Positions 1-40,243 of a stretch of 40,243 bases of DNA are shown one piece after another. Positions within the stretch are counted from its first letter, which is position 1; each line of letters starts with the position of its first letter. The stretch is from the IMG/VR virus record IMGVR_UViG_3300028968_000002, one strand, 5' to 3'. The notes beneath the pieces were generated by a model that made no database searches, was not told the DNA's origin, and was given only the letters and a program-made list of their open reading frames with translations. The translations under genes were made by a program, and so were the position numbers. The stretch is from a virus.

Positions 1-99
1 GGAGACGGTTCGGGAAGAGACGAAGCAAATAAGGCGGATAGTCTTCAGACTGTATTAAGAACCTTAAAATCAGATGGATGTATGTTTTTTAATGCAATA
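1..99. repeat. Terminal overlap: bases 1..99 are identical to 40145..40243, so the contig is circularly closed or terminally redundant
   Basis: Direct base-by-base comparison of both ends gives an exact 99-nt match. The reading frame of the ORF at the window end continues into position 1. Confidence 0.97.
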
Positions 100-3000
100 T
101 ATATTAACTTAGAAGAAGGGGTAAGAGTTAGAGAGAAAATCGTATTGCAAGATTTCTACGGGACATTACTTCAAATAAATTTAGGTAAAGATGCTTTATT
201 GCAAGTAAAAGAAGGCAGTGTTATAGAGGATACTAGATGTAGAATTTATATAACTTCTTCAGAATACAACGGAACGGACACACTAGATTCTTACAATGAA
301 TCCGGTAAATTAAATACATTAGGATGTGTGGAAATTAAAGATGTAGCAGGTTTTAAACTTAGCCATAACAGCCATGCTAGATTTGATGGACTTCGTATAA
401 GAGGAAATTCGCTTGATTCTGTAGGTTTTAGATGTGCAGATAGTAATCTATTAGAGGTTACAAACTGCGATGTAAGTAATATGGATAAAATAGCTGACGG
501 ATATAATTCTTCAAAAATACTTCTAGCTAATTGTCAAGGCAATGTAAACAAACTTGCTACGCTTGCGAGTGGAAGTATTTTTAGTTCATCACCTCAAGTG
601 CCCTCTTATGCAGAGAATGAGCCATGTGAAGTATATGGTTCATCTGCTGTTATTAACTCCTTTGAAACGTTTGTTAAGAAAGATTCTAAATTCGAAGATA
701 CTTTTAGCAACGATGATAATACAAATACTTTAGCAATATTTGGAGTTAGCCAACAATATACAAACTACGAGGGCGAAGGAATAAACGCAGAAACAAGTAT
801 GCTTAATCTTGTAGGACAGGGACGCTTTAAAGAAGATTATAAATATATGCACGGGTACGCAGTATTTATAAGTGATACAGATGATTCCATGGAGGAATAT
901 CTAAAGACTTTGGGCAGTTATAATATGTACTTAAGAATGACGAGAGCTGATAATAATACTACTGCTCCAATACCAAGAGTTAGATTCCAACTTGGAAATG
1001 GAGAATATACAGCATATTATAAGTTAGATCCATTAACAAGCCCACTAACTGGAGATGGAAGTGGAGCGCAAATTATAGATTATAATGCTACAGAAGATAG
1101 AAAATTACCGAAGGACCTTACAGACAAGATTGCAACTTACGGAGTTTACAGTGTGGAATTTCTATCAGACGAATTTGAGGACTATTTAGTAGTAGATGAT
1201 ATAAAATTGGTAGTTGTAGGAACGGCTAAAGGAGAAGAAAGCGGAGACATTGGAACAGATGTAAAAGCAATAGGTAGAATATTAGCTAATGCTCTTAATG
1301 TGCGTAAAACTCCGGGGATAGACGGAGAATATGCTGGATTACTTGTAAATGGGGATACAGTAGAAATTGTAGGAGTGGATGCAGATACAGGTTGGTATAA
1401 AATAAAATTTGAAGATGGCTATGCTTATATAACAAATAAATCCGAATATGTAGAAATAATCTCAGGAGACCCTAACGGAACTACAACAATACAAAAAGTA
1501 GAAGTCTTGGCCGATAACTTAAACGTAAGAAGTGGACCAGGAACAGAAAATAGTTCTATAGGCATAGTGCAAAAAGGATTTGTTGCCGACATATTAGAAA
1601 CAGATAGTACTACAGGTTGGTACAAAATAAGCTACAACGGTGAATATGGTTGGGTGACTAATAACACAACTTATGTAAAAGTAACTACTGGAACGGCTAC
1701 AGTAAGTCCAGAACTTTACGATGGAGCAAAAGTTGCAGGATTTGCAGAATCTTACTATAATGCAAGAAATAATTATACCTCAGCTAAGAGTTGGGATAAT
1801 GGATTTACTTACGGAGATTCTACACCATGTAATACTAGTGCAAGTGGTACTATGGGAGCTACAAATAGTATATGGGAGAAATCTAGCCAGGGAAACTATT
1901 GGAAAATGATAGATGAATCCACTTTAATATTGTTATGTTTAATGGGGTATGACTATGATGCATCTCCATATGCAAGCCTTGTACAGTACAATAATTACAG
2001 AACAAATATTTTAGCAAAGAATAGTTCTTATACAGGAGCAATAGTCCCATTAATTGGTTCTAGTCTAGCTCGAACTTGTGCAGAAATAGCACAATACTTC
2101 TACAATAAGGGACAAACCTTTGAAGTAAAGAGCGATTATAGTAACTTACAAAAAGGGGACTTATTATTTTATGCTAGAAAAACAAGTAGTGGAGCATATG
2201 TCTATCCAACTAGATGGAAATATATTAGCACAGGAGCAATTTGCATAGGTCAAGATAGTAGTGGAAATGCACAAATAATTACAGCTATGAGTAATCCTGG
2301 AGAGAAACACACAGATGGCTGGTATACGGGACTAAAAAAAGACCTTGTGAAGAATCAACAACCTTCTACTATTGTATTAGCGGTTCGTCCAAGCACTAAG
2401 GTTACAAGTAGTGGTTCTTCTAGTGGAGGAATTACTGTATCGAATATGCGTCAAACAATATGTGATACAGCAATGAAAATAGTCAATATGGGTACTAATC
2501 ATACAGCATGGTATTCCCAATATTGGAGAACAACTTCTCTTAGTAGTATGGTAACCATTAAGGGAAAAGTTGAGACAGTAGGAGGAACAACATATTATCA
2601 ACCTAGCTGGGTCCAAACAGGGGTGACATACGGATTTGATTGTAGCTCTTTGGTTGGCTGTTGCTATGAAAAGGCTGGAATGAGCTATATGAAAGGATTA
2701 ACTTGTTCTATGGGAACATTGCAATCTACTGCAAAAGCACATGGGGCAACATTCTGGAGATATGCTGATTCAGGCTTTACAAGGGCAAAAGCTGGAGATA
2801 TAATCATGTTTGCAAATACTGGATATACCGTAACCACATCTAATATGGCAACAGTAAGAACTCATCATACGGCAATATATATGGGTAACGGTTATATTGC
2901 AGAGGCAAGCGGTTATAAGAAAGGAATAATTTATAGCAAATATAACTTAAATAAACAAGCATTTTTTATAAGACTTCCAGAGTTAGACAGGGCAGATAGT

Positions 3001-3603
3001 GCTAGTTCTAGCGGAGGAACAGTAGTAAAAGAGGAATACAAAAATTGTTTCAATGAAAAAGGAACAATTGATGGACACAACTATGTGTATAGATTACATG
3101 ATGCAAGATGCACTTGTTACAGTGCAAGTGAAAGTAACAGTTCGGGAAGAAGTGGCTTAGGTACGCATATGGGAAAAACAGTTGCGTCGCAAAATATTCC
3201 ATATGGTACAAAAATATATATTCCAGCACTAAAAGGTCAAACATGGACTAATGCTAATGGAACAAAAGTAACTCTAGATGGTGTATTTACGGTCACAGAT
3301 AGTGGTATAGCTTGTTTTGACTTCGATATTGTAGCAGGAAGTACAAGCAGTGCTTGTTATAGCAACTATTCAAATCCTTCAAGGATGGAAGTATATGTAT
3401 TAGAATGGGGAACAAGTACAATACAAAATTATAGCTTTTCTGATACGTACAGAATTGCCTATAACAATGGTGTACTATCTAGATACAAATCAGCATTTAA
3501 AAATTATATTAGCAACGGTGGCGTACTTATAAATTTGCTTAAATTCTATAATGATGATGCAAATATAAGAAGTAGTACATATTGGAGCATATTAAATAGC
3601 TAG
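1..3603 (+). CDS. Tail-associated lysin (Tal), C-terminal part. It continues the ORF that starts at 38246 across the circular junction, giving about 1833 aa in total
   Basis: Frame 1 is open from base 1 and is in the same frame as 38246 after subtracting 40144. There are two SH3b-like repeats (LNVRKTPG...GWYKI about 1290-1440; LNVRSGPG...GWYKI about 1510-1640). An NlpC/P60-like Cys-His module is present (GFDCSSLVGCCYEKAG...HHTAIYMGNGYIAEAS, about 2630-2910), preceded by a second P60-like segment (about 1960-2300). A C-terminal 3D/RlpA-like segment follows (CTCYSASE...GKTVASQNIPYGTKIYIP...FTVTDSG, about 3110-3310). Confidence 0.85.
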   Translation, partial: GDGSGRDEANKADSLQTVLRTLKSDGCMFFNAIYINLEEGVRVREKIVLQDFYGTLLQINLGKDALLQVKEGSVIEDTRCRIYITSSEYNGTDTLDSYNESGKLNTLGCVEIKDVAGFKLSHNSHARFDGLRIRGNSLDSVGFRCADSNLLEVTNCDVSNMDKIADGYNSSKILLANCQGNVNKLATLASGSIFSSSPQVPSYAENEPCEVYGSSAVINSFETFVKKDSKFEDTFSNDDNTNTLAIFGVSQQYTNYEGEGINAETSMLNLVGQGRFKEDYKYMHGYAVFISDTDDSMEEYLKTLGSYNMYLRMTRADNNTTAPIPRVRFQLGNGEYTAYYKLDPLTSPLTGDGSGAQIIDYNATEDRKLPKDLTDKIATYGVYSVEFLSDEFEDYLVVDDIKLVVVGTAKGEESGDIGTDVKAIGRILANALNVRKTPGIDGEYAGLLVNGDTVEIVGVDADTGWYKIKFEDGYAYITNKSEYVEIISGDPNGTTTIQKVEVLADNLNVRSGPGTENSSIGIVQKGFVADILETDSTTGWYKISYNGEYGWVTNNTTYVKVTTGTATVSPELYDGAKVAGFAESYYNARNNYTSAKSWDNGFTYGDSTPCNTSASGTMGATNSIWEKSSQGNYWKMIDESTLILLCLMGYDYDASPYASLVQYNNYRTNILAKNSSYTGAIVPLIGSSLARTCAEIAQYFYNKGQTFEVKSDYSNLQKGDLLFYARKTSSGAYVYPTRWKYISTGAICIGQDSSGNAQIITAMSNPGEKHTDGWYTGLKKDLVKNQQPSTIVLAVRPSTKVTSSGSSSGGITVSNMRQTICDTAMKIVNMGTNHTAWYSQYWRTTSLSSMVTIKGKVETVGGTTYYQPSWVQTGVTYGFDCSSLVGCCYEKAGMSYMKGLTCSMGTLQSTAKAHGATFWRYADSGFTRAKAGDIIMFANTGYTVTTSNMATVRTHHTAIYMGNGYIAEASGYKKGIIYSKYNLNKQAFFIRLPELDRADSASSSGGTVVKEEYKNCFNEKGTIDGHNYVYRLHDARCTCYSASESNSSGRSGLGTHMGKTVASQNIPYGTKIYIPALKGQTWTNANGTKVTLDGVFTVTDSGIACFDFDIVAGSTSSACYSNYSNPSRMEVYVLEWGTSTIQNYSFSDTYRIAYNNGVLSRYKSAFKNYISNGGVLINLLKFYNDDANIRSSTYWSILNS

Positions 3604-3614
3604 GAGGTGGCAAC

Positions 3615-5600
3615 ATGAGAGATTATGATATAGAGAGTGATCTAAAGCAAGAGAAATTTCAATCTCTTAAATTAGTGCAGGGAGATAGAGGAAATAAAAT
3701 TAAAATAAATGTGTATGAAGATGGGCAACCAGTTAATTTGGCTGGTTGCTCTGTTACTGCAAAATATAAAAGAGCAGATGGAGAAATAATAAACGATGGT
3801 GTAATAGAAAATATACATGATAATTCCTTCGATGCAGTTATGGATAGTTCTATAACAAAGGTAGCAGGAACGCTAAAAATGTTATTCACTATAGAAAAAG
3901 ATGCTGTTAAAGTTAGTGCATTTTTGCTGTTAGCAGATGTAAGAGAAGGTATAGGAGAAAGTAGTTCTTCAGGTGGAAGCGCAGGAGGTGGAGAAGTGAC
4001 AGTAGATCTTAGTGATTATTATAAAAAAATTGAAACTTACTCAAGAAAAGAGATTGATGCACAATTTAAAGATATTGTGAATAAAACTATTACAACTGAA
4101 GAACGAAGTAAATTATCTAGTTTAGAAAACTACGATGATACTAGTGTTAAAAATGATATACAAACACAGAAAGCCAGAATAGATACTTTCACTTCACTTA
4201 AAGAAGGAAGTACTACTGGAGATGCAGAATTAATTGACGCTAGAATAGGGGTTAACGGAACAAATTATTCTAATTTAGGGGATTCAATAAGAAGTCAATT
4301 GGACTATATAGTTGATATATCGCCAAATTTATATGAATTTAATGATAATGGATTATATACCGAGAGTGGTATAACAAATGCAAATACAAAATATTGGCAC
4401 TCCAAACCTATAGCTTGTAAAATAGGAGATGTATTTCGCATATCTAAAAGAGTAAGCTGGCAAAGTTCTTGGATAGGAGTACTAGATAAAAACGGAAATA
4501 AGATAGACACCCTATCAGATGGAAATCTTACACCTTGGTTACAAAAAGGCGATGATAGTGTAAATTATGATACTATAACTATTTCAGAATTTAATTATAA
4601 TGGAGCTATTGTAAACAAAGATAATATAGGATTTTTAATTATATCATTTTCAGCATACGACAGTGTAACCGATTCAAGTAAAAATATAATTGTTAAAAAT
4701 TGCGATTTCCCTGAACAGTTTATAGAAAAAGGTTCAACTTTACAGTCATGTGTGAAATTTAATGAGATTCATAAAAAATCAATACAAAATATAAGTGATG
4801 AGCAGATTAGAGAATTTAATAAGCCAATCAAAAAGGCTTTAGTACTTTTAAATTTTGATGCGTTTAATTTTGATGATAAAAGATTTGAAATATTGCAAGA
4901 ATATGGATTTAAAGCTACTGTTACTTTTGGGACACAAACAACTCCAGTTTATAATGAAGAAAAGGCTAATAAATATAAAAAAGTAATGAGTAATGGTTGG
5001 GATATAGGTATTTATTCAGCTACAAACTGGGTTAAAGATAAGTACGGAAATGAAGCCTTCACATCTACAAGTGATGAGGTAGAAAAGGCATGGGAAGATT
5101 ATGTTAAACTTGCCCTAGAAGATGCAGAATTAAATGGAGTTTATTATCCTCAAACATGGTTTTGTAGACAAAATGCTTACTGTGATGCACTTGGGAAATC
5201 TTTAAGAAAATATGGGTTTAAAATGTGTAGAGGTGAACATTTCGTTGATTATAAAAAAACACCTACGTATTTTAACAATGATTATAGTTTTGTAACTCGA
5301 ACTAAGGGTTTATATCCTTCAACTGTTGAAGGATGTTTATGGGAAATAGACCAATGTGTAAATGATACCAAAGGGATTTCTATATTTTCGCATGGAATTT
5401 ATGCTACAGATGAAGAAGCAGAAAGCAATTTCGGTTGTACTGAAACTAATTTAAGGACAGTTTTAGATAGAATTAAAAAATATGTAGACGAAGGAAAATT
5501 AGAAGTGTTAACGTATAATGAATTATATAATAGATATAATTTAAATGATTCAATCAATATTAATTATAATAGAATATTGAAAATGCTAACCAATAATTAG
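3615..5600 (+). CDS. Tail fibre / receptor-binding protein with a BppU-like N-terminal domain, a Gly/Ser linker and a NodB (polysaccharide deacetylase)-like C-terminal domain
   Basis: A GGAGG RBS precedes the start. The N-terminus (KLVQGDRGNKIKINVYEDGQPVNLAG) resembles the baseplate upper protein Ig-like domain. The C-terminus (LNFDAF...RQNAY...IFSHGIY...VLTYNELY) resembles the NodB fold but lacks the canonical D-D and H-x-x-x-H metal ligands. Confidence 0.7.
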   Translation: MRDYDIESDLKQEKFQSLKLVQGDRGNKIKINVYEDGQPVNLAGCSVTAKYKRADGEIINDGVIENIHDNSFDAVMDSSITKVAGTLKMLFTIEKDAVKVSAFLLLADVREGIGESSSSGGSAGGGEVTVDLSDYYKKIETYSRKEIDAQFKDIVNKTITTEERSKLSSLENYDDTSVKNDIQTQKARIDTFTSLKEGSTTGDAELIDARIGVNGTNYSNLGDSIRSQLDYIVDISPNLYEFNDNGLYTESGITNANTKYWHSKPIACKIGDVFRISKRVSWQSSWIGVLDKNGNKIDTLSDGNLTPWLQKGDDSVNYDTITISEFNYNGAIVNKDNIGFLIISFSAYDSVTDSSKNIIVKNCDFPEQFIEKGSTLQSCVKFNEIHKKSIQNISDEQIREFNKPIKKALVLLNFDAFNFDDKRFEILQEYGFKATVTFGTQTTPVYNEEKANKYKKVMSNGWDIGIYSATNWVKDKYGNEAFTSTSDEVEKAWEDYVKLALEDAELNGVYYPQTWFCRQNAYCDALGKSLRKYGFKMCRGEHFVDYKKTPTYFNNDYSFVTRTKGLYPSTVEGCLWEIDQCVNDTKGISIFSHGIYATDEEAESNFGCTETNLRTVLDRIKKYVDEGKLEVLTYNELYNRYNLNDSININYNRILKMLTNN

Positions 5601-5712
5601 TTCACAATTTAAAAATATTGCGAACTAATTTGCCAAGTAAAATAAAATACGATATTAATAGAACCATTTTTCCCATGTCGGCAAAATGGTTATCCGAAAA
5701 ATAGGGACCTAT

Positions 5713-5744
5713 AAAGAGTAGAATTGATTTTCTACTCTTTTTTT
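5713..5744 (+). terminator. Rho-independent terminator after the tail fibre gene
   Basis: An 11-bp stem (aaagagtagaa / ttctactcttt) with a 6-nt loop is followed by a T-run. Confidence 0.8.
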
Positions 5745-5760
5745 AGAAAGAAGTGATTTT

Positions 5761-6042
5761 ATGAAAGATATTGAAATAAGAGTCAAGACACCAGATGGAG
5801 TAGTTATAAGCGAAAAAGAGAAAAACGCTTACATAGAACATATCAAAAAAAATAATCCTAAAAGGAAAATTGAATGGGTTGAAATAGTTATAGATAATGA
5901 AGGCTTTGCCAATCTTACTTATTCGTTAGCTCCAGTTGATTTTGAGAGAATCAGAAGAATAACAGGATATCTAGTAGGAACAACAGCTAAATGGAATAAT
6001 GGGAAAAAAGCTGAACTAAGAGACAGAGTAAAACATCTATAA
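5761..6042 (+). CDS. Stand-alone NrdD-like glycyl-radical domain protein (93 aa)
   Basis: The C-terminus RRITGYLVGTTAKWNNGKKAELRDRVKHL parallels the NrdD C-terminal loop as I recall it from E. coli (RRVCGYLG...FNAGKQEEVKRRVKH). The protein has no cysteines, so it has no Zn ribbon. It lies between a terminator and the lysis genes, a typical moron position. Confidence 0.7.
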   Translation: MKDIEIRVKTPDGVVISEKEKNAYIEHIKKNNPKRKIEWVEIVIDNEGFANLTYSLAPVDFERIRRITGYLVGTTAKWNNGKKAELRDRVKHL

Positions 6043-6100
6043 AAATTAAAAATAAAAATCGGTGTCAAATTTTGACACCAAAAAAGAAAGGGGTTAAAAA

Positions 6101-6337
6101 ATGCAAACTGAAATAATAGTTGCGATTATAGCATTCGCTGGAACATTAATAGGTTCTTACTTTGCAAATAGTAAAACTACTGCTGTTATGCAAGAACAAA
6201 TAAAAAGTATCAAGGAAGATATAAATATTCTTAGTGACAGAGTAGATAAACACAATAATTTAGTTGAGCGCATGGCAAAAGCTGAAGAAGGCTTAAAAGA
6301 TGTACATTATAGAATAAACGAAATAGGAGGAAATTAA
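6101..6337 (+). CDS. Small membrane-anchored coiled-coil protein of the lysis cassette (holin-associated, XhlA-like role possible)
   Basis: There is an AAGGGG RBS, an N-terminal TM segment (IIVAIIAFAGTLIGSYF) and a charged coiled-coil tail. Its TAAATG junction with the holin gene suggests translational coupling. Confidence 0.6.
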   Translation: MQTEIIVAIIAFAGTLIGSYFANSKTTAVMQEQIKSIKEDINILSDRVDKHNNLVERMAKAEEGLKDVHYRINEIGGN

Positions 6338-6595
6338 ATGTTAGATTTAAATGTATTAGGTAATTATATAGTGTTGTTAGTTGTAGGTATTTGCTTATGC
6401 GTTGGGTACGTAATAAAAGTTAGTTTTACAAAAATAGATAATAAATATATACCATGCATAATGGCAATACTTGGATGTGTTTTAAATGTTTGGATAGCAG
6501 GAGGTATAAATCCAGAAATAATTTTAGGTGGTATGTTATCAGGACTTGCATCAACTGGATTACATCAAGCTTTTAAGAATTTGATAGAAAAATAG
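6338..6595 (+). CDS. Holin (small protein with 2-3 TM segments)
   Basis: The 85-aa protein has hydrophobic segments and a GLASTGLHQAFKNL tail, and sits immediately upstream of the endolysin. Confidence 0.75.
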   Translation: MLDLNVLGNYIVLLVVGICLCVGYVIKVSFTKIDNKYIPCIMAILGCVLNVWIAGGINPEIILGGMLSGLASTGLHQAFKNLIEK

Positions 6596-6694
6596 GTATA
6601 AACATAAGGTAAATATTTTGAAAAGTGCTTAGAAAGCTAACTGCAAGGTCGTTTTTTTAAGCACTTTATTATTTTAGAAAGGATTTGATATTTT

Positions 6695-7501
6695 ATGAAT
6701 AAGCCAGTGATAGTAGAAAAATGGCAAAAAAGAAATAAATATGGCAGACCTGGAACAAAATTAAATTATACGAAAGTAGCTATACATTATACAGGAAAGG
6801 CGGATGTAAAAGGCATAAACACAGTATCTTATTTCAACAATGTTGTGGCGAATGGATACAAAGTTAATGGAAAATATATCTATGCATCCGCTCACTTCGT
6901 TATTGATCTAGATGGAACTATATACCAACTAATTCCGTTAAATGAAATCTGTTATGCGACTAATAGTGCTAATAGCTACGCTGTAGGAGTAGAAGTAGCT
7001 ACAACAGGAAGCGACAACCATTATACAGACGCTACATATAAAAGTATGGTCCACTTATGTGCATGGTTATGTTACAATAAAGGACTTAATCCGAAAACAG
7101 ATATTATTAGACATACAGATGTTGTAGGGAGAGCCTACAAATTATGCCCTATATATATGGTAAATAACCCAGATAAATATGAACAATTCAGATTAGACTG
7201 TTATAACGTAAAAGCAGGTAAAGTCAGCTTAGATAAAGTTGTAAATTGTACTAATGGAAAAGGTATTACAGTAATTCCTGATGCGACACAAAATAAAACA
7301 CAACTTGTAAGAATATTACAAGACGTAAATATACGTAGTGCAGCTGATTTTACTGATGCAAGTGTAATCGGCGTAGTTAAAAAAGGAGGAGTATATACTG
7401 TTGTTGAAAAAATAGAAAGAACAGGAACAGATATGTATAAATTGAAATCAGGTGTTTATATAACCGCATCTAAAAAGTATGTACAATTAATAGAAAAATA
7501 G
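6695..7501 (+). CDS. Endolysin: N-acetylmuramoyl-L-alanine amidase (Amidase_2/PGRP type) with a C-terminal SH3-like wall-binding domain
   Basis: Motifs IHYTG, HFVIDLDGTIYQLIP, YAVGVEV and RHTDV...LCP are present. The C-terminal VNIRSAADF...GVYTVVEKI...MYKLKSGVYI is SH3-like. Confidence 0.9.
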   Translation: MNKPVIVEKWQKRNKYGRPGTKLNYTKVAIHYTGKADVKGINTVSYFNNVVANGYKVNGKYIYASAHFVIDLDGTIYQLIPLNEICYATNSANSYAVGVEVATTGSDNHYTDATYKSMVHLCAWLCYNKGLNPKTDIIRHTDVVGRAYKLCPIYMVNNPDKYEQFRLDCYNVKAGKVSLDKVVNCTNGKGITVIPDATQNKTQLVRILQDVNIRSAADFTDASVIGVVKKGGVYTVVEKIERTGTDMYKLKSGVYITASKKYVQLIEK

Positions 7502-7553
7502 GTATAAAAGTATAATAATAGGCCTATACTCCGATTAAAAGGAGGTGTCGGCC

Positions 7554-7637
7554 ATGAATAAAATTATCTTAGAAGTGGCAGGGCGTATAGCATACTTTGG
7601 TATTGGTGTATTATGTGCTATGTTATTTATAGTGTAA
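7554..7637 (+). CDS. 27-aa hydrophobic peptide (MNKIILEVAGRIAYFGIGVLCAMLFIV)
   Basis: A strong AGGAGGTG RBS lies 8 nt upstream, a TATAAT hexamer lies at 7511-7516, and a terminator follows directly. It is too short for any homology judgement. Confidence 0.4.
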   Translation: MNKIILEVAGRIAYFGIGVLCAMLFIV

Positions 7638-7640
7638 AAT

Positions 7641-7680
7641 AAGGCTAGGGAAGTTATTTTCCTTAGCCTTTATTTTTTTT
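7641..7680. terminator. Hairpin terminator, copy 1 of a duplicated 28-bp element (7644..7671)
   Basis: The hairpin aaggctagggaa-gttatt-ttccttagcctt is followed by a T-run on the + strand. It is also positioned to terminate the convergent minus-strand gene 7696..7986. Confidence 0.8.
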
Positions 7681-7695
7681 ATATTATTATTTACT

Positions 7696-7986
7696 TTAAT
7701 GTTTATATTCTTTATATTCATCTTTATTTAGAATATACTCGCTATTGCAATGATTACATTTTATTATAGCCCCACCTGTAGTTATAGCACGTACAGAAAA
7801 TACGATTGCTATTATTAGGAAAATCGGCGCACATACCCAACCGAAAATCGGAATCCATACAGATACACTTAATCCTAATATACTTAATATAGCATATGAT
7901 ACAGAAATCATTGCACGACTTGTTAATGTTGCTTCTTTGCCACATTTAGGGCATATAACTTTATTTTGGTTTTTTACTTCTTTCAT
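7696..7986 (-). CDS. Zn-ribbon membrane protein (CPKCG...CNHC flanking two TM helices)
   Basis: A GAGGAGG RBS is present. The 96-aa protein carries CxxC pairs at both ends and two long hydrophobic segments. It is the last gene of the minus-strand accessory cassette. Confidence 0.7.
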   Translation of the reverse strand: MKEVKNQNKVICPKCGKEATLTSRAMISVSYAILSILGLSVSVWIPIFGWVCAPIFLIIAIVFSVRAITTGGAIIKCNHCNSEYILNKDEYKEYKH

Positions 7987-8009
7987 TTTAATCCTCCTCT
8001 TTATTTTAA

Positions 8010-8795
8010 TTATAAAACTATTTTAAGCAATTCTGAAAATTTATCTTGATAATACATTGGTTGTGTTTCCTTTGGGCACTTTGGATTAACTAGATTTTCG
8101 CCCCATTCTGTATCAACTAACATTTTAAACTTCTTATTTCCTCCATTAGAAGTTTTTCTTGCACATTCCTTTAAAATACCTTTTTCAATAAGTAATTTAT
8201 TGAAGGCTATTGCACTCATATTTATATAATTCTTTTTTAATAAATCTGATATTGGTAATATTCTGCCTTTAGATTTTGTGTATTGTGGTAATAGGTTAGT
8301 TGGGATATTATGATTTTCATATACATTAGTAGCAAGTGCTAATTTGCTGCTATCATTTAAGTTTAATAATTTTGCAGTTACTTCAACTAAACTTAATTCT
8401 GCTTTTGCTATGTCTATTTCTTTTATATAATCGTCTTTATTTATGCCTTTAGTTGAATACTCCCCTGTTTTTCTTATAGAAGGTAGTACTGTATCTGTAA
8501 CCCAATCTTGAAATCTTTCTGCTTCTGGTTTTCTTGATTTAAATATAAGTTTATATACTCCAGCTTCTTTTAAGAAATTTTCGCCAGTATTATGTAATTT
8601 TCTAAAGTCAATATCTTTGACATTAGAAGCAGTTAATTTTATAACTTGATTTTCATTCATTTTAGATATTGCCATTCTTACTGCACTATCAGTCAAATCT
8701 AAACATTTTCCTACATGATAAGGATTAAATAAAATTTCACCATTAAAATCAAACACTTCTACTTTGTTTCCTTCAAAATCCATTAATTCATTCAT
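8010..8795 (-). CDS. BRO-N domain protein, antirepressor-like
   Basis: The Bro-N signature FNGEILFNPYHVGKCLDL...GVYKLIFKSRKPEAERFQDWVTDTVLPSIRKTGEY is present. The C-terminal half is KilAC/ORF6C-like. An AGGAGG RBS precedes the start. Confidence 0.85.
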   Translation of the reverse strand: MNELMDFEGNKVEVFDFNGEILFNPYHVGKCLDLTDSAVRMAISKMNENQVIKLTASNVKDIDFRKLHNTGENFLKEAGVYKLIFKSRKPEAERFQDWVTDTVLPSIRKTGEYSTKGINKDDYIKEIDIAKAELSLVEVTAKLLNLNDSSKLALATNVYENHNIPTNLLPQYTKSKGRILPISDLLKKNYINMSAIAFNKLLIEKGILKECARKTSNGGNKKFKMLVDTEWGENLVNPKCPKETQPMYYQDKFSELLKIVL

Positions 8796-8915
8796 ATTAT
8801 CTAACCTCCTATTGATTTTTATCTTTAGAGAATTTATAATATGATAGAGAAGTTTTTATAAGTTCTCTATTTTTGGAAGATATCCTGTTACTTTGGACGG
8901 TAGGGGGATATCTTT

Positions 8916-9068
8916 TTATTTGTCTTTATTATTATTTAGATATTCATGTATAGCCTTTTCTAAAACTTCTTGAATAGATGTATTTTCTTTTACGACTTTA
9001 AGTTTCAATTTAGTTCTAGTCTCTTCATCTACTCTAACTAATATCTGTTTTTGTGAACTTCTTTTCAT
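8916..9068 (-). CDS. Ribbon-helix-helix (Arc/CopG-like) protein, 50 aa; not in the supplied ORF track
   Basis: My own translation is MKRSSQKQILVRVDEETRTKLKLKVVKENTSIQEVLEKAIHEYLNNNKDK, with an AAAGGAG RBS. The beta-strand-helix-helix pattern (ILVRVDEETRTKLK...SIQEVLEKAI) fits RHH. A tandem 8-bp repeat atgttatc x2 (9097-9112) abuts a minus-strand TATAAT (9092-9097). Confidence 0.65.
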   Translation of the reverse strand: MKRSSQKQILVRVDEETRTKLKLKVVKENTSIQEVLEKAIHEYLNNNKDK

Positions 9069-9213
9069 TTTTACTCCTTTCTCTCTATCTAATTATATGT
9101 TATCATGTTATCATTTAAAATACAACAACATATTAGGAATATTTTTCAATAAATTATCGACAATAAATGATTTTATAATAAATATTTAATTATGATTATG
9201 CGTTATAAATTAA

Positions 9214-9245
9214 AAAGCTAGGGAAGTTATTTTCCTTAGCCTTTT
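9214..9245. terminator. Hairpin terminator, copy 2 of the duplicated 28-bp element (9217..9244)
   Basis: It is identical over 28 bp to 7644..7671. On the minus strand it is followed by TTTTTA, so it is positioned to terminate the integrase gene. Confidence 0.7.
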
Positions 9246-9292
9246 ATTGTATAATTATAGTAATAATATATTTCTTAGGGGTAATTTTACAT

Positions 9293-9332
9293 GTATCCAC
9301 ATACAGACAAACAATAATCCGTATGGGGATAC
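9293..9332. other. Imperfect inverted repeat next to the integrase stop codon (candidate attP core or integrase 3' hairpin)
   Basis: Arms gtatccacatac (9293-9304) and gtatggggatac (9321-9332) are 12 bp with 1 mismatch and a 16-bp spacer. No experimental or comparative support is available. Confidence 0.25.
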
Positions 9333-9335
9333 CAA

Positions 9336-10844
9336 TTATATTTTAAATTTAACCTCCAAAGTAAACTGTGCAAATCTCTTTTTTTCTTTATAATATAAAA
9401 TTTCCTTTATAACAGTTTTTAAAGCCTTGTTTTTCAGCTCTATGTTATCTGTATTTTCGTAACTTTCTATAGCACACTCTATATTTTGTGCTAATTCTTT
9501 ATAATCAATGTCCTTGCTAATTTCTACCTCTAATAACTTTTTAGTACCCTTTATAGCTATTTCTATTTCTTCTTTCTTATTTGCCAAAGTCTGTTGTCTT
9601 TCTAAAAAAGTATCTACATCATATATACCTCTTTCTAGTAAGTCGTGCAATCTGTCTTTTTGCTTATCTAGTTCTGTTTTTTCTTTATCTAAAGTAGTTA
9701 AAGTATTTTGTAACATCTCTAATTGCTTATTTTCTCTATCTTCTATTTCTGTATTATCTAATTCATCTTTAATCTCTTTTAATTTTATTTTTAGGATGTT
9801 TATGATTTCTTCTTCTATTAGATCTAACCTAGAAGAACCTACCTCATAACATTGTTTGCAGCGCAAATAAAGTACAGGACCTTCTTTACCTGTATTGTAA
9901 GATGCTACCATTGTATGTCTGCAATTAGAACATTTTACTATACCTGCAAGTGGATTAATTAGTTTTCTATCACTTTTCTTAGCGGGTATTTGATTATTTA
10001 TTCTTATTTCCTGAGCTTTTTCCCAGTCATCTTCCGATATAATAGGTTTGTGCTTTCCTTTACATACTATCATATCATTTCCTTTGTTTTTTCTTGTTTT
10101 AGTTCCTTTTCTCTTATATTCAAACCAAGTCACATATCCACAATAAGTTCTATTTCTTATAATCCTTCTAACCGCACATTCTGTAAAACATTTACCAGCA
10201 GTTGTTTTATATCCTAAAGCATTTAGATGATTCATTATTTTATAAGCACCTTCACCGTTTAAATACATGTCAAATATAAGTTTTATTGCTGGAGCAGTTT
10301 CTTCATCTATAATCATATGTCTTTTACCATATTCATCATATTTAAATTTATATCCTAAAGGGGCTGTTGAGCCTATGAAATTACCTTCTTCTATAGATTT
10401 AACTCTACCACGTTGCATACGTTTAGTTATTACTTTTAATTCCCTGCGTGCAAAGAATGTTTTAAATTCTGTCATTTCTTCGTCTAGGTCATTATTCAAG
10501 TCATAAGTTTTATCGGGGGTAATAATTAATGTTTTACTTTCCTTAAATGTATTAATTATTTTTCCCTGGTCCTGCATATCTCCACGCCCTAGACGGTCTA
10601 TATCCATGCATAATACGGCATCATACATATTCTCTTTAACTTCTTCTAATAGTTGCGTCATTTTAGGTCTTTTTGCAATGCTATCCCCACTAACTATTTC
10701 TTCTTTTATCTCTACAACATTAAGGTCCTGCTTTTTAGCAACTTCTAATAATGTACTTCTATGCCTAGCAAGTGTATCAATATCTTCTTTTTTCTCCAGT
10801 TCTTCATCAGCCCTAGATTTTCTAAGGTATATACATGTTTTCAT
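9336..10844 (-). CDS. int: Large serine recombinase (integrase)
   Basis: The N-terminal resolvase-type catalytic motif is CIYLRKSRADEE (Y-x-R-x-SR-x-D, as in clostridial TnpX/TndX-type enzymes). There is a recombinase domain, a Cys-rich Zn ribbon (CSNCRH...CKQC) and a long C-terminal coiled coil. An AGGAGG RBS is present. Confidence 0.92.
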   Translation of the reverse strand: MKTCIYLRKSRADEELEKKEDIDTLARHRSTLLEVAKKQDLNVVEIKEEIVSGDSIAKRPKMTQLLEEVKENMYDAVLCMDIDRLGRGDMQDQGKIINTFKESKTLIITPDKTYDLNNDLDEEMTEFKTFFARRELKVITKRMQRGRVKSIEEGNFIGSTAPLGYKFKYDEYGKRHMIIDEETAPAIKLIFDMYLNGEGAYKIMNHLNALGYKTTAGKCFTECAVRRIIRNRTYCGYVTWFEYKRKGTKTRKNKGNDMIVCKGKHKPIISEDDWEKAQEIRINNQIPAKKSDRKLINPLAGIVKCSNCRHTMVASYNTGKEGPVLYLRCKQCYEVGSSRLDLIEEEIINILKIKLKEIKDELDNTEIEDRENKQLEMLQNTLTTLDKEKTELDKQKDRLHDLLERGIYDVDTFLERQQTLANKKEEIEIAIKGTKKLLEVEISKDIDYKELAQNIECAIESYENTDNIELKNKALKTVIKEILYYKEKKRFAQFTLEVKFKI

Positions 10845-10951
10845 TTTATTTCCTCCTAATTAAAAAGAGCAGCTGCTAACTGCCCTGTACGTATCTATAT
10901 TATTAATTTCTATTTTGTGTAATCTTCTCCTTCATATTCTACACGTTATTG

Positions 10952-11644
10952 TTATTCTAAATCAACTCCTGTGGTTTCTTTAGTTTCTTTTACATTTTGT
11001 TCCCATGTAAAAACTTTAATTTCAGAGTTTTGAGCATCCTTATTTACTAATTTTACATCCTCATAAACATTACTTAAAAAATATGTATCCCAATCATCGG
11101 CAACTTTGTAATTATCTCTATCTTCATATTTTACAACATAATAACCATCATTTTTAGCTTGATAGAATATACCATAATCCTCATTTTCGACTTTAAAAAC
11201 AACTCCATCGAAATAATATTGTTCAGGTGTAAAAATTACATTACCAGTATTTGTTTTTAAAACTCTATTAGTATATGCTGAAACTTTATTTCCATTGGAT
11301 TCACTAAAAACTTCTTTGTAATTATGACTAGGAATAGTATTTATTAGTATAATTTCATCAGAGTAGTTTTCGGTTGAATAATCTTCGTTATTTGCGTATA
11401 AATCAATTTCAATATCCAAATCAAAATCACCATTATTTTTAACATATAATTTTTCGTCTTCACGCCATATATTTATATCAACACCTTGTTTTTCTAAAGA
11501 AAAATGCAATGATCTAGCAGTATTAGATTCTTCATTTTCTTGACTGGATATCTGTGAAGATGTATTTGCAGCTGGATTAGAACTACAACCTACAATATTT
11601 AAGCATAGTATTAAGCATAAGATAACACTTGATATTTTTTTCAT
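10952..11644 (-). CDS. Prophage lipoprotein (230 aa from the internal start)
   Basis: The signal peptide with lipobox is MKKISSVILCLILCLNIVGC-SS. The strong AAGGAGGAG RBS serves the ATG at 11644 rather than the track start at 11692. The gene lies between the integrase and the repressor. Confidence 0.8.
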   Translation of the reverse strand: MKKISSVILCLILCLNIVGCSSNPAANTSSQISSQENEESNTARSLHFSLEKQGVDINIWREDEKLYVKNNGDFDLDIEIDLYANNEDYSTENYSDEIILINTIPSHNYKEVFSESNGNKVSAYTNRVLKTNTGNVIFTPEQYYFDGVVFKVENEDYGIFYQAKNDGYYVVKYEDRDNYKVADDWDTYFLSNVYEDVKLVNKDAQNSEIKVFTWEQNVKETKETTGVDLE

Positions 11645-11783
11645 ATTACTCCTCCTTATATTTTTCTTAAATTGTAGCATAAATTTACACATTTTACCTT
11701 TATATACATAAATTTATTTTATATACAATTTATATATTCAATTTAAGAGTTGTTTGATGTATAATATATTATAAGTAATAAAA

Positions 11784-11799
11784 CAGAACATCTGTTCTG
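11784..11799. promoter_or_regulatory. LexA (Cheo/DinR-type) box candidate, CAGAACATCTGTTCTG
   Basis: It is a perfect GAAC-N4-GTTC core with 7-bp palindromic arms. It lies 18 bp downstream of a TATAAT hexamer (11760-11765) and 30 bp upstream of a small ORF. Confidence 0.55.
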
Positions 11800-11828
11800 A
11801 TAAATATTTTGTTTATAAGGGGGATAAC

Positions 11829-11927
11829 ATGGAGAATAAAGAAAAAGTATTATTATTAGGAGAATATTTTTTAGAAGAAATTTTAAAACTAATAGAAGAT
11901 AAGGAAAAGGAAGATTTAAATAAATAA
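11829..11927 (+). CDS. 32-aa acidic ORF (MENKEKVLLLGEYFLEEILKLIEDKEKEDLNK) downstream of the LexA box
   Basis: There is an AAGGGGGA RBS 6 nt upstream, and the ORF sits between its own promoter-like hexamer and a terminator. It is very short, so coding status is uncertain. Confidence 0.35.
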   Translation: MENKEKVLLLGEYFLEEILKLIEDKEKEDLNK

Positions 11928-12002
11928 GATTGGATATTTATTTGATATGTATCGGGATTAGGATTAACACATAGTGTAAATTATCTACTTTATAAGCGAA
12001 GC

Positions 12003-12034
12003 AAAGAGACTTAGAAAATCTAAGTCTCTTTTTT
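12003..12034 (+). terminator. Plus-strand rho-independent terminator overlapping the 3' end of the repressor gene
   Basis: A 12-bp stem (aaagagacttag / ctaagtctcttt) with a 5-nt loop is followed by TTTT on the + strand only. Confidence 0.7.
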
Positions 12035-12346
12035 AAATTGTTTAATCATTTCTATCATTGCATTAAATTCACTTTCTGATAATTTATCAGTAACATTAAT
12101 AACTTTCTTTTGTCTATCTGACAAATCTGTTTTAGGTTTTCTGTCATTACTATATCCAGTCAAATAATCAATGGTAACATCAAAGAATTTAGCTAATTTA
12201 AATAACGATTCTACATCACATTTTCTTTTGTCATTTTCCCAATTATAAACAGTCTGCTTACTTTGGTTTATTATTTTACCTAGTTCTTCCTGGGTTAGTC
12301 CCTTTTCTAATCTCAAACTCTTAAGTATTTCCCCTTGTTTTTTCAT
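12020..12346 (-). CDS. CI-like repressor, XRE-family HTH, 108 aa, with no S24 peptidase domain
   Basis: The sequence LRLEKGLTQEELGKIINQSKQTVYNWENDKRKCDVESLFKLAKFFDVTIDYLTG is a classic HTH_3 motif. The gene is divergent from a Cro-like gene. Confidence 0.85.
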   Translation of the reverse strand: MKKQGEILKSLRLEKGLTQEELGKIINQSKQTVYNWENDKRKCDVESLFKLAKFFDVTIDYLTGYSNDRKPKTDLSDRQKKVINVTDKLSESEFNAMIEMIKQFKKET

Positions 12347-12576
12347 GCACTTTCCTCCTATGCTTACATTTTATGCAAAATTATATATATTTATAATTAA
12401 ACAAAATGTATTACATTTCCTTGAAATTATAACATTTTAACGATTTTTTATCTATCTAATTTTAAAAATTGGCAAATAAAAATAAAAAAATAAAACAAAA
12501 TTTTTATTTAATAGTTGACAATAAACAAAATGGATACTATACTTAAGGTATAAATTAAAGAAAAGGAGGTTAAGAA
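12347..12576. promoter_or_regulatory. Genetic switch region with divergent promoters and repeated half-sites
   Basis: The rightward promoter is TTGACA (12515-12520), a 17-nt spacer, then TATACT (12538-12543). The leftward promoter has an extended -10, TGTTATAAT (complement of 12426-12434). There is a palindrome aaatgta-t-tacattt (12404-12418). The half-site AAAATGT/ACATTTT also recurs near 12366, 12432 and 12525. Confidence 0.6.
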
Positions 12577-12810
12577 ATGAGAGTAAAATCTTACAGAAAG
12601 TTTTATAACTTAACCCAAAGTGATATGGCAGATAAATTAGGAATCACACTTCAAAATTATTATCAAAAAGAAAATGGCATTAGAGAATTTAAATTATCTG
12701 AAGCTAAAAAGATAGCTGATTTATTTGATGTGAGCATAGAAGATATTTTTTTTGCTGATGAAGTAAACAAAATGATTACTAAAAAAGGTGAAATAAAGAT
12801 AGCTTTATAG
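12577..12810 (+). CDS. Cro-like XRE-family HTH regulator
   Basis: The HTH motif is NLTQSDMADKLGITLQNYYQKENG. An AAGGAGG RBS is present, and this is the first gene of the rightward early operon. Confidence 0.8.
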   Translation: MRVKSYRKFYNLTQSDMADKLGITLQNYYQKENGIREFKLSEAKKIADLFDVSIEDIFFADEVNKMITKKGEIKIAL

Positions 12811-12817
12811 AAAGGAG

Positions 12818-13714
12818 ATGAAATATATGGATTACATAAACAAAATGAATAACTTAGTTCAAAATTTAACAGTTGTAGAAAATGTTGAGGAATTTATTCC
12901 TATATATGAAACAGACAAAGGTGAAAAAGTTGTAAGTGGCAGAGAATTACATCAAGGTTTAGGAGTTCAAAGAGATTTTACAGATTGGATAAAACAACAA
13001 TTAAATTCGGTAGATGCTACTGAAAAAGACTTTTCCCTTTTAAAAGGGAAAACCTCAGAAGTGGGTGGTAGACCAACAGAAGAATATATATTAAAACTTG
13101 AGATTGCAAAAGAAATATGTTTAGTTGCTGGAGCATCACCAAGAGCAAATGAAACATTAAAGCAAAAATCAAAAGCTTATAGAAAATATTTAATTCAATT
13201 TGAAGAAAAACATAAAAATCAAATATCTAATTTAACAGAAAAACAAATGCTACAGTTACAAATCCTAAATGGAGATGAAATGGAGAGAATAGGAGCTTTA
13301 AAACAATATGAGGGAGTTATAACTAAACCTCTAATAGACACAATAGAAAAACAATCAGATGCAATAAATGAATTAAAACCTCATGCAGAATATGCAGAAA
13401 GAGTTTTAGAAGATAAAAAAACATTGTTAACTCCAACACAAATAGCTAAAGACTTCGGAATGGCTGGTAAAGCATTAAATGCATTATTACATGATCTAGG
13501 AGTTCAATATAAACAAAACGGACAATGGCTTTTATATGCTAAGTATCAAGGCAAGGGATATACAGGACCATATCAACCAGATATACCAAATGCTAAACCA
13601 CAGACAAGATGGACACAAGCTGGTAAGAAATTTATCCATGATATTTTAAGAAAAAATGGTTATAAAACAGTTTTAGAAAGCAAACAGCAACAACAAAGAT
13701 TTGATTTTAACTAA
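12818..13714 (+). CDS. Antirepressor-type protein (AntA/ORF6N-like N-terminal domain plus KilAC C-terminal domain)
   Basis: The N-terminus is VVSGRELHQGLGVQRDFTDWIKQQL...AKEICLV. The C-terminus is LLTPTQIAKDFGMAGKALNALLHDLGVQYKQNGQWLLYAKYQGKGYT. The start is more likely the ATG at 12827, which is 9 nt from GGAG. Confidence 0.8.
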   Translation: MKYMDYINKMNNLVQNLTVVENVEEFIPIYETDKGEKVVSGRELHQGLGVQRDFTDWIKQQLNSVDATEKDFSLLKGKTSEVGGRPTEEYILKLEIAKEICLVAGASPRANETLKQKSKAYRKYLIQFEEKHKNQISNLTEKQMLQLQILNGDEMERIGALKQYEGVITKPLIDTIEKQSDAINELKPHAEYAERVLEDKKTLLTPTQIAKDFGMAGKALNALLHDLGVQYKQNGQWLLYAKYQGKGYTGPYQPDIPNAKPQTRWTQAGKKFIHDILRKNGYKTVLESKQQQQRFDFN

Positions 13715-13727
13715 GGAGGATTTAAAC

Positions 13728-14135
13728 ATGGAAGATAATAAAAAATTAGAATTTACTTATTGTGGAGATATAAAAATAGAATTTGCAAATATTAGAGTGA
13801 TAGAAATAGGAAGTAGCCTTAAATTTACACTAGATGAAAGATTCCCTTGGATAAATGTTTATTTAGGAGATAATTCTGATGAAGGGTTTAGATATTTTGA
13901 TGAAATTGACATAGAATCATCACTTATAAATGCTGATGAACTCGTAACAATAGTGCTTAATTATTGTGTAGAACATATAAGATTTATAACTGATAAAAAA
14001 ATGAAAGAAAAGGTACAAAAATATTTTAAAAGACAAGAAAAAGAGAATCAAAAGGTAAAACAAATTTTATCTCAATATACAGATGAACAGTTATTAAATG
14101 AAGTTAACGAAAGAGGGCTTTTAGGGGGTAACTAA
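13728..14135 (+). CDS. Hypothetical early protein (135 aa)
   Basis: The AAGGAGG RBS serves the ATG at 13728, which is in frame within track ORF 13701..14135. Confidence 0.6.
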   Translation: MEDNKKLEFTYCGDIKIEFANIRVIEIGSSLKFTLDERFPWINVYLGDNSDEGFRYFDEIDIESSLINADELVTIVLNYCVEHIRFITDKKMKEKVQKYFKRQEKENQKVKQILSQYTDEQLLNEVNERGLLGGN

Positions 14136-14137
14136 AT

Positions 14138-14341
14138 ATGGCGATATACACAGGAACAGAACATTTTTACAGACGCAATCCAGAAGAAGTAGCCGACGTA
14201 TTAAGACATAAAGGATTTAAGGAAGAATGGAGTATTATAACTCCATTCCAACAAGAAATAAAGATGTATCATAAAATACAAAACAAGTTTGCTTTGCTTA
14301 GAAAACAAGGTAAACATACAGTAGTAAATTATTCAAGATAG
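14138..14341 (+). CDS. Hypothetical early protein (67 aa)
   Basis: The ORF is tightly packed in the + strand operon with a GGGGG-type RBS. Confidence 0.6.
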   Translation: MAIYTGTEHFYRRNPEEVADVLRHKGFKEEWSIITPFQQEIKMYHKIQNKFALLRKQGKHTVVNYSR

Positions 14342-14350
14342 GGGGTAGCA

Positions 14351-14431
14351 ATGTCAAAATACATAGTAGTAAGTATAGTTTTTTCAGTAGGGTTTTTCCT
14401 AGGAGCATGGTGGCATTCAATAAACGAATAG
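14351..14431 (+). CDS. 26-aa hydrophobic peptide (MSKYIVVSIVFSVGFFLGAWWHSINE)
   Basis: My own translation, with a GGGGG RBS 5 nt upstream. It is short, so support is weak. Confidence 0.35.
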   Translation: MSKYIVVSIVFSVGFFLGAWWHSINE

Positions 14432-14473
14432 GACAAATTTCAGACAGCATATTTTTACTAAGGGGGTGCTTAG

Positions 14474-14653
14474 ATGGAATATAAAGTAACACATGAGTAT
14501 GAAAATGACAGAGCAAAAGTGATTATGATGTCACCAGTAGGATTAACTGACAAAGAAAGAACAGCAATCTTAAAAGATATAAAGAAAGCGTTTTACGAAA
14601 TAGCAAAATACAATTATCTACAAGCACAAGAAGAAAGCGCTGGAGCAGTATAA
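14474..14653 (+). CDS. Hypothetical early protein (59 aa); not in the supplied track
   Basis: My own translation begins MEYKVTHEYENDRAKVIMMSPVGLTDKERTAILKDIKKAFYEIAKYNYLQ.... An AGGGGG RBS is present. It fits the operon polarity better than the low-complexity minus-strand track ORFs here. Confidence 0.5.
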   Translation: MEYKVTHEYENDRAKVIMMSPVGLTDKERTAILKDIKKAFYEIAKYNYLQAQEESAGAV

Positions 14654-14668
14654 AAAGGGGGTGAGAAC

Positions 14669-14797
14669 ATGACAATAACTTGCACTTTAGAAGAATTGCA
14701 TAGAATAACAAAAGAAAATCCAGAACTTACAATTGTTGAATTTATAGCAATGTTACAAGTTAAAAAAGCTGTAAATAGCATTAAGAAGGGGGAATAA
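14669..14797 (+). CDS. Hypothetical early protein (42 aa); not in the supplied track
   Basis: My own translation is MTITCTLEELHRITKENPELTIVEFIAMLQVKKAVNSIKKGE, with an AAGGGGG RBS. Confidence 0.45.
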   Translation: MTITCTLEELHRITKENPELTIVEFIAMLQVKKAVNSIKKGE

Positions 14798-14801
14798 ACA
14801 A

Positions 14802-15047
14802 ATGAAAACAAAAGAACAAATCTATAACGAAATTAAGGATCTAGTCCTAAAAACAAACACTGACAACTATATGGAATATCTAAAAACATTCAGACAAGTA
14901 TTCAATTCAAACATGACTCAAGAAGAAAAAGATGACATAAGAAAAAAAGCATATGAAGAATACCTAAAAAAAGAAGAAGATCTTTATGACATCCTTGCAC
15001 ATGCTTATATGGATTACATGCATGATGATAATCCAATATTTGCATAG
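14802..15047 (+). CDS. Hypothetical early protein (81 aa)
   Basis: An ORF with an AAGGGGG RBS; I recognise no motifs. Confidence 0.6.
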   Translation: MKTKEQIYNEIKDLVLKTNTDNYMEYLKTFRQVFNSNMTQEEKDDIRKKAYEEYLKKEEDLYDILAHAYMDYMHDDNPIFA

Positions 15048-15143
15048 TATAAAACAAGCTCCTTTAGAGTACCAGTCTAAGGGAGCAAATAAATACTATA
15101 TGTAATATAAGATACTTAAATTATAACATAAAAGGGGGATAAT

Positions 15144-15449
15144 ATGAAGTTTAAATTGCAAGCAGAGGGAGTTAAGCAATCCGATATAAAAACACTAGAA
15201 CAAAGATTATTCCTAGTTAGATTATACAGAAATGAAAGCGACCCAGAAGGTCGATTAGGTTTCATAGAAGGAGCAGAATTTGCTTTAAATAACAGAAAAA
15301 ACATGACAATAGGAGATTTTAAAAGACATTACATAAAAACATATGAAAAAATAGGACAAGTAAAACATGACAGTTATGAAAGCAGTTTATTATATGCTTT
15401 ACGACTTAATATAGAAGAATTAGAGATAAATAAGGAGGTTGAATTTTAA
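15144..15449 (+). CDS. Hypothetical early protein (101 aa)
   Basis: An ORF with an AAGGGGGA RBS. Its TAATG overlap with the ERF gene suggests translational coupling. Confidence 0.6.
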   Translation: MKFKLQAEGVKQSDIKTLEQRLFLVRLYRNESDPEGRLGFIEGAEFALNNRKNMTIGDFKRHYIKTYEKIGQVKHDSYESSLLYALRLNIEELEINKEVEF

Positions 15450-16084
15450 TGGCAGATAACCTATATCAAAAGTTATTAGCTATACAAGGAGAATTGAAAT
15501 GTAATAAGTCTCAATACAATTCCTTCGGGAAATATAGCTATAGAAGTTGTGAAGATATTTTAGAAGCAGTAAAAAATCTACTTGTAAAATATCAAGCAAC
15601 AATAATAATCACAGATGAAATTAAACTTATAGGTGACAGATATTATGTAGAAGCGAAAGTTAAATTTATAGATGTAGTAAGTGGACAATTTATAGAAAAT
15701 AGTGCATTAGCTAGAGAGGACGAACAACAGAAGGGAATGTCAGCTAGTCAAATTACTGGAAGTTGCAGTAGTTATGCTAGGAAGTATGCTTTAGGAGCAA
15801 TGCTGCTGCTTGATGATGTAAAGGATGCCGATGCAATTCATAGCAAAGAAGATAGCAACAAATCACAATCACATAGTCAAATAGATACAACAAGCACTAG
15901 AAAATTATCGGACAAACAGTTAGCCAGACTTTTCGCATTAGGATATAAAGCAGGATTTAATAATGATAAAGTAAAAGAGCAAATTTTTAAGAAATTTAAT
16001 GTAGAGCCTAAAAATTTAAATAAACAACAGTACGATACAGTATGTTTAGGATATGAAAATCTTATAGGGAATGGAGAAAATTAA
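15449..16084 (+). CDS. erf: ERF-family single-strand annealing recombinase
   Basis: The sequence LYQKLLAIQGEL...FGKYSYRSCEDILEAVKNLL...MSASQITGSCSSYARKYALGAMLLLDD matches the ERF core pattern. Confidence 0.8.
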   Translation: MADNLYQKLLAIQGELKCNKSQYNSFGKYSYRSCEDILEAVKNLLVKYQATIIITDEIKLIGDRYYVEAKVKFIDVVSGQFIENSALAREDEQQKGMSASQITGSCSSYARKYALGAMLLLDDVKDADAIHSKEDSNKSQSHSQIDTTSTRKLSDKQLARLFALGYKAGFNNDKVKEQIFKKFNVEPKNLNKQQYDTVCLGYENLIGNGEN

Positions 16085-16646
16085 TATGATGTTACCTAAA
16101 AGAATTTGGAAAGATATAGAAGGTTATGAAGGAATTTATCAGATAAGTAATTTAGGAGAAGTTAAAATTTTAAAAACTAAAAAAATAAAGAAACCTTATT
16201 TTAGAAAAAACTGTAAATATGAAATGATAAATTTAAATAAAAACAAAACTCAAAAAAGTTTTTTAGTTCATAGATTAGTAGCAAAGACATTTATACCAAA
16301 CCCAAATAATTATCCGATAATTAATCATAAGGACGAAAATAAACTTAATAATTGTGTTGAAAATTTAGAATGGTGTACTCAAAAATATAATCTCAATTAT
16401 GGAACAGTAAAAGGAAGAATATCTGAACATAGAAAGGGACAATTCGCTTATGGTGATAATTATCAAGCTGAAAAAATTTTATGTATAGAAACAGGTATAA
16501 CTTATAGTTGCATTCAAGAAGCTGCTGATAAGACCAAAATAAATAGAAGTTGTATTTCCGCATGTTGCAGAGGGAAACAAAAAACAGCAGGTGGATTTCA
16601 TTGGAGTAAATTACAAGCTAAGATTGACAGTAAGCAAACTATATAG
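16071..16646 (+). CDS. HNH homing-endonuclease-like protein (NUMOD4 / HNH_3 / NUMOD1-type DNA-binding tail)
   Basis: Motifs are WKDIEGYEGIYQISNLGEV, VHRLVAKTFIPNP...INHKDENKLNNCVENLEW and ITYSCIQEAADKTKINRSCISACCRGKQKTAGGFHW. It is a free-standing gene between the recombination and replication modules. Confidence 0.8.
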   Translation: MEKINMMLPKRIWKDIEGYEGIYQISNLGEVKILKTKKIKKPYFRKNCKYEMINLNKNKTQKSFLVHRLVAKTFIPNPNNYPIINHKDENKLNNCVENLEWCTQKYNLNYGTVKGRISEHRKGQFAYGDNYQAEKILCIETGITYSCIQEAADKTKINRSCISACCRGKQKTAGGFHWSKLQAKIDSKQTI

Positions 16647-16683
16647 AGAAACTAGGGAGGGGAGTAATAAAAAAGAAAGGAGT

Positions 16684-16833
16684 TTATTCCCCTTTCTCCG
16701 AGTTAACTTTAACATAATCTTTTAAAACTTTAATTATTAGATTTGATAAAGATCTATCTTCTTTAATTGCTATTTGCTCTAGTTTTTCTCTTAAATCATT
16801 TGGCATTCTAAATGTAAATTGTTTAGTCGACAT
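16684..16833 (-). CDS. Arc/CopG-type ribbon-helix-helix protein, 49 aa; not in the supplied track
   Basis: My own translation is MSTKQFTFRMPNDLREKLEQIAIKEDRSLSNLIIKVLKDYVKVNSEKGE. A minus-strand terminator (GAAAGG hairpin 16674-16700 followed by T6) follows. It is the only minus-strand gene in the early region. Confidence 0.65.
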   Translation of the reverse strand: MSTKQFTFRMPNDLREKLEQIAIKEDRSLSNLIIKVLKDYVKVNSEKGE

Positions 16834-16906
16834 AACACACCACCTTTATTTTTTATTTACATTTTAACATATTCAAGTAAGATAAAGCAATATCATTATA
16901 TTATTT

Positions 16907-16948
16907 TGTAAGACAAGTGTTTACAATGTAAGACAAAAATAGTATAAT
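16907..16948 (+). promoter_or_regulatory. Sigma-A-type promoter for the replication module with two direct repeats
   Basis: The promoter is TTTACA (16920-16925), a 17-nt spacer, then TATAAT (16943-16948). The 10-bp repeat tgtaagacaa occurs at 16907-16916 and 16927-16936, a 20-bp phasing that overlaps the promoter. Confidence 0.55.
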
Positions 16949-16998
16949 ATAACTATAAAGATACGAAATTTGACATTTTACAAAAGGGGGCGAGCAGA

Positions 16999-17790
16999 AT
17001 GGATGAAGGTAAAAATGAAATTAGATATTGTAAGAATAACTTTTTGAGTGAAGGTTATGGGATATTACCTAAGTTAGTTATGAGAGATAAGAAATTACCT
17101 ATAGAAGCTAAGGCTATATATGCTTATCTAGTTGCATTTGCAGGCAATAAATATACTTGTTACCCAAGTAGGGATTTAATGTGTAAAGAGCTGAATATAG
17201 GCAAAAACAGATTTACAAAATATCTAGATCTGCTAAAGGAATCAGGATATATCAAGGTAACCAATACTCAAAACGGAAATTTAAAATCAAAAAATATATA
17301 TGAAATCGTAATGGATGAAAGAGATAGACAAGAAATTCTTCGATGTCTTCAATTTCGAGACACCGAAGCTCGAGACACCGAAATTCGAGACCTCGAAAAC
17401 AAAGACACTAATAGTAACAGTATAAATAGTAACAGTATAAATAGTAACAGTATAAATACCACTGATACTGTTATTTCTTTAGATGTTATAGATAATATAT
17501 GGAAATTATATCCTAATAAGAAAGATAAAGCTAAAGCCTATAAGTACATTAAAAGAATACTTACAAAAGAAAAGATAACAGCAGAAGAATTAGAAAGAGC
17601 AGTAAAAAGATATGCTAAAGAAAAAGAAAATACAGACAAGCAATATATAAAACATGGAAGCACATTTTTTAATGGAGCTTATATAGATTATTTAGATGAA
17701 AACTACCAACCAAGTGAATCAGTTCAATCAACTACAAAAATCGAATCATCATTAGACTTGCTAGACTTGATAAATGGACCTGGGGAATAG
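16999..17790 (+). CDS. Replication initiator / replisome organiser (winged-HTH N-terminal domain, DnaD-like role)
   Basis: The sequence GYGILPKLVMRDKKLPIEAKAIYAYLVAFAGNKYTCYPSRDLMCKELNIGKNRFTKYLDLLKESGYIKV is typical of phage replication HTH proteins. The gene lies directly upstream of the DnaB helicase and contains internal tandem repeats. Confidence 0.7.
   Translation: MDEGKNEIRYCKNNFLSEGYGILPKLVMRDKKLPIEAKAIYAYLVAFAGNKYTCYPSRDLMCKELNIGKNRFTKYLDLLKESGYIKVTNTQNGNLKSKNIYEIVMDERDRQEILRCLQFRDTEARDTEIRDLENKDTNSNSINSNSINSNSINTTDTVISLDVIDNIWKLYPNKKDKAKAYKYIKRILTKEKITAEELERAVKRYAKEKENTDKQYIKHGSTFFNGAYIDYLDENYQPSESVQSTTKIESSLDLLDLINGPGE
17356..17457. repeat. Two adjacent sets of 15-bp-period tandem repeats inside the organiser gene (candidate iterons / origin)
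   Basis: The first set is cgagacaccgaa at 17356 and 17371, with cgagacctcgaa at 17386. The second set is atagtaacagtataa x3, exact, at 17411-17455. Confidence 0.85.
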
Positions 17791-17798
17791 GAGGATTT

Positions 17799-19130
17799 AT
17801 GAACAATTATTTATACAATTTAGAATATGAAAGAATAGTTCTCGGGAGGGTATTGTTAGAACCTAACTTATTTGAAGTAATACAGGATTTATCAGAAGAA
17901 ACTTTTTATTTCGAATATAATAAAGTTATTTATAAAGCAATGAAGCTACTGGATAAAGAAAAATCACCGATTGATCTAATAAGTTTAGTAAATAAGATAG
18001 AACAAATAGATAATACAGTTGAAATGATGTATATAACGAATTTAAACCAATATGCTGTAACAGCAAGTAATATAGAGTTTTATATTGGTGAACTAAAAGA
18101 AATGAAACAAAAAAGAGATACAGTAGAACTTGCTAAAAGCCTTATAGAAGGGATTCAAACAGGTAGAAATATAAATACTTGCATTAACACTTTTGAAACT
18201 GGAACAAAGGCAAATAAAGAAGTAGATGAAGATAATGCATTGAGTTCTATAATAGCAAATATGTTTGACAAGTTAGGGGAAAAGATAGAACGTGTATTAA
18301 CTGGAATAAAAATAGTGGACAAGCTAACAGAAGGCGGATTAGCTAAAAAAGAATTACTTACTATAGGAGCTAAAAGTGGAGTTGGGAAAAGCGCTATGAG
18401 CTTAAGAATGGCTATCAACATGCTTAAACAGGACAAAAAAGTCCTAATAGTTAGCAGAGAGATGAGCAAAGAGCAAGTAGCTGAAAGAATCTTACTGAGT
18501 TATGCAGGGATAACAAGACAAGAATATCGTAGTGGAGAGTTATCATCAAGCAAGACCAAGAGAGTGATAGAGGCTATGGAGAACCTTAACACAGATAATT
18601 TAAGGATAGATGACTCGATAAGCACGATAGCGCAGATTAAAAAGGCGCTAAGGACATATAAGCCGGACGTACTTATAGTAGATTATGTACAACTATTAAC
18701 TCCAACAGATACAAAGGTCCCTAGAGAACGACAAGTAGCAGAATTGTCGAGGGAATTAAAGAATATAACATTAGATTACAACATGATAGTGATACAGCTA
18801 ACACAACTAGCGGATAAAGGTACTGGAAATTATAGACCACATGGTGAAACTTATTGTAGAGAATCAAGGGCAATATACCAAGATAGCAATCAAGTGGTTT
18901 ACATACATGAAGTTACAGAAGAGAAGGAATTAGAACAAGCATGGAAAAGAACAGGTTTTAATGAAGGCACTAGACTAGAAGAATTTATCGAAAGCATGAG
19001 GGATAAAAAAGAAAAAGGTTATACATTAGTTGAAGTAATTCTGGATAAGAATCGAGATGGAGATAAAGGGTCTAGATATTATCTGTTCTGCGGAAAGGAA
19101 TTAATGTATTATCCTATAGGAAATAAATAG
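17799..19130 (+). CDS. dnaB: Replicative DNA helicase (DnaB family)
   Basis: The N-terminal DnaB-like domain is ERIVLGRVLLEPNLF. Walker A is GAKSGVGKSAMSL, Walker B is LIVDYVQLL, and QLTQL is also present. Confidence 0.9.
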   Translation: MNNYLYNLEYERIVLGRVLLEPNLFEVIQDLSEETFYFEYNKVIYKAMKLLDKEKSPIDLISLVNKIEQIDNTVEMMYITNLNQYAVTASNIEFYIGELKEMKQKRDTVELAKSLIEGIQTGRNINTCINTFETGTKANKEVDEDNALSSIIANMFDKLGEKIERVLTGIKIVDKLTEGGLAKKELLTIGAKSGVGKSAMSLRMAINMLKQDKKVLIVSREMSKEQVAERILLSYAGITRQEYRSGELSSSKTKRVIEAMENLNTDNLRIDDSISTIAQIKKALRTYKPDVLIVDYVQLLTPTDTKVPRERQVAELSRELKNITLDYNMIVIQLTQLADKGTGNYRPHGETYCRESRAIYQDSNQVVYIHEVTEEKELEQAWKRTGFNEGTRLEEFIESMRDKKEKGYTLVEVILDKNRDGDKGSRYYLFCGKELMYYPIGNK

Positions 19131-19141
19131 GGGGCACGGAG

Positions 19142-19342
19142 ATGGAACTGTATAAAAATTACAACGAAAAAACCATAAAACTTATAAAAGAGTTAGGATT
19201 TTATGGCAAAACACCAAAGGAAATAGAATTACTAATTGTTTCAGAACTAGAAAAATGCAAGAAAAATAGCACTGATGAGGAAATAAAAACCATTGCAGAA
19301 GTTCAAGGACGTTTATTGGAGCATATAAAAACTATGAAGTAA
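19142..19342 (+). CDS. Hypothetical protein (66 aa)
   Basis: An ORF with a GGGGG-type RBS; I recognise no motifs. Confidence 0.55.
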   Translation: MELYKNYNEKTIKLIKELGFYGKTPKEIELLIVSELEKCKKNSTDEEIKTIAEVQGRLLEHIKTMK

Positions 19343-19382
19343 CTACAGGGGCTTAAACAAGCCTCTAGAAAGGGGGATAATC

Positions 19383-19928
19383 ATGGCAAATAAAGTAACA
19401 GATTTAGAAAAATGTAAGATAAAAGAATTGTACGAAAAAGGTTATAGTATCCTACGAATAGCAAACGAAATAGGCAGAAGTGACGGCGCTGTTAAAAAAT
19501 ATGTACAGGAAATGAAACTTGTAAAACCTGCTAAACCTACTATAGTAGGTGAAAGATACGGAAGATTAACTGTGTTAGAACTAGATCATGTGGAAAAAAG
19601 CAGAAGATATTGGAAATGCAGTTGTAGCTGTGGAGGGACTACAGTAGTAAGAGAAGGCAACCTTAAGAACGGAATAACAAAAAGTTGTGGATGCCTTAGA
19701 AAAGAATCTGTAGAACATCAGAAGGTAAAAACAAAGCAAGTTAAAACAAGAAATAATCAAGGCGGAGTATATTATTTCCAACCAGGTGACATAGTCTTAA
19801 AAGGCAATTATGAAGTAGAAGGATATAAAAGAGGAGGAGAAGTAAAAGAATTCAAAATGTCGCCTGAGGAATTAAAGAAATACCTAAAGGAGCTTGAAAC
19901 AAAAGAAGTAAAAAGAAGGGGGAGATAA
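19383..19928 (+). CDS. DNA-binding protein: N-terminal HTH plus a Cys-rich (CSCSCGG...SCGC) module
   Basis: The HTH is IKELYEKGYSILRIANEIGRSDGAVKKYV. YGRLTVLE...WKCSCSCGGTTVVREGNLKNGITKSCGC is a module that recurs in phage early regions. Confidence 0.6.
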   Translation: MANKVTDLEKCKIKELYEKGYSILRIANEIGRSDGAVKKYVQEMKLVKPAKPTIVGERYGRLTVLELDHVEKSRRYWKCSCSCGGTTVVREGNLKNGITKSCGCLRKESVEHQKVKTKQVKTRNNQGGVYYFQPGDIVLKGNYEVEGYKRGGEVKEFKMSPEELKKYLKELETKEVKRRGR

Positions 19929-19929
19929 C

Positions 19930-20301
19930 ATGGGACAAAATCTAATTGTAGCTAAAAATATAAAAACTGGAGAAGTGGTAGAATTTGCAACACAAAAGGA
20001 GGCAACAGACTACTTTAAAGGGATATATGGAGATAAAATAAGAAATTCAAACGTAGTAGCAATGTTAAAACAAAAAACAGCTTACAAAGGAATATGGGAA
20101 GTCAACTACATAGGAGATGGGAAGATAACTAGAACTTGTAAACATTGTGGCAAGAAATTTAAAACAAGAAGAGACCAACAAGTATTTTGTAGCGATGTTT
20201 GTAGAGAAGACTATCATCCTGTAAAAATACAAGGAGCAAAGGAAAAGGAACTAATACATAAGCTAGTAACAATGCTAGCACCATATAGAACGGCAAAATA
20301 G
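19930..20301 (+). CDS. Hypothetical protein with a C-terminal Zn-ribbon (CKHCGKKF...FCSDVCREDYH)
   Basis: An ORF with a GGGGGA RBS and a Cys4-like motif. Confidence 0.55.
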   Translation: MGQNLIVAKNIKTGEVVEFATQKEATDYFKGIYGDKIRNSNVVAMLKQKTAYKGIWEVNYIGDGKITRTCKHCGKKFKTRRDQQVFCSDVCREDYHPVKIQGAKEKELIHKLVTMLAPYRTAK

Positions 20302-20309
20302 GGGGCAAT

Positions 20310-20777
20310 ATGGACAGATATACACTAGATAGAAATTCAGAAGGCTACGCAGATGACACAGCATATAAAGCTATAAGAAATGCAGATAGAGATTTAGAAA
20401 CTAAAGCAACGGGAGGACTAAAAATGAAAGGTGAAGATTTAGAACAAGCAACTCTAATTCAATGGTGCAATTTACAATCTTGTAAATATTCGGAGTTAAA
20501 ATTAATATTCGCTATTCCTAATGGTGGATATAGAAACAAAGGAGAAGCAAGAAAACTAAAAGCTACAGGGACAAAATCAGGAGTGCCAGATTTGTTCCTG
20601 GCTGTTCCGAGAAATGGGAAATCAGGCCTATTTCTTGAAATGAAGGTAGGTAGAAATAAATGCACTGATAACCAAAAGAAATGGATTAGGGATTTGATGC
20701 AACAAGGGTATGAGGTTAAGGTTTGTTATAGCTGTGAAGAAGCAATACAAACTATCAAGAAATACTTAGGGATTTAG
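20310..20777 (+). CDS. VRR-NUC domain nuclease
   Basis: The PD-(D/E)xK core is GVPDLFLAV...LFLEMKVGRNKCTDNQKKW. An in-frame internal ATG at 20424 has a strong GGGAGGA RBS, so the first 38 codons may be a separate extension. Confidence 0.8.
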   Translation: MDRYTLDRNSEGYADDTAYKAIRNADRDLETKATGGLKMKGEDLEQATLIQWCNLQSCKYSELKLIFAIPNGGYRNKGEARKLKATGTKSGVPDLFLAVPRNGKSGLFLEMKVGRNKCTDNQKKWIRDLMQQGYEVKVCYSCEEAIQTIKKYLGI

Positions 20778-20802
20778 ATTAAATGTAATAGGGGGAAAAG
20801 AA

Positions 20803-21495
20803 ATGGACAGAGAAGAAAAAAATAAATTAGCAGAAGATAATATAGCGTTAGTACACTCAATAATAAACAAAAGATTCGGAAACAAAAGTATTACAAAAGA
20901 AGATAGAGAAAATTACATTGGAGAAGGAATTGTAGGGCTGGTAAAAGCGATAAATAAATTTGATGCAAGTAAAGGGTTTGCATTCTCAACGTTCGCCTAC
21001 AAATGCATAAATGGGGAAATATCTATGTATATAACAAAACAAAAATGTCAAAAGAGAAAGGTTGATGCTGAGTGTAAGGCATCAATCGACAACAAAGTAC
21101 CAAGATGTGAAGAACTAGAATATAACGATTGGTTAATGGATACGAGAGATGAGTATTCTTCTCTAGAGGAACAAGAGCATCTATTAGAAATGCTTGAAAA
21201 AACAAAGATAAAAGATATAAAAACAATTGTAACGAAAAAAGCAGAAGGTTATAAGAATAATGAAATAGATTTCTTTAAACAAGAATTCTCTACATCGCGT
21301 TATGGATGTTATGAAGCAAATAAAAATCTAAATTGCTTTTTAGGATTAAATTCAAAAAATAAAGGCATTAAAATTATATATAAAAAAGATGGGAAAATAC
21401 AAGATAAGATAATTAGTTATAAAACTTGTATTGAGTGGATAGAAGAGAGTAAGCAAAGAAAAATACAATCTTATGAACAACTTAGTTTCTTCTAA
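20803..21495 (+). CDS. Sigma-70-family (ECF/group-4-or-5-like) RNA polymerase sigma factor
   Basis: The region 2 pattern is ALVHSIINKRF...YIGEGIVGLVKAINKFDASKGFAFSTFAYKCINGEISMYI. There is a weak region-4-like segment (IVTKKAEGYKNNEI) and an extra tail of about 50 aa. Confidence 0.7.
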   Translation: MDREEKNKLAEDNIALVHSIINKRFGNKSITKEDRENYIGEGIVGLVKAINKFDASKGFAFSTFAYKCINGEISMYITKQKCQKRKVDAECKASIDNKVPRCEELEYNDWLMDTRDEYSSLEEQEHLLEMLEKTKIKDIKTIVTKKAEGYKNNEIDFFKQEFSTSRYGCYEANKNLNCFLGLNSKNKGIKIIYKKDGKIQDKIISYKTCIEWIEESKQRKIQSYEQLSFF

Positions 21496-21506
21496 AGGAG
21501 GTTGAA

Positions 21507-21638
21507 ATGATATTAAGTAGAGTGAATGAAATAGTACATATAGCTAAAATTTATATGATTGTATATAAGTTAGAGCCAATGCAAGCAATAGAATGTGCAA
21601 TACAGGATGTAGAAAGATATTTGAAGGAGGAAAATTAA
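21507..21638 (+). CDS. Hypothetical small protein (43 aa); not in the supplied track
   Basis: My own translation begins MILSRVNEIVHIAKIYMIVYKLEPMQAIECAIQDVERYLKEEN. An AAAGGAGG RBS is present, and there is a TAATG overlap with the next ORF. Confidence 0.4.
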   Translation: MILSRVNEIVHIAKIYMIVYKLEPMQAIECAIQDVERYLKEEN

Positions 21639-21781
21639 TGGAAGAAGTAAAGCAAGCATTACTAACAATAAAAAGAGAATGTACTAAACAAGACGACTGT
21701 GAAGGTTGCCCAATATCTAAGGTATTAGGATATAGTTGCCAAGAGGTAGCTATTCCAGAAGAATGGGAAGTAAACCACTAG
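21638..21781 (+). CDS. Hypothetical small Cys-containing protein (47 aa from the RBS-supported start)
   Basis: The GAAGGAGG RBS serves the ATG at 21638, which lies inside track ORF 21593..21781. Confidence 0.5.
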   Translation: MEEVKQALLTIKRECTKQDDCEGCPISKVLGYSCQEVAIPEEWEVNH

Positions 21782-21789
21782 GAGGAGAA

Positions 21790-21864
21790 ATGGATAGAGT
21801 AATAGGAGATATAATTATTCTAGTTGTAATAGGATTATGGATAATAAGTAAGTTATATATGTAA
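21790..21864 (+). CDS. 24-aa hydrophobic peptide (MDRVIGDIIILVVIGLWIISKLYM)
   Basis: My own translation with an AGGAGGAG RBS. It is very short. Confidence 0.3.
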   Translation: MDRVIGDIIILVVIGLWIISKLYM

Positions 21865-21873
21865 GGGGGATAA

Positions 21874-22629
21874 ATGAAACCAGGATTTGAAAAACGTTTT
21901 AATAAAGAAGATCTAGTTTATTGGTGTCATAAAAAAGCACATGAATATTCTGTTCAATATGGCTTAGTAGATGAACAATTTTCTGATGCAGTTATAATTG
22001 ATTATATTGTGCCAAGAGAACGTAGAATTATAGACGGAATACCACTTGATGAATTTAAGAGCGAGGAAAGATATAGAAAACTACCTAAAGGTTGGTCTTA
22101 TGATACAAAATTATTTGAAGTAACACATGAAGTTTTAGATGAAGAAGAAAATGAATTTTTAAGAAATTGTAAAATTACCGATTCTAAAGGTATAAAAGAG
22201 GCATATAATAAAGGTTATTTAGTTAAAAAGAATAAAATCTTTGGAGGAAATATAGAAACAGAAATTACAAAGCAAGGTTTTAGAGTTGTTAAAAAATGGC
22301 CGATGTATGTTCCATATATAACACATGTATCTATAAGACCTGATAAAGTATATTTTACTTATGAAGAAGCAAAAAAAGAAGTTGATGATAATATTGCAGA
22401 ATTTAATAGACAAGCAGAATTGTCTGAGTATGATTGGTGTGTTGAACAGATAGATAAAACTCTTAGTAGATTTAAATTTTACAAAGGTTTATCTGATGAA
22501 GAAATAAATCAATATAGGGAATGGATACTTGGATTAGACAATATAGAAAATATAGAAACTAGAATATCCGGTGGAGAAATTCAATGGAGATATCTAAATA
22601 AGAAAAGATGGTGTAATATTGAACTTTAA
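21874..22629 (+). CDS. Hypothetical protein (251 aa)
   Basis: A long ORF with an AAGGGGGA RBS; I recognise no motifs. Confidence 0.6.
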   Translation: MKPGFEKRFNKEDLVYWCHKKAHEYSVQYGLVDEQFSDAVIIDYIVPRERRIIDGIPLDEFKSEERYRKLPKGWSYDTKLFEVTHEVLDEEENEFLRNCKITDSKGIKEAYNKGYLVKKNKIFGGNIETEITKQGFRVVKKWPMYVPYITHVSIRPDKVYFTYEEAKKEVDDNIAEFNRQAELSEYDWCVEQIDKTLSRFKFYKGLSDEEINQYREWILGLDNIENIETRISGGEIQWRYLNKKRWCNIEL

Positions 22630-22816
22630 AACAGGAAAATGTAAATTGAAAAAGAATGTATCTAAAAAAATAAATCAGCTTAATTTTGGACGAGGTAAAA
22701 AATTTGAGTATCAGTATATAACAAATAACAGAATTAGAATATTCAAAAAAGGAATACAACTAATTATGGATGAAAAAGATTTTTCAAAGTATTTTGAAAA
22801 AATAGGAGGAAGATAA
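22619..22816 (+). CDS. Hypothetical basic protein (65 aa, TTG start)
   Basis: The ORF fills the gap between neighbouring genes. The non-ATG start and lack of a clear RBS lower confidence. Confidence 0.4.
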   Translation: MNFKTGKCKLKKNVSKKINQLNFGRGKKFEYQYITNNRIRIFKKGIQLIMDEKDFSKYFEKIGGR

Positions 22817-23490
22817 TGTTTACGTTAAAAGATTTTAAAGTAAGATTAGTTAATGGAGAAGAAGTAAAAAACTTTGTAAAAAGACATGGAGAATTTAGTA
22901 AAGTGTGTTATGATACTCCAAAAGAAAAAGCAGAAAAAGTAGGAGAACATTGCTTAGAAAGTGGACATCTAAGTGGAAGTAGACACTTATATATGGTATT
23001 TGAATTAGAAAATGTACCTCGCAGCCTAATTGATCAGTTGGTTCGCCATGAACAAGGAGTAGTAAAAAACGTGCAATCTCTTAGATATTGCAACAAAGAA
23101 GGAAAAGTAAGTCTATATGCAGCACCGGAAATAGCAAACGATATATATTTCTCAAATGCTTTACACAATTATGAAGCTCAGGTACAAGCTAATTATGATT
23201 ATTTTCAAAATAATATGAAAGCTGAAGGCTGTAATAATGAACAGGCTAACGAAATAGCCAGAACAATACTACCAATAGGAATAAGTACAAAATGTAGTTT
23301 TGCAGTAAATTTAGAAGGATTAATTCATCTTGCTAATGTTAGACTTTGCAATAGAGCAGAGCTTCCAATTAGAACAATAGTAAAAGAAATGGTAAGACAA
23401 GTTGTAGAAGTAGAACCACGTTACAAACCTTATCTAGTGTCACAATGTAAGAAACTTGGATATTGCCCAGAAGGTAAGGATTGCAAATAA
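22816..23490 (+). CDS. thyX: ThyX-like flavin-dependent thymidylate synthase with a divergent signature motif
   Basis: The sequence HLSGSRHLYMVFELENVPRSLIDQLVRHEQGVVKNVQSLRY parallels the ThyX pattern ...SR...HQLVRHR..S....SQRY, but RHR is replaced by RHE. Confidence 0.75.
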   Translation: MFTLKDFKVRLVNGEEVKNFVKRHGEFSKVCYDTPKEKAEKVGEHCLESGHLSGSRHLYMVFELENVPRSLIDQLVRHEQGVVKNVQSLRYCNKEGKVSLYAAPEIANDIYFSNALHNYEAQVQANYDYFQNNMKAEGCNNEQANEIARTILPIGISTKCSFAVNLEGLIHLANVRLCNRAELPIRTIVKEMVRQVVEVEPRYKPYLVSQCKKLGYCPEGKDCK

Positions 23491-23512
23491 TATAATATAG
23501 GGGGATAATCGA

Positions 23513-23962
23513 ATGGCTAAAACAATAGATAAAACATTTTCCGACGCAGAAGGAAAACTATATAACTACAATAGCACAAAAATCGAACTAAACAGCCTTA
23601 AAATAGACTTAGAGTATTTAGAAATAGACTATAAGGGATGCAAAGCTATTAGCTATGCTGACGAAAGAACAGGAGAAACATACAACATAAGTAATACAGT
23701 AGAGAGTGAAGTATTAGCCAAAGAAAGACAGATAAAAGATCTAGAGAGTAAAATAAATAAAAAAGAAAGACAGATTAGAAAAATAGAAAATGCATTAGAA
23801 CTACTAAAGGAAGAAGAAAAAAGATTAGTTAGCTTTAGATATTTCTCAAATAGAAAAAAAGCACCAAGTTGGTTAGATGTAGGAGAGGAAATAGGTTATT
23901 CGGATAAAAAATGCAGAGCTATGAGGAATGATATTATTAACAGAATAAAAACGCTTATATAA
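23513..23962 (+). CDS. ArpU/RinA-family late transcriptional regulator
   Basis: It is about 150 aa with YNYNSTKIELNSLKIDLEYLE..., a coiled-coil segment and a C-terminal sigma-region-4-like LVSFRYFSNRKKAPSWLDVGEEIGYSDKKCRAMRNDIINRI. It occupies the canonical position upstream of terS. Confidence 0.75.
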   Translation: MAKTIDKTFSDAEGKLYNYNSTKIELNSLKIDLEYLEIDYKGCKAISYADERTGETYNISNTVESEVLAKERQIKDLESKINKKERQIRKIENALELLKEEEKRLVSFRYFSNRKKAPSWLDVGEEIGYSDKKCRAMRNDIINRIKTLI

Positions 23963-23973
23963 TTACAAATTTA

Positions 23974-24008
23974 CCGTAAAAGTTCCGCAAAAGTTCCGTA
24001 AAAATTCC
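23974..24008. repeat. Three tandem 11-bp repeats CCGYAAAAGTT (phased A-tracts) immediately after the ArpU-like gene
   Basis: The copies are ccgtaaaagtt (23974), ccgcaaaagtt (23985) and ccgtaaaaatt (23996). An inverted partial copy, tttttatacgg, follows. Confidence 0.8.
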
Positions 24009-24265
24009 TTTTTTATACGGAAAACTATAGTATATTTATAGTATGGGAAACTAAAAAATCCCTTATTTCTTTAAAGTATTTCCCTAGAAGCCTGGTAAAC
24101 TTCTAGATTTTGAATTGGTTTGAAACTAGTAACAACGAAAAGTACATTCCTCCGGGCATGAGGGAAGCCTGCTAATAATTCCCTCTTAAAAAAGATATTA
24201 ATTATGCAACCGCATAACTAATTTATAAATTTTCATATTTAAAATCTTCCCTTAAGTTATTGTAG

Positions 24266-24291
24266 AGAGAACCCTTCGGGGTTCTTTTTGT
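24266..24291 (+). terminator. Strong intrinsic terminator about 30 nt upstream of the terS start
   Basis: The stem-loop gaaccc-ttcg-gggttc is extended by A-U pairs and followed by TTTTT. Confidence 0.8.
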
Positions 24292-24321
24292 TGTGTAAAA
24301 ATATAGAAAGGAGTGGTATTA

Positions 24322-24825
24322 ATGGCTAAATTAACAGCTAAACAAAAGAAGTTTGTAGAAGAATACTTGATAGACCTTAATGCCACTCAAGCGGCTATTA
24401 GGGCTGGATATTCTCCTAATACTGCACAAGAACAAAGTAGCAGGCTATTATCAAATGTTATGGTTAAAAATGAAATAGATAAAGCTATGGCCGAAAGAAG
24501 CCGAAGGACAGGTATTAGTCAAGATAGGGTTTTAAGGGAGTTAGCAAAGATAGCTTTTGTTAATCCAGGAGATGTAATAAATTTAAATCAAGCTACTGTA
24601 AAATCAGATGCAAAAGAAGAAGATTTAGCTGCTATAGCTAGTGTAAAAATAAAAAACATACCAACAGAAGATGGAGAAATAACAGAAAGGGAAATAAAAC
24701 TATGCGACAAATTGAAAGCATTGGATTTACTCGGCAAGCATTTAGGTATATATGACAAAAAAGATGCTGAGGATAAAAACCTAACAATAACAATCAACAA
24801 GGCAAGTGAAAAAAATGGAAATTAG
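24322..24825 (+). CDS. terS: Terminase small subunit (Terminase_2 / P27-type)
   Basis: The motif is [49 protein letters not shown]. The AAAGGAG RBS serves the ATG at 24322; the track start at 24313 is GTG. Confidence 0.85.
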
Positions 24826-26089
24826 CATAACTTGTAACGACCATTTTGAGGACTTTGTTTTAGATTGGAATTATAAATTTTATTTTCTTGTTGGTGGATA
24901 TGGTAGCTCTAAAAGTTATCATGTGGCCCAAAAGCTGCATCTAAAATTATTACAAGAAAAAAGATTAGCTTTAGTTGTAAGGGAAGTATATGACACTATA
25001 AGAGATAGTTGCTTTTCGCTTTTACAAGATGTAGCAGTGGATATGGGCATATATGATATGCTTAAATTTAAAACATCGCCTATGCAAGTAACTTATCCTA
25101 ATGGGAGCAAGATAATCTTTAAAGGTATGGATAAACCAGCTAAATTAAAATCTATTAATGGAGTATCTATTATATGGGTTGAAGAATGTTCCGAGGTTAA
25201 ATATGAAGGATTTAAAGAACTTCTAGGTCGTTTAAGACACCCTACACTTAGCAATCATATTATATTAAGTGAAAATCCAATAGAAAAAGCTAACTGGACT
25301 TATAAACATTTTTTTATCGATGAAGAAAATGATAAGAAAATACTTGATGATGAAAAACTTTATATTGAAAGAATTATCAAGACAAATAATACATACTATC
25401 ATCATTCCATCTGTGATGACAATTATTTTCTACCTCAGGACTATATAAAAGAACTTGATAACATGAAAGAGTATGATCCAGATTTATATAGAGTAGCTAG
25501 ACAAGGTAGATTTGGCATAAATGGTACAAAAGTATTACCACAATTTGAGATGATGGACCACGATTTAGTTATGGCTAAAGTAGGTTCTATCCCTTCTAGA
25601 TTTTATAGAGCTGGCATGGACTTTGGATTTGAAACTTCATACAACGCACTTATAAGAATTGCTATAGATGATGTAAACAAAGATTTGTATATTTACTGGG
25701 AATATTATAAAAATCATATGACAGATGATAAGACTGCTAAAGAAATAGATGAATTTAGAGTAAATAGAGAGGTAATAAGAGCAGATTCAGCCGAGCCTAA
25801 GACAATTAGATTTTATCAGCAAGAAGGATTTAAAATGGTTCCAGCTAAAAAATATCAAGGCTCTAGACTGCAAAATACTAAAAAAGTAAAAAGATTTAAG
25901 CATATATATTGCTCGACTAAATGCGTTAATGTAAAAAAAGAATTGAAGGATTTAACATATAAGCAAAATGAAAAAGGCGAGAATATATATGATGAATTTA
26001 ACATAGATCCACATACATTTAGTGCTATTTGGTATGCACTAGATGGCTATGAGGTTGCAGATTATAAAAGACATTATCATAGTAGATAG
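24806..26089 (+). CDS. terL: Terminase large subunit (PBSX/Terminase_3-like)
   Basis: Walker A is [11 protein letters not shown] and Walker B-like is [10 protein letters not shown]-terminal nuclease region is present. The gene overlaps the end of terS. Confidence 0.92.
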
Positions 26090-26104
26090 AAAGGAGGTTA
26101 CAAG

Positions 26105-27529
26105 ATGCTTAATAGTTATCAAGAGTTTGTTACTGCTGAACTTACTGGATTATATGGCTCGGCAGTATTACAAGAAATGAACGATATACTAAGACTGTAT
26201 GACATATATGAAGGTCGAGAAAACTTTATAGACAAGTCAGAAGAAAAAGACTATACACAGACAGAAAAGAAAACAAATCTGATTAAGAAGCTTATAAAAG
26301 AAGAATCTAGATTTTTATTCGGCAAGACTCCAGAGCTATATGTTCAACCTAAAAATGATACAGATGCCGACAAAGATAAAGCTGAACAAATAAATCTTTA
26401 TTTAGATAAGATATTAAAAGATAATTTATTCTCAGAGAAGCTTGTAAAAGGAGCTAGAGATTGTTTTATAGGCAAGAGAACTGCTTTAAAACTGTATGCT
26501 AATCAAGACACAAAAGATATAAGAATAATGTTTTTGCCTTCATTGGAATTTATCTACGAAAGTGACGAGGAAAATCCAAACGAACTTAAAAAGATAATAT
26601 TCTTTTATCAGACTAACAAGGAAGTTGAAAGAGATAAGCAACGTATTTGGAAACAAAAGTATGAAATGATAGAAGGAAGATGTATTCTTAATGAAGGGAT
26701 ATATAACGGTAATGGGGTATTAATAGAGCCTATAAATGTAGATGTAGATTTACAATTAAGTGGTATTCCTTGCTATGTAATTATCAATGATGGATTAAGT
26801 GGAGACCCGTTCGGAGAATCTGATGTAAAAGAGTTACTAGACAATCAAATCCAATACAACAGGCTATCGAGTGAAGATGTAGACACACTTAGAAAAGGTA
26901 TGGATAGGATAATCTATGGAGTAGATATAGACGCAGAGGCATCGGAAAACTTCAAGCTAAAGCCTGGAGCTTATTGGGATGTACCGACAGACCCTACAGC
27001 AGAAGGTAAACAAGCTACACTAGGTACAATACCAACAGACTTTGGTTATGGAGATAAAATAGAAAACTCTCTAAAACGTATCAAGTCTGATATGTATGAA
27101 ATGTTAAACGTTCCAATGTTAAGCAATGACGAGTTAAAAGGCATGATGACATCAGGCAAAACTATGAAGGCACTATATTGGCAACTTATTACTAGATGTG
27201 AAGAAAAGATGATGGCATGGCGACCAGCTCTAGAATGGCTAATAAGAGCAATACTTGAAATTACAGAAGTATATCAAATAGAGAAATTACCGCAGCTTGA
27301 TTATACTGTTACAGTAGAAAATAACTATCCTTTACAGGAAGATGAGGACGAAGAAAAGGCATTAGACTTGCAACAGGTAAACGCACAGGCTATGTCTAGA
27401 AAAACATTCATCAAGAAATGGCAAGGTGTTACCGATGATGTGGCCGATGCCGAAATAAAACAAATAGCATTAGAAAGAGAAATGCTAGAAGAAAGTTATG
27501 TATCTGGAATGAGTGATCCAGTTGAATAA
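26105..27529 (+). CDS. Portal protein (SPP1 gp6-like)
   Basis: It is 474 aa, sits immediately after terL, has an AAGGAGG RBS and an acidic C-terminus. Confidence 0.9.
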   Translation: MLNSYQEFVTAELTGLYGSAVLQEMNDILRLYDIYEGRENFIDKSEEKDYTQTEKKTNLIKKLIKEESRFLFGKTPELYVQPKNDTDADKDKAEQINLYLDKILKDNLFSEKLVKGARDCFIGKRTALKLYANQDTKDIRIMFLPSLEFIYESDEENPNELKKIIFFYQTNKEVERDKQRIWKQKYEMIEGRCILNEGIYNGNGVLIEPINVDVDLQLSGIPCYVIINDGLSGDPFGESDVKELLDNQIQYNRLSSEDVDTLRKGMDRIIYGVDIDAEASENFKLKPGAYWDVPTDPTAEGKQATLGTIPTDFGYGDKIENSLKRIKSDMYEMLNVPMLSNDELKGMMTSGKTMKALYWQLITRCEEKMMAWRPALEWLIRAILEITEVYQIEKLPQLDYTVTVENNYPLQEDEDEEKALDLQQVNAQAMSRKTFIKKWQGVTDDVADAEIKQIALEREMLEESYVSGMSDPVE

Positions 27530-28418
27530 TTTTTTTAAACAAAAGAATAAAACTGAAAAAGAGATGACTAGAGAAATAAAAAAAGCATATAAGAGAGTAG
27601 CGAATAATCTAATTAAAAGATTGGCTCTAGTTAATCCAGATACGATGACATATGACTATTTAAGACAAACTGCTAAGTACTTAGAAAGAGAATATAAGAA
27701 ACTAAATAAAAAGCTTAATAAAGATATTGAAAAGGCTATTACAAATACCGTAGAAGGCTATACACAAAGCCAAGCAGAGTTTTATAGTGATTTATGCAAA
27801 CCTCTTTCTCATTCATTTGAAGATATGTTTATAAAAGTAAACAAGCAAGTCTTAGACAATGTTATTACGGGTAAAATGTATGGAGACAATATAAAACTTT
27901 CTGAAAGGCTTTGGAGTAATCACAAAAAGACAGTAAAGACTATAAACGATATACTTACAGATGGATTTATAGCTAAAAAAGGCAGTAAAGAGATAGCAAA
28001 AGACTTAGAAGTTTATGTAAATCCAGATTATCTAAAGGAATATGATAAATTTACTATTCATCCTAAAAGTAAAAATAAGGTTGAATTTAATGCTTACAGA
28101 TTAGCAAACACGTATATAAATCATGCATATCAAGATGCTACAAGGCAAAGTGCTAAAGGAAATCCATATGTAGAGAAAATAGAATGGTTGAGTGGAACAG
28201 ATGATAATGTATGTGATTTATGCAAAGAACGAAATGGAAAGAGGTTTAAGGTCGAGAATATTCCGCTCGACCATCCGTGACCATTAGGACGATGTACATT
28301 GTTGCCAGTTATAGAAGAGAATTTAGAAGATATAGCTAGTGAACTAAAAGACTGGGCAAATGGTGGTAAAAATGAAAAGCTTGATAAATGGTTTGAAACA
28401 TGGGAGGTTAAGAAATGA
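27513..28418 (+). CDS. Head morphogenesis protein (SPP1 gp7 / Mu F-like) containing an in-frame TGA at 28278-28280
   Basis: The track ORF ends ...CDLCKERNGKRFKVENIPLDHP at the TGA. The same frame stays open for 45 more codons (PLGRCTLLPVIEENLEDIASELKDWANGGKNEKLDKWFETWEVKK), which include the conserved RC-T..P element. That extension ends in an ATGA overlap with the next gene at 28415. Confidence 0.75.
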
Positions 28419-28681
28419 ACGAACAACAATTTTTAGATTGGTGTAAAGATGAAATTGTAAAGTACACTAATAATCATTTAGATAAATCAGACAACAAGCA
28501 AATAACGAAAGATGATGTGTTTATGGTTTGGTGTACTAAAGTTTTACAAAATAACAAAGCATTGTTAAGTACAACTTTATTTGACGGAATGTATTATGAA
28601 TGTACATACAACGGAGATAAAAAAGAAATGTACGTAGATGCTTATAAAAAATGGGAGAATTATAAAGTTGAGCAAAAATAA
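28415..28681 (+). CDS. Hypothetical head-module protein (88 aa)
   Basis: A GGGAGG RBS is present, and the ATGA overlap with the extended MuF frame suggests translational coupling. Confidence 0.65.
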   Translation: MNEQQFLDWCKDEIVKYTNNHLDKSDNKQITKDDVFMVWCTKVLQNNKALLSTTLFDGMYYECTYNGDKKEMYVDAYKKWENYKVEQK

Positions 28682-28907
28682 GTATAGAAAAGAAGATTAT
28701 GATTTGCTTTTAGGTATATATGCTTTTGTAGGAGTATACTTCTTAGCATATGCATTATTTTTAATATCATTAGCAATACTTCATATACCTATATCGAATA
28801 TTATAGATTGGATGGGTATGGCTGTAATATCAATACTTAGTATTGTTTATGTGGTAAGATTGCATATAAAAAGAGCAAAATCAATAAAGGATAAGGAGAA
28901 AATATGA
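28668..28907 (+). CDS. Small two-TM membrane protein inserted in the head module
   Basis: The hydrophobic segments are LLLGIYAFVGVYFLAYALFLISLAIL and WMGMAVISILSIVYVV. A TTG start at 28668 lies 8 nt after GGGAGA; the track ATG at 28638 would overlap the upstream gene by 44 nt. Confidence 0.55.
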   Translation: MSKNKYRKEDYDLLLGIYAFVGVYFLAYALFLISLAILHIPISNIIDWMGMAVISILSIVYVVRLHIKRAKSIKDKEKI

Positions 28908-29141
28908 GAGATTTATTACTTTGTGAAGGATAAAGTGTTTACTATGAGATTAATATTAAATTTAAAAACAACAAGCGTTTTTACTTATAATAAAACAGGT
29001 ATTACTTATAAAGTAATTAGTAATAAATTTATATATGAGCCTGTGTGCATATTTAGAGTAAGACACGATTTAAGAGTTAAAATAAAGAAATTTTTAATAA
29101 ATTTGATGCTTATAAGAAATGGGAAAATAAAAAGATTGTGA
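28908..29141 (+). pseudogene. Decayed, frameshifted partial paralogue of gene 28415..28681
   Basis: The frame of track ORF 28923..29141 reads FVKDKVFTMR...LKTTSVF..., which resembles ITKDDVFMVW...LLSTTLF in the upstream gene. The last 24 bp (29105-29128) repeat 28637-28660 with 2 mismatches and encode DAYKKWEN, but in a different frame. There is no ATG or RBS. Confidence 0.45.
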
Positions 29142-29153
29142 GATAATATTTTT

Positions 29154-29258
29154 ATGGATGATAAATCAATAAAAGAATTAATAAAAGTATTAGAAAAAAT
29201 AAGTAATAGACTATGGTGGATAGCACTTTGGTTAGCGCTTACATATTTTGGCCTGTAA
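29154..29258 (+). CDS. 34-aa ORF with a hydrophobic C-terminus (MDDKSIKELIKVLEKISNRLWWIALWLALTYFGL)
   Basis: My own translation. There is no convincing RBS. A weak hairpin with a T-run follows. Confidence 0.25.
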   Translation: MDDKSIKELIKVLEKISNRLWWIALWLALTYFGL

Positions 29259-29364
29259 AGGCTTATTTTTATGTCTTTTTTTAGTTTACAGACGTAAAAG
29301 AATAAACTATTTACTAAAAAATAAGAGATGTAAACTCGTAAAAAACGTAATTTGGAGGTAAAAC

Positions 29365-29979
29365 ATGAAAAGAGATTTTTTAAAAGATTTAGGCTTAGAA
29401 GATGAAGTTATAAATAAAATCATGTCAGAGAATGGAAAAGATATAGAAAAACACAAGACAGATAGAGATGCTTACAAAACTAAATACGAAGATACAAAGC
29501 AACTGTTAGATGATGCTAATACAACAATACAATCTTATAAGGATATGGATATAGAAGGTATTAAAAAGAGTGCTGAGGACTGGAAAACAAAATACGAAAC
29601 AGATACAACAGCATTAAATGATAAAATAGCTCAACAGGAATATGACCATAAAGCTGATAAGTTTTTAGATAAATATGAATTCTCTTCAAATTTAGTAAGA
29701 AATGCAGTTTTAAACCAATTTAAAGAGAAAAAATTTAAATTAGAAAACGATGCTTTCTTAGGAGCAGATGATTTTATGAAGCAACTTCAAGAAAATGAGC
29801 CTGGAGTGTTCAAAACATCAAATCCAGCACCAGGAAATACTGGCGGAGCAGGTAACCATCCAAGATTTGGTGGAGGTACTGGAGTAACAAAGGCAGACAT
29901 ATTAAAAATGCCTTATAGTAAAAGAGTTGAATTCTACAACAACAATAAAGAAGAATTTAACAGATTAATGAATGAATAG
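29365..29979 (+). CDS. Scaffolding protein (phage GP20-like)
   Basis: The N-terminus is MKRDFLKDLGLEDEVINKIMSENGKDIE.... The protein is coiled-coil rich, has a GGAGG RBS and lies directly upstream of the capsid gene. Confidence 0.8.
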   Translation: MKRDFLKDLGLEDEVINKIMSENGKDIEKHKTDRDAYKTKYEDTKQLLDDANTTIQSYKDMDIEGIKKSAEDWKTKYETDTTALNDKIAQQEYDHKADKFLDKYEFSSNLVRNAVLNQFKEKKFKLENDAFLGADDFMKQLQENEPGVFKTSNPAPGNTGGAGNHPRFGGGTGVTKADILKMPYSKRVEFYNNNKEEFNRLMNE

Positions 29980-29993
29980 GAGATGATTGATAT

Positions 29994-30983
29994 ATGGCAA
30001 CAACAAAATTAGCGGATATTATAAACCCAGAGGTTATGGGACCAGTAATAGGTGCAAAAGTGGAAGCACTTTGTAAAATAACACCATATGCAAAAGTTGA
30101 TACAACATTACAAGGTGTTCCAGGGGATACAAAAACAACACCAAGTTGGGAATACATAGGAGATGCAGAAGATGTAGCTGAAGGTGAAGAAGTCGGAACA
30201 GTAGGATTAAAAGCTGGGTCAACTACTTTTACAATCAAAAAAGCTATGAAAGCTGTATCTATAACACAAGAATCTATTAATAGTGGATTGGGTAATCCAG
30301 TAGCACAAGCTGAAACTCAATTAGCAAAATCTATAGCACAAAAAGTTGATAATGATGTATTAGATGCTGCTTATAATGGAACTACTAGAGTAGCTGGAGA
30401 TACATTAGCAGTAATATCTTACAGTGGTATAGTTGATGCAGTAACACAATTTGAAGATGAAGAAGATGGAATAGAAAAGGTTATGTTTATACATCCAAAA
30501 CAAGAAGCAACATTGCTAAAGGATCCTAACTTCTTATCAGCTGATAAATTCACTGCTGGAGTAGCAGTAAACGGAGCTATAGGTAAAATAGCTGGTTGCT
30601 GGGTTAAAAAATCTAAAAAAGTTATGTTAGTTCAAGCAGAAAAAAATACAAGCGGTACAGTTGAAATATCAGCAGAAAACTTAGCAGAATATAAAAAGAA
30701 AACTTTAGATGGTTCTACTTTAAAAGTAGGCGATAAAGTTAATGCAGTAGCAGCAGCTAATCAATACTATTTAAACCTAATATTAAAAATGGAGCCAGAT
30801 AGTCCTGAAACAGAATATACAGAAGATGAATTACCAGCAATAACAATCTTCCTTAAAAAAGATACTTCTTTAGATCATGAATGGTTCCCTAAAAAACAAA
30901 TACATGATTTAACAACTGCTAAATACTACGGAGTAGCTAAAACTAACGATGCTAAAATAGTACTTGCTAAATTTAAAAAATAG
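29994..30983 (+). CDS. Major capsid protein
   Basis: It is 329 aa, follows the scaffold gene, starts MATTKLADIINPEVMGP... and shows the codon bias of a highly expressed gene. Confidence 0.88.
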   Translation: MATTKLADIINPEVMGPVIGAKVEALCKITPYAKVDTTLQGVPGDTKTTPSWEYIGDAEDVAEGEEVGTVGLKAGSTTFTIKKAMKAVSITQESINSGLGNPVAQAETQLAKSIAQKVDNDVLDAAYNGTTRVAGDTLAVISYSGIVDAVTQFEDEEDGIEKVMFIHPKQEATLLKDPNFLSADKFTAGVAVNGAIGKIAGCWVKKSKKVMLVQAEKNTSGTVEISAENLAEYKKKTLDGSTLKVGDKVNAVAAANQYYLNLILKMEPDSPETEYTEDELPAITIFLKKDTSLDHEWFPKKQIHDLTTAKYYGVAKTNDAKIVLAKFKK

Positions 30984-30993
30984 GTGATTCAAA

Positions 30994-31242
30994 ATGGATG
31001 ATTTAGAAATGCTAAAGCTAATTTTAAGGGAGAACGATTCTCCCTTTTTTAGTGATGAACAATTAAGATTTTATGCAGAAAAAAATAATTTTGACATAAA
31101 TAAAACGGCCTACGAATGTTTTCTAGCTAAAGCAGAAGATGACAGCATTGCATTACCAGGAGGATTAAGCTTGCCTAACAATAAAGAATATTGGCTAAGA
31201 CTTGCAAAAAAATACAGACCGAATGGAAGTAAGATATTATGA
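30994..31242 (+). CDS. Head-tail connector-like / hypothetical protein (82 aa)
   Basis: The call rests on position after the capsid gene and a gp6-like LEMLKLILR start. The assignment is weak. Confidence 0.5.
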   Translation: MDDLEMLKLILRENDSPFFSDEQLRFYAEKNNFDINKTAYECFLAKAEDDSIALPGGLSLPNNKEYWLRLAKKYRPNGSKIL

Positions 31243-31616
31243 TAAATAAAGATAAAATTAAAGCTAAAGTTAAAAAAGCAATAAAAAAACTTCCTTCGCA
31301 AGCGGTAGTTAAGCGAGCTTATGAAAATGACTTTGGAGAAAAGTCGGATTTATTAGAATTAGTATGCGAATTAGAAGGTCTATACCATGAAGGTAGCAAT
31401 CTTTCTATAACTTTAGAAAATAAAGGAGAGGTAAAGTCAGATAAAGGCTTGTATTTCCTAATCGCCTACGATGAGACTGCAAAGCTTATACAAAAGGACG
31501 ATTATATTTATATAGAGGGTTACAAGTACCAAATTAAAGACCTTGGCAATGTTAACAAAATGAATATTTACATGGACATGCGACTACAAGAGGTGAGTTA
31601 CGGTGAGCAATTTTAG
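31239..31616 (+). CDS. Head closure / head-tail adaptor-like protein (125 aa)
   Basis: The call rests on position and size. There is an ATGA overlap with the upstream gene. Confidence 0.55.
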   Translation: MINKDKIKAKVKKAIKKLPSQAVVKRAYENDFGEKSDLLELVCELEGLYHEGSNLSITLENKGEVKSDKGLYFLIAYDETAKLIQKDDYIYIEGYKYQIKDLGNVNKMNIYMDMRLQEVSYGEQF

Positions 31617-32031
31617 ATTTGATGCTAGTGAATTGCTTGGCAATCTAGCACAACAACAAACTAGATTTAAAGCAAGTATGGAATTGTATGCTACTAATAG
31701 TGCCACTAAATTACAAAACTATGCTAGGCAAAATAGGCCATGGAAAGATAATACTCACGATGCTAGAAATAGACTTAATGCAACATGGCAATGGAAAGGA
31801 AATAAGATAGTAATAGCTCTATCACATGGAGTTGACTATGGGATATATCTAGAAAAAGGAACATCACCGCATACTATAACAGGAAGCCCTTGGTTGTACT
31901 GGCAAGGTGCTAGTCATCCTGTTAAAAAAGTTAATCATCCAGGTACAAATCCTTATCCAATTATAATGCCAACTATCGAACATGTAGGTCCACAAATAAT
32001 GGCTGGATTAACTGTATTATTAAGTAGGTGA
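31603..32031 (+). CDS. HK97 gp10-like tail component
   Basis: The sequence YARQNRPWKDNTHDARNRL...GVDYGIYLE resembles the gp10 family pattern, and the position fits. Confidence 0.65.
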   Translation: MSNFRFDASELLGNLAQQQTRFKASMELYATNSATKLQNYARQNRPWKDNTHDARNRLNATWQWKGNKIVIALSHGVDYGIYLEKGTSPHTITGSPWLYWQGASHPVKKVNHPGTNPYPIIMPTIEHVGPQIMAGLTVLLSR

Positions 32032-32035
32032 TCTA

Positions 32036-32383
32036 ATGTTTAAGGATTTATATAAATTTCTTAAAACTGCTGGACTAACTGTATTTTCTTTAGGGCAACA
32101 AGATAAAATTTGTACTACTCCATTTGTACTTTTTTATAACGCTGGGATAGAGGATACAACAAGTAAAAATCTAAAAAAAGAGAGCATAGAGTTGTGGGTA
32201 TTTTATCCGTTTAACGAGTATTCCAAGGTTGGTGGATATATAAAACGAGTTGAAGATACAGTAACTAAATTTGGCAAATTAAGAAAAGATTATGATAAAT
32301 ATGCTATTGAAATAGATAACGATATGAAAGCTTATTATACTAAGCTTACGTATTACAGATATGTACAAAGGAGGTTGAGATAA
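32036..32383 (+). CDS. Tail completion / terminator-like protein (115 aa)
   Basis: Called on position only, upstream of the major tail protein. Confidence 0.5.
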   Translation: MFKDLYKFLKTAGLTVFSLGQQDKICTTPFVLFYNAGIEDTTSKNLKKESIELWVFYPFNEYSKVGGYIKRVEDTVTKFGKLRKDYDKYAIEIDNDMKAYYTKLTYYRYVQRRLR

Positions 32384-32934
32384 TGGCAACAGAGGTAACA
32401 CTTAACCAACATGCACTTTCAGATGTGGCATGTGTAGAAATAGTTACAGAAGATGAAAAAAGTTATACGTTTGTAACTGCTTCCGAAGTCGGTATAGAAG
32501 AAGTGCTTGACGAAGGAGATGAACAAACTTTAAAAATAAAAAATGTATTATACGCAAATAGAAAGGCAGAAGATACATTATTAGGACATAATTTGACTTT
32601 TACAGACAATCTTATGTGTCCTGAGTTATTAGAATTATTCCAAGGAGGAACATTAACACCAGGAGAAAATGGCAATTTTACATATACACCTCCAGCAATA
32701 GGGACAAAAGTAACTAAAAAGAAATTTACATGTAATATATATACTTGTGAAGTTTCTACGGATGGAGACACTGGTAAATATATAAAAGCATCTTATCCAA
32801 GCTGCGAAGGAACTAGCGTTCCGTTTACTTTTAAAGACGGAGAATATTATACAAATGAATATACTGTAAAATCTAGACCAGCTAAAAATGTACAACCGTA
32901 TACAGTTTCTTTAGTAGATGCATTACCAAAATAA
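32383..32934 (+). CDS. Major tail protein
   Basis: It is 183 aa, has a TAATG overlap with the upstream gene, and lies immediately before the chaperone pair and the tape measure gene. Confidence 0.7.
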   Translation: MATEVTLNQHALSDVACVEIVTEDEKSYTFVTASEVGIEEVLDEGDEQTLKIKNVLYANRKAEDTLLGHNLTFTDNLMCPELLELFQGGTLTPGENGNFTYTPPAIGTKVTKKKFTCNIYTCEVSTDGDTGKYIKASYPSCEGTSVPFTFKDGEYYTNEYTVKSRPAKNVQPYTVSLVDALPK

Positions 32935-32987
32935 AATAGAATAAATAGATTTTAGCCTTCCTAATTGATTTTAGGGGGGCTTTTATT

Positions 32988-33452
32988 ATGAAAGGAATAA
33001 ATATGGAAAATTTACAAGTAACAAGCTTAGAACAATTAAAGAAAGTAAAAAGAACAGAAATTATAGAGTTAGGCAAATTCGAGGACGGGACAACATTTGT
33101 AGCAGAGCTAAAAAGACCTAATATGATGAATTTAATAACTCATAAAAAAATACCTAATGCACTTCTAACAGAAGCTACGCAACTATTTAACGGGAAAAAT
33201 AAATTAGCTAATAAAGTAGTAGCAGAAGATGATGGAGAATCTTTAGCGCAATTAGGGGAATTGATAGAAGTATTAGCAGAAGCATGTTTAGTTAACCCCA
33301 CTTATAAACAACTAAAAGATTTAGATTTAGATTTAACATTAGAAATGCAAATGTCAATAATGATGTATTCGCAAGGAGGGGTAGAAGCTCTAAAAAACTT
33401 TCGTAAAGAGCAACAACGTAATGCGAATAATAAACCAAGCATTGAAGTTTAA
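32988..33452 (+). CDS. Tail assembly chaperone (G-like)
   Basis: It is an acidic 154-aa protein located between the major tail and tape measure genes. Confidence 0.7.
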   Translation: MKGINMENLQVTSLEQLKKVKRTEIIELGKFEDGTTFVAELKRPNMMNLITHKKIPNALLTEATQLFNGKNKLANKVVAEDDGESLAQLGELIEVLAEACLVNPTYKQLKDLDLDLTLEMQMSIMMYSQGGVEALKNFRKEQQRNANNKPSIEV

Positions 33453-33648
33453 TAGACTACCTTCTGAAATATTACGAATAAATGATGAATATACAGCATT
33501 TTGTTTTGATGAAGCCTGTTTATATATAATCAACCAAATTGAAAATAAGAAAAAACCACATTTTAAAGATGAAAAAGTAGATAACGATAAAGATAAATAT
33601 TATTTAAATGACTTCCTTAGAAAACAAGCGATGAAAGGAGGTAAGTAA
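33394..33648 (+). CDS. Tail assembly chaperone extension (T-like), probably expressed by frameshifting from the G frame
   Basis: The +1 frame is open from 33394. The track ATG at 33421 has no RBS. The overlap contains an A6 run (33392-33397). The ORF ends in GGAGGTAAGTAAATG, which feeds the tape measure start. Confidence 0.55.
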   Translation, partial: KTFVKSNNVMRIINQALKFNRLPSEILRINDEYTAFCFDEACLYIINQIENKKKPHFKDEKVDNDKDKYYLNDFLRKQAMKGGK

Positions 33649-34021
33649 ATGAGTGTAAATTTAGGCACAGCAGTTGGATATTTAGAACTTAACTCGGACC
33701 GTTGGGTTAGCAGTTATAATACCGCTAGGCAACAAATGCAGACCTTAGCAGATAGTTCACAAAGTATGAGTAGTAGATTTCAAGCTGCAGGTCAAATGCT
33801 AACAAGAGCTGGAACAACTCTGACAACTTGTGTAACTGTTCCGTTAGCTGGAATAGGTGCGGCAAGTGTAAAAACTGCTGCTGATTTTGAATCTTCTATG
33901 TCGAATGTGCAAGCTTTGTCCGGCGCGACAGGTAGTGAATTAGAGCAGTTATCTAATCTAGCTAAAGAGATGGGAGCAAACACACAGTTTAGTGCAAGTG
34001 AAGCAGCTGATGCATTAGGCT
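33649..34021 (+). CDS. Tape measure protein, exon 1 (124 codons plus the first base of a Tyr codon)
   Basis: The sequence is ...AADFESSMSNVQALSGATGSELEQLSNLAKEMGANTQFSASEAADALG, which is the start of a TP901-type TMP core. The frame then hits TAA at 34021-34023. Confidence 0.8.
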
Positions 34022-34387
34022 AAAAAGGGACTTTATTATGTTAATACACTTAGTAATAAAGTTGTGGCGTCTATAGTGAATGCTTACAAGTAGACTATAG
34101 ATTATAAGAGGGCAAAATCGGTAGATAGTGTAGTGTCTAAATACCGAGATAACTTATATGATTAACAGCAATAAGTATTGTAACGAGTTGGGAATGAACC
34201 TATTTAGTTGAGATACTTAATAGAATATAAATTCCCCATGAGTGTCCTCCATCGGTAAGCTCTATATTATGAAAAATTAATATAGATGGTGAAAGTGTAC
34301 TCTAGACTAGGCTTGAAATGACAAGCCGATGAAAATGAGGGAAACCTCTAGAGATTGAGATAAAAAACTCAATGTTAATAACATTCG
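34022..34387 (+). ncRNA. Candidate ORF-less group I intron (366 nt) interrupting the tape measure gene
   Basis: Excision joins T34021 to AC34388-34389, making TAC, and gives ...EAADALG-Y-MALAGWDTQQ.... The 5' exon ends in U and the insert ends in G. Helices found by hand are 34030-38/34054-62, 34082-87/34255-60, 34261-69/34278-86, 34135-39/34303-07, 34310-15/34322-27 and 34354-59/34368-73. An IGS-like UGUGGC lies at 34063-68. Confidence 0.6.
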
Positions 34388-37300
34388 ACATGGCATTAGC
34401 TGGATGGGATACACAACAATCCATGAATGCACTTCCAGGGGTACTTAACCTTGCTGCAGCATCAGGAATGGGGCTAGCAGAAGCATCAGATTTGGTTACA
34501 GATTATTTAAGTGCATTTGGAGAAGAAGCAGATCAAGCTGGAAGAATGGCTGATGTATTATCTTACGCACAGGCTAATTCCAATACGACAACAGCTGGAT
34601 TAGGAGAAGCATTTAAGAATTGTGCTGCAAATGCCAATGCATTCGGATTGGATATAGAACAAACAACTGCTTTAATCGGCAAATTATCAGACCAGGGGCT
34701 AAAAGGCTCAGAAGCAGGGACGGCGTTAAGTGCAGTATTCAGAGATATTACACAGAAAATGAAGGACGGGAATATAACTATAGGAAAAACAAAGATTGCA
34801 GTGCAAGATGCAAATGGTAACTATAGAAGCATGACTGATATATTACGAGATGTTGAAAATGCAACAGATGGAATGGGAGATGCGCAAAAGAATGCAGCGT
34901 TAATGAGTACCTTTACATCTGATTCGCTAAAAGCACTAAACATACTTTTACAAACTGGTAGTGGAAACATAGAAGATTTTGAAAAAGAATTAAGAAATAG
35001 TTCTGGAACAGCAGAAGAAATGGCTAATATTATGAATGACAATCTTAACGGGCAAATAACTGCATTAAAATCCGCTTTAGAGGGTGCAGCTATAGCTATA
35101 GGAGAAGCATTGTTACCAATGATAAAAGGTTTAGTAAGTGTATTACAAGGCGCTCTTAATTGGTTTAATGGATTAAATGATGGAGTTAAAACAACAATAG
35201 TAACAGTTGGATTAGTAGTCGCAGCTATAGGTCCATTATTATTAATTTTAGGCTCTCTAGCAAGTGCGATAGGAAACTTAATAGAACTAAAAGCTTTGTT
35301 GGCTGAATCCAGTATATTAAGTAGTGCAATAGGTAGAGTATCAGGACTGTTTACTAGTTTAAGGAATGTAATTATGGGGTCGGTAGTACCAGCAATACAA
35401 TCATTATGGGCATTTATGCTAGCAAATCCAATCACCTTTGTAATAGCAGCAATAGCAGCGTTAGTTGCTGGATTTGTATACCTTTGGAATAACTGTGAAT
35501 CTTTCCGTAATTTTTGGATTAACCTTTGGGATAATATAGTTTCTACGGTTAGTAAAATACCAGGTCAAGTTCAAAAGATTTTTAATGAACTTCCAGGGAA
35601 AATAAGTGGAGCTTTGGACTCAACTGGTGACGCATTGATAAATTGGGGTTACAGTATAAGCGGTGGAGTAGGAGATACCATGACAGATTTATATGGTGTC
35701 TTTAGAGATTCTTTTGATGGAATGGTAGAATATATTAAGAATATCACAACAATTGTAAAAGATATATTTACAGGCAACTGGGGAGCTATACCCGGAGATG
35801 TAGAAAAATTATTTACAGGTATGTGCAACAGTGTAGGTAATATTTTATCTGGATTAGCTAACATTGTAGGAGATGCTTTTGCAATGGTTAACGATGCTAT
35901 CCAAGCAGTGTTAGGAAAAATTTGGGGAGGAGTTATAGATTGGGCTAGCAATATTAATTCCGGTTTAGGGCAAGCCTTCTTGAATGCATATTATACCATT
36001 TCAGACACTTTTGATGGAATAATGACAGTAATTCGAGATGTTACTACAATAATTTCAGATATATTCCGAGGGGACTGGAGTAGTGCGGTTAATCACTTAA
36101 AAACATTATGGAATGATTTATTATTTTATGCAAAAATGATTTTTGGAGATATTGTAGAGTCAATTAAAGGGTTTATAGTTGGAGCAAAAGATTTTGTGGT
36201 TGATGGAGTTTCTAACATAGGCAAATCAATATCTAATTGGGCAAGCGATACTTATAATACAATATCTAACTGGGCAAGTAACACAATATCTGCCGTAGGG
36301 CAATGGTTTAATGAACTCCCTAGTAAGATAGGTTACGCTCTAGGGTTTGCACTTGGAGTAATTGCAGGATGGGTTGTAAATACATGGAATTATTTTGCTA
36401 CAAATATTCCTTTATGGATAAATTCAATTGGCCAATGGTTTAGCGAACTCCCTAGTAAGATAGAGCAATGGCTAACAACTACCTACAACAATATAGTAAC
36501 CTGGGGAACAAATATGTATAATAAAGCAAAAGAAACAGGTACCAATTTTGTTAACGGAATTATACAATTTTTTAAAGAATTACCTACTAAAGTACAAACA
36601 TGGTTTGATAATACATATAACAATACTGTTAAATGGGGATCTAATGTAGTGTCTAAAGGTAAAGAAACAGGTACCAATTTTGTTAATAGCATAGTTGATT
36701 TTGTAAAAACATTACCGACAGTTGTGCTAAATTGGTTAACGCAAACTTATAACAAAGTAGTTAGTTGGGCGACACAAATGGGGAATAAAGCTAGAGAAAC
36801 TGGAAGTACTTTTGTTTCTAAAGTAGGCAGTACAATACAAAGTTTGCCTGGCCAAGTATGGAGTTATTTAAGCCAAACCATAAGTAAAGCATCAACTTTT
36901 GTAAGTCAGTTCGGGCAAAAGGCTACACAAGCAGCAAGAAACTTTACTACTAATATAGTTAATGGAGTTAGAAATATACCAAATCAAATGCTTAGCATAG
37001 GAAGGAATATAGTGCAAGGCATATGGCGTGGAATTAGTGGAGCAGCAGGATGGTTAAGGAGTCAAATAAGTAATTTTGCTAGTGGAATTATTAAAGGATT
37101 TAAGTCAGCATTTAAGATAAACTCACCTTCTAAAATTATGCGTGATGTAATAGGGAAAGGCATAGTAGAAGGTATAGGTGTTGGTATAGACCAAAAAGAA
37201 GGTGACTTATTAACACAAGCAAATAAATTGGCAGGTAGTGTAGTTGATGTTATGAGTGGTAATATTGCAACAGCTAACTTATTTGATACTGCTAAAAATC

Positions 37301-37473
37301 TAACTACAAGCATGAATATAGCTACTAACCAAGCAACTGGACAAGATAAAGTAAGTAAATTTGATAGCTTGTTGCATGTAGAAAACTTAACAATAAACGA
37401 TGATAAAGATATAGAAACTTTAGCAAGTGATTTAGCATTCTATTTAAAAAGAAAAAACGTATTAACAGTATAA
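34388..37473 (+). CDS. Tape measure protein, exon 2
   Basis: The sequence (Y)MALAGWDTQQSMNALPGVLNLAAASGMGLAEASDLVTDYLSAFG continues the TMP core. It is followed by TM-like segments and long W/F-periodic repeats (NxxxW...N). Neither the track ATG at 34372 nor the ATG at 34390 has an RBS. Confidence 0.85.
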
Positions 37474-37485
37474 GGAGGTGTAGAA

Positions 37486-38244
37486 ATGGAATTTATGGAA
37501 TATAGAGATCCGATAATTTTATATCTAGATGATAAACCTAGCACAGATTACGGAATAAAAGCGTATGAAAGCAATATCCTTTCTGCCCCTTCGAAAAAGC
37601 TAGAGTTTATAGAAGTTGATGGAAGAGATGGAGCATTAACAGTAGACAATGGATATGAAGATTTTATACTAAAACTAAGTTGTGTGCTAGTAAACGAGCA
37701 TGATGAGATTGAAACTACTCCAGCATTAGCAAGGAGAGCAAAGAAATTTCTTCTTAATGGAACAACTAGAAAAATACAATTAAGTGAGGATATGGATTAC
37801 TATCTGTTAGGGACTTACAATTCTGATATCGACATAGAAGAAGCAATTGAAAATTTTGGACTGTTTCAGGCACAATTTAGATGTAAACCTTATAGATTTT
37901 CAAATAAAAGTAAGACAGTAGAGATAACTACTAAAAATACCGTAATAAAAAACGATGAATATAAAACCAAGCCTGTTATTGATGTGTATGCAACAGGAGA
38001 TATAACTATTAATATAAACAATCAAGAAATTATTTTAAAAGCCTTAGAAGGACATATACAACTTGATTGTGATTTAATGAATGCAACTACTGTTAATTCG
38101 CTTGGAAAAACAGTAAATGCAAATCAAAAGATGTATAGTGATTTTCCAATACTAGAAGAAGGTAATAATAATATAACTTGGTCCTTAGGAAGTGGAGCAA
38201 GTTTTACTAAAATAAAAATAGATTATAGAATGGTGGTGATATAG
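37486..38244 (+). CDS. Distal tail protein (Dit, Sipho_tail-like)
   Basis: The call rests on position after the tape measure gene, a size of 252 aa and an AGGAGG RBS. Confidence 0.8.
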   Translation: MEFMEYRDPIILYLDDKPSTDYGIKAYESNILSAPSKKLEFIEVDGRDGALTVDNGYEDFILKLSCVLVNEHDEIETTPALARRAKKFLLNGTTRKIQLSEDMDYYLLGTYNSDIDIEEAIENFGLFQAQFRCKPYRFSNKSKTVEITTKNTVIKNDEYKTKPVIDVYATGDITININNQEIILKALEGHIQLDCDLMNATTVNSLGKTVNANQKMYSDFPILEEGNNNITWSLGSGASFTKIKIDYRMVVI

Positions 38245-38245
38245 A

Positions 38246-40243
38246 TTGATACCAAGAATATATAATAATAGTTTTACAACATATGATAGTAATGGATTAG
38301 GTTTATTGGTAGATGCTATATCCTGCCAAGTCGAAGAGGAGTCTAATGGAGATTTCGAGTTAACACTTGTATATCCTTCCGATGGTTCTTTTTTTTATGC
38401 ATTAAAACAAGATAATCTTATAAAAGCCGATACATCTGATACTTTAAAAGGGCAACTTTTTAGAATAGATACTATAAGCAAACCTTTAAATGGGCAAGTA
38501 ACAGTATATGCAAAACATATAAGTTTTGACTTAGCTAAGAACTCTTTAAATGAAGATGTAAACGAAAAAAACATAAATTGTGAAAATGCTGGTAAGCATA
38601 TGCTTCAAAAGTCTGATGCTGACAGTAGATTTTCTGTTGAAAGTAATATAGAAATGCTAGGTAACTATAGTATGGATAGAAAAACAGATTGTTTATCTGC
38701 TATAGCTGGGACAAAAGGTTCTCTTATAGATACGTTTGGTAATGGACCTAAGCTTCTAAGAGATAACTTTACAATATCCGTACTTAATAGAAGAGGTAAG
38801 GATGATAACACTCTTATAGCTTATAAGAAGAACATTACAGGATTTACATTAGAAGAGGATTACTCAGAAATAATTAATGTTATAAAGCCTTATGCTACTT
38901 ATACAGAAGATGAAGTTGAAAAGACTCTATATATTGATGAAATAGGAGTAAAATCACCTAGATATATAGAAGGGGATATAGTAAAAAGTCGATGGATTGA
39001 TTTTTCAGATAAATTCGATGAAGATGAAACACCAACAAAAGAAAAATTAAAGAATCTAGCTGAAAAATATTTCAACGATAATAGCTGCGACCTTCCTAAA
39101 ATGACTTATAAAATAGAATTTCAACCGCTTAGCCAAACGGAAGAATATAAGGAAGATGGATTGGCTGAACTAGAATATATAGGCATGGATGACAGTGTCT
39201 ATATAGCTAACAGCAAATACGGAATAAGGGACCAAGCAAGAGTAATTAAAACAACTTATAACGTATTAGCAGATAAATATATATCTATAGAGTTAGGTGA
39301 TCCAAAAACAACGTTAGGAAGTATTATAAATAAATCTAATAACAATACAGTAACAAAAGATGAAGTAAAAGATCTTATAAATAAAAATAATAAAAAAAAT
39401 TATCCTAATACATTACCAATAGTGCCTGTTGTAACTATAGATAGAGCTGGATTTAAAACTATTTCTCTTAGTTGGCAATATGAAAATAAACCTTATTATT
39501 TTTATGAGGTATACGCAAGCCAAGAACAAGGATTTACACCTAATACTTTCGACCTAATCTTTAAAGGGCAAGCGAGTGCATTTCTACATGAAGTTGAATG
39601 TGCACAAACTTGGTACTACAAAGTAAGAGCTATAAATACTTATGGAAATGCTACAGACTTTTCAAAAGAAGTTAGTGCAACAACTACAAAAATAAGTGAT
39701 GCTGCGGAATATTTCCAAGAGGCTGCAATAGAAAGTGCACTTATAGGTTCTTTAAATGCAGATGTAATTAATGCAGGTAAACTTAAAGGAACTTATATAG
39801 ATGCTAGAAATATAAATGTAATTGATGGAAATGGAGATATTACATTCTCTGTATCAAGCGATGGTAAAGTGCGTATAAATGAAGGGGCAATACAGCTAGA
39901 TGAGGAAGGCATTCAGATTTTACATAAGAGCCAAAATGAATCCCTTGTAGGTAGGACAGTAATGGACGAGGAAGGTTTTAGAATATTAGACAAAGACGGG
40001 AATGAACTGGCGGATATAGGTGCTAGTGGAGCGCATTTTGCTAATATGACTGTAGATGGGAGATTTAACCATTATCCGAGCGCACAAATAATAGATAGAC
40101 AACAAGGATGGTCAAAAGATTATTATGTTGGGAAAATTGCTACAGGAGACGGTTCGGGAAGAGACGAAGCAAATAAGGCGGATAGTCTTCAGACTGTATT
40201 AAGAACCTTAAAATCAGATGGATGTATGTTTTTTAATGCAATA
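38246..40243 (+). CDS. Tail-associated lysin (Tal), N-terminal part. It runs off the window end and continues at 1..3603
   Basis: The TTG start follows GGTGGTG. The N-terminus IPRIYNNSFTTYDSNGLGLLVDAISCQVEEESNGDFELTLVYP...GQLFRI is typical of the prophage tail endopeptidase domain. An FN3-like segment (ISLSWQYENKPYYFYEVYAS...WYYKVRAINTYGN) lies at about 39460-39690. My manual translation found no in-frame stop up to 40243. Confidence 0.85.
   Translation, partial: MIPRIYNNSFTTYDSNGLGLLVDAISCQVEEESNGDFELTLVYPSDGSFFYALKQDNLIKADTSDTLKGQLFRIDTISKPLNGQVTVYAKHISFDLAKNSLNEDVNEKNINCENAGKHMLQKSDADSRFSVESNIEMLGNYSMDRKTDCLSAIAGTKGSLIDTFGNGPKLLRDNFTISVLNRRGKDDNTLIAYKKNITGFTLEEDYSEIINVIKPYATYTEDEVEKTLYIDEIGVKSPRYIEGDIVKSRWIDFSDKFDEDETPTKEKLKNLAEKYFNDNSCDLPKMTYKIEFQPLSQTEEYKEDGLAELEYIGMDDSVYIANSKYGIRDQARVIKTTYNVLADKYISIELGDPKTTLGSIINKSNNNTVTKDEVKDLINKNNKKNYPNTLPIVPVVTIDRAGFKTISLSWQYENKPYYFYEVYASQEQGFTPNTFDLIFKGQASAFLHEVECAQTWYYKVRAINTYGNATDFSKEVSATTTKISDAAEYFQEAAIESALIGSLNADVINAGKLKGTYIDARNINVIDGNGDITFSVSSDGKVRINEGAIQLDEEGIQILHKSQNESLVGRTVMDEEGFRILDKDGNELADIGASGAHFANMTVDGRFNHYPSAQIIDRQQGWSKDYYVGKIATGDGSGRDEANKADSLQTVLRTLKSDGCMFFNAI
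40145..40243. repeat. Second copy of the 99-nt terminal overlap
   Basis: It is identical to 1..99. Confidence 0.97.

Follow-up and report, generated by a model that had tools for sequence, protein, structure and literature searches.

A phage-encoded NrdD-type glycyl-radical protein as a candidate trans-acting module for class III ribonucleotide reductase

The window, i.e. the whole 40,243-nucleotide stretch of DNA analysed here, is a phage genome in which a small gene encodes a 93-aa autonomous glycyl-radical protein of the NrdD type. NrdD is the oxygen-sensitive catalytic subunit of class III ribonucleotide reductase (RNR), which makes DNA building blocks without air. We consider that the phage protein is probably a trans-acting radical module, activated by the host NrdG and re-arming the host NrdD. 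We also favour, with slightly less assurance, a wider picture in which class III RNR can come as two components, a core ending at the glycine and an NrdG-charged subunit of ~90 residues, with temperate phages of gut Peptostreptococcaceae carrying a copy of this subunit so that host NrdD can be re-armed during replication or once oxygen has damaged it. A preliminary description of this DNA had proposed that a stand-alone NrdD radical domain could act on host NrdD in the manner of GrcA, and the comparative evidence from related sequences laid out below supports this proposal.

The phage protein joins an NrdD radical domain to a family-specific N-terminal domain

The ORF for the 93-aa protein has just the sequence given in the preliminary description, and its C-terminal end is that of an NrdD. 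Residues 61-92 match positions 533-562 of the 562-position Pfam model NRDD (PF13597; E = 8.9e-9, 35 bits, above the gathering cut-off of 26.2), and four NCBIfam NrdD equivalogs are matched as well over their last ~33 positions (best E = 4.5e-11), with scores that lie far under the cut-offs of those models. PHROG NrdD families are also matched by the C-terminus, as are residues 707-739 of chain 8P23_A, the NrdD of Prevotella copri (E = 4.6e-8, 'RITGYLVGTTDRWNSGKLAELHDRVTHI'). Once the 8P23_A numbering had been corrected for a 4-residue tag, Gly69 was seen to align with the radical Gly711 of P. copri NrdD, Tyr70 with the conserved Tyr712, and the predicted helix 80-88 with helix 723-730. The match is far beyond chance, and the resemblance to the NrdD C-terminus with which the preliminary description began is significant in all four of these searches.

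Nothing else of NrdD was found in the protein, in agreement with what had been claimed. Matches are limited to the C-terminal end of NrdD, leaving out the ten-stranded alpha/beta barrel with its finger-loop cysteine, and the four-cysteine Zn site that precedes the radical loop is absent from a sequence holding no Cys at all. The protein retains the C-terminal glycyl-radical motif R-x-x-G-Y, the helix and the tail (RRITGYL, with Gly69 encoded by GGA at 5965-5967, and helix 80-88). The Thr before the Gly, put forward earlier as a replacement of Cys, is indeed present; it is not peculiar to this protein, as RITGY is normal in the clade, including the NrdDs of P. copri and of the likely host lineage.

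The AF2 model of the N-terminal domain comprises strand 5-9, helix 18-31 and strands 37-44 and 50-56, with a pLDDT of 74-85 by block. The Gly loop has low pLDDT in this single-chain model, as would be expected of a loop buried in a partner. A fold search of the model against the PDB returned no structural neighbour at E < 0.02 (best E = 0.027); a splicing endonuclease and HPF were the top matches but had TM scores of 0.25-0.4, and were rejected as fold relatives. A Pfam aRib match of 18.9 bits, against a cut-off of 27, was treated as chance or compositional. PF01228, the glycyl-radical domain of pyruvate formate-lyase (PFL) type, did not match the protein at E <= 10, and PFL, GrcA and YfiD chains were all missing from the PDB sequence search at the same threshold.

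Table 1 Features of the small gene and its surroundings, with positions in the window
Feature	Position	Strand	Basis or remark
Receptor-binding / tail-fibre gene (BppU_N), exchangeable C-terminal part	3615..5600	+	Upstream; context only
Terminator-like hairpin and U-tract	5713..5750	+	Hairpin 5713-5744; -14.3 kcal/mol, z = -4.4
Gene for the 93-aa autonomous NrdD-type glycyl-radical protein	5761..6042	+	ATG start; NrdD C-terminal matches
N-terminal domain, residues 1-56, beta-alpha-beta-beta	5761..5928	+	AF2 model; family-specific, not NrdD-derived
Glycyl-radical loop F61-N79 (FERIRRITGYLVGTTAKWN)	5941..5997	+	Aligned with the P. copri NrdD loop around Gly711
C-terminal helix and tail, residues 80-93 (NGKKAELRDRVKHL)	5998..6039	+	AF2 helix 80-88; helix 723-730 and tail of P. 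copri NrdD
Hairpin between gene and lysis cassette	6061..6080	.	T-run on the minus strand only
78-aa membrane protein (phrog_1863), holin, amidase endolysin	6101..7501	+	Conserved downstream partners
Holin (PF16079)	6338-6595	+	Profile match
Amidase endolysin (PF01510 + DUF5776)	6695-7501	+	Profile match

A large family shared between phages and anaerobe chromosomes

Relatives of the protein amount to 2,799 clusters at 90% identity in a search restricted to proteins of similar length, and to 186 representatives at 50% identity with E <= 1e-10 in an exhaustive HMMER search, nearly all of them 85-140 aa long. A 4,133-aa repeat protein among the HMMER matches was put down to chance or composition. 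The whole length of the 93-aa protein is spanned by no family of Pfam, NCBIfam or PHROG, and public records name its members 'anaerobic ribonucleoside-triphosphate reductase' or 'hypothetical'. Full-length relatives are present in at least 80 species genomes and on at least 80 viral contigs; among the matches listed, the carriers include Oscillospiraceae, Ruminococcus, Lachnospiraceae, Selenomonadaceae, Erysipelotrichaceae, Anaerovoracaceae, Acholeplasmatales and Eggerthellaceae.

To read conservation, we aligned 42 diverse members and placed the window protein in the first row. F61-L71 (FERIRRITGYL) does not vary across these 42 sequences, N79 is conserved, and K82, E85, D88, R89 and H92 are invariant, as are E20, Y24, P33 and Y54 of the N-terminal domain. 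A length of 85-100 aa, the beta-alpha-beta-beta N-terminal domain, FERIRRITGYL and the invariant residues just listed define the family, and all are found in the window protein. A paralogue devoid of the Gly, consisting of the N-terminal domain followed by PFERIRRVS..., was seen in Selenomonadales, adjoining Rrf2 regulators.

In the family tree, the window protein falls in a well-supported clade of 13 rows made up entirely of phage sequences, which is itself nested in a phage clade of 29 rows; at least nine switches between phage and chromosome are required overall. The phage clade retains every invariant residue, including Gly69, Tyr70 and the residues of the helix. Within it, dN/dS ranges from 0.06 to 0.27 and is 0.10 for the least saturated pair, i.e. 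the protein is under purifying selection. A protein identical to that of the window is found on 78 contigs.

In some lineages the small protein is the sole carrier of the radical glycine

The chromosomal members point most directly to a partner. We clustered the neighbours of 81 chromosomal copies of the small gene, drawn from the matches listed. nrdD lies directly upstream in five loci and nrdG directly downstream in five, four of which have both and so read nrdD-small gene-nrdG (L029, L053, L077 and L079); in L029 nrdR comes next. Other recurrent neighbours are rubrerythrin downstream (8 loci), a divergent Crp/Fnr regulator (8) and SAM synthetase (5). In L053, L077, L079 and a further locus, L094, the NrdD is 739-771 residues long and ends ~20 residues past the Zn-ribbon (e.g. 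...CPKCGRSEAEHRHRMIIPRICCGN), and the glycyl-radical motif is absent from all four of these NrdDs. The NrdD of L029 is complete, with a radical domain almost identical to that of the adjoining small protein. Ruminococcus sp. 210702-SL.1.03 has a single NrdD, ending in ...HERMKRISCCK, and the small gene on another contig.

We then counted both genes in 121 genomes of Selenomonadales, the order containing Anaerovibrio, by hand from the result tables, taking as truncated those NrdDs whose Pfam match stopped at position 531-541 of the 562-position model. Among the 107 genomes that have only a truncated NrdD, ~103 encode the small protein and the four exceptions are draft assemblies; among the 8 that have only a full-length NrdD, none encodes it. 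No class I/II RNR large subunit was found in four of five checked genomes with only a truncated NrdD, three of which are essentially closed, by a search that was positive in 12 of 14 control genomes. An order of bacteria thus appears, on the evidence of gene content, to rely for its only RNR on a truncated NrdD together with the small protein. In these split lineages the only radical glycine motif is that of the small protein, which must therefore act in trans; by the same genomic reasoning, nature must have a radical domain that serves NrdD in trans, in Selenomonadales and in some Ruminococcus.

The natural truncation point is also the place where oxygen cuts activated NrdD. The tails of the truncated NrdDs keep a degenerate version of the strand leading to the glycine (ERMKRIS, FERIPRI), and the small protein overlaps that strand. 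Several other origins for the truncation were considered and set aside. A split intein or trans-splicing does not fit with only ~20 residues following the Zn-ribbon, nor with a small-protein N-terminal domain that has no intein-like match or motif and is also conserved in genomes with a full-length NrdD. A frameshift does not fit with a truncated state that is order-wide and with two genes that are often megabases apart, and a pseudogene is at odds both with this order-wide state and with the truncated NrdD being the sole RNR in several genomes.

Where NrdD is complete, the small protein matches the NrdD of its own genome

Most carriers have a complete enzyme. Of 60 carrier genomes, ~44 encode a full-length NrdD of ~780 aa belonging to the same clade, ~13 only a truncated NrdD and ~3 both kinds. 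Over the 34-residue radical segment, the small protein shares 29.3 identical residues with the NrdD of its own genome versus 26.7 with the NrdDs of other genomes (42 genomes), a value reached by 0 of 10,000 permutations; mean identity to the radical domain of the resident NrdD is 86% in the same 42 genomes. Both proteins even have lineage-specific tails in common past ...RVKH, such as NRYSDASELG / NRYSDPSELAG and DVSNPGTLEQL / DVSSQGVLETL. Shared ancestry alone is insufficient to explain such close matching for an old duplicate, which indicates recurrent gene conversion or co-evolution. Either would be expected of a part that has to fit the same barrel and the same activase.

Regulation tells a similar story for the chromosomal copies. 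We scanned the 250 nt upstream of each gene for NrdR-box-like sites, defined as at least 12 of 16 matches to ACACWATATATWGTGT. Such sites precede 49 of 76 unlinked chromosomal copies versus 5% of background windows, and at a threshold of at least 14 matches the figures are 21% and 0.5%; nrdD controls in the same scan have strong NrdR boxes upstream. Unlinked chromosomal copies therefore appear to be part of the RNR regulon. No NrdR-box-like site was found upstream of the gene in any of 11 phage loci, nor in the leader of the window.

The gene lies beside the lysis cassette of a temperate phage

The window is a complete circular phage genome, the first and last 99 nt being identical, with a G+C content of 31%. 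Genes for a large serine recombinase and an anti-repressor mark the phage as temperate. As the preliminary description had it, the gene sits between a strong terminator and the holin and endolysin genes, and both flanks stand up to scrutiny: the upstream hairpin is followed by a U-tract and has the folding energy given in Table 1, and holin and amidase endolysin are each identified by profile match. The association with lysis genes, raised earlier as something to survey, is recurrent. Among the matches listed, 80 viral-contig loci have the membrane protein, holin and endolysin downstream in 51, 48 and 39 cases, respectively, and the same three genes also follow the small gene in all metagenome places. 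On the contigs that encode the identical protein, the gene always lies between a variable tail-fibre/receptor-binding gene and the membrane protein-holin-endolysin cassette.

A hairpin and T-run recur at the same place upstream of the gene in five phage lineages, with different stem sequences. As this hairpin is kept ahead of the RBS, transcription must either read through it, e.g. by late antitermination, or start in the short leader. The hairpin and U-tract end 11 nt ahead of the RBS region, which is rich in purines (5745-5756). At the second hairpin, between the gene and the lysis cassette, the T-run is confined to the minus strand, so that plus-strand transcripts probably read on. Rfam gave no match in 5000-7000 at E <= 1, and the leader is thus not a known riboswitch. 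We also considered the palindrome at 5603-5622 as an operator of the small gene and rejected it, as 61 phage loci have it too and a further copy lies within the tail-fibre ORF (4060-4079). It brackets the variable receptor-binding part, and we read it as a module-exchange boundary and not as a regulator; tail-fibre C-terminal domains differ between prophages that are otherwise syntenic.

Close relatives of the phage protein bear the source names Intestinibacter sp., C. perfringens MAG and Caudoviricetes, and a host-flank protein of a related prophage has a 99% identical counterpart in a genome designated G398. Judging by these relatives of the phage, Peptostreptococcaceae (G398 and its relatives) are the likely host lineage. 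G398 has two complete NrdDs with nrdG directly behind each. The first, NrdD1, is of the same clade as the phage protein and has the C-terminus ...FERIRRITGYLVGTVDRFNDAKKAEVRDRVKH; the second is of the E. coli/T4 type. The presumed host lineage thus holds the combination by which the family is defined, an NrdD of the FERIRRITGYLVGT clade together with nrdG. The phage protein and NrdD1 are identical over a 14-residue core and share ~78% identity over 32 residues (7 differences), which is less than the match seen in most chromosomal pairs.

Across 112 genomes of the host family, 85 match the phage protein solely with the C-terminus of a ~780-aa reading frame, and we read these matches as the ends of full-length NrdDs. 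The small gene itself is found in just 3 of the 112, one of which has three copies; this is the pattern of a prophage accessory gene. Neither an NrdD core nor NrdG was found in the window, and the phage protein must therefore use the NrdG and the NrdD of its host. As the likely host lineage already has a full-length NrdD and NrdG, the phage copy is an extra one, i.e. in the situation of a spare part.

Discussion

We propose that the N-terminal part of the phage protein would fold as a small docking domain, with the Gly loop, which is flexible, and a helix behind it. The host activase NrdG, a radical SAM enzyme, would recognise the same FERIRRITGYLVGT motif in the phage protein as in the host's own NrdD and take a hydrogen from Gly69. 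The loop, now bearing the radical, could then enter the barrel of a host NrdD that has lost its own radical domain to an oxygen cut at the glycine, or in which that domain is displaced, and Gly69 would be placed beside the finger-loop cysteine. Ribonucleotide reduction would resume, and with it the supply of dNTPs from which host or phage DNA is made. In the related NrdD of P. copri, the radical domain has high mobility and is able to move out of the barrel (PMC11226230).

For the family as such, the split lineages indicate that trans-complementation must work, and we infer that this extends to the phage copy: NrdG would activate it, its radical loop would insert into the NrdD barrel, and it would serve either oxygen repair or boosting, i.e. 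a raised fraction of active NrdD. That hosts with a full-length NrdD would gain from a second radical domain is argued only by analogy with GrcA.

Other readings of the phage gene were weighed against this one. The protein might be a decoy or regulator that binds host NrdG, or fills the NrdD barrel, without catalysis, and so lowers or times host dNTP synthesis, e.g. to exclude other phages or to pace replication. The 7 differences in 32 positions between the phage radical loop and that of the likely host lineage are in keeping with such a role, as is the escape of phage copies from NrdR control, and the Gly-less paralogue of Selenomonadales shows that non-catalytic relatives occur. An NrdG decoy also needs an intact Gly motif, so conservation and purifying selection do not discriminate between the two readings. 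However, what the family demonstrably does in split lineages is provide the sole radical glycine, the phage clade keeps all invariant residues, among them Gly69, Tyr70 and those residues of the helix that are in contact with the enzyme, and none of the PADLOC defence-system models matched the protein; we therefore regard a decoy as unlikely. Still less probable, in our estimation, is a partner other than NrdD, be it another glycyl-radical enzyme or a target of the N-terminal domain's own. That domain is without known relatives, and it may function alone given that the Gly-less paralogue adjoins Rrf2 regulators; yet the radical loop is exclusively of the NrdD type, with no match to PF01228 or PFL, and the nrdD/nrdG operons, the NrdR boxes, the matching to the resident NrdD and the complementarity with truncated NrdDs all point to NrdD.

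The small gene could also be viewed as a captured 3' end of nrdD that has become inert, much as public annotation treats such ORFs as fragments under the name of the whole reductase. Against this stand a conserved N-terminal domain that does not come from NrdD, a dN/dS of ~0.1, the fact that dozens of diverged prophages have the gene in the same place, and the identical protein on 78 contigs. Conservation effectively refutes this last reading, to which we attach hardly any weight, and a catalytic radical module working with host NrdG and NrdD is the account that we retain.

The protein is the first strong candidate for a spare part of a glycyl-radical enzyme other than PFL. If the proposal is true, it would be the first such spare-part protein outside PFL, and class III RNR would have a counterpart to the radical subunit that class I RNR keeps separate. 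Some 2,800 protein clusters would have to be renamed, and it would be wrong to take truncated NrdDs for pseudogenes. It would also suggest that gut phages help strict anaerobes to keep up dNTP synthesis after oxygen exposure, and a radical domain that is separable from its enzyme could be useful for enzymology.

Several known systems offer points of comparison. GrcA (YfiD) is the spare part of E. coli PFL and overlaps the strand that oxygen-cleaved PFL keeps (PMC13450708). A review of glycyl-radical enzymes from June 2026 knows spare parts only for formate lyases, and calls it 'yet to be determined' whether other glycyl-radical enzymes have them (PMC13450708). Our full-text literature search, conducted mostly without subscription-only papers, found no description of an NrdD spare part or of an NrdD split at its radical domain.

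Like GrcA, the 93-aa protein is a small stand-alone glycyl-radical domain that copies that of a large enzyme of the same cell and overlaps the retained strand, and by analogy it would be expected to be activated by the activase of that enzyme and to replace the lost part. Unlike GrcA, with which it has no detectable sequence relation, its partner is NrdD and not PFL, its N-terminal part is predicted to be a folded beta-alpha-beta-beta domain where GrcA has a disordered tail, and its family supplies, in some lineages, an obligate subunit and not a spare. A closer parallel in setting is Y06I of phage T4, a phage-encoded GrcA homologue that serves PFL (Wagner et al. 2001, as given in PMC13450708). 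Both would be autonomous glycyl-radical proteins brought by a phage for a glycyl-radical enzyme of its host; Y06I is of the PFL type, whilst the window protein is of the NrdD type and is encoded by a temperate siphophage without RNR genes, beside the lysis cassette. The window protein is analogous to GrcA and Y06I, not homologous.

True homology is with the C-terminal domain of P. copri NrdD (PDB 8P23, residues 676-739), over the Gly loop, helix and tail and with the same RITGYLVGT motif, although the 93-aa protein is a separate polypeptide with its own N-terminal domain and lacks the Zn-site half, the barrel and the ATP-cone. Precedents for an RNR catalytic chain in two polypeptides or in interrupted genes are the split class II RNR NrdJa/NrdJb of Pseudomonas aeruginosa (PMC4520616) and the phage nrdD genes split by introns or inteins (PMC3653736). 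In those cases the catalytic chain is cut or is spliced back together, whereas the split NrdD and its small protein are divided at the radical glycine, with a new domain gained, genes that often lie at unlinked sites, and neither intein nor intron features. That a glycyl-radical cofactor can be autonomous, and can be encoded by a phage as Y06I is, was known already; what is new, going by the literature searched, is the family, its putative NrdD partner, its N-terminal domain and its apparently obligate use in split RNRs.

Chromosomal relatives of the small gene

In eight chromosomal loci of the Ruminococcus flavefaciens group, the gene after the small gene, which encodes the NrdD-type glycyl-radical protein, specifies a rubrerythrin whose N-terminal domain is rubredoxin-like, and in seven of these eight a divergent Crp/Fnr-type regulator gene is located on the 5' side of the small gene. 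The setting is one of oxidative stress and agrees with a role of the small protein following oxygen exposure.

Selenomonadales genomes encode a paralogue of 77-115 aa without the radical Gly, in which the N-terminal domain of the small protein is joined to PFERIRRVS/IS..., after which a short tail of unrelated sequence completes the chain. Its carriers include genomes whose NrdD is full-length, and at two of its loci (L151 and L152) it adjoins a gene for an Rrf2-family regulator. This relative of the radical subunit may serve in regulation or as a cap. Cys-rich tails (SCGC, SCSCC, CSCSLEEIA, CDCALEEIA) extend past ...RVKH in many of the small proteins and likewise in the NrdDs encoded alongside them in each genome; the window protein is without such a tail and terminates in KHL. 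Several naturally truncated NrdDs, which end at the radical glycine position, display -CC- near their C-terminal end (RICCGN, RMCCSNA, RISCCK).

Features of the window and of related loci. L-numbers denote loci in other genomes or phages.
Feature	Position	Context
~1,830-aa tail protein (Prophage_tail, SH3, NlpC/P60)	window 38246-40243 + 1-3603	spans circular junction
~20-bp direct repeat, two copies	window 4060-4079 and 5603-5622	flanks variable C-terminal part of tail-fibre gene
Hairpin + T-run	window 5713-5750; equivalent place in L198, L201, L202 and L223 lineages	directly 5' of small-gene ribosome-binding site
78-aa protein, phrog_1863, N-terminal membrane helix	window 6101-6337	between small gene and holin
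Small gene, then rubrerythrin	L030, L034, L035, L039, L043, L066, L075, L082	Ruminococcus flavefaciens group, chromosomal
Gly-less paralogue of small protein	L150:2982-3248; L151:3043-3390 (-); L152:3166-3399	Selenomonadales genomes
Intein-bearing NrdD + downstream radical-loop stretch	L272:1-3084	Eggerthella phage EL753P1 (OP172808), cultured

The small gene in phage genomes

A 99-nt terminal overlap (window 1-99 = 40145-40243) closes the contig into a circle. Across five phage lineages, the hairpin and T-run in the small-gene leader keep the same place and the same shape while their sequence varies; a leader hairpin conserved in this way suggests that read-through into the small gene, and on into the lysis cassette, is regulated. 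In 51 of the 80 viral loci among the matches listed, the phrog_1863 gene separates the small gene from that of the holin.

Upstream, one copy of the direct repeat, CACAATTTAAAGATATTGTG, lies within the tail-fibre ORF and encodes AQFKDIV, and the first base of the other, CACAATTTAAAAATATTGCG, falls 3 nt past the tail-fibre stop. The pattern CRCAAT-N8-ATTGYG was present at 61 phage loci, usually as two copies spaced 1.5-3 kb apart, and at none of the chromosomal loci compared with them. The repeat looks like a boundary at which receptor-binding modules are exchanged.

In the Eggerthella phage EL753P1, the NrdD chain stops after the Zn-ribbon, and ~360 nt further downstream a small ORF (...GVGFERIRRI*) encodes the radical loop, its frame shifting exactly ahead of TTGYLTGSADRWNDAKKAELRDRVKHGK; OP172808 carries no annotation for this stretch. 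The chain may have been split independently here, the frame change may be programmed, or the sequence may contain an error.

Follow-up and report, generated by a model that had tools for sequence, protein, structure and literature searches.

A LexA-box micro-ORF unit, most likely a micro-antirepressor gene, convergent on the HTH-only repressor of an Intestinibacter/Romboutsia prophage

The window, by which we mean the whole 40,243-nt stretch of viral DNA that was analysed (IMG/VR record IMGVR_UViG_3300028968_000002), is a complete temperate phage of roughly 40 kb from Intestinibacter bartlettii / Romboutsia, a host taken from the NCBI names of the repressor cluster members. Downstream of minus-strand cargo genes and a serine recombinase lies a compact mini-gene unit, composed of a candidate promoter, a palindromic LexA-type box, a ribosome-binding site (RBS), a micro-ORF and an intrinsic terminator, which converges on the gene for a short repressor (Table 1). 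A sequence-only reading had picked out the TATAAT hexamer, the palindrome, the RBS, the 32-codon ORF and the hairpin; all are present, with a hairpin stem of 13 bp here where 12 bp had been given. A DNA similarity search with 11600-12600 against deposited phages returned short, irrelevant matches only.

Table 1. Features of the mini-gene unit and the adjoining lysogeny and lytic control region, in window coordinates.
Feature	Coordinates	Strand	Remarks
Extended -10-like TGCTACAAT	11679->11671	minus	Just upstream of cargo gene (RBS 11655->11650, ATG 11644)
Conserved backbone segment, 5' of mini-gene	11660..11759		Homology with relatives of different cargo starts at ~11660 (alignment, 20 distinct relatives)
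Weak candidate -35, TTCAAT	11737-42		3/6 match; 17-nt spacer to TATAAT
Candidate -10 of mini-gene promoter, TATAAT	11760-11765	+	Direct sequence reading
Candidate LexA (Cheo/SOS) box CAGAACATCTGTTCTG	11784-11799		Perfect 16-bp palindrome, CAGAACA-TC-TGTTCTG
10-mer TAAACAAAAT, fifth copy	11806..11815	minus	Candidate repressor/Cro operator half-site, between LexA box and RBS
RBS AAGGGGGA	11817-11824	+	5 nt from last G to ATG; invariant in all relatives
Micro-ORF MENKEKVLLLGEYFLEEILKLIEDKEKEDLNK	11829-11927	+	32 aa, acidic, net charge -4; candidate antirepressor
3' untranslated spacer of mini-transcript	11928..12002	+	Lowest conservation within the unit (variable sites, window vs L003 and L122)
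Intrinsic terminator	12003-12031 (hairpin), through 12036	+	13-bp stem, -16 kcal/mol, followed by T-rich TTTAAATTGT
CI-like lysogeny repressor	12020..12346	minus	108 aa, HTH-only (Pfam, PHROGs)
Divergent promoter region	12347..12576		TAAACAAAAT copies at 12398 and 12522
Candidate repressor promoter, TAGATA-17-TATAAT	12454->12426	minus	
Candidate lytic promoter, TTGACA-17-TATACT	12515-43	+	
Cro-like HTH protein, early lytic operon gene 1	12577..12810	+	77 aa; TAAACAAAAT copy at 12764
AntA + KilAC two-domain protein, lytic operon gene 2	12818..13714	+	298 aa

The repressor matches HTH_3-type families only, with no Peptidase_S24 in Pfam, and its PDB sequence matches cover the HTH alone, bearing out the earlier description of a 108-aa HTH protein that lacks an S24 autocleavage domain. 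Neither an S24 nor an ImmA-type protease was found among the scanned window proteins or in the Pfam annotation of the relatives' early regions. An AlphaFold2 single-sequence model of low confidence (mean pLDDT 60.7) places helices at residues 4-63, a break, and helices at 75-87 and 91-107, which suggests an HTH domain (1-64) joined by a linker to two C-terminal helices. A scan of genome contigs with the repressor did not bring up the host, its best match being 54% identical (C. grantii). A separate repressor search gave no match between 64% and 100% identity, so the collection used there offers no intermediate relatives for covariation analysis. The second slot of the lytic operon varies in relatives, with AntA, Bro-N or pRha N-termini and mostly KilAC/ANT C-termini (ORF6C in two). 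The AntA + KilAC architecture of the window protein matches that of Listeria AriS (PMC9043618).

The core of the palindrome, GAAC-N4-GTTC (11786-11797), lies 20 nt downstream of TATAAT, with the box at about +10 to +26 relative to the predicted transcription start. The motif applied to the LexA regulon of C. difficile, a species related to the host (PMC4234289), fits the box. A putative operator of the host LexA type directly follows the mini-gene promoter, and host LexA would be expected to bind it. Two GAAC-N4-GTTC sites occur in the window (11786 and 32810) against 0.23 expected from shuffles, and 0 of 100 shuffles had two; the earlier estimate of about 0.3 chance occurrences per 40 kb was close to the mark, whereas the single site it had counted has a companion at 32810, inside a structural-gene ORF. 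The GAAC/GTTC core is invariant in 20 of 20 variants. The 97% relative L003 retains it in a box that reads TAGAACATTTGTTCTA, with symmetric flank changes, and the box of L122 reads TAGAACATCTGTTCTG.

On the minus strand the palindrome resembles a terminator, a 6-bp stem followed by UUUUAUUACU, and it is conceivable, though very improbable, that it is not a LexA operator at all, being either a chance match or a terminating or pausing hairpin between the repressor and cargo genes, with the ORF incidental. The symmetric flank change of L003 would suit such a hairpin, since it also keeps base pairing, but in L122 a single flank is altered, so that the outer pair of the minus-strand RNA is broken while the GAAC/GTTC core stays intact; the hairpin itself is weak (-6.3 kcal/mol, z = -2.3 on the minus strand). 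The second site, in a coding region, speaks for a chance match. Against both versions, full 16-mer LexA-type boxes recur at the same relative position inside canonical promoters that read toward a repressor 3' end, among them TTGACA-17-TATAAT in L194 and TTGATT-17-TATAAT in L126, L152 and L155.

The -35 element of the mini-gene is weak and promoter-like matches in this AT-rich stretch are no commoner than in shuffles (11 against 17.3 expected), so the promoter call in the window draws on the -10 hexamer and its context. TATAAT is retained in L122 and, despite an 11-nt deletion immediately upstream, in L003, and the L192 phage has identical geometry (TATAAT - 17 nt - box). The idea of a minus-strand promoter under LexA control at the box was rejected: its -35 would be AACAGA, and a plausible cargo promoter lies about 100 nt further on, where TGCTACAAT may serve the cargo gene. 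The 10-mer TAAACAAAAT that separates box and RBS has five copies in 40 kb, all within 11806-12846, against 0.81 expected; a caveat for reading the copy at 11806-11815 as an operator is that its bases are also kept in heteroimmune L122.

The micro-ORF shows signs of coding. Its exact peptide, which is probably helical to judge by the sequence pattern, is called as a gene on more than 100 metagenomic human-gut contigs, and variants within the cluster differ by conservative substitutions (V7L, L21I, K25E, K27N). Compared with the window, the L003 ORF has four synonymous changes in codons 2-11 and five non-synonymous changes in codons 17-31, the first 11 codons thus changing synonymously only. The best-conserved block between the two phages runs from the box through the operator-like 10-mer and the RBS to the start codon. 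Shuffling gave p of about 0.01 for the RBS and ORF of the window. The divergent ORF tail of L026 adjoins a run of N in the scaffold and was disregarded. An exhaustive phmmer search with the peptide against 1.84 billion representatives returned one match, its own 84% variant, and none outside the cluster; Pfam and PHROGs offered no family for any micro-ORF peptide, and no homology of the window peptide to AimX or other micro-ORFs was detected. A metagenome scan with the RBS/start pattern added two further loci only.

The same design, in which a LexA box, RBS, 32-52-codon ORF and terminator lead up to the 3' end of an HTH-only repressor gene, recurs in unrelated phages and is present, unannotated, in C. 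difficile phiCD119/phiCDHM19, with an ORF of 45 codons, and in Terrisporobacter phage TPELB_ph1. Similar G-rich RBSs precede the micro-ORFs of phiCD119, TPELB_ph1, L126/152 and L192. In seven of 80 IMG/VR loci chosen only for carrying TAGAACANNTGTTCTA, the box lies downstream of an HTH gene, 85-212 nt past its 3' end; three or four of the seven also have a divergent second HTH gene in a repressor/cro-like pair. Random placement predicts 0.6 such loci and placement restricted to intergenic DNA 2.6, and seven was reached in 1 of 2000 trials, but three of the seven have one promoter module in common and are not independent, so that collapsing them leaves a modest enrichment only. We tested 11 box-to-repressor intervals, picked after inspection because each has an RBS-preceded ORF (32-52 codons across the 11) aimed at the repressor 3' end; shuffles match this in 0-2.4% of trials per interval. 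On the opposite strand, ten intervals contain no RBS-preceded ORF of comparable length and L048 contains one of 16 codons. L164 was left out as ambiguous, since nearly all of its only RBS-preceded ORF falls within the repressor gene.

The closest known system is the LexA-controlled AimX/AimC pair of Bacillus phi106-type arbitrium phages, described in a 2025 preprint. The phi106 AimX ORF (29 aa) is directly preceded by a LexA site and is convergent on the gene for HTH-only AimC; by binding AimC, AimX keeps it from oligomerising and lifts repression (Kabel et al., bioRxiv 10.1101/2025.11.23.689978). As in the AimX-AimC-AimL systems, where a small ORF (29-80 aa) runs toward the gene of a short HTH-only repressor and meets or overlaps its 3' end, the window repressor is convergent with the micro-ORF and divergent from a cro-like gene at the head of the early operon, and the strands and order of the three genes are those of AimX/AimC. 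The repressors in these systems are likewise short (80-140 aa) and not cleavable via RecA, the small protein is highly divergent and co-varies with repressor type, and the AimC-type arrangement of HTH, linker and helical C-terminal oligomerisation domain is paralleled by the layout predicted for the window repressor in the low-confidence model. The Wbeta-like phage Athena (gp7/gp8/gp9) also has a small ORF, a hairpin and a convergent repressor. At the sequence level, the window repressor is 35% identical to the Athena AimC, the one AimC compared, over 66 aa (residues 5-70), a similarity of generic HTH only, and very few close AimC/AimL homologues exist outside arbitrium systems according to the preprint (bioRxiv 10.1101/2025.11.23.689978). 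Two differences stand out: the window host is a Peptostreptococcaceae gut anaerobe, not Bacillus, and the upstream aimR/aimP quorum-sensing pair is absent, which leaves LexA as the only recognisable input in the window.

The terminator bears on how the unit might act. The repressor stop and last four codons (K K E T stop) are encoded in the right arm of the hairpin, and an equivalent hairpin of different sequence covers the repressor KKGT-stop codons in L122 and TPELB_ph1. Read on the minus strand, the hairpin leads into U-poor GCUUCGCUUAU, and it is thus a good intrinsic terminator on the + strand only, as the sequence-only reading had noted of this terminator over the last repressor codons. 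Being a poor terminator on the minus strand, it probably lets repressor transcripts read through the whole mini-gene, with a long sense/antisense overlap. This overlap, together with the cross-lineage conservation of the convergent geometry and of a terminator within the last repressor codons, and with a mini-transcript that folds well below shuffles (z = -5.1), would suit an alternative in which the LexA-controlled RNA itself, or the process of transcribing it, lowers repressor or cargo expression after DNA damage, the peptide being irrelevant. Polymerase collision or antisense pairing could operate at the repressor 3' end or on repressor-to-cargo read-through. The model is lambda OOP RNA: made from a LexA-repressed promoter, it lies antisense to the cII 3' end and works together with RNase III on cII mRNA. 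Like the mini-transcript it is short, has its own terminator and converges on the 3' end of a lysogeny-promoting gene; unlike it, OOP is non-coding, whereas the window has a conserved, RBS-preceded ORF and overlaps the repressor coding sequence by only about 15 nt (12020-12034).

We consider this RNA-only alternative distinctly unlikely. The conserved RBS and ORF carry coding-type substitutions, the Rfam scan of the whole window matched no family, and the strong RBS and ORF found in every tested interval (each selected for such an ORF) would be needless for a mechanism of RNA alone. The long-range pairing of the fold is lost in L122, where the complementary 3' segment is absent, and RBS-sequestering pairing was accordingly rejected as a conserved feature of the mini-transcript. 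In phi106, an aimX allele recoded to be free of antisense overlap works, while a start-codon mutant fails (bioRxiv 10.1101/2025.11.23.689978). Of the two routes that the sequence-only reading had left side by side, a peptide or a convergent antisense transcript, the evidence thus favours the peptide: the ORF recurs, its N-terminal codons change synonymously in L003, the untranslated spacer is the most variable part of the unit, and phi106 supplies the precedent.

Relatives differ in their cargo on one flank and in the Ant-type gene on the other, whereas the mini-gene unit and the repressor/cro pair stay together as one immunity module. This linkage, which answers the earlier question of whether related prophages conserve the unit, is seen in at least six cargo variants and in several Ant variants, and homology breaks off sharply at about 11660; some relatives encode small TPR proteins (92-102 aa) on the opposite strand. 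In the heteroimmune phages L122 and L125, the promoter, box, RBS and N-terminus MENKxKxLLLG are kept, whereas the ORF tail differs (37 aa, net charge +9), the terminator is particular to these phages and another repressor is encoded (143 aa, net charge -9). The C-terminal half of the micro-ORF changes with repressor type in this comparison and again among L126, L152 and L155.

These observations bear on a further alternative, that the SOS-induced peptide has a target other than the phage repressor, such as LexA or RecA, Cro, the Ant protein, or host division or DNA uptake. LexA-controlled small phage proteins with other targets are known; GIL01 gp7 reportedly binds LexA. Contact between peptide and repressor is proposed here by analogy, and charge complementarity is no general guide to it: the window pair has net charges of -4 and +4, but only three of seven pairs are complementary (window, L122 and L192; not L126, L152, L155 or L194), and we rejected it as a rule. 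Nor was sequence mimicry between peptide and repressor seen in local alignments compared with shuffles (p 0.10-0.90). A peptide directed at the host or at LexA would, however, be expected to stay constant across immunity types, so the covariation of its C-terminal half with the repressor argues against such targets, as do the tight linkage of the micro-ORF to the repressor gene and the antirepression precedent for this exact geometry in phi106. On balance another target appears unlikely.

Antirepression under LexA control has several precedents. LexA-repressed antirepressors of Gram-negative phages were reportedly described by Lemire et al. in 2011, and such proteins include 186 Tum, Gifsy-1/3 GfoA/GfhA, Fels-2, N15 AntC and SPC32H Ant. 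There, too, the repressor is non-cleavable and LexA silences the antirepressor gene until the SOS response, but the proteins are larger (~80 to >140 aa), the box is CTGT-N8-ACAG, and the genes lie elsewhere in the genome and do not converge on the repressor gene. In Bacillus subtilis, the small helical SinI heterodimerises with the C-terminal helical multimerisation domain of SinR and stops DNA binding. The phi106 preprint cites this pair as an analogue (bioRxiv 10.1101/2025.11.23.689978). SinI-SinR is nevertheless a chromosomal developmental switch outside LexA control, and SinI is homologous to the SinR C-terminal domain, whereas no similarity was found between the window peptide and its repressor. 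ImmR/ImmA pairs are an alternative solution for HTH-only repressors in Firmicutes elements, and occupy the same slot directly downstream of the repressor gene with a co-directional gene for a ~170-aa protease that cleaves the repressor. Acetoanaerobium phage ANDSL2_ph1, whose repressor is related to that of the window, has a pair of this type; beside the window repressor no ImmA / Peptidase_M78 was found in the scanned proteins or the relatives' annotation, its neighbours being the 32-aa ORF and the cro-like gene. Sar of phi3T/SPbeta is a small LexA-controlled antirepressor with a Bacillus-type SOS box in its promoter, and its target SroF, like the window repressor, lacks a LexA-like cleavage domain; SroF is however an integrase-fold repressor rather than an HTH protein, and Sar acts by DNA mimicry on the monomeric repressor (bioRxiv 10.1101/2025.11.27.690993). 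Antirepressor-repressor pairs of SPbeta and phi3T are mutually specific (bioRxiv 10.1101/2025.11.27.690993).

The unit is a real feature, and we regard it as probable that it is a LexA-gated micro-antirepressor gene in the immunity module of this prophage. The linkage to the repressor, the invariant box core, the recurrence of the design and, by analogy, phi106 lend support to the sequence-only reading of the unit as the SOS sensor of a prophage whose repressor does not cleave itself. In the lysogen, host LexA bound to GAAC-N4-GTTC just downstream of the promoter would silence the mini-gene, with a possible contribution from the phage repressor at the neighbouring TAAACAAAAT site. Upon DNA damage, activated RecA would trigger LexA self-cleavage, and a transcript of ~260 nt (roughly 11772 to 12036) would be made, from which the acidic peptide would be translated using the strong RBS. 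By analogy with AimX-AimC and SinI-SinR, the peptide would bind the repressor, most likely at its two C-terminal helices, and block dimerisation or oligomerisation and hence DNA binding. The lytic promoter at 12515-43 would then open, and cro and the early operon would be expressed.

Beyond this phage, we tentatively propose, with somewhat more doubt than confidence, that LexA-gated micro-ORFs of 30-50 codons, convergent on HTH-only repressors with a common terminator, form a widespread and largely unannotated SOS-induction module of gut prophages of Clostridia and other Firmicutes, C. difficile phiCD119-type phages included, of which arbitrium-linked AimX/AimC would be one elaboration and not the origin. 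The module may be built for swapping: with a recombination junction within the first ~11 codons of the micro-ORF, one cassette of SOS promoter, box and RBS could be combined with various peptide tails, each matched to its own repressor. The window set against L122, and L126 against L152 against L155, are examples of this arrangement.

In Gram-positive gut phages short, non-cleavable HTH repressors are very common, and the genes through which such prophages sense DNA damage are too small for annotation. If the micro-antirepressor reading is true, it supplies a concrete and easily testable induction switch for a prevalent Intestinibacter/Romboutsia prophage family, and it extends the recent AimX/Sar micro-antirepressor concept beyond Bacillus arbitrium phages. 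It also suggests a search rule for annotation, namely a LexA box, an RBS, a 30-50-codon ORF and a terminator, in this order, at the 3' end of an HTH-only repressor gene. The same hidden switch is pointed to in C. difficile phiCD119-type phages, in which SOS induction by antibiotics and the dependence of toxin regulation on RepR matter medically; RepR of these phages also represses toxin regulation.

Each element that the sequence-only reading had listed for the mini-gene, from the −10 hexamer to the terminator, was found in place by direct reading of the sequence (table). The CI-like protein encoded opposite is, as had been noted, an HTH protein; its domain matches are HTH_3-type only, and the domain search did not find Peptidase_S24 in it. 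The right arm of the hairpin supplies the final repressor codons (K K E T stop), and because the minus-strand tail is U-poor, the hairpin is a good terminator on the plus strand only. Relatives of the 32-aa peptide outside its own cluster were not detected in a search.

Features of the mini-gene unit, the immunity region and the surrounding phage genome (window coordinates)
Feature	Position	Strand	Basis or remark
50-aa ribbon-helix-helix (RHH) protein (ParG/Omega-like) and 261-aa Bro-N protein	8010-9068	-	past integrase, beside endolysin
Serine recombinase (integrase)	9336-10844	-	
Cargo ('moron') slot	10952-11660		between unit and serine recombinase
Extended -10-like TGCTACAAT	11679->11671		conserved
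Candidate -10 TATAAT	11760-65	+	read from sequence
Candidate LexA box, perfect 16-bp palindrome CAGAACATCTGTTCTG	11784-99		read from sequence
TAAACAAAAT copy 1	11806-11815	-	inverted, between LexA box and mini-gene RBS
RBS AAGGGGGA	11817-24	+	read from sequence
ATG ORF encoding 32-aa MENKEKVLLLGEYFLEEILKLIEDKEKEDLNK	11829-11927	+	read from sequence
13-bp hairpin, then T-rich TTTAAATTGT	12003-31	+	hairpin analysis
Repressor ORF, 108 aa	12020-12346	-	HTH_3-type match
TAAACAAAAT copy 2	12398-12407		downstream of repressor promoter
Lytic promoter TTGACA-17-TATACT	12515-43		best promoter match of the region
TAAACAAAAT copy 3	12522-12531		in lytic-promoter spacer
Cro-like HTH gene, 77 aa	12577-12810	+	divergent from repressor gene
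TAAACAAAAT copies 4, 5	12764-12773, 12837-12846		cro/ant junction (end of cro, start of ant)
AntA + KilAC protein, 298 aa	12818-13714		after cro
Small and large terminase genes	24313-26089		
Second perfect GAAC-N4-GTTC GAACTAGCGTTC	32810-32821		within structural-gene ORF 32383-32934

The window is a complete temperate-phage genome, AT-rich (~31% GC), with structural genes and a lysis gene besides those for terminase and integrase, and numerous 38-40-kb contigs in human-gut assemblies are near-identical to it. The NCBI names of near-identical sequences in the repressor's 90% cluster give Intestinibacter bartlettii and Romboutsia sp. as hosts; both belong, like C. difficile, to the Peptostreptococcaceae. 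The C. difficile LexA regulon was searched for, and partly validated, with exactly GAAC-N4-GTT(C/T) (PMC4234289). The window contains GAAC-N4-GTTC twice, against 0.23 expected; the copy within the structural-gene ORF is probably due to chance. In a 97% relative (L003) the box of the mini-gene (TAGAACATTTGTTCTA) retains its core, and both flanks are altered symmetrically. It is very improbable that the palindrome is something other than a LexA site.

Its position identifies the 108-aa gene as that of the lysogeny repressor. The cargo genes and the integrase are encoded on the same strand as this gene, and the divergent Cro-like gene heads an operon of an AntA/KilAC protein, ERF or RecT recombinases and replication genes. 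All five copies of the 10-mer TAAACAAAAT in the 40 kb fall in the immunity region (11806-12846), against 0.81 expected, and a longer consensus around them reads TAAACAAAATGnATTAC. Judged from sequence, these copies probably serve the repressor and/or Cro as operators, with the caveat that a heteroimmune relative (L122), which has a different repressor, retains the same bases by its LexA box. If TAAACAAAAT is such an operator, the mini-gene would also be wired to the phage switch, a possible added layer. The protein encoded after cro has the same two-domain architecture as Listeria AriS, which damps the host SOS response, regulates phage genes and is not a classical antirepressor (PMC9043618).

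Public contigs were searched by the exact 32-aa peptide and the exact 108-aa repressor, and on them the 32-aa ORF, the repressor and the 77-aa Cro form a constant triplet. Comparison of the window with L001, L003, L020-L029 and L110-L119 shows that the cargo slot of these otherwise near-identical phages is filled by six or more unrelated sets of genes (a lipoprotein-like 230-aa protein; DUF4429/SHOCT, a 391-aa protein and DprA; TPR and DZR; a 217-aa protein; a 174-aa protein; 36-aa and 142-aa proteins), all on the repressor strand. The slot after cro varies as well, with AntA, Bro-N or pRha N-termini and, in two relatives, ORF6C replacing KilAC/ANT. The cargo junction is sharp (~11660) and comes directly after the conserved TGCTACAAT; in an alignment of 20 distinct versions homology begins sharply at that same point, so the unit belongs to the immunity module. 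L003 is identical to the window in the operator-like 10-mer, RBS and start codon. Within its ORF, the four changes in codons 2-11 are all synonymous and the five in codons 17-31 are non-synonymous. Other peptide variants in the cluster are conservative (V7L, L21I, K25E, K27N), and the most variable part of the unit is the 75 nt from the ORF stop to the terminator.

The heteroimmune relatives L122 and L125 retain the promoter, box (TAGAACATCTGTTCTG), RBS and first codons (MENKxKxLLLG) and diverge completely beyond. Their ORF remains open across the diverged part, giving a 37-aa peptide with a different tail (MENKKKALLLGKKLSTRLEIIAMLAEKKQNINKKKQK). Their repressor, of 143 aa, is a different one too, and its final codons (KKGT stop) again overlap the terminator hairpin, which itself differs. 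The operator-like repeats also differ from those of the window. The charges are +9 for the L122-type peptide and -9 for its repressor, and -4 and +4, respectively, for those of the window. In this single comparison, charge and tail divergence are as one would expect of a specific peptide-repressor pair; as a general rule, charge complementarity does not hold across pairs. That the peptide acts elsewhere, on LexA or RecA for instance, seems unlikely. The predicted mini-transcript (11772-12040, plus strand) has a far more stable fold than its shuffles (z = -5.1), with long-range pairing that would sequester the RBS against 11975-12000; this pairing is probably not a conserved feature, the heteroimmune L122 being without the 3′ partner.

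The arrangement recurs in unrelated phages. A scan of IMG/VR with the 16-mer TAGAACANNTGTTCTA returned 80 loci for analysis, in seven of which an HTH gene ends (3′) 85-212 nt before the box; three or four of these also showed another HTH gene, divergent from the first in the manner of a repressor/cro pair. Random placement in the same loci gave 0.6 expected (0/2000 trials reached seven) and placement limited to intergenic DNA gave 2.6 (1/2000), although the enrichment alone is modest because three of the seven loci share one promoter module. The anatomy of the loci says more: six of the seven have the box inside, or directly after, a promoter reading towards the repressor 3′ end (for example, TTGACA-17-TATAAT in L194 and TTGATT-17-TATAAT in L126, L152 and L155), followed by a G-rich RBS and a 35-51-codon ORF (35-53 with an alternative start). 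A hairpin terminator abuts the repressor gene in three of these six (L152, L192, L194), and in the other three the ORF reaches or runs into the repressor 3′ end. L126, L152 and L155 combine a common promoter and box with different ORF tails and different repressors, repeating the mosaic pattern of the window and L122, and the first codons (MGKEDYK) are common to L126 and L152. An Oscillospiraceae element (L005/L048) has the same arrangement with box CTGAACACTTGTTCGG. An RBS-preceded ORF of 32-52 codons points at the repressor in all 11 box-to-repressor intervals, which were picked after inspection, leaving out the ambiguous L164; the opposite strand has no comparable ORF in ten and a 16-codon ORF in L048. 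Shuffled intervals reach the observed ORF length in 0-2.4% of trials per interval.

Published phages have the same layout. C. difficile phiCD119 (NC_007917.1, ~32600-32800) carries, downstream of repR and convergent on it, a LexA box (AAGAACATAAGTTCTGA), an RBS (AGGGGGAT), a 45-codon acidic micro-ORF (MHKSNENINKEERIKKTIKELEVLLELDVEFFESLLEKIEKEEEF) and a terminator common with repR. Nothing is annotated at this place in its record; phiCDHM19, with an identical arrangement, has the hypothetical gp49 annotated there. In Terrisporobacter TPELB_ph1 (PP197244.1, ~25050-25320), the LexA box ATAGAACGGTTGTTCTAT runs into TATAAT, followed by an RBS and a 35-codon ORF, convergent on the repressor gene and ending in a hairpin that also encodes the KKGT-stop codons of the repressor; what the record annotates instead is a 48-aa ORF of the other strand. 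In contrast, Acetoanaerobium ANDSL2_ph1 has a related repressor but a metalloprotease gene in the slot, which is the ImmR/ImmA solution.

In Bacillus arbitrium phages, the RecA-insensitive repressor AimC is HTH-only (80-140 aa) and is inactivated by AimX (29-80 aa), encoded convergent to aimC; in phi106, a LexA site closely precedes the 29-aa ORF, recoding of the antisense overlap has no effect and start-codon mutation abolishes the response (bioRxiv 10.1101/2025.11.23.689978, November 2025 preprint). A companion preprint shows that SroF, a repressor with an integrase fold, is served by small antirepressors (Sar) under LexA control. The unit resembles phi106 AimX in geometry and LexA input; unlike phi106, it is without aimR/aimP, and its repressor resembles Wbeta-type AimC only in the generic HTH. 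By this analogy the unit may work like AimX/AimC, yet it falls outside the arbitrium module. The AlphaFold2 repressor model (low confidence, pLDDT 60.7) has HTH helices, a break and C-terminal helices 75-87 and 91-107, compatible with, though no proof of, an AimC- or SinR-like oligomerisation tail.

The best explanation, which we hold to be fairly probable, is that the LexA-gated mini-gene peptide inactivates the repressor after SOS. LexA would keep the mini-gene silent until SOS released it; the peptide would then bind the C-terminal helices of the repressor and prevent DNA binding, and the lytic promoter would open. An RNA effector or convergent transcription is distinctly unlikely. As far as sequence analysis goes, the earlier interpretation of the unit as the prophage SOS sensor is supported, and of the two routes that it offered, the peptide is preferred over an antisense transcript. 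The mechanism class is already known; the case gains interest from the recurrence of the design, without annotation, across Clostridia phages, phiCD119 included.

In Bacillus phage Athena (OK500002.1, 1768-2289), the arbitrium AimC is not the only HTH-only protein: gp4 (114 aa), encoded near the integrase, is another, and the 54-aa ORF gp3 is convergent on its gene. A GAAC-N4-GTTC site (ACAGAACAAAAGTTCGTA) precedes the gp4 start by ~100 nt, and the Athena protein that best matches the window repressor is gp4 rather than AimC. The RHH and Bro-N genes of the window are present in some relatives and absent from others. In three relatives (L020 10245, L027 10004, L028 8236), a LexA-like TTGAACGTCTGTTCTT lies in host DNA ~30 nt beyond the integrase gene on its 3′ side, at the end of an NMT1-family gene; by implication, the attachment site of the window falls between the small RHH gene (8916-9068) and the integrase gene (ending at 9336). 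Contig OBKV01000304.1 (L113/L124) carries a second, different repressor/cro/pRha immunity region ~2.5 kb left of the unit and could be a tandem or chimeric prophage.

Follow-up and report, generated by a model that had tools for sequence, protein, structure and literature searches.

A probable ORF-less group I intron in the tape-measure gene of a temperate siphovirus-type prophage

Introduction

How is a tape-measure protein (TMP) made from a gene whose reading frame is closed by a stop codon in the middle of a conserved domain, when the rest of that domain is encoded in a second reading frame downstream? This question is raised by the stretch of viral DNA analysed here (40,243 nt, IMG/VR record IMGVR_UViG_3300028968_000002; hereafter the window, whose positions are used throughout). 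The window is a temperate siphovirus-type prophage that encodes a serine integrase, a DnaB-like helicase, TerL, a portal, a major head protein, a tail tube, a chaperone, the TMP and Dit. The names of its TMP homologues point to a host among the Peptostreptococcaceae or Clostridia. A megablast search of the TMP region against phages returned no match, and a scan of bacterial genomes with the 17-nt motif of the P2 loop described below gave 33 loci, all of them chance matches.

An earlier note, made from the sequence of the window, had proposed that the two halves of the gene are separated by a group I intron that is excised at exactly 34022..34387. Our analysis upholds this core claim through an allele that lacks the insert, the conservation of the junction and covariation of the predicted fold. 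We conclude that 34022-34387 is very probably a group I intron in the TMP gene, with exact boundaries.

Results

The TMP domain is interrupted by 366 nt

The break in the frame is as the earlier note had described it: the TMP open reading frame (ORF) at 33649..34023 (124 aa) is closed by TAA 34021-23 after ...EAADALG, and a 1033-aa ORF at 34372..37473, read from ATG 34372, picks up the domain at ...MALAGWD.... The insert is likewise ORF-less, with no ORF of at least 40 aa lying wholly within 34022-34387; stop codons interrupt the TMP frame 16 times, and 12-15 of them are present in every forward frame. When T34021 is joined to A34388, the frame is open for 1152 aa and reads ...ALG-Y-MALAGW... 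across the junction. The spliced TMP matches PF10145 (PhageMin_Tail) in a single stretch, covering profile positions 2-200 of 201 at 171 bits; in the unspliced 3' ORF, the match to the same profile begins only at position 24.

The note had also suggested comparing the conceptual junction with uninterrupted homologues. Among 120 TMP homologues, 109 span the junction and every one of them reads through it ungapped, with tyrosine at the junction residue in 101, phenylalanine in 5 and asparagine in 3. The conceptual tryptic peptide that crosses the junction, running from Lys 106 of the protein up to the first Arg past the junction, would be ...EAADALGYMALAGWDTQQSMNALPGVLNLAAASGMGLAEASDLVTDYLSAFGEEADQAGR.

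Neither ATG 34372 nor ATG 34390 carries a Shine-Dalgarno core, in agreement with the note, and AGGAGG precedes the flanking genes that start at 33649 and 37486. The accompanying remark that almost every gene here has GGAGG was overstated, as this motif is found at 10 of the 32 mechanically called starts in the window.

A near-identical phage lacks exactly the insert

One homologue (P0001), 100% identical over the junction, is encoded on a contig of the Logan assembly of ERR8218381 (contig L006). This contig matches window positions 32544-34022 at 99.9% identity and then continues directly with 34388-35275 at 99.6%, with exactly 366 nt missing. Its boundary carries a 1-nt ambiguity (A34022 = A34388) and otherwise no target-site duplication. 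L006 shows a near-identical phage without exactly these 366 nt, and the absence is precise whether the contig derives from DNA or from RNA. At 34017, 5 nt from the insertion site, it differs from the window by a synonymous change (TTA to TTG).

The allele with the intron is common: on contigs labelled as metagenome assemblies, the exact product of its exon 1 has index entries in 72 blocks of the collection. Furthermore, a copy of the insert about 81% identical to that of the window occupies the same position in the TMP gene, with identical boundaries, at the loci L225/L277, L146/L128, L215 and L278. Between phages whose TMP exons on either side share 53-78% identity, the intron sequence is 81-82% identical.

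Among eight metagenome contigs with the same exon 1, seven show 0 differences over the 366 nt of the intron; in these same contigs, the 3 kb of genes upstream of the TMP gene diverge from the window by 5-13%. In five of the six contigs mapped in detail, the nearest upstream difference lies 0.4-1.1 kb from the 5' splice site; in four of those the nearest downstream difference lies 0.5-0.9 kb from the 3' splice site, and one has no downstream difference at all. The sixth (L285) has a crossover within the intron, near 34162. The resulting identical tract of 1.3-2 kb round the intron was considered as evidence of homing. Co-conversion fits such a tract and ordinary modular recombination fits it equally well; furthermore, the contigs had been chosen for an identical exon 1 and are a biased sample for tract lengths. 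For both of these reasons, the tract was not counted in favor of homing.

The insert belongs to a phage lineage that Rfam does not detect

The earlier note had named the lack of any group I model hit as grounds for rejecting the intron. With Rfam 15 there was no group I hit at the gathering score in the whole window, and RF00028 (Intron_gpI) gave no hit on 33900-34500 (601 nt) even at E ≤ 10. With HMM pre-filters on, as in all our RF00028 searches, the model also gave no hit at E ≤ 1 on about 20 relatives, among them the AR9/PBS1 and phiR1-37 loci and 15 further family loci. The other Rfam hits in the window and its relatives (SNORD45, rsmX and HOTAIR_2) are chance matches. The same model recovered its positive controls, scoring 101, 97 and 64 bits on the three Twort orf142 introns and 40 bits (E = 7e-8) on T4 td. 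RF00028 thus detects classical IA2 introns and passes over the insert, which therefore diverges from the curated consensus; as a rule for the lineage of this intron, the one set by the note is too strict. Because of this null result, the class had to come from structure. Rfam group II models had no hit in the window, and the element is 366 nt long with a group I fold; group II introns were taken to have six domains including domain V and are usually >600 nt.

Relatives were found by blastn against deposited phages, in which the 3' third of the insert matches unannotated gaps in split genes, with the match ending right at the 3' piece of the gene. These genes are the topoisomerase II of AR9/PBS1, the topoisomerase II of phiR1-37 (g327 and g329, lying round the endonuclease g328), the major tail protein of a Staphylococcus phage and the TerL of a C. 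perfringens phage. The middle of the insert matches large Clostridioides phages, and a 26-nt motif at 34328-53 occurs in at least 120 IMG/VR contigs. A family profile (nhmmer) scored 115-123 bits on AR9 and phiR1-37; it scored 180.6 bits on the window, a value that is not independent since the window is one of the 16 sequences used to build it. At E ≤ 10, the profile had no hit on Twort or T4 td and so provides no sequence bridge to proven ribozymes.

Based on the shared core blocks and the 26-nt P9 signature, the window intron belongs to the AR9/phiR1-37 phage lineage. Its members are found in jumbo phages, crAss-like phages and phages of Clostridium, Bacillus and Staphylococcus, and are marked by an atypical P7, a single P7.1, a P9 three-way junction with the invariant 26-nt signature, a LAGLIDADG gene in the P1 loop, and a P2-P8 contact that would be made either by a GAAA tetraloop and a receptor-like P8 or by kissing loops of 6-7 bp in at least four different sequences. 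In the literature searched, we found no experiments on any lineage member, nor any splicing data for the AR9 introns in the AR9 papers.

Covariation supports a group I fold

The insert has a minimum free energy of -89.4 kcal/mol (z = -4.96), much better than shuffles. We aligned 16 family members, including the window, from P3 to the 3' exon (alignment A2). Single-stranded blocks (AAAA, UCGGU...ACCGA, GUAAC, CCAnGAG and GAAAAU) are invariant in this alignment, and the helices between them vary by compensatory substitutions. Standard pairs are formed in 95.8% of cells, against 34-45% in slid controls, in which the 3' partners were shifted by 1-3 columns; changes on both sides are seen in 38 of 56 pairs, against 10-14, and the alignment has a covariation score of 0.587, the controls 0.06-0.13. 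On each of these measures, all 500 shuffles fell short of the observed value. The resulting elements are listed in Table 1.

Table 1. Positions in the window of the TMP exons and of the predicted elements of the group I intron.
Feature	Position	Strand	Description
TMP exon 1	33649..34021	+	124 codons plus first base of the junction Tyr codon; last base U34021
Group I intron (predicted)	34022..34387	+	366 nt, ORF-less, terminal G (omega-G) 34387; absent from L006, structure by covariation
P1	34019..34068	+	G34019-C34020-U34021 with G34066-G34067-C34068; U.G at splice site
P1-loop hairpin	34030-38/34054-62	+	9 bp, in P1 loop
Guide UGUGGC	34063-68	+	directly 5' of P2
P10 half of internal guide, UGU	34063..34065	+	with exon-2 A34388-C34389-A34390; contiguous with P1 half
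P2	34069-77/34094-102	+	16-nt loop with GCUUAC 34082-87; 4 of 9 pairs changed on both sides among orthologues
L2-P8 tertiary contact (predicted)	34082-87 with 34255-60	+	GCUUAC with GUAAGC (6-nt P8 bulge); loop series in relatives
P3	34108-13/34244-49	+	5 of 6 pairs changed on both sides; also found by RNAalifold
J3/4		+	AAAA; enclosed by P3
P4	34118-22/34143-47	+	enclosed by P3
P5	34126-28/34137-39	+	enclosed by P3
P6	34148-50/34177-79	+	enclosed by P3
P6a	34152-57/34171-76	+	enclosed by P3
J6/7	34180-84	+	GUAAC; invariant, adjoins P7 pair G34185-C34302
P7	34185-88/34299-302	+	pseudoknotted with P3, whose span holds the P7 5' strand
P7.1	34190-95/34231-36	+	IA-type extra helix between P7 and P3 3' strand; nested hairpin 34200-04/34219-23
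P8	34250-54/34287-91	+	covariation, RNAalifold
P8a (distal P8)	34261-69/34278-86	+	covariation, RNAalifold
J8/7	34292..34298	+	AAAGUGU here; AAAAUAU in most of the family
P9.0	G34305-A34306 with U34385-C34386	+	adjoins omega-G; encloses P9, P9a, P9b and P9.1
P9	34307-09/34349-51	+	
P9a	34310-15/34322-27	+	
P9b	34337-48	+	GAGG-GAAA-CCUC
P9.1	34354-59/34368-73	+	
26-nt lineage signature	34328..34353	+	GATGAAAATGAGGGAAACCTCTAGAG; exact match
TMP exon 2	34388..37473	+	starts with AC (Tyr codon completed), then MALAGWD...

The core follows the canonical group I order (P3, J3/4, P4-P5-P6, J6/7, P7, the 3' strand of P3, P8, J8/7 and the 3' strand of P7), and the order of elements corresponds one-to-one to the consensus structure line of RF00028. 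Every nested helix was found independently by RNAalifold. Covariation affects five of six pairs in P3 and three of five in P7, and since both helices covary, the P3/P7 pseudoknot is supported. P7 itself is found as GCAUA/UAUGC, GCGUA/UACGC, GCACA/UGUGC or GAGU/ACUC across the family, with the pair G34185-C34302 invariant in 16 of 16 members; from sequence, this pair is the candidate for guanosine binding. In the model, the extra helix between P7 and the 3' strand of P3 gives the architecture an IA-like appearance.

P9.0, which joins the two bases that follow the 3' strand of P7 to the two before the last G, also covaries, with the variants GA/UC, GG/CC, UA/UA, AA/UU and AG/CU; it is 81% paired in A2, where indels in the tail blur the alignment. 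This covariation identifies G34387 as the omega-G and thereby settles the 1-nt ambiguity of the boundary. The exon ending in U and the insert ending in G, on which the earlier note had relied, are both present in the sequence.

A full model of 103 pairs was also applied to the orthologues at the TMP site, in which 97.8% of pairs are formed, against about 40% when slid, and 21 pairs are changed on both sides. Orthologues that are only about 81% identical therefore keep their pairing through two-sided changes, which argues for selection on the fold.

Part of the structure that the earlier note had drawn by hand has to be reassigned. Its P1-loop hairpin and guide are supported, as are the two helices now labeled P9a and P9.1. 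The pairing 34261-69/34278-86 is also supported, as distal P8. The helix it had called P3 (34082-87/34255-60) is better read as a contact between the P2 loop and a bulge of P8, and the positions of its P7 (34135-39/34303-07) fall in P5 and J5/4 and in J7/9 and P9.0; P3 and P7 are replaced by the helices in Table 1. Of the two hairpins in 34148-34236 that had been placed where P7.1 and P7.2 would sit, the first is P6/P6a and the second is indeed of the P7.1 type. Finally, the long-range pairing of 34245-55 with 34326-41, raised as a competitor, is not supported, as it would occupy positions of the P3 3' strand and P8 and of P9a and P9b, whose own pairings covary.

A probable tertiary contact of P8 with the P2 loop

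The proposed contact between the P2 loop and P8 rests on different complementary sequences in the same two loops across members. In L228, the P2 loop UACGGUA faces UACCGUA in P8 (shuffles at least as good in 4 of 500); in L237, GACUGCA faces UGCAGUC (1 of 500), and in L150, AGCUAU faces AUAGCU (2 of 500). The match in the window clade (GCUUAC with GUAAGC), for which 166 of 2000 shuffles are at least as good, is weak when taken alone. The nine remaining members carry a GAAA tetraloop on P2 together with a receptor-like P8 of the CCUAAAC...GUAGG type. The P2-P8 contact therefore appears to be made in two interchangeable ways, and the family would form a natural series in which one tertiary contact is provided in some members by a tetraloop with its receptor and in others by kissing loops of varied sequence.

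Splice-site recognition and a proposed mechanism

Members with nearby exons show the order 5' splice site, short loop, guide, P2, J2/3 and P3. We checked six insertion sites: the one in the TMP gene, two at the Walker-A motif of TerL, one of the helicase type (GTG|KTW) and two more. At all six, the 5' exon ends in a U that is paired with the G of a guide lying directly 5' of P2, the bases immediately before this guide G pair with the start of the 3' exon (P10), and splicing as predicted leaves an open frame across a conserved motif. The P1 (GCU/GGC with a U.G pair) and P10 (ACA/UGU) of the window copy, which are as the earlier note had proposed them, follow the same rule; they are 3 bp each and invariant among orthologues, so that they rest on analogy with the other sites.

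From these pairings we infer that the element splices and is its own catalyst, in the following manner. In the late transcript, the guide 5'-UGU|GGC-3' would pair with GCU of exon 1, placing the wobble pair U34021.G34066 at the 5' splice site. An exogenous guanosine, docked in P7, would then attack after U34021, after which P9.0 (GA 34305-06 with UC 34385-86) would seat the terminal G34387 in the same site. P10 (UGU with ACA 34388-90) would align exon 2, and ligation would complete the Tyr codon U|AC and yield the 1152-aa TMP. The fold is predicted to be held together by the contact between the P2 loop and the P8 bulge and by the GAAA-capped P9b.

In relatives, the P1 loop is occupied by a LAGLIDADG homing endonuclease gene of the double-motif type (PF14528, PF00961), and that of the window copy has only its 9-bp hairpin; other relatives have an insert of 0.75-1 kb in P8. 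Because the window copy has no homing endonuclease gene, its spread is probably passive, through recombination, or helped in trans.

Discussion

It is quite unlikely that the insert is a decayed remnant that no longer splices, so that the TMP is made as two polypeptides (one of 124 aa and one of about 1030 aa, initiated at ATG 34372 or 34390) or the prophage is tail-defective. The missing endonuclease gene, the short P1 and P10 and the lack of an RF00028 hit would all suit a remnant. However, neither internal ATG has a Shine-Dalgarno core, and the break falls inside a PhageMin_Tail domain that is continuous in all 109 spanning homologues. Decay also sits poorly with orthologues that have diverged to about 81% identity while retaining 97.8% of their pairs, with 21 changed on both sides, and with an allele common enough for its exon-1 product to be indexed in 72 blocks.

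A structured mobile element of another kind, such as an undescribed ribozyme or intron class removed by other chemistry or by a host factor, would account for the failure of RF00028 to find the entire lineage when it finds its controls, and for the lack of a sequence-level link to Twort or td. We consider it very unlikely, given that the P3/P7 pseudoknot, P4-P6, P8, an A-rich J3/4, J8/7, P9.0 with the terminal G, a U.G-bearing P1 and P10 are all present in canonical order and with covariation, and that RF00028 and GISSD models can miss phage variants, as already noted in print (PMC11878797). Explanations that dispense with RNA splicing altogether are hardly credible. The precise presence/absence polymorphism revealed by L006 could be produced by a DNA insertion (MITE or IS-like), but there is no target-site duplication beyond the one ambiguous base, and no terminal inverted repeats were seen, the ends AAAAAGGG... 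and ...AACATTCG not being inverted repeats of each other. Translational bypassing or stop-codon readthrough would have to contend with 16 in-frame stops and with 12-15 stops in each forward frame. The bypass in T4 gene 60 covers 50 nt; the 366 nt here are far above this, and the sequence offers no matching pair of take-off and landing codons. A group I intron thus remains our reading of the insert.

For annotation, this reading means that the ORFs 33649..34023 and 34372..37473 should be merged as one TMP gene, and the same merging is due for the split terminase, tail and TMP genes that several deposited phages list as separate CDSs. As a matter of method, the lack of an Rfam group I hit was not enough here to dismiss a group I intron. 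We suggest, tentatively, that the lineage may constitute a structurally distinct and uncurated group I subclass, widespread in phages (at least 120 IMG/VR contigs). If so, surveys based on RF00028 skip it entirely and the intron content of phages, structural genes included, is underestimated; A2 could serve as the seed for a covariance model. It has been pointed out that phage variants may elude the RF00028 and GISSD models and that the diversity of phage group I introns exceeds the current subgroups (2025, PMC11878797), and this Rfam-invisible lineage is a concrete case of that gap.

The earlier note regarded a TMP location as unusual for a group I intron. It is not new and has been known since 2008, when three sites with such introns were described in TMP genes of prophages from the B. 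cereus group, TMP-IVS1/2 being of class IA2 and TMP-IVS3a/b of class IA1, with some copies lacking a complete endonuclease gene (Tourasse & Kolsto 2008, PMC2504315). Like the window intron, they lie in conserved parts of the TMP gene of temperate phages and have guides adapted to their sites, and some are endonuclease-incomplete (PMC2504315). They differ in their hosts and in the TMP genes that carry them, and the comparison made here draws on their published description.

The introns of the AR9/PBS1 topoisomerase II gene (g044, a three-piece join) and of phiR1-37 g327/g328/g329 are of the same RNA lineage as that of the window. They share with it the 26-nt P9 signature and a module of the P7 3' strand, P9 and P9.1 that ends at the 3' exon, and RF00028 misses all of them. 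The AR9 and phiR1-37 introns lie in DNA-metabolism genes of jumbo phages, whereas that of the window lies in a tail gene; furthermore, the phiR1-37 copy has a LAGLIDADG-like ORF and the window copy has none.

The introns of Twort orf142 and T4 td, which are classical IA2 introns with proven self-splicing, have no detectable sequence homology to the lineage in either direction. Their P7 is GACUA/UAGUC, in contrast to GCAUA/UAUGC or GAGU/ACUC in the lineage, and they have P7.2 in addition to P7.1 where the lineage has a single P7.1 helix. The P9 three-way junction with its invariant GAAA-capped arm is a feature of the lineage that they do not share. The endonuclease ORF of the lineage sits in the P1 loop; that of T4 td, I-TevI, is also inside the intron and is placed in the P6 loop. 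The likenesses lie in the architecture and in its joining segments. The order of elements is that of the window intron, J6/7 reads GUAAC-G in the window against GCAAC-G and CUAAC-G in Twort/td, and J8/7 is similar (AAAAUAU in the lineage, GAUAU in Twort/td). The 3' tails are also alike, GUAACAUAAUUG in Twort and GUUAAUAACAUUCG in the window, and Twort orf142, like the gene interrupted here, is a tail gene.

Signs of recombination around the tape-measure intron

Compared with the group I intron of the window's tape-measure (TMP) gene (34022-34387), the intron of contig L285 (Logan ERR14033025) is identical up to about position 34161 and from 34162 on resembles that of L146, a contig with an orthologous TMP insertion. 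This switch indicates a recombination crossover inside the L285 intron. The TMP exon 2 that follows is very different from the window's. Between about 33200 and 35250, the window also shares an identical tract of 1.3-2 kb, which encloses the intron, with metagenome contigs L282-L289, and the same phages diverge from it at 5-13% of positions in upstream genes. The identical tract could reflect either co-conversion or plain mosaicism, in a comparison biased by the choice of contigs, which were selected for sharing the window's exon 1.

The near-identical, intron-less contig L006 carries a synonymous A to G change at window position 34017, which lies 5 nt before the point where the intron is inserted in the window. 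A 1-nt deletion at position 34812, which is either an assembly error or real, leaves this contig with a truncated TMP call of 272 aa. The two large ORFs at the window's left end had no functional match in PHROG.

Related elements in other phages

In three deposited phages with split genes, the 3' module of the intron family stops exactly where the 3' gene piece starts, and because of this sequence boundary the interruptions are probably unannotated introns.

Coordinates of split genes and other features
Feature	Location	Context
Staphylococcus phage vB-SscS-F1 major tail protein	L003 about 1370-2571	two separate CDSs flanking an ORF
C. perfringens phage vB_CpeS-1181 TerL	L004 about 1431-2600	two separate CDSs flanking an ORF
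phiR1-37 topoisomerase II	L002 about 1321-2646	two separate CDSs flanking an ORF
Clostridioides phage LIBA6276 element	L005 2486-2807	between 'ATPase' CDS and large hypothetical CDS
Large ORF, 1173 aa	window 82-3603	left end
Large ORF, 661 aa	window 3615-5600	left end
Serine integrase	window 9336-10844	minus strand; both large ORFs lie upstream

The LIBA6276 element, an ORF-less relative also found in phiCD211 and its relatives, has the P3-P8 core of the family without the 26-nt P9 signature, and is probably another unannotated intron. A family consensus query of 167 nt, running from J6/7 through the 3' end, matched uncultured crAss-like phage cr6_1 (NC_055894 54391-54556) with 79.5% identity over 98% of its length; the match falls in an unannotated stretch.

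In Caldibacillus phage CBP1 (MF595878, L281), the TMP was deposited as separate CDSs. The first gap between them (L281 2347-2604) holds an unannotated family member, scoring 112 bits against the nhmmer family profile, in which P3 and P9 are compensated. Like the window's intron, the CBP1 copy lies in a TMP gene, but the two insertion sites differ.
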